DNA of 24,000 bases from Duganella sp. BJB476 (GTDB lineage: Bacteria > Pseudomonadota > Gammaproteobacteria > Burkholderiales > Burkholderiaceae_D), in NCBI RefSeq assembly GCF_003416895.1, contig NZ_QVIO01000011.1:824-24823 (forward strand), read 5' to 3'. The notes under the pieces were generated by a model. It searched no databases. It was not told the DNA's origin and was given only the letters and a program-made list of their open reading frames with translations. Position 1 is the first letter of the stretch; each line of letters starts with the position of its first letter. The position numbers and the translations under genes are program-made. Shown here in pieces: positions 1 to 24,000 of this stretch.

Positions 1-783
1 CATGGCCGGCAGTTCGGCGTCGGTGCGCAGCAGGTTGAGCAGCTCGATCGAGGTCATGCGGCTCTGGTCGACCTTGGCGTCCGGGTCCACCTTGTCGCTG
101 GTGGTCAGGAAGTGGCCCATGAAGTAATTGCAGCCCCACGACATGCACATGCGCTGCTCATCCCAGGTTTCGACGCCGTCGACCGCCAGCTTCATGTCGG
201 GATAGCGCATGCGCAACTGCTTGACCAGGGACTGGAAGTCGGCCAGCGTATGCTCGCCCAGCGACAGCATGGCGACGTCGCACACCGCCAGCAGCGGCGC
301 GTCGGCCGGGTCCAGCGAAATGCCGCGCAGCGCCACCTTGCAGCCGGTCTCGCGCAGCGCCGTCATGCGGCCGGCGATCTGCTCCACCGGCAGGCTGGCG
401 CCCTTGCGGTCTAGCATGAAAACGGTGTGCGGCGCCACCAGCGGCGCATGGCGGTTGAAGATCACCGCGTCCATGCTCAGCAGCACCAGCGCGATGCGGT
501 TCTGGGCAAACTGCGGCAGACGCGCCGCGACCAGGGTCTCGACGAACACCGGCTCCGGCAGCGGCGCGCGGTTGCCGCCGAAGGGCACGGAAAAACGGTA
601 GCCGCACAGGCGGTGGCGTTCGTCGACGATTTCGGCGCGCACCACGATCGCCTCGGGATCGCCTTCGGGTTCGGGCGGCGAGGCGGGCGCCGGCGCCGCC
701 TTGGCGGGCGCGCTGGCCGGCACAGGCGCGGGTTCCGGTTTGGTTTTTAGAAACGATAAGAAGCCCACTTGCTTACCCTCCAT
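1..783 (-). CDS. Signalling protein, N-terminal part: divergent and probably non-catalytic EAL-like domain running into the start of an HDOD-type region (COG3434/YuxH-like layout). The 3' end lies beyond the left window edge.
   Basis: Absent from the ORF track because it has no stop inside the window. I read every triplet of this frame from 1 to 783 and found no reverse-strand stop. The ATG is the complement of 781-783, and an in-frame TAA lies 4 codons upstream (793-795). Translation: MEGKQVGFLSFLKTKPEP...IVVRAEIVDERHRLCGYRFSV...KVALRGISLD...KLAVDGVETWDEQRMCMSWGCNYFMGHFL...SIELLNLLRTDAELPAM. This follows the EAL+HDOD protein layout, but DDFG reads LRGIS, EGVE reads DGVE and QG reads MG. Confidence 0.55.
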   Translation of the reverse strand, partial: MEGKQVGFLSFLKTKPEPAPVPASAPAKAAPAPASPPEPEGDPEAIVVRAEIVDERHRLCGYRFSVPFGGNRAPLPEPVFVETLVAARLPQFAQNRIALVLLSMDAVIFNRHAPLVAPHTVFMLDRKGASLPVEQIAGRMTALRETGCKVALRGISLDPADAPLLAVCDVAMLSLGEHTLADFQSLVKQLRMRYPDMKLAVDGVETWDEQRMCMSWGCNYFMGHFLTTSDKVDPDAKVDQSRMTSIELLNLLRTDAELPAM

Positions 784-897
784 CACCGTATATTAATTTC
801 GATCATACAATGAAAAACCGGGCGAAAAACGCCCCCTGCCCAAAAATTCATTGCCAGACAAACACGAGCCCGCGTAACTAAAGTACAAGCTTGCCGC

Positions 898-903
898 TAT
901 AAT
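898..903 (+). promoter_or_regulatory. Candidate sigma70 -10 hexamer for the ydhF-like gene
   Basis: Exact TATAAT ending 34 nt upstream of the ATG at 938, in a GC-rich background. There is no convincing -35 (TAACTA at 17-bp spacing). Confidence 0.3.
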
Positions 904-937
904 CTCCGCCACTCCCCTCAACCCTGAAAGTGCGACC

Positions 938-1864
938 ATGAGCTACGCCCCGCCGACCGACCTGACCTGCCCCGCCATCGTCACCAGCAAAGGCGGGTTG
1001 TCCCTGTCGCGCATCGTCGCCGGCATGTGGCGCATGAACGAATGGCAGCTGACGCCGCAGCAGCGCGTCAGCTTCATCGAGCAATGCCTGGCCCTGGGCG
1101 TGACCAGTTTCGACCATGCCGACATTTACGGCGGCTACGGCGTCGAGGCGCTGTTCGGCGTAGCGCTGGCGCTGCAACCGTCGCTACGCGCGCGCATGCA
1201 ACTGGTGAGCAAGTGCGGCATCAAGCTGGTCAACCAGGCGCGCCCGGAACACACCGTCCAGCACTATGACACCCGCGCCAGCCACATCGTCGCCTCGGCC
1301 GAGCATTCGCTGCGCCAGCTGGGCACCGACCACCTGGACCTGCTGCTGATCCACCGCCCGGACCCGCTGATGGATTTCGACGAGATCGCCGGCGCCTTCG
1401 AGCGGCTGCGCCAGGCCGGCAAGGTCAGGCACTTCGGCGTGTCCAACTTCAGCCGCCACCAGTTCGAGTGCCTGAACCGCCGCATCCCGCTGGCGACCAA
1501 CCAGGTCGAGTTCTCGCCGCTGTGCGTGGCGCCGCTGTTCGATCAAACCTTCGACGGCCTGCAAGACCTGGGCGTGGCGCCGATGATCTGGTCGCCGCTG
1601 GCCGGCGGCCGCCTGTTCAGCCGCGACGACGCCGACGGCAGCCGCGTGCGGACGGCGATCCAGAAGGTGGCCGACGAGCTACGGCGCCCGTTCGGCAGCG
1701 TGGTGTTTGCGTGGATTATGCAGCTGCCGAGCCGGCCGCTGCCGTTGACGGGCTCGGGCCGCATCCAGGCGGTGGCCGAGGCGGTGGAAGCGACCCAGTT
1801 CAGCCTGAGCCGCAGCCAGTGGTTCGAGATCCTGCGCGCGGCGCGCGGTCACGAAGTGGCTTGA
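938..1864 (+). CDS. ydhF: Aldo-keto reductase family oxidoreductase, YdhF-like
   Basis: 308 aa. It is collinear from memory with E. coli YdhF: VTSFDHADIYGGYG, LVSKCGI, LDLLLIHRPDPLMD, GKVRHFGVSNF, ATNQVEFSP, LPLTGSGRI. Confidence 0.88.
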   Translation: MSYAPPTDLTCPAIVTSKGGLSLSRIVAGMWRMNEWQLTPQQRVSFIEQCLALGVTSFDHADIYGGYGVEALFGVALALQPSLRARMQLVSKCGIKLVNQARPEHTVQHYDTRASHIVASAEHSLRQLGTDHLDLLLIHRPDPLMDFDEIAGAFERLRQAGKVRHFGVSNFSRHQFECLNRRIPLATNQVEFSPLCVAPLFDQTFDGLQDLGVAPMIWSPLAGGRLFSRDDADGSRVRTAIQKVADELRRPFGSVVFAWIMQLPSRPLPLTGSGRIQAVAEAVEATQFSLSRSQWFEILRAARGHEVA

Positions 1865-1890
1865 GTTCTACAACCTGTCTTTTTAGAAGC

Positions 1891-2697
1891 TTAGTCTTCG
1901 TAGACCAGCGGCGGCGCGATCCCGCGCCAGCCCTGCCGCCACGCCAGGTTCAGCACCAGCGTGCCGGCGATGTAGACGGCGAAGAACAGCGCGAAGTACA
2001 CGGCCTGCAACCAGGCCAGCAAGCCCAGGTTGACCACCAGCAGCACCAGCGCGGCCTTGCTTTTCTTTTGCTTGGAGCTGGGGAAGCGCACGGTGGTCAC
2101 CATCAAGCCGCCCACCACGAACAGCAGCGCGACGATCAGGCCGCCATGCAGCACCGTGGCCGCCGGGTCCGGCCACGCCACCACCACCGAGGCCACGCAG
2201 GCCGCGCCGGCCGTGCTCGGCATGCCGACGAAATAGCGCGGATCGGTACGGCCGACATTCACATTGAAACGCGCCAGGCGCAGCGCGCCGCAGGCCACGA
2301 AAAAGAAACTGGCGATGCCGCCCACCCGCAGCAAGGTCGGATGGTCCACGCCCAGCTGCACGAAGCCGTAACAATACAACAGCAATGCCGGCGCGCAGCC
2401 GAAGTTCATCATGTCGGCCAGCGAGTCGAGCTGCATGCCGAACGCGGAGGCGGTGTTGGTGGCGCGCGCGACCAGGCCGTCGAGCGCGTCGAACACCCCG
2501 GCCAGCACCAGCAGCACGGCGGCCAGCCGGTAGTCATGGGCGGACCCGATCAGGGCGTTGTCGACCGAGATCACGATGCTGCCGAAGCCGCACGCGATCG
2601 ACATCAGGGTGACCAGGCTGGGCAGGGCGAACTTGGCGCGCTGCACGCGCGCATGGTGTAATGGCTTCAAATTGGGGCAATCAAAAAAACGCCGCAT
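1891..2697 (-). CDS. pssA: CDP-diacylglycerol--serine O-phosphatidyltransferase (CDP-alcohol phosphatidyltransferase family)
   Basis: 268 aa, multi-TM. The CDP-alcohol transferase motif reads DALDGLVARATNTASAFGMQLDSLAD (D-G-x2-A-R...G-x3-D-x3-D). It also has the LARFN segment typical of PssA. Confidence 0.88.
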   Translation of the reverse strand: MRRFFDCPNLKPLHHARVQRAKFALPSLVTLMSIACGFGSIVISVDNALIGSAHDYRLAAVLLVLAGVFDALDGLVARATNTASAFGMQLDSLADMMNFGCAPALLLYCYGFVQLGVDHPTLLRVGGIASFFFVACGALRLARFNVNVGRTDPRYFVGMPSTAGAACVASVVVAWPDPAATVLHGGLIVALLFVVGGLMVTTVRFPSSKQKKSKAALVLLVVNLGLLAWLQAVYFALFFAVYIAGTLVLNLAWRQGWRGIAPPLVYED

Positions 2698-2830
2698 GGC
2701 ACAGCAAACGGCAAGCTTACCATTTTAACCCGGTGTCATCGTTGTTCATACCGGGTGCTGCCAGACTGAAATCTGGCATAAAATTGCTACAGCCGGCCAC
2801 GGCCCGGCGGCACACTGCACAGGAGTTTCC

Positions 2831-3793
2831 ATGATGACCCACCGTCGATGCGCCCCCGCGCTGTCCGCCTTGCTGCTGGCCCTGTTGCTGTCCGCCTGTG
2901 GCGGCGGTGGTGGCGGCGGCGCGTCCTCCAGCGACAGCCCCAGCGTCGCACCGCCCGACTTGACCCAGGCGCCGGGCGCCCCCGTCTTCACCGGCAACAC
3001 CGCGCTCGACGGCTATAACTGGATCAACTACCGGCGCGCGCAGCTGGGCCTGTCCACCCTGGCGCGCAACGCCGGCATCGACGCCGCGGCCCAGGGCCAT
3101 TCCAACTACCAGCGCCTGAACAACACCGTCAGCCACGAGCAGACGCCCGGCCTGCCCGGCTTCACCGGCGCCACCCTGCTCGACCGCCTGACCAACGCCG
3201 GCTACCAGACCCCGCTGCCGTATGCGATCGGCGAAGTGATTTCCGCCACCAGCAACCCGTCCGGCTTTTACCAGGCGGAGGAATTGATCACCGCGATCTA
3301 CCACCGCTTCGTGATGTTCGAGCCGGTGTTCAAGGAAGTCGGCACCGGCGCCGCGACCACCAGCGCCAACTACACCTATTTCACCGCCGACCTGACCGCT
3401 GTCGGCGGCTACGGCGCCGGCCTGGGCGCGGGCCGCATCGTCAACTACCCGGCCGCCAACCAGAGCGGCGTGCCGGTCAACTTCTTCAGCGACAGCGAAT
3501 CGCCCGACCCGGTGCCGGGACGCAACGAGGTCGGCTATCCGATCAGCGTCCACGCCGACACCATCCGCGCCGGCGTCGGCGTGACGGTGCAAAACTTCAC
3601 GGTGGCGCCGCGCGGCGGCGCCACGCTGGACGTGCGCCTGCTCAGCCACGCCGTCGACGCCCTGACGCCCGAGACCGCCGCCGCCATCGTGCCGCTGGCG
3701 CCGCTCAAGAGCGCCACCGTCTACGACGTCAGCTTCAGCGGCTTGGTGGCCGGCGTGGCGGTGACGCGCAACTGGTCGTTCACCACCCGATGA
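2831..3793 (+). CDS. Lipoprotein with a CAP/SCP/PR-1-like domain and a C-terminal beta-rich domain
   Basis: SD AGGAG at 2821-2825. Signal peptide with lipobox LLSAC followed by a poly-Gly/Ser linker. The CAP-type segment reads NWINYRRAQLGLSTLARNAGIDAAAQGHSNY...SHEQ...GEVIS. Confidence 0.75.
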   Translation: MMTHRRCAPALSALLLALLLSACGGGGGGGASSSDSPSVAPPDLTQAPGAPVFTGNTALDGYNWINYRRAQLGLSTLARNAGIDAAAQGHSNYQRLNNTVSHEQTPGLPGFTGATLLDRLTNAGYQTPLPYAIGEVISATSNPSGFYQAEELITAIYHRFVMFEPVFKEVGTGAATTSANYTYFTADLTAVGGYGAGLGAGRIVNYPAANQSGVPVNFFSDSESPDPVPGRNEVGYPISVHADTIRAGVGVTVQNFTVAPRGGATLDVRLLSHAVDALTPETAAAIVPLAPLKSATVYDVSFSGLVAGVAVTRNWSFTTR

Positions 3794-4356
3794 ACGCGCC
3801 CGCCGCTGCCGTGCTGCATGTGGCCAGCGGGCTGCAACAGCTGATGGGTGACTACGCGCTGTACCTGAACATCGTGCGGCGCTTCCAGCAGCGCTACCAC
3901 GCGGCCGCGGCCGAGGTGGGCGCGGCGCTGGCGGCCGGCGACCGCGCCGACGCGGTGCGCATCGTCCACACCGTCAAGGGCGCGGCCGGCATGATCGGGG
4001 CGCAGCAGGTGCAGCAGCTGGCGGCCGCGCTGGAGGCGGCATCCTGCGCCGCGCCGCTGGCGCCGCTGGAGCAGGCGCTGGCGCAGCTGATGCAGGCAAT
4101 CGCCACGCTGCTGGCGGCCGAGGGCGCGCCGGACATCCCGGCCGCGCCGGCCCCGGCGGCGGACGCGCGCATGCTGGTGCAGCACCTGGCGCGGCTATTG
4201 GAGGAAGGCGATGGGGCGGCGATCGATGTGCTGGAACAGTCGGCCACAGTGCTGGCCGCCGCGCTGGGCGTGGCGCGCTTCGAGCGCGTGACGAGCGCGG
4301 CCCACCAGTTCGATTTCGAGACGGCGCTGGTGCAGCTGCGCGCAGACCCGGCCTGA
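3790..4356 (+). CDS. Stand-alone histidine phosphotransfer (Hpt) protein
   Basis: The start overlaps the upstream stop as ATGA (3790-3793). The Hpt layout is LQQLMGDYALYLNIVRRFQQ...GDRADAVRIVHTVKGAAGMIGA (HxxKG phospho-His motif). There is no TM or signal peptide. The C-terminal half is a second helical region ending FDFETALVQL. Confidence 0.8.
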   Translation: MNAPAAAVLHVASGLQQLMGDYALYLNIVRRFQQRYHAAAAEVGAALAAGDRADAVRIVHTVKGAAGMIGAQQVQQLAAALEAASCAAPLAPLEQALAQLMQAIATLLAAEGAPDIPAAPAPAADARMLVQHLARLLEEGDGAAIDVLEQSATVLAAALGVARFERVTSAAHQFDFETALVQLRADPA

Positions 4357-4374
4357 ATTCAACGATTCAGCGGC

Positions 4375-4581
4375 TCAGCGGGTATATTCCTTTTCCTCGT
4401 CGAAGGCGTCGGCGCACTCCTTGTCGCAGAAGCGGCGCACATTGTCCAACGGTTTGTCGCAGTACCAGCAGGCGCCCTTGGGCGGCAGCGTCTGCCGGGT
4501 GCGCGCGGGCGCCAGCGGCGCCGTGGCGGACGGCGCAACGCCGGCGCCATCATCCGGTACGCTCTCTTGTGTCGGTTCCAC
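4375..4581 (-). CDS. Small zinc-ribbon protein (CxxC...FCxxxC, FCS/YacG-like finger), function unknown
   Basis: 68 aa with a GTG start (complement of 4579-4581). A strong SD AAGGAGG (complement of 4587-4593) sits 5 nt upstream. The Cys pattern is CWYCDKPLDNVRRFCDKEC. Confidence 0.6.
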   Translation of the reverse strand: MEPTQESVPDDGAGVAPSATAPLAPARTRQTLPPKGACWYCDKPLDNVRRFCDKECADAFDEEKEYTR

Positions 4582-4650
4582 GATCGCCTCCTTTCCAGGC
4601 AGTGCTCAGGTCCACGTTTGCAAGATTACTTCAGCGGAATATCCGATGTA

Positions 4651-4662
4651 TGAGAATTCTCA
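4651..4662. repeat. Perfect 12-bp palindrome TGAGAATTCTCA in a divergent intergenic region (candidate operator)
   Basis: Read directly from the sequence. It lies between the divergently transcribed zinc-ribbon gene and the 4918 kinase. Confidence 0.3.
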
Positions 4663-4917
4663 ACCAAATCATGATAGCAGGTTCGGCATGGCGGCCCCAT
4701 GCGCCAAAAGCCCAAAAACGTGGTTGCCCAGCCGCACCGCAAGCGCTGTAGAATGAAGAAAAATTTATTAATGGAAAAGTAGAAAATGATAGTGAGTCCG
4801 ACAGGCAACATCGGGCCGCGAATTTTCGTGACTTGCTGGCGGTCCCGGGGCAAACTCGATCACCATCGACCGGTATTCCCGCCGTCCCGACGGCGCCGAT
4901 AAAGCCTCCAGCGATCC

Positions 4918-7101
4918 ATGACTTCCGCGCCTGCCCCGACCCGGCACCACGCTCCCGGCGTGCGCGCCAGTCTTGCGCTCCTGGCCATCGCTTGCATCTT
5001 GCCAGTCGTTGCCGTGACCGCTTTCCTGATCGTCCATTTCTACGACAGGGAGCGGACCCAGCTGATCGACAACACCGTCAGCCGCGCCCGCTCCATCATC
5101 ACCGCCACCGACCGCGACATCGAAAGCACCCAGCTGGCCTTGCAAACGCTGAGCACCTCGAACATGCTGCTCAACCAGGATTTGCGCGGCTTCCACCAGC
5201 GCGCCAGCGGCCTGGTGGAGAAGCTGGGCGCCGACAGCATCGTCCTGATCGGCACCGACGGCGCCCTGCTGCTGTCGACCCGCCGCCCCTGGGGCGCGCC
5301 GCTGGCCAAGCTGGGGCGGGCGCCGCTGCTGCAGCGCATCCTGGCCAGCGGCCGGCCGGGCGTGTCCGACATGTTCATCGGCCCGCTGTACGGGCGGCCC
5401 ATCTTCGTGGTCGGCGTGCCGGTGGTGCGGGCCGGCGTCATCGTCATGACGCTCAATGCCGTCTTCACGCCGCAGCGCCTGCAGCACGTGCTGACCGAGC
5501 AAAAACTGCCGGCCAACTGGCGCGCCAGCGTGCTCGACACCGAGGGCCGGGTGGCCACCCGCTCGCACGAGCAGGACACCTACGCCGGCCGCCAGGTCAG
5601 CGCCGAGCTGCGCCGGCAGATGGCCAGCGCCAGCGAGTCCGGCATGGCGACGCGCACGCTGGACGGGCAGGACGTCTACGTGGTCTACAGCCGCTCGACC
5701 CGCACCGGCTGGAGCGCCGTGCTGGGCATTCCAAGCGAGGAACTGACGGCCAGCCTGTACCGCACACTGGCCTGGCTGGTGTCGGTGACGCTCGCCGCGC
5801 TGGGCGCCGGCATGGCGCTGGCGTGGCTGCTGGGCGGGCGCATCGCCCGTTCGGTGCAGGCGCTGGTGGCGCCGGCGCGCGCGGTCGGCGCCGGCGCCAG
5901 CCTGGCGATCCCGCCGCTGCACTTCCGCGAAGCCAACCAGCTGGGACTGGCCTTGCGCGACGCCGCGCTCAGCGTGCGGCAAGCCCGCGCCGACATGCGC
6001 GAAAGCGAGCAGCGCCTGGCGCTGGCGGCCAACGCCGCCCACCTGGGCATCTGGACCCGAGAACTGAGCGACCAGCTGATCTGGTGCTCGGAGCAGTGGC
6101 GCGCGCTGTTCGGCTTCGCGCCGGAACAGCAGCTGACGCTGGCCGACCTGCTGGCCAAGGTGCACCCGGACGACCGCGCCGCCGTCCAGCACACCCTCAG
6201 CCACACCCGGCACGGCGCGCTGCGCTACGACATGGAATACCGGGTGCTGCTGGCCAGCGGCGAACAGCGCTGGATAGGTTCGCACGGCAGCATCGAGCAC
6301 GACGGGCAGGGCCGGCCGCTGCGGGTGCGCGGCGTGTCGCTCGACATCACCCAGCGCAAGCAGGCCGAGCTGGAGGTGCAGCAAAAGCAGAAGGAAGTCA
6401 CCCACCTGGCGCGGGTGGCCATGCTGGGCGAGCTGTCGGGCGCGCTGGCGCACGAGCTGAACCAGCCGCTGACGGCCATCCTCAGCAACGCCCAGGCGGC
6501 CCGCCGCTTCCTGGCCCAGCCGGCGCCCGACTTGGCCGAGGTGGCCGAGATCCTGGACGACATCGTCGACGAGGACAAGCGCGCCGGCGACATCATCCAA
6601 CGGCTGCGGCGCCTGTTCGGCAAGCAGGACACGCCGCACCAGCGGCTAGCCGCCGCCGAGCTGGTGGACGGCGTGATCCGCCTGGTGCGCAACGACCTGA
6701 TCCACCACGGCCTGACCGTGCGCACCGAGCTGGGCGAGGCGGCGCTGACGCTCAGCGCCGATCCGGTGCAGCTGCAGCAGGTGCTGATCAACCTGCTGAT
6801 GAACGCCTGCGACGCCCAGGCCGCGCAGGCGCACGCGGACGGCGTGATCGTGCTGCGCTGCGTGCGCGACGGCGACGCCGTGCAGTTCAGCGTGATCGAC
6901 CGCGGCGCCGGCATCGCGCCCGACGTCCTGGCGCGCATCTTCGATCCCTTCTACACCACCAAGGCGCGCGGCATGGGGCTGGGGCTGTCGATCTGCCGCA
7001 GCATCGCCACTGCCCACCACGGCACGCTGTGGGCGCACAACAACCCCGACGGCGGCGCCAGCTTCCACCTGCGCCTGCCGCTGGCCGAGGGTGCGCCATG
7101 A
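4918..7101 (+). CDS. Membrane sensor histidine kinase: TM, ~240-aa periplasmic Cache-like domain, TM, linker, PAS/PAC, HisKA, HATPase (FixL-type kinase core)
   Basis: 727 aa. TM1 is ASLALLAIACILPVVAVTAFLIV and TM2 is LAWLVSVTLAALGAGMALAWLLGG. PAS region: LGIWTRELSDQLIWCSEQW...YRVLLASGEQRWIGSHG. H-box: LSGALAHELNQPL (His at 6451-6453). ATP-lid boxes: NLLMNACDA, DRGAGI, GMGLGLS. Confidence 0.9.
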   Translation: MTSAPAPTRHHAPGVRASLALLAIACILPVVAVTAFLIVHFYDRERTQLIDNTVSRARSIITATDRDIESTQLALQTLSTSNMLLNQDLRGFHQRASGLVEKLGADSIVLIGTDGALLLSTRRPWGAPLAKLGRAPLLQRILASGRPGVSDMFIGPLYGRPIFVVGVPVVRAGVIVMTLNAVFTPQRLQHVLTEQKLPANWRASVLDTEGRVATRSHEQDTYAGRQVSAELRRQMASASESGMATRTLDGQDVYVVYSRSTRTGWSAVLGIPSEELTASLYRTLAWLVSVTLAALGAGMALAWLLGGRIARSVQALVAPARAVGAGASLAIPPLHFREANQLGLALRDAALSVRQARADMRESEQRLALAANAAHLGIWTRELSDQLIWCSEQWRALFGFAPEQQLTLADLLAKVHPDDRAAVQHTLSHTRHGALRYDMEYRVLLASGEQRWIGSHGSIEHDGQGRPLRVRGVSLDITQRKQAELEVQQKQKEVTHLARVAMLGELSGALAHELNQPLTAILSNAQAARRFLAQPAPDLAEVAEILDDIVDEDKRAGDIIQRLRRLFGKQDTPHQRLAAAELVDGVIRLVRNDLIHHGLTVRTELGEAALTLSADPVQLQQVLINLLMNACDAQAAQAHADGVIVLRCVRDGDAVQFSVIDRGAGIAPDVLARIFDPFYTTKARGMGLGLSICRSIATAHHGTLWAHNNPDGGASFHLRLPLAEGAP

Positions 7102-7712
7102 GCGGCGAACAAAGGGTGTTCCTGGTCGACGACCAGCCGGCCGTGCTGAAGGCGCTGGCGCGGCTGCTGGGCGCGGCCGGCTTCGCGGTGCAGCCCTACG
7201 CCAGCGCCCGCGCCTTCCTCGACGCGCTGGCGGCGGACGGCGCCGACGGTTGCCTGGTGCTGGACCTGTCGATGCCGGAGATGGACGGCCTGGCGCTGCA
7301 ACAGGCGCTGGCCGGGCGCGCCAGCACCCTGCCGATCATCTTCCTGACCGGCCACGGCGACATCGACACCGGCGTGCGCGCCATGAAACTGGGCGCGGCC
7401 GACTTCCTGACCAAGCCGGTCGACGACGAACGGCTGATCGCCGCCATCCACGCGGCGCTGGCCCAGCACCGCCAGGCGCGCAGCGCGGGCGCCGAGCTGG
7501 ACGAGATCCGCCAGCGGCTGGCCACGCTGACCCCGCGCGAAACCGAGGTGCTGCACCTGGTCATCGAAGGCTTGCTCAACAAGCAGGTGGCGGCCGCGCT
7601 GGGCACGGTGGAAAAGACCGTCAAGGTGCACCGCGCGCGCGTGATGGCGAAAATGCAAGTGCGCTCGGTGACGGCGCTGGTGCGCCTGGTCGACCGCGCG
7701 CGCCTGGGCTAG
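7098..7712 (+). CDS. Response regulator, REC + LuxR/GerE-type HTH (FixJ/NarL family)
   Basis: The real start is an internal ATG of the 959-aa track ORF and overlaps the kinase stop as ATGA (7098-7101). Motifs: VFLVDDQP, LVLDLSMPEMDG, IFLTGHGD, FLTKP, then LTPRETEVLHLVIEGLLNKQVAAALGTVEKTVKVHRARVMAKM. Confidence 0.9.
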   Translation: MSGEQRVFLVDDQPAVLKALARLLGAAGFAVQPYASARAFLDALAADGADGCLVLDLSMPEMDGLALQQALAGRASTLPIIFLTGHGDIDTGVRAMKLGAADFLTKPVDDERLIAAIHAALAQHRQARSAGAELDEIRQRLATLTPRETEVLHLVIEGLLNKQVAAALGTVEKTVKVHRARVMAKMQVRSVTALVRLVDRARLG

Positions 7713-7742
7713 CCGGCGCAAAGGCCCATAGGCCCAAGGTCC

Positions 7743-7771
7743 AATAGCCGCGCCGTTTCCGCCGGGCTATT
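7743..7771. repeat. Inverted repeat AATAGCC-N15-GGCTATT just upstream of the 7780 start
   Basis: The arms at 7743-7749 and 7765-7771 are exact reverse complements. No U-tract follows. It could be a weak hairpin or an operator. Confidence 0.3.
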
Positions 7772-7779
7772 CTGCAGGC

Positions 7780-8184
7780 ATGGATACCTCACTTCCCTGG
7801 GTGGCTGTAGTAGACGACGACGACGCGATACGGCGCGCGCTGCTGCGCCTGCTGCGTTCCAGCGGCATCGCCGCGCAAGCGTTTGCCGGCGGCGCCGACT
7901 TCCTGGCCGCGCTCGACGGCGGCCATCCGTGCTGCGTGGTGCTGGACGTGCACATGCCGGGCCTGTCCGGGCTGGAGGTGCAGGCGCGGCTGGCCGCGCT
8001 GGCGCCCGAGGTCGGCGTCATCATCCTCACCGGCCACCCGACTCCGGCCGAACAGGCGCAGGCGCAACAACACCGGCCGCTGGCCTACCTGAGCAAACCC
8101 GTCAACGATCAACTGTTACTGGACACCATCAGCCTGGCCTGCGGCCAGTCGGCGGCGCCCTTCACCGGAGGCCCACGGCCATGA
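7780..8184 (+). CDS. Single-domain response regulator (REC only)
   Basis: 134 aa. Motifs VAVVDDDD, VVLDVHMPGLSG, IILTGH and LSKP show that all phospho-acceptor pocket residues are present. There is no output domain. Confidence 0.85.
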   Translation: MDTSLPWVAVVDDDDAIRRALLRLLRSSGIAAQAFAGGADFLAALDGGHPCCVVLDVHMPGLSGLEVQARLAALAPEVGVIILTGHPTPAEQAQAQQHRPLAYLSKPVNDQLLLDTISLACGQSAAPFTGGPRP

Positions 8185-10337
8185 ACCCGACCACCCCACT
8201 GCACGCCGCCAAGATCCTGCTCGTCGACGACCAGCCGGTCAACCTGACGCTGCTCGAACACGTGCTGGCCAGCGCCGGCTACACCGACGTCAGCAGCACC
8301 AGCGACGCGCCGGCGGTGGCCGCCATGCACCGCCTGCATCACTACGACCTGATCGTGCTGGACCTGAACATGCCGGGCATGGACGGCTTCGAGGTGCTCG
8401 ACAGCCTGCGCCAGATCGAGGCCGAGCAATACCTGCCGGTGCTGGTGGTGTCCGCCGAGCCGGACTACAAGCTGCGCGCGCTCAAGGCCGGCGCCAAGGA
8501 CTTCCTGTGCAAGCCCTATGACTACGACGAGCTGCTGTCGCGCATCCGCAATATGCTGGAAGTGCGGCTGCTCTACACCCGCAGCCGCAACTACGGGCTG
8601 CGCATGGCCGGCCACGACCACCTGACCGGCCTGCCGAACCGCCAGCTGTTCGCGCAGACCATGGTGCCGCAGCTGGCGGCGGCCTGGCCGCGCGCCAGCG
8701 CCCTGCTGCTGGTCGACCTGGACGGCTTCACCGCCATCAACGACAGCCAGGGCCACGCCGCCGGCGACGCCCTGCTGTGCCAGTTCGCCCGGCGCCTGAA
8801 CCTGCTGTCGCCGCCGCACGCCACCCTCGGCCGCCTGGGCAACGACGAATTCGCGCTGCTGCTGCCGGCCGAGCTGCAACAGGCCGGCGCGGTCTCCGAC
8901 CAGATCCGCGAGGCGCTGCTGCAGCCGTTCAACCTGCCCGGCGGCCAGACCACGATCACCGTCAGCATCGGCATCGCCGCCTGCCCGTCCGACATCGACG
9001 ACGTCGGCACGCTGCTGCGCTACGCCGACATCGCCCTGCACCAGGCCAAGCAGGAGGGGCGCGACCACTGCTGCTATTTCACCGACGCCATGGACCTGCA
9101 AGCGCAGACGCGCTACCAGCTGGAGCACGCGCTGCGCCATGCCAGCGAGCGCGGCGAGTTCGAACTGTACTACCAGCCCAAGGTGCAGATCGGCACCGGC
9201 CGCATGGTCGGCGCCGAAGCGCTGCTGCGCTGGAACCGGCCCGGCCACGGCCTGGTGTCGCCGGCCGAGTTCATCCCGCTGCTCGAGCGCAGCGGCCTGA
9301 TCGTGCCGGTCGGCGCCTGGGCCATCGACCAGGCCTGCCGCCAGATCGCCGCTTGGGCGCCGCACGCCAACGGCCCGCTGCCGATCGCCGTCAACGTCGC
9401 CAGCCGCCAGTTCGCCGACGCCAAACTGGAGCAGACCGTGGCCGAGGCCATCGCCCGCCACGGCATCGACCCCGCCCTGCTGTCGCTGGAAGTGACCGAG
9501 AGCGCGATGATGGACGACATCGGCCGCACCGCCGCCACCCTGAGCGCGCTGCGCGCGAGCGGGGTGCATATCGCCATCGACGACTTCGGCACCGGCTATT
9601 CCAGTCTGGCCTACCTGAAGCGCTTCCCGGTCGACACGCTGAAGATCGACATCGCCTTCATCCGCGAAGTGACCAGCAGTCCCGACGACGCCGCCGTGGT
9701 GGACGCCATCATCGCCATGGCGCACAGCCTGAAGCTGGAGGTGGTGGCCGAGGGCGTGGAGACGGCGGCCCAGCTGGCCTACCTGGGGCGCCACCGCTGC
9801 GACCAGATCCAGGGCTACTACTACAGCCGGCCGCTGCCGGCGGCGCAGCTGGAACAACTGTTGCGCGACGACGTCCGCCTGCGCCTGCCGAACGACGCCG
9901 GCGACGCCCCCGAGCGCACCTTGCTGATCATCGACGACGAGCCGCACATGCTGACCTCCCTGCAGCGCCTGCTGCGCCAGGACGGCTACCGCGTGCTGAC
10001 CGCCAACGGCGCGGCCCAGGCCTTCGCGCTGCTGGCGCAATACCCGGTGCAGCTGGTGCTGTGCGACCAGCGCATGGAGGAAATGAGCGGCACCGAACTG
10101 CTCGACAAGATCAAGCAGATGTACCCGGACACCTTCCGCATCATCCTGTCCGGCTACACCGACCTGAACACCATCATGGAATCGATCAACCGCGGCGCCC
10201 TGTACCGCTTCTACACCAAGCCCTGGGACAACCGCACCTTGCGCAGCAATATCGAGGCCGCCTTCCGCCACTACTGGCAGTTGCACGGCCTGCAGGAACC
10301 GGCGGCGCCGCAGCTGGCCATGGCCGCGGGAGGCTGA
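8181..10337 (+). CDS. c-di-GMP phosphodiesterase-type protein with two receivers: REC, degenerate GGDEF (GNDEF), EAL, REC
   Basis: The real start is the internal ATG at 8181, which overlaps the upstream stop as ATGA; 718 aa. REC1: LLVDDQP, VLDLNMPGMDG (D61), LCKP. GGDEF domain: LTGLPNR...GNDEF (8838-8852). EAL domain: YYQPKV, EALLR (9216-9224), DDFGTGYSSL, EGVE, QGYYYSRP. REC2 (~9915-10274): IIDDEP, VLCDQRMEEMSG (D629), ILSGY, YTKPW. Confidence 0.9.
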   Translation: MNPTTPLHAAKILLVDDQPVNLTLLEHVLASAGYTDVSSTSDAPAVAAMHRLHHYDLIVLDLNMPGMDGFEVLDSLRQIEAEQYLPVLVVSAEPDYKLRALKAGAKDFLCKPYDYDELLSRIRNMLEVRLLYTRSRNYGLRMAGHDHLTGLPNRQLFAQTMVPQLAAAWPRASALLLVDLDGFTAINDSQGHAAGDALLCQFARRLNLLSPPHATLGRLGNDEFALLLPAELQQAGAVSDQIREALLQPFNLPGGQTTITVSIGIAACPSDIDDVGTLLRYADIALHQAKQEGRDHCCYFTDAMDLQAQTRYQLEHALRHASERGEFELYYQPKVQIGTGRMVGAEALLRWNRPGHGLVSPAEFIPLLERSGLIVPVGAWAIDQACRQIAAWAPHANGPLPIAVNVASRQFADAKLEQTVAEAIARHGIDPALLSLEVTESAMMDDIGRTAATLSALRASGVHIAIDDFGTGYSSLAYLKRFPVDTLKIDIAFIREVTSSPDDAAVVDAIIAMAHSLKLEVVAEGVETAAQLAYLGRHRCDQIQGYYYSRPLPAAQLEQLLRDDVRLRLPNDAGDAPERTLLIIDDEPHMLTSLQRLLRQDGYRVLTANGAAQAFALLAQYPVQLVLCDQRMEEMSGTELLDKIKQMYPDTFRIILSGYTDLNTIMESINRGALYRFYTKPWDNRTLRSNIEAAFRHYWQLHGLQEPAAPQLAMAAGG

Positions 10338-10338
10338 C

Positions 10339-11259
<921 letters not shown>

Positions 11260-11277
11260 ACGGACCAGGAGAACCCT

Positions 11278-12236
11278 ATGCATTGCTTGACCACTACCCG
11301 CCGCATCGCCCTGCTGTGCCTGGCCGCCGGCCTGGCCGCCGCGCCGGCCGCGCCGGCCGGCGAGCCGATCACGCCGGTGCCGCTGAGCTTGCACCAGGAC
11401 CCGGCCAAGGCCGCGCTGGGCCGGCGCCTGTTCAACGACGTCCGGCTGTCGGGCAACAGCAGCGTCTCGTGCGCCAGCTGCCACAACGTCGCGCGCGGCG
11501 GCGGCGACCAGCGCGCCAAATCGCTCGGCTTCCTGGGCAAGCCGGGCGCCGTCAACACGCCCACCGTGCTCAACGCCGCGCTCAACTTCAAGCAATTCTG
11601 GGACGGCCGCGCCGACACGCTGGAAGCCCAGCTCGACATGGTGATCCGCAATCCGATCGAGATGGGGTCGTCGTGGGAGAGCGTGCTGGCCAAGCTGGCG
11701 GGCGACGCCGCCTACCGCGACGGCTTCGCGGAGGCTTACCGCGACGGCCTGACCATCGCCAACCTGCGCCATGCCATCGTCAGCTACGAACGCACGCTGA
11801 TCACTCCCAACGCCCGCTTCGACCAGTACCTGCGCGGCGACCGCAACGCCATCACGGCGGCGGAAAAGACCGGCTACGCCAAGTTCAAGCAGTTCGGCTG
11901 CGTGGCCTGCCACCAGGGCGTCAACGTCGGCGGCAATATGTTCCAGAAATTCGGCGTCATGGGCGACTACTTCGCCCAGCGCGGCGGCATCAACGAAGCC
12001 GACCGCGGCCGTTACGCCGTCACCCACAATCCCGACGACCTGCACGTGTTCAAGGTGCCCAGCCTGCGCAACGTGACGCGCAGCGCGCCGTATTTCCACG
12101 ACGGCTCGGCCGCCACGCTGGAGCAGGCGATCGACGTCATGTTCAAGTTCCAGCTGGGACGCAGCGGCAGCAAGCAGGACAAGGCCGACATCATCCAGTT
12201 CCTCAATACGCTCAACAGCACACCGGCGGGGCAGCC

Positions 12237-12240
<4 letters not shown>
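11278..12240 (+). CDS. Exported di-haem cytochrome c peroxidase (bacterial CCP/MauG family)
   Basis: SD AGGAG at 11267-11271. Sec-type signal peptide. There are two CxxCH motifs: CASCH (11470-11484) and CVACH (11899-11913). Family landmarks: FWDGRA, NPIEMG, FKVPSLRNV, PYFHDGS. Confidence 0.88.
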
Positions 12241-14033
<1,793 letters not shown>

Positions 14034-14060
14034 AAAGGGCGGCCGCGGCGCGGCTGCGCT

Positions 14061-14066
14061 TATAAT
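14061..14066 (+). promoter_or_regulatory. Candidate -10 hexamer for the PAS-GGDEF gene
   Basis: Exact TATAAT ending 49 nt upstream of the ATG at 14116. No good -35 is present. Confidence 0.3.
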
Positions 14067-14072
14067 CCCAAG

Positions 14073-14099
14073 GTCACTATCCAGTCACTACACGGTCAC
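14073..14099 (+). promoter_or_regulatory. Three direct GTCAC repeats with an exact 11-bp period (candidate regulator-binding array)
   Basis: GTCAC occurs at 14073-14077, 14084-14088 and 14095-14099. The units read gGTCACTAtcc / aGTCACTAcac / gGTCACGccag. The array starts 7 nt after the TATAAT. Confidence 0.4.
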
Positions 14100-14115
14100 G
14101 CCAGGAAAACAGCGC

Positions 14116-15105
14116 ATGCAAGCAAACACCACCGTCACCCCGCCTGCCGCCGGCAGCCACGCCCACCTGTCCGGGCGCGTGCTCGGGCTGGCCAACCTGG
14201 GCCTGATGGTGCTCGACGCCAGCGGCCGCATCGTCATGTGGAACCAGTGGCTGGCCAGCCATTCCGGCCTGTCCGCCCACCGCGTGCAGGGCAGCGACCT
14301 GTTCGAGCAATTCCCCGAGCTGCGCGGCCAGCGGCTGGAGCAGGCGGTGCAGAGCGCGATGCAGAGCAACCTCCCGCAGCAACTGTCGCCGGCGCTGAAC
14401 CGCTCGCCCTTCCCGCTGTACCCGACCGGCACCTGGGGCGGCGAACGGGTCGAGCAGGCGGTGTCGGTCACGCCTTTCACCGAGGGCAAGGAGCGCTACT
14501 GCCTGATCGAGGTGAGCGATATCAGCACCACCGTCGGCCGCGAGCGCCAGCTGCGCGGCCAGGCCGAGGCGCTGCGCGCGCAATCGTATGTGGACGGCCT
14601 GACCGGCATCGCCAACCGCCGCCACTTCGACGTCGCGCTGGACCGCGAGCTGCGCCGGGCGCAGCGCAACAACGGCCAGCTGTCGCTGCTGCTGATGGAC
14701 ATCGATTCCTTCAAGGCCTATAACGACCACTTCGGCCACCAGCAGGGCGACGCCTGCCTGACCCTGGTAGCGGAAGCCTTCGCCGCCATGCTGCAACGCC
14801 CGGCCGACCTGGCCGCGCGCTACGGCGGCGAGGAGTTCGCCGCCGTGCTGCCGGACACCGGCCCGGAACAGGCGGCCCAGCTCGCCGAAACGATCCGCGC
14901 CCGCATCGCCGCGCTGGAGATCACGCACGCGCCCGCCGCCATCCGCCCGCATGTGACCATGAGCATCGGCGTGGCCACCTACGACAAGGACCGCTTGTGT
15001 GACGCCGCCACCATGCTGGCCGCCGCCGACAGCTGCCTGTACGCCGCCAAGCGCGCCGGCCGCGACTGCGTGATCGTCGACCGTCCGGCGGAAAACGCCG
15101 CCTGA
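14116..15105 (+). CDS. Diguanylate cyclase, PAS + GGDEF with intact active site and I-site
   Basis: 329 aa. PAS region: LGLMVLDASGRIVMWNQWLASHSGL. GGDEF domain: LTGIANRRHFD, MDIDSFKAYND. RPAD sits 5 residues before GGEEF (14797-14838). Confidence 0.9.
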   Translation: MQANTTVTPPAAGSHAHLSGRVLGLANLGLMVLDASGRIVMWNQWLASHSGLSAHRVQGSDLFEQFPELRGQRLEQAVQSAMQSNLPQQLSPALNRSPFPLYPTGTWGGERVEQAVSVTPFTEGKERYCLIEVSDISTTVGRERQLRGQAEALRAQSYVDGLTGIANRRHFDVALDRELRRAQRNNGQLSLLLMDIDSFKAYNDHFGHQQGDACLTLVAEAFAAMLQRPADLAARYGGEEFAAVLPDTGPEQAAQLAETIRARIAALEITHAPAAIRPHVTMSIGVATYDKDRLCDAATMLAAADSCLYAAKRAGRDCVIVDRPAENAA

Positions 15106-15113
15106 CGGCGCCG

Positions 15114-15132
15114 GCCAGGCGCTCGGCCTGGC
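15114..15132 (+). terminator. Possible weak intrinsic terminator after the GGDEF gene
   Basis: GCCAGGC-gctcg-GCCTGGC, a 7-bp perfect stem with a 5-nt loop, starts 9 nt after the stop. The trailing sequence TATCCATCC is not a good U-tract. Confidence 0.35.
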
Positions 15133-15150
15133 TATCCATCCATCAAATCC

Positions 15151-15209
15151 ATGCATGCCTGCCGCTCCGCGCCGCGGGCTTTCATGCATTAGCTGGGCTT
15201 ATGCATGCC
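15151..15209. repeat. Cluster of ATGCAT palindromes, including a 9-bp direct repeat ATGCATGCC (candidate operator set)
   Basis: ATGCATGCC occurs at 15151-15159 and 15201-15209. ATGCAT occurs at 15184-15189, and a fourth copy spans the SDR start codon (15286-15291). Confidence 0.4.
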
Positions 15210-15285
15210 ATGCAGAGTATTCATTTGTCAACCTGGGCAAAAAGCGGGCAACATAGTGCATAACCCATAAAAATGGAGACAGCAC

Positions 15286-16065
15286 ATGCATCAGCAAGGC
15301 GAACTGGCAGGCAAGGTGGCGTTGATCACGGGGGGAGCGTCCGGCATCGGCCGCGCCACGGCGGAATTATTTGCGCGCGAAGGCGCCACCGTGCTGATCG
15401 CCGACCGCGACGGCGCGGCGGGCGAACTGGCGGTGGCGGCGCTGATCGAGGCCGGCGCGCGCGCCTCCTTCATCCGCACCGACGTCGCCGTGGCCGCCGA
15501 CTGCGCGGCGGCGGTGGCGGCGGCCGTGTCGCGCTACGGCCGGCTCGACGTCCTGTTCAACAACGCCGGCATCACCCGCCGCGCCAACGTGATCGACACC
15601 ACCGAGCAGGAATGGGACCAGGTCATGGCGGTCAACGTCAAATCGATTTTCCTGATGTGCAAACACGCGGTGCCGGTGATGCAGCAGCAAGGCGGCGGCA
15701 GCATCATCAACACCGCTTCGGGCTGGGGCCTGGTGGGCGGCAAGGACGCCGTGTCCTATTGCGCCTCCAAGGGCGCGGTGGTGATACTGACCAAGGCCAT
15801 GGCGGTGGACCACGGCCCGCAGAACATCCGCGTCAACTGCGTCTGCCCCGGCGACACCGATACGCCGATGCTGCGCAACGAGGCGCAGCAGCTGGGGCTT
15901 GAGGAAACCGCGCTGGTGACGGCGGGCGCGGGACGGCCGCTGATGCGCGTGGGCCAGCCGCGCGAGATCGCGCAGGCGGTGCTGTTCCTCGCATCGGATC
16001 GTTCTTCCTTCGTCACCGGCGACGCGCTGGTGGTGGACGGCGGCGGCCTGGCCGGATCGGCATAA
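15286..16065 (+). CDS. Short-chain dehydrogenase/reductase (SDR), possibly a sugar dehydrogenase
   Basis: SD GGAGA at 15275-15279. Motifs: TGGASGIGRA cofactor motif, NNAG, and catalytic S...YCASK. Confidence 0.88.
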   Translation: MHQQGELAGKVALITGGASGIGRATAELFAREGATVLIADRDGAAGELAVAALIEAGARASFIRTDVAVAADCAAAVAAAVSRYGRLDVLFNNAGITRRANVIDTTEQEWDQVMAVNVKSIFLMCKHAVPVMQQQGGGSIINTASGWGLVGGKDAVSYCASKGAVVILTKAMAVDHGPQNIRVNCVCPGDTDTPMLRNEAQQLGLEETALVTAGAGRPLMRVGQPREIAQAVLFLASDRSSFVTGDALVVDGGGLAGSA

Positions 16066-23250
<7,185 letters not shown>

Positions 23251-23293
23251 AGGCGGGAATGAAAACGAGTTGTCAGGAAGGGTAACACGATGA

Positions 23294-23318
23294 GGCCGGG
23301 CGTTTAAGGCGCCCGGCC
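23294..23318 (-). terminator. GC-rich hairpin between the TonB-dependent receptor and the GH63 gene (weak terminator or processing/stability element)
   Basis: GGCCGGGCG (23294-23302) pairs perfectly with CGCCCGGCC (23310-23318) around a 7-nt loop. It lies 9 nt after the receptor stop. No clear U-tract follows on the minus strand. Confidence 0.4.
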
Positions 23319-23326
23319 CCGGTGCA

Positions 23327-24000
23327 TCAGAAGCGGTAAGACAACGAGGCGGTGGCATTGCGCCCCAGGATAGGCCGCGCGTAGAACAGACTACCGTTCG
23401 AGCTTTGGTTAAAGCCGCTGCGTGGATTGCCCTCGGTCAGGCCGATCGAGTTGGTCACGTTGTTCACTTTCAGGTTCAGCTTCCACTTCTTGTCGATCTT
23501 GATCTCCGCGCCCATGTCGATCACATGATAGGCAGGCAGCGCCAGAGCGTTCTCAAAGTCGGCGAAGCGTTTGCCGATATGACTGTAGACCAGGAACACA
23601 TCGCCAAAGCCGAAATGCACCGTCGGGATCAAGCGCACCTGCGTGTTCGGCGTGCGCATCACCTGGTTGCCGTTTTGCTTGGCCTCTTCCGCGTTCGGGT
23701 CGATGCCGTTGATGGTGGCCTTCTGCAAAGTGGCGACATACTCCAGCGAGAACTGCTTGAACGGATTGATGATGCCCTCCAGCTCAACACCGGTCGACAG
23801 CGTCTTGACGAACACCTGGCGGAAGTCGCCCGTGGCCTGGTTGGTTTCGCCGAAGGACAGGTTGTCGAACTTGGTGTGGAACACCGTGGCCGACGTGGTC
23901 CAGAACGGCGAGATGTAGCGCACGCCCGCCTCGGTGAAACTGAGCCGGCTGGCGCCGTCGACGAAGCTGTCGGCGCTGTACAGGGTCGGCATGTTGGTGC
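23327..24000 (-). CDS. TonB-dependent outer-membrane receptor, C-terminal part (5' end beyond the right window edge)
   Basis: The frame stays open to the window edge upstream of the track's first Met. It has beta-barrel-type alternating sequence and the terminal motif ATASLSYRF with a C-terminal Phe. Confidence 0.85.
   Translation of the reverse strand, partial: TNMPTLYSADSFVDGASRLSFTEAGVRYISPFWTTSATVFHTKFDNLSFGETNQATGDFRQVFVKTLSTGVELEGIINPFKQFSLEYVATLQKATINGIDPNAEEAKQNGNQVMRTPNTQVRLIPTVHFGFGDVFLVYSHIGKRFADFENALALPAYHVIDMGAEIKIDKKWKLNLKVNNVTNSIGLTEGNPRSGFNQSSNGSLFYARPILGRNATASLSYRF

What the first reader, a model, noticed from the sequence alone, without database searches (positions are those of the whole stretch)
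8181..10337. Dual-receiver phosphodiesterase: REC at both ends of a GNDEF-EAL core
Seen: both receivers keep the acidic pair, the phospho-Asp (D61 and D629), the Ser/Thr position and the Lys (LCKP and YTKPW). The GGDEF signature is degenerate (GNDEF, 8838-8852) and has no RxxD I-site five residues upstream. The EAL motifs EALLR, DDFGTGYSSL, EGVE and QGYY are intact. Known: degenerate GGDEF domains can act as GTP-binding allosteric modules for a fused EAL domain (Caulobacter PdeA). Inference: this is a phosphodiesterase that integrates two independent phosphorylation inputs as a logic gate, matching the two kinases encoded immediately downstream. A C-terminal receiver after EAL is, by my recollection, an uncommon arrangement.
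Basis: partly seen in the sequence, partly recalled or inferred. Interest (0 to 1): 0.6.

Follow-up and report, generated by a model that had tools for sequence, protein, structure and literature searches.

The report
PdeR/RavR-type phosphodiesterase with extra receiver
This gene encodes an enzyme that probably degrades the bacterial signal c-di-GMP and carries a phosphorylation switch at each end; the tail switch belongs to a known Xanthomonas enzyme type (PdeR/RavR), so only the extra front switch is unusual.

Summary

- A receiver after EAL is not rare. It occurs in 5 of this genome's 40 EAL ORFs, in all 119 genomes of the genus, and in about 5% of 400 sampled Pseudomonadota genomes. It is also the studied Xanthomonas PdeR/RavR architecture.
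- Residues 159-698 are collinear (40% identity) with a Stenotrophomonas RavR/PdeR-like protein.
- The two downstream kinases are paralogues, 50% identical in their transmitter cores. They belong to the same transmitter family as the kinase beside that Stenotrophomonas protein (52%).
- The sensorless kinase (HK2) occurs in only 6 of 24 orthologous loci, whereas both receivers are ancestral.
- Kinases of this family lie near EAL-REC genes in 11 of 19 loci from other taxa. Six of seven distant CCP/DAHL-kinase loci are followed by a receiver of the C-terminal type.

Both downstream kinases therefore probably feed the C-terminal receiver. The N-terminal receiver's donor is unresolved. Natural variants lacking either receiver exist.

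Verdict: a new variant of a known kind, of moderate interest. The scan has noted GGDEF-EAL-REC on other DNA before (e1-757005).

The parts
8181..10337 (+). Gene for the 718-aa REC-GGDEF(GNDEF)-EAL-REC protein (P0001)
   Evidence: ORF and translation; Pfam domains; 66 other 90%-identity clusters with the same architecture.
8214..8549 (+). N-terminal receiver (aa 12-123; DD16-17, D61, S91, K111)
   Evidence: Pfam Response_reg 12-123. The residues are invariant in orthologues. Together with the GGDEF domain it is collinear with the Rec-GGDEF cyclases DgcR, PleD and WspR.
8523..8609 (+). Continuous helix (aa 115-143) joining the N-terminal receiver to GGDEF
   Evidence: AlphaFold2 model m96a20a409675, helix H115-143, pLDDT about 77-89.
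8610..9065 (+). Degenerate GGDEF domain (aa 144-295); GNDEF at nt 8838-8852; no RxxD I-site
   Evidence: Pfam GGDEF. Motif census: GNDEF in 33 of 67 family members, GGDEF in 18. The REC-PAS paralogues keep GGDEF (15 of 16) and an RIRD I-site (14 of 16).
9129..9833 (+). EAL phosphodiesterase domain (aa 317-551) with all catalytic motifs
   Evidence: Pfam EAL E 1.3e-75. Motifs invariant in 24 orthologues. The model matches the EAL domains of MorA, MucR and BifA at TM 0.93-0.95.
9867..9917 (+). Low-confidence linker (aa 563-579) between EAL and the C-terminal receiver
   Evidence: AlphaFold2: the 571-580 block has mean pLDDT 61, and 573-575 are below 50.
9918..10286 (+). C-terminal receiver (aa 580-702; DD585-586, D629, S657, K680; signature DDE..CDQRM..MSG..LSGY..TKPW)
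   Evidence: Hits at 579-698 to the HupR receiver 2jk1, REC-HD-GYP receivers 2rjn and 3hv2, and NCBIfam NosR-family REC. The signature is kept in 17 of 19 EAL-REC proteins from other taxa. It is the most conserved domain among orthologues.
10339..11259 (+). HK2: 306-aa sensorless HisKA-HATPase kinase, paralogue of the DAHL kinase transmitter
   Evidence: Pfam. 50% identity to DAHL kinase aa 330-593. 52% identity to the kinase next to the Stenotrophomonas RavR/PdeR-like gene. Present in only 6 of 24 orthologous loci.
11278..12240 (+). Di-haem cytochrome c peroxidase (CCP/MauG-type), overlaps the start of the DAHL kinase gene
   Evidence: Pfam CCP_MauG E 4.5e-56. CCP lies upstream of the DAHL kinase in 5 of 7 distant loci.
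12237..14033 (+). Membrane DAHL-domain histidine kinase, proposed donor to the C-terminal receiver
   Evidence: Pfam DAHL + HisKA + HATPase. In 6 of 7 distant loci the kinase is followed at once by a receiver that scores best against the C-terminal receiver.
7780..8184 (+). Single-domain receiver (134 aa), translationally coupled to the phosphodiesterase gene
   Evidence: Pfam Response_reg. FixJ-receiver-like. Precedes the gene in every locus of types A, A2, B and C.
4918..7101 (+). HK1: dCache-PAS-HisKA-HATPase kinase (FixL-like), candidate donor to the N-terminal receiver
   Evidence: Pfam, NCBIfam FixL-like. Conserved upstream in types A, A2, B and C.
7098..7712 (+). REC-LuxR (FixJ-like) response regulator
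   Evidence: Pfam Response_reg + GerE; NCBIfam FixJ 209.7 bits.
3790..4356 (+). Stand-alone Hpt protein
   Evidence: Pfam Hpt. Detected in all A, B and C loci and in one A2 locus (L061), not in the other A2 loci.
14116..15105 (+). PAS-GGDEF diguanylate cyclase closing the cassette
   Evidence: Pfam GGDEF E 4.8e-49 + PAS. Retained next to the phosphodiesterase gene in types A, B and C.

Best explanation
The protein is a c-di-GMP-specific EAL phosphodiesterase of the PdeR/RavR type: a catalytically dead GGDEF, an active EAL and a C-terminal receiver. In this Oxalobacteraceae lineage it carries an additional N-terminal receiver.

Shown:
- the domain order;
- an intact EAL catalytic set;
- a degenerate GGDEF (GNDEF) without an I-site;
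- two receivers with conserved phospho-acceptor residues;
- collinear homology of aa 159-698 with a Xanthomonadaceae RavR/PdeR-like protein;
- homology of both downstream kinases to the kinase beside that protein.

Inferred:
- The C-terminal receiver takes phosphate from the PdeK/RavA-type transmitters encoded downstream. These are the periplasmic CCP-coupled DAHL sensor kinase and its sensorless paralogue HK2. The cassette would then couple a periplasmic redox or peroxide cue to c-di-GMP turnover.
- The N-terminal receiver is joined to the GGDEF domain by one continuous helix, as in Rec-GGDEF cyclases such as DgcR. It would bring in a second, separate input, most plausibly from the upstream FixL-like kinase HK1, directly or through the single receiver and Hpt. 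It would act by re-setting the GGDEF/EAL dimer geometry.
- The dead GGDEF probably still binds GTP as an allosteric or scaffold element.

Whether C-terminal phosphorylation changes catalysis (as reported for PdeK/PdeR) or mainly drains phosphate from the kinases (as reported for RavS/RavR) cannot be decided from sequence.
For: - Domains and motifs.
- Core fold: matches PA0575 (5m3c, solved with GTP), MorA, MucR and DosP.
- Homology to the known type: P0001 159-698 aligns with Stenotrophomonas P0122 26-565 at 40% identity with 4 gaps. In P0122 and in a Pseudoxanthomonas homologue the receiver Asp is residue 496 from the annotated start, the same number as RavR Asp496 (PMC6707612). PdeR is described as GGDEF/EAL/REC (PMC6637768).
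- Kinases: HK2 is 52% identical to the kinase beside P0122 and 50% to the DAHL kinase core, against 29% to HK1.
- Neighbourhood: 11 of 19 EAL-REC loci outside the genus have a kinase core at least 43% identical within 8 kb. About a quarter of sampled genomes hold 1-3 copies of such a kinase, so my rough chance estimate is about 1% per locus.
- Receiver type: 6 of 7 distant DAHL-kinase loci have a receiver directly after the kinase that scores 82-103 bits against the C-terminal receiver, at most 53 against the N-terminal one and at most 37 against the single receiver.
- Ancestry: the dual receiver is ancestral, because the outgroup REC-PAS-GGDEF-EAL-REC paralogues also have both.
- N-terminal half: REC plus GGDEF is collinear with DgcR, PleD and WspR, and the model gives helix 115-143.
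- Operon: no + strand terminator-like site between 3600 and 15400, and the genes overlap or abut.
Against: - No biochemical data exist for this protein.
- The natural variants do not settle the wiring. Type C lost the C-terminal receiver together with CCP and the DAHL kinase, but in one contiguous deletion. Type B lost the downstream kinases and the N-terminal receiver while keeping the C-terminal one.
- Eighteen of 119 genomes of the genus lack this kinase family at E <= 1e-55. Thirteen of them, outside the type C clade, still hold 1-5 EAL-REC proteins. The pairing is therefore not obligatory.
- The four receivers of the locus are only 24-37% identical to each other, and the DHp positions I compared do not discriminate partners.
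- In RavR, phosphorylation did not alter PDE activity in vitro (PMC6707612).
- That the Xanthomonadaceae comparators are RavR/PdeR orthologues is inferred from residue numbering and taxonomy, not from the RavR sequence itself.
- GTP binding by the GNDEF domain is inferred only from conserved residues.
Confidence: 0.6

Rival explanations
1. One reading: each of the two downstream kinases (HK2 and the DAHL kinase) feeds a different receiver, so the enzyme is a two-input gate for those two kinases.
For: Two kinases and two receivers lie in one translationally coupled cassette. HK2 starts 1 nt after the phosphodiesterase stop codon.
Against: HK2 is a sensorless paralogue of the DAHL kinase transmitter (50% identity), so it has no independent sensor. 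HK2 is present in only 6 of 24 orthologous loci and was gained once, while both receivers predate it. The transmitter family co-localises with the C-terminal receiver type, not the N-terminal one. In Xanthomonas, two kinases converge on the single RavR receiver (PMC6707612).
Confidence: 0.1
2. One receiver, most likely the C-terminal one, does not regulate catalysis. It acts as a phosphate sink or docking module that sets the phosphorylation level of its kinases, while the EAL domain works constitutively or under GTP and N-terminal receiver control.
For: For RavR the literature reports that phosphorylation leaves PDE activity unchanged in vitro and that the receiver acts as a phosphate sink for RavS (PMC6707612). 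The C-terminal receiver hangs on a low-confidence 17-residue linker. It is more conserved than the catalytic core (for example 81% against 64% in L063), as expected for a domain that must fit several kinases.
Against: For the Xanthomonas oryzae orthologue PdeR, the kinase PdeK is reported to trigger PDE activity (PMC6637768). The type B variants keep the C-terminal receiver at 78-85% identity although the adjacent kinases are gone. Two remote family members do remain in those genomes.
Confidence: 0.2
3. The protein is bifunctional: the GNDEF domain still makes c-di-GMP, and the receivers switch it between cyclase and phosphodiesterase modes, as proposed for Legionella Lpl0329.
For: Eighteen of 67 members of the same family keep GGDEF, and the REC-PAS sister family keeps GGDEF plus an RxxD site.
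Against: In this protein and in 20 of its 23 genus orthologues the second Gly is Asn (3 others carry Asp, Asp or Ala), and the I-site is absent. From general knowledge of GGDEF enzymes, substitutions in GG(D/E)EF other than D/E abolish cyclase activity. Loss of product inhibition together with the motif change fits a domain that no longer makes product.
Confidence: 0.05

Closest known systems
PdeR (Xanthomonas oryzae) and RavR (X. campestris), with kinases PdeK/RavA and RavS
   Same: The order degenerate GGDEF - EAL - C-terminal receiver. Collinear 40% identity over 540 residues with a Stenotrophomonas RavR/PdeR-like protein, and 56-59% in the receiver. A neighbouring kinase of the same transmitter family (52%). 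More than one kinase in the locus.
   Different: This protein has an extra N-terminal receiver joined by a helix to the GGDEF domain. Its kinase is a CCP-coupled periplasmic DAHL sensor plus a sensorless duplicate, not RavA/PdeK and the PAS kinase RavS. It is not an orthologue: the EAL identity is about 41%, and the core's best matches are MorA and PA0575.
Rec-GGDEF cyclases DgcR, PleD and WspR
   Same: The N-terminal receiver, linker helix and GGDEF domain (aa 6-296) align end to end with DgcR (6zxc) and with PleD's second receiver plus GGDEF. A coiled-coil register mechanism is described for DgcR (PMC8041772).
   Different: The GGDEF domain here is catalytically degenerate and is followed by EAL and a second receiver. 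The output would be control of a phosphodiesterase, not of synthesis.
GTP-regulated tandem GGDEF-EAL phosphodiesterases (Caulobacter PdeA/CC3396, P. aeruginosa PA0575/RmcA, MorA)
   Same: Tandem GGDEF-EAL core at 44% identity. The model superposes on PA0575 GGDEF-EAL solved with GTP (TM 0.81). The guanine-contacting Asn and Asp are conserved.
   Different: Those proteins use PAS or membrane sensors and have no receiver domains. GTP binding is not tested here.
Receiver-EAL response regulators RocR, PvrR and VieA
   Same: Phospho-receiver control of an EAL phosphodiesterase within a two-component system.
   Different: They have a single N-terminal receiver directly before EAL, with no GGDEF and no C-terminal receiver.
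Dual-sensor Rec-LOV-GGDEF cyclases (LaRldC)
   Same: One c-di-GMP enzyme integrating two inputs. Gate-like (OR) behaviour was measured experimentally (PMC13501900).
   Different: The inputs there are phosphorylation and light acting on a cyclase. Here two phosphorylation sites flank a phosphodiesterase, and nothing has been measured.

Membership tests
Catalytically active EAL c-di-GMP phosphodiesterases | EAL domain with the metal- and substrate-binding residues (EALxR Glu and Arg, Asn, ExxE, DD of DDFG, KxD Lys, EGVE, QG) and an intact loop 6 DFG(T/A)GYSS | tested here: met
   Pfam EAL 254 bits. E346, R350, N405, E437/E440, D467-D468, K488, E524/E527, Q544 and DDFGTGYSSL are present. These motifs are unchanged in all 24 orthologues, and the key catalytic residues are invariant or at least 90% conserved across 83 family members.
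Catalytically active EAL c-di-GMP phosphodiesterases | Hydrolysis of c-di-GMP to pGpG | not testable with these tools
   Needs an enzyme assay.
Active GGDEF diguanylate cyclases | GG(D/E)EF active-site motif | tested here: not met
   GNDEF at aa 220-224. Among the 23 genus orthologues: GNDEF 20, GDDEF 2, GADEF 1, GGDEF 1.
Active GGDEF diguanylate cyclases | RxxD inhibitory site five residues upstream of the motif (common, not universal) | tested here: not met
   PPHA at aa 211-214. The sister REC-PAS family has RIRD in 14 of 16 members.
PdeR/RavR-type GGDEF-EAL-REC response regulators | Domain order GGDEF-EAL-receiver with the phospho-Asp in the C-terminal domain | tested here: met
   PdeR is described as GGDEF/EAL/REC (PMC6637768) and RavR's phospho-Asp is Asp496 (PMC6707612).
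PdeR/RavR-type GGDEF-EAL-REC response regulators | Sequence homology across the whole GGDEF-EAL-REC unit to Xanthomonadaceae members | tested here: met
   40% identity, 4 gaps, aa 159-698 against 26-565 of Stenotrophomonas P0122. That P0122 is a RavR/PdeR orthologue is inferred from Asp496 numbering and taxonomy. The X. campestris and X. oryzae sequences themselves were not compared.
PdeR/RavR-type GGDEF-EAL-REC response regulators | Adjacent cognate kinase of the PdeK/RavA transmitter type | tested here: met
   HK2 is 52% identical to the kinase beside P0122 and the DAHL kinase core 51-54%. Kinases of this family lie near 11 of 19 EAL-REC loci.
PdeR/RavR-type GGDEF-EAL-REC response regulators | Phosphotransfer from that kinase to the C-terminal Asp | not testable with these tools
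   Needs an in vitro phosphotransfer assay.
Phosphorylatable response-regulator receivers (both domains) | Acidic pair, phospho-Asp, Thr/Ser and Lys at the canonical positions | tested here: met
   N-terminal: DD16-17, D61, S91, K111. C-terminal: DD585-586, D629, S657, K680. Each is conserved in 81-83 of 83 sequences, except DD585-586 in 75 of 83.
GTP-activated phosphodiesterases with a degenerate GGDEF (PdeA/CC3396, PA0575 type) | The degenerate GGDEF domain retains GTP binding, which raises EAL activity | tested here: inconclusive
   N187, D196 and R218 are invariant and D181, G220, E223 and F224 nearly so. The fold matches GTP-bound PA0575. Binding and activation were not measured.

The most novel reading that the evidence does not exclude
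The enzyme is a true two-channel integrator. The C-terminal receiver reports the periplasmic CCP/DAHL (redox or peroxide) sensor. The N-terminal receiver reports the FixL-like dCache-PAS kinase through a Spo0-like relay (single receiver plus Hpt). The two phosphorylations act through different physical routes, namely a coiled-coil register at the GGDEF end and dimerisation or kinase docking at the EAL end, to give gate-like control of c-di-GMP hydrolysis. Nature would then have supplied the single-input controls, in the type B (no N-terminal receiver) and type C (no C-terminal receiver) variants.
Probability: 0.2. Interest if true: 0.6.

Novelty: new variant of a known kind. Interest (0 to 1): 0.35.

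Why it matters
How single c-di-GMP enzymes combine several inputs is still largely untested. One measured case is a Rec-LOV-GGDEF cyclase (PMC13501900).

This family offers a phosphodiesterase with two conserved phospho-sites of different receiver lineages. It also offers a defined candidate kinase set in the same operon, and natural one-receiver deletion variants in sister species. Together these make the question approachable with ordinary biochemistry.

The family also bears on a disagreement in the PdeR/RavR literature, where the C-terminal receiver is reported either to activate the enzyme or to act as a phosphate sink.

The finding is not a new principle. Receiver-controlled GGDEF-EAL phosphodiesterases, including ones with the receiver after EAL, are already known.

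Tried and rejected
1. I first assumed the short homologues (P0029, P0036; 79% coverage) lacked the C-terminal receiver and that this receiver travelled with the kinase module. blastn showed the opposite. They lack the N-terminal receiver (window 8208-8606) and separately lack HK2-CCP-DAHL, with remnants of the DAHL kinase gene left behind.

2. Wiring from receiver similarity or DHp positions gave nothing. The four receivers are 24-37% identical pairwise, and the positions H+7, H+11 and H+12 that I compared are alike in all three kinases.

3. Genus-wide co-occurrence of EAL-REC proteins with the kinase family is suggestive for the type C clade (0 kinases, 1 EAL-REC each). It is not general: 13 further genomes lack the family yet hold 1-5 EAL-REC proteins. 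I do not use it as evidence.

4. The AlphaFold2 model gave secondary structure and confidence only. Coordinates and PAE were not available, so packing of the C-terminal receiver against EAL could not be judged.

5. Foldseek against the PDB returned no listed chain that matched the model beyond the GGDEF-EAL core, and none with a receiver after EAL.

6. Literal searches for 'REC-GGDEF-EAL-REC' and 'GGDEF-EAL-REC' found no paper, and 'EAL-REC' found only unrelated text. The PdeR/RavR link came from reading PMC6707612 and PMC6637768.

7. An assembly or frameshift artefact fusing a receiver to the enzyme is rejected. The fusion is conserved in 17 genus orthologues and in 66 other clusters.
Full report
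**Observation.** window:8181-10337 (+) is one open frame of 718 codons. Its ATG overlaps the stop of the preceding 134-aa receiver gene, and the next gene starts 1 nt after its stop. Pfam finds EAL (317-551, E 1.3e-75), GGDEF (144-295, E 3.3e-35) and Response_reg with two stretches (E 6.7e-52). PDB and NCBIfam hits place the second receiver at about 579-698. PPHA occupies the I-site position.

**Surroundings.** The gene lies in a run of + strand signalling genes with no terminator-like site on that strand between 3600 and 15400. In order they are:

| Gene | Coordinates |
|---|---|
| Hpt | 3790-4356 |
| FixL-like dCache-PAS kinase HK1 | 4918-7101 |
| FixJ-like REC-LuxR regulator | 7098-7712 |
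| single receiver | 7780-8184 |
| this protein | 8181-10337 |
| sensorless 306-aa kinase HK2 | 10339-11259 |
| di-haem peroxidase CCP | 11278-12240 |
| membrane DAHL-domain kinase | 12237-14033 |
| PAS-GGDEF cyclase | 14116-15105 |

By the names of the best protein hits the organism is an Oxalobacteraceae of the Duganella group (93% identity to a Duganella violaceipulchra protein).

**How common is the architecture?** Among the 120 best homologue clusters, 66 share REC-GGDEF-EAL-REC and 50 are REC-PAS-GGDEF-EAL-REC.
- This genome has 40 EAL ORFs. Five carry a receiver after EAL, and three of those also carry one or more N-terminal receivers (neighbours).
- All 119 genomes of the genus hold at least one EAL-REC protein, 424 matches in total.
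- In an even sample of 400 genomes of the phylum, 19 hold a contiguous EAL-REC match.
- In 17 of 19 such proteins from other taxa the receiver keeps the signature DDE..(S/C)DQRM..MSG..LSGY..TKPW.

The tail receiver is therefore the hallmark of an old X-GGDEF-EAL-REC family, not an oddity of this gene.

**Link to characterised proteins.** A review describes Xanthomonas oryzae PdeR as a 'GGDEF/EAL/REC' regulator whose PDE activity is triggered by its kinase PdeK. PdeK is 95.7% identical to the kinase next to RavR in X. campestris (PMC6637768). RavR is phosphorylated on Asp496 by both RavA and RavS. In that study phosphorylation did not change PDE activity in vitro, and the receiver acted as a phosphate sink for RavS (PMC6707612).

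Two of my sampled EAL-REC proteins come from Stenotrophomonas and Pseudoxanthomonas. Both have the receiver Asp at residue 496 of the annotated protein, so I take them to be RavR/PdeR orthologues. This is an inference. P0001 residues 159-698 align with the Stenotrophomonas protein 26-565 at 40% identity with four gaps. HK2 is 52% identical to the kinase encoded beside it.

**The two downstream kinases.** HK2 aligns with the DAHL kinase transmitter (aa 330-593) at 50% identity, against 29% with HK1. I mapped 24 orthologous loci in the genus, counting the window.
- HK2 is present in only six of them.
- On a tree rooted with the REC-PAS paralogues it appears once, inside a clade whose ancestor already had both receivers.

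The pair of kinases therefore cannot explain the pair of receivers.

**Which receiver do they serve?**
- Of 19 EAL-REC loci outside the genus, 11 have a kinase core at least 43% identical to HK2/DAHL within 8 kb. The core is often fused to a receiver of the C-terminal type.
- Roughly a quarter of sampled genomes of the class carry 1-3 such kinases, so I estimate chance adjacency at about 1% per locus.
- In seven distant loci with full-length DAHL kinases, five have CCP upstream. Six have a receiver directly after the kinase that scores 82-103 bits against the C-terminal receiver, at most 53 against the N-terminal one and at most 37 against the single receiver.

This points to the C-terminal receiver as the cognate type for the CCP/DAHL kinase and its paralogue. 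The donor to the N-terminal receiver is unresolved. The FixL/FixJ-like set upstream is conserved in types A, A2, B and C but absent from the two basal loci.

**Natural variants.**
- *Type B* (two species). The N-terminal receiver is deleted precisely and in frame, and HK2-CCP-DAHL are lost, with fragments of the DAHL kinase gene remaining. The C-terminal receiver stays 78-85% identical, and two remote kinases of the family remain in those genomes.
- *Type C* (five species). One contiguous deletion removed the C-terminal receiver, CCP and the DAHL kinase. These genomes have no kinase of the family at E <= 1e-40.
- Both types are nested among full-length forms. Each receiver is thus separately dispensable, but the two cases point in opposite directions for wiring and I do not lean on them.
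- Genus-wide co-occurrence is not strict.

**Catalytic domains.** The EAL motifs are unchanged in all orthologues. The GGDEF motif is GNDEF in 33 of 67 family members and GGDEF in 18. The REC-PAS sister family keeps GGDEF (15 of 16) and an RIRD I-site (14 of 16). The degeneration is therefore specific to this clade. Conserved N187, D196 and R218, and a model that superposes on GTP-bound PA0575 GGDEF-EAL (TM 0.81), make a retained GTP-binding role plausible but unproven. The work on GTP-dependent control in PA0575 is cited in PMC10874727.

**Structure model.** The AlphaFold2 model has mean pLDDT 86.3 and pTM 0.64. It shows a continuous helix 115-143 from the N-terminal receiver into GGDEF, as in DgcR (PMC8041772). 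It also shows a low-confidence linker 563-579 before the C-terminal receiver. Interdomain packing could not be examined.

**Verdict.** The protein is best described as a PdeR/RavR-type phosphodiesterase with an added N-terminal receiver, coupled here to a CCP/DAHL sensor kinase. It is a new variant of a known kind, of moderate interest. Earlier notes of this scan had seen the CCP/DAHL pairing (e1-2480583), the HK2 paralogy (e1-2480582) and a GGDEF-EAL-REC protein on other DNA (e1-757005).

Noticed in passing
window:10339-11259: HK2 is a sensorless duplicate of the DAHL kinase transmitter (50% identity). It is present in only 6 of 24 orthologous loci and was gained once. Its H-, N- and G-box-like motifs look intact by eye (AHEINNP, NLVVNAAHA, DTGSGI, GTGLGL). 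What a kinase without a sensor does next to its sensing paralogue is open; a heterodimer partner, a phosphatase or an amplifier are all possible.
   Followed up: partly
L066 (= L001) and L069; L074-L078: Sister species carry natural single-receiver versions of the enzyme. Type B has a precise in-frame loss of the N-terminal receiver plus loss of HK2-CCP-DAHL, with a 51-nt remnant of the DAHL kinase gene. Type C has one deletion from the EAL-receiver linker to the end of the DAHL kinase gene. Both clades sit on long branches (0.26 and 0.31).
   Followed up: yes
L082 (G000:C21:626333-642144): The same genome has an EAL-REC protein without GGDEF (558 aa). It is followed by an HDOD protein and flanked by two further kinases of the HK2/DAHL transmitter family (57% and 55%). 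Type B genomes keep the counterparts of this kinase pair.
   Followed up: partly
L080 (G000:C21:609800-627500) and L081 (G000:C11:674865-692167): Two more paralogues. One is a 1219-aa REC-REC-X-GGDEF-EAL-REC protein directly after a PAS-PAS kinase. The other is a 1098-aa X-GGDEF-EAL-REC protein followed by a REC-HisKA-HATPase kinase, an NMT1-type binding protein and a HAMP-GAF hybrid kinase.
   Followed up: partly
L106, L108, L109, L110, L112: In distant Gammaproteobacteria the regulator encoded after CCP and the DAHL kinase is a receiver of the C-terminal type, followed by roughly 200 or more residues that match no Pfam family. This may be an undescribed output domain.
   Followed up: no
window:9918-10286 versus the rest of the gene: The C-terminal receiver is the most conserved part of the protein among orthologues. 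For example, N-terminal receiver, core and C-terminal receiver are 59/64/81% in L063 and 51/55/73% in L073. It is more conserved than the catalytic EAL core.
   Followed up: partly
L079 (G000:C30:337055-353853): The REC-PAS-GGDEF-EAL-REC sister gene keeps GGDEF and an RxxD site and appears to be present in most genomes of the genus. It stands alone between cinA-like and thiL-like genes, with no kinase nearby.
   Followed up: partly
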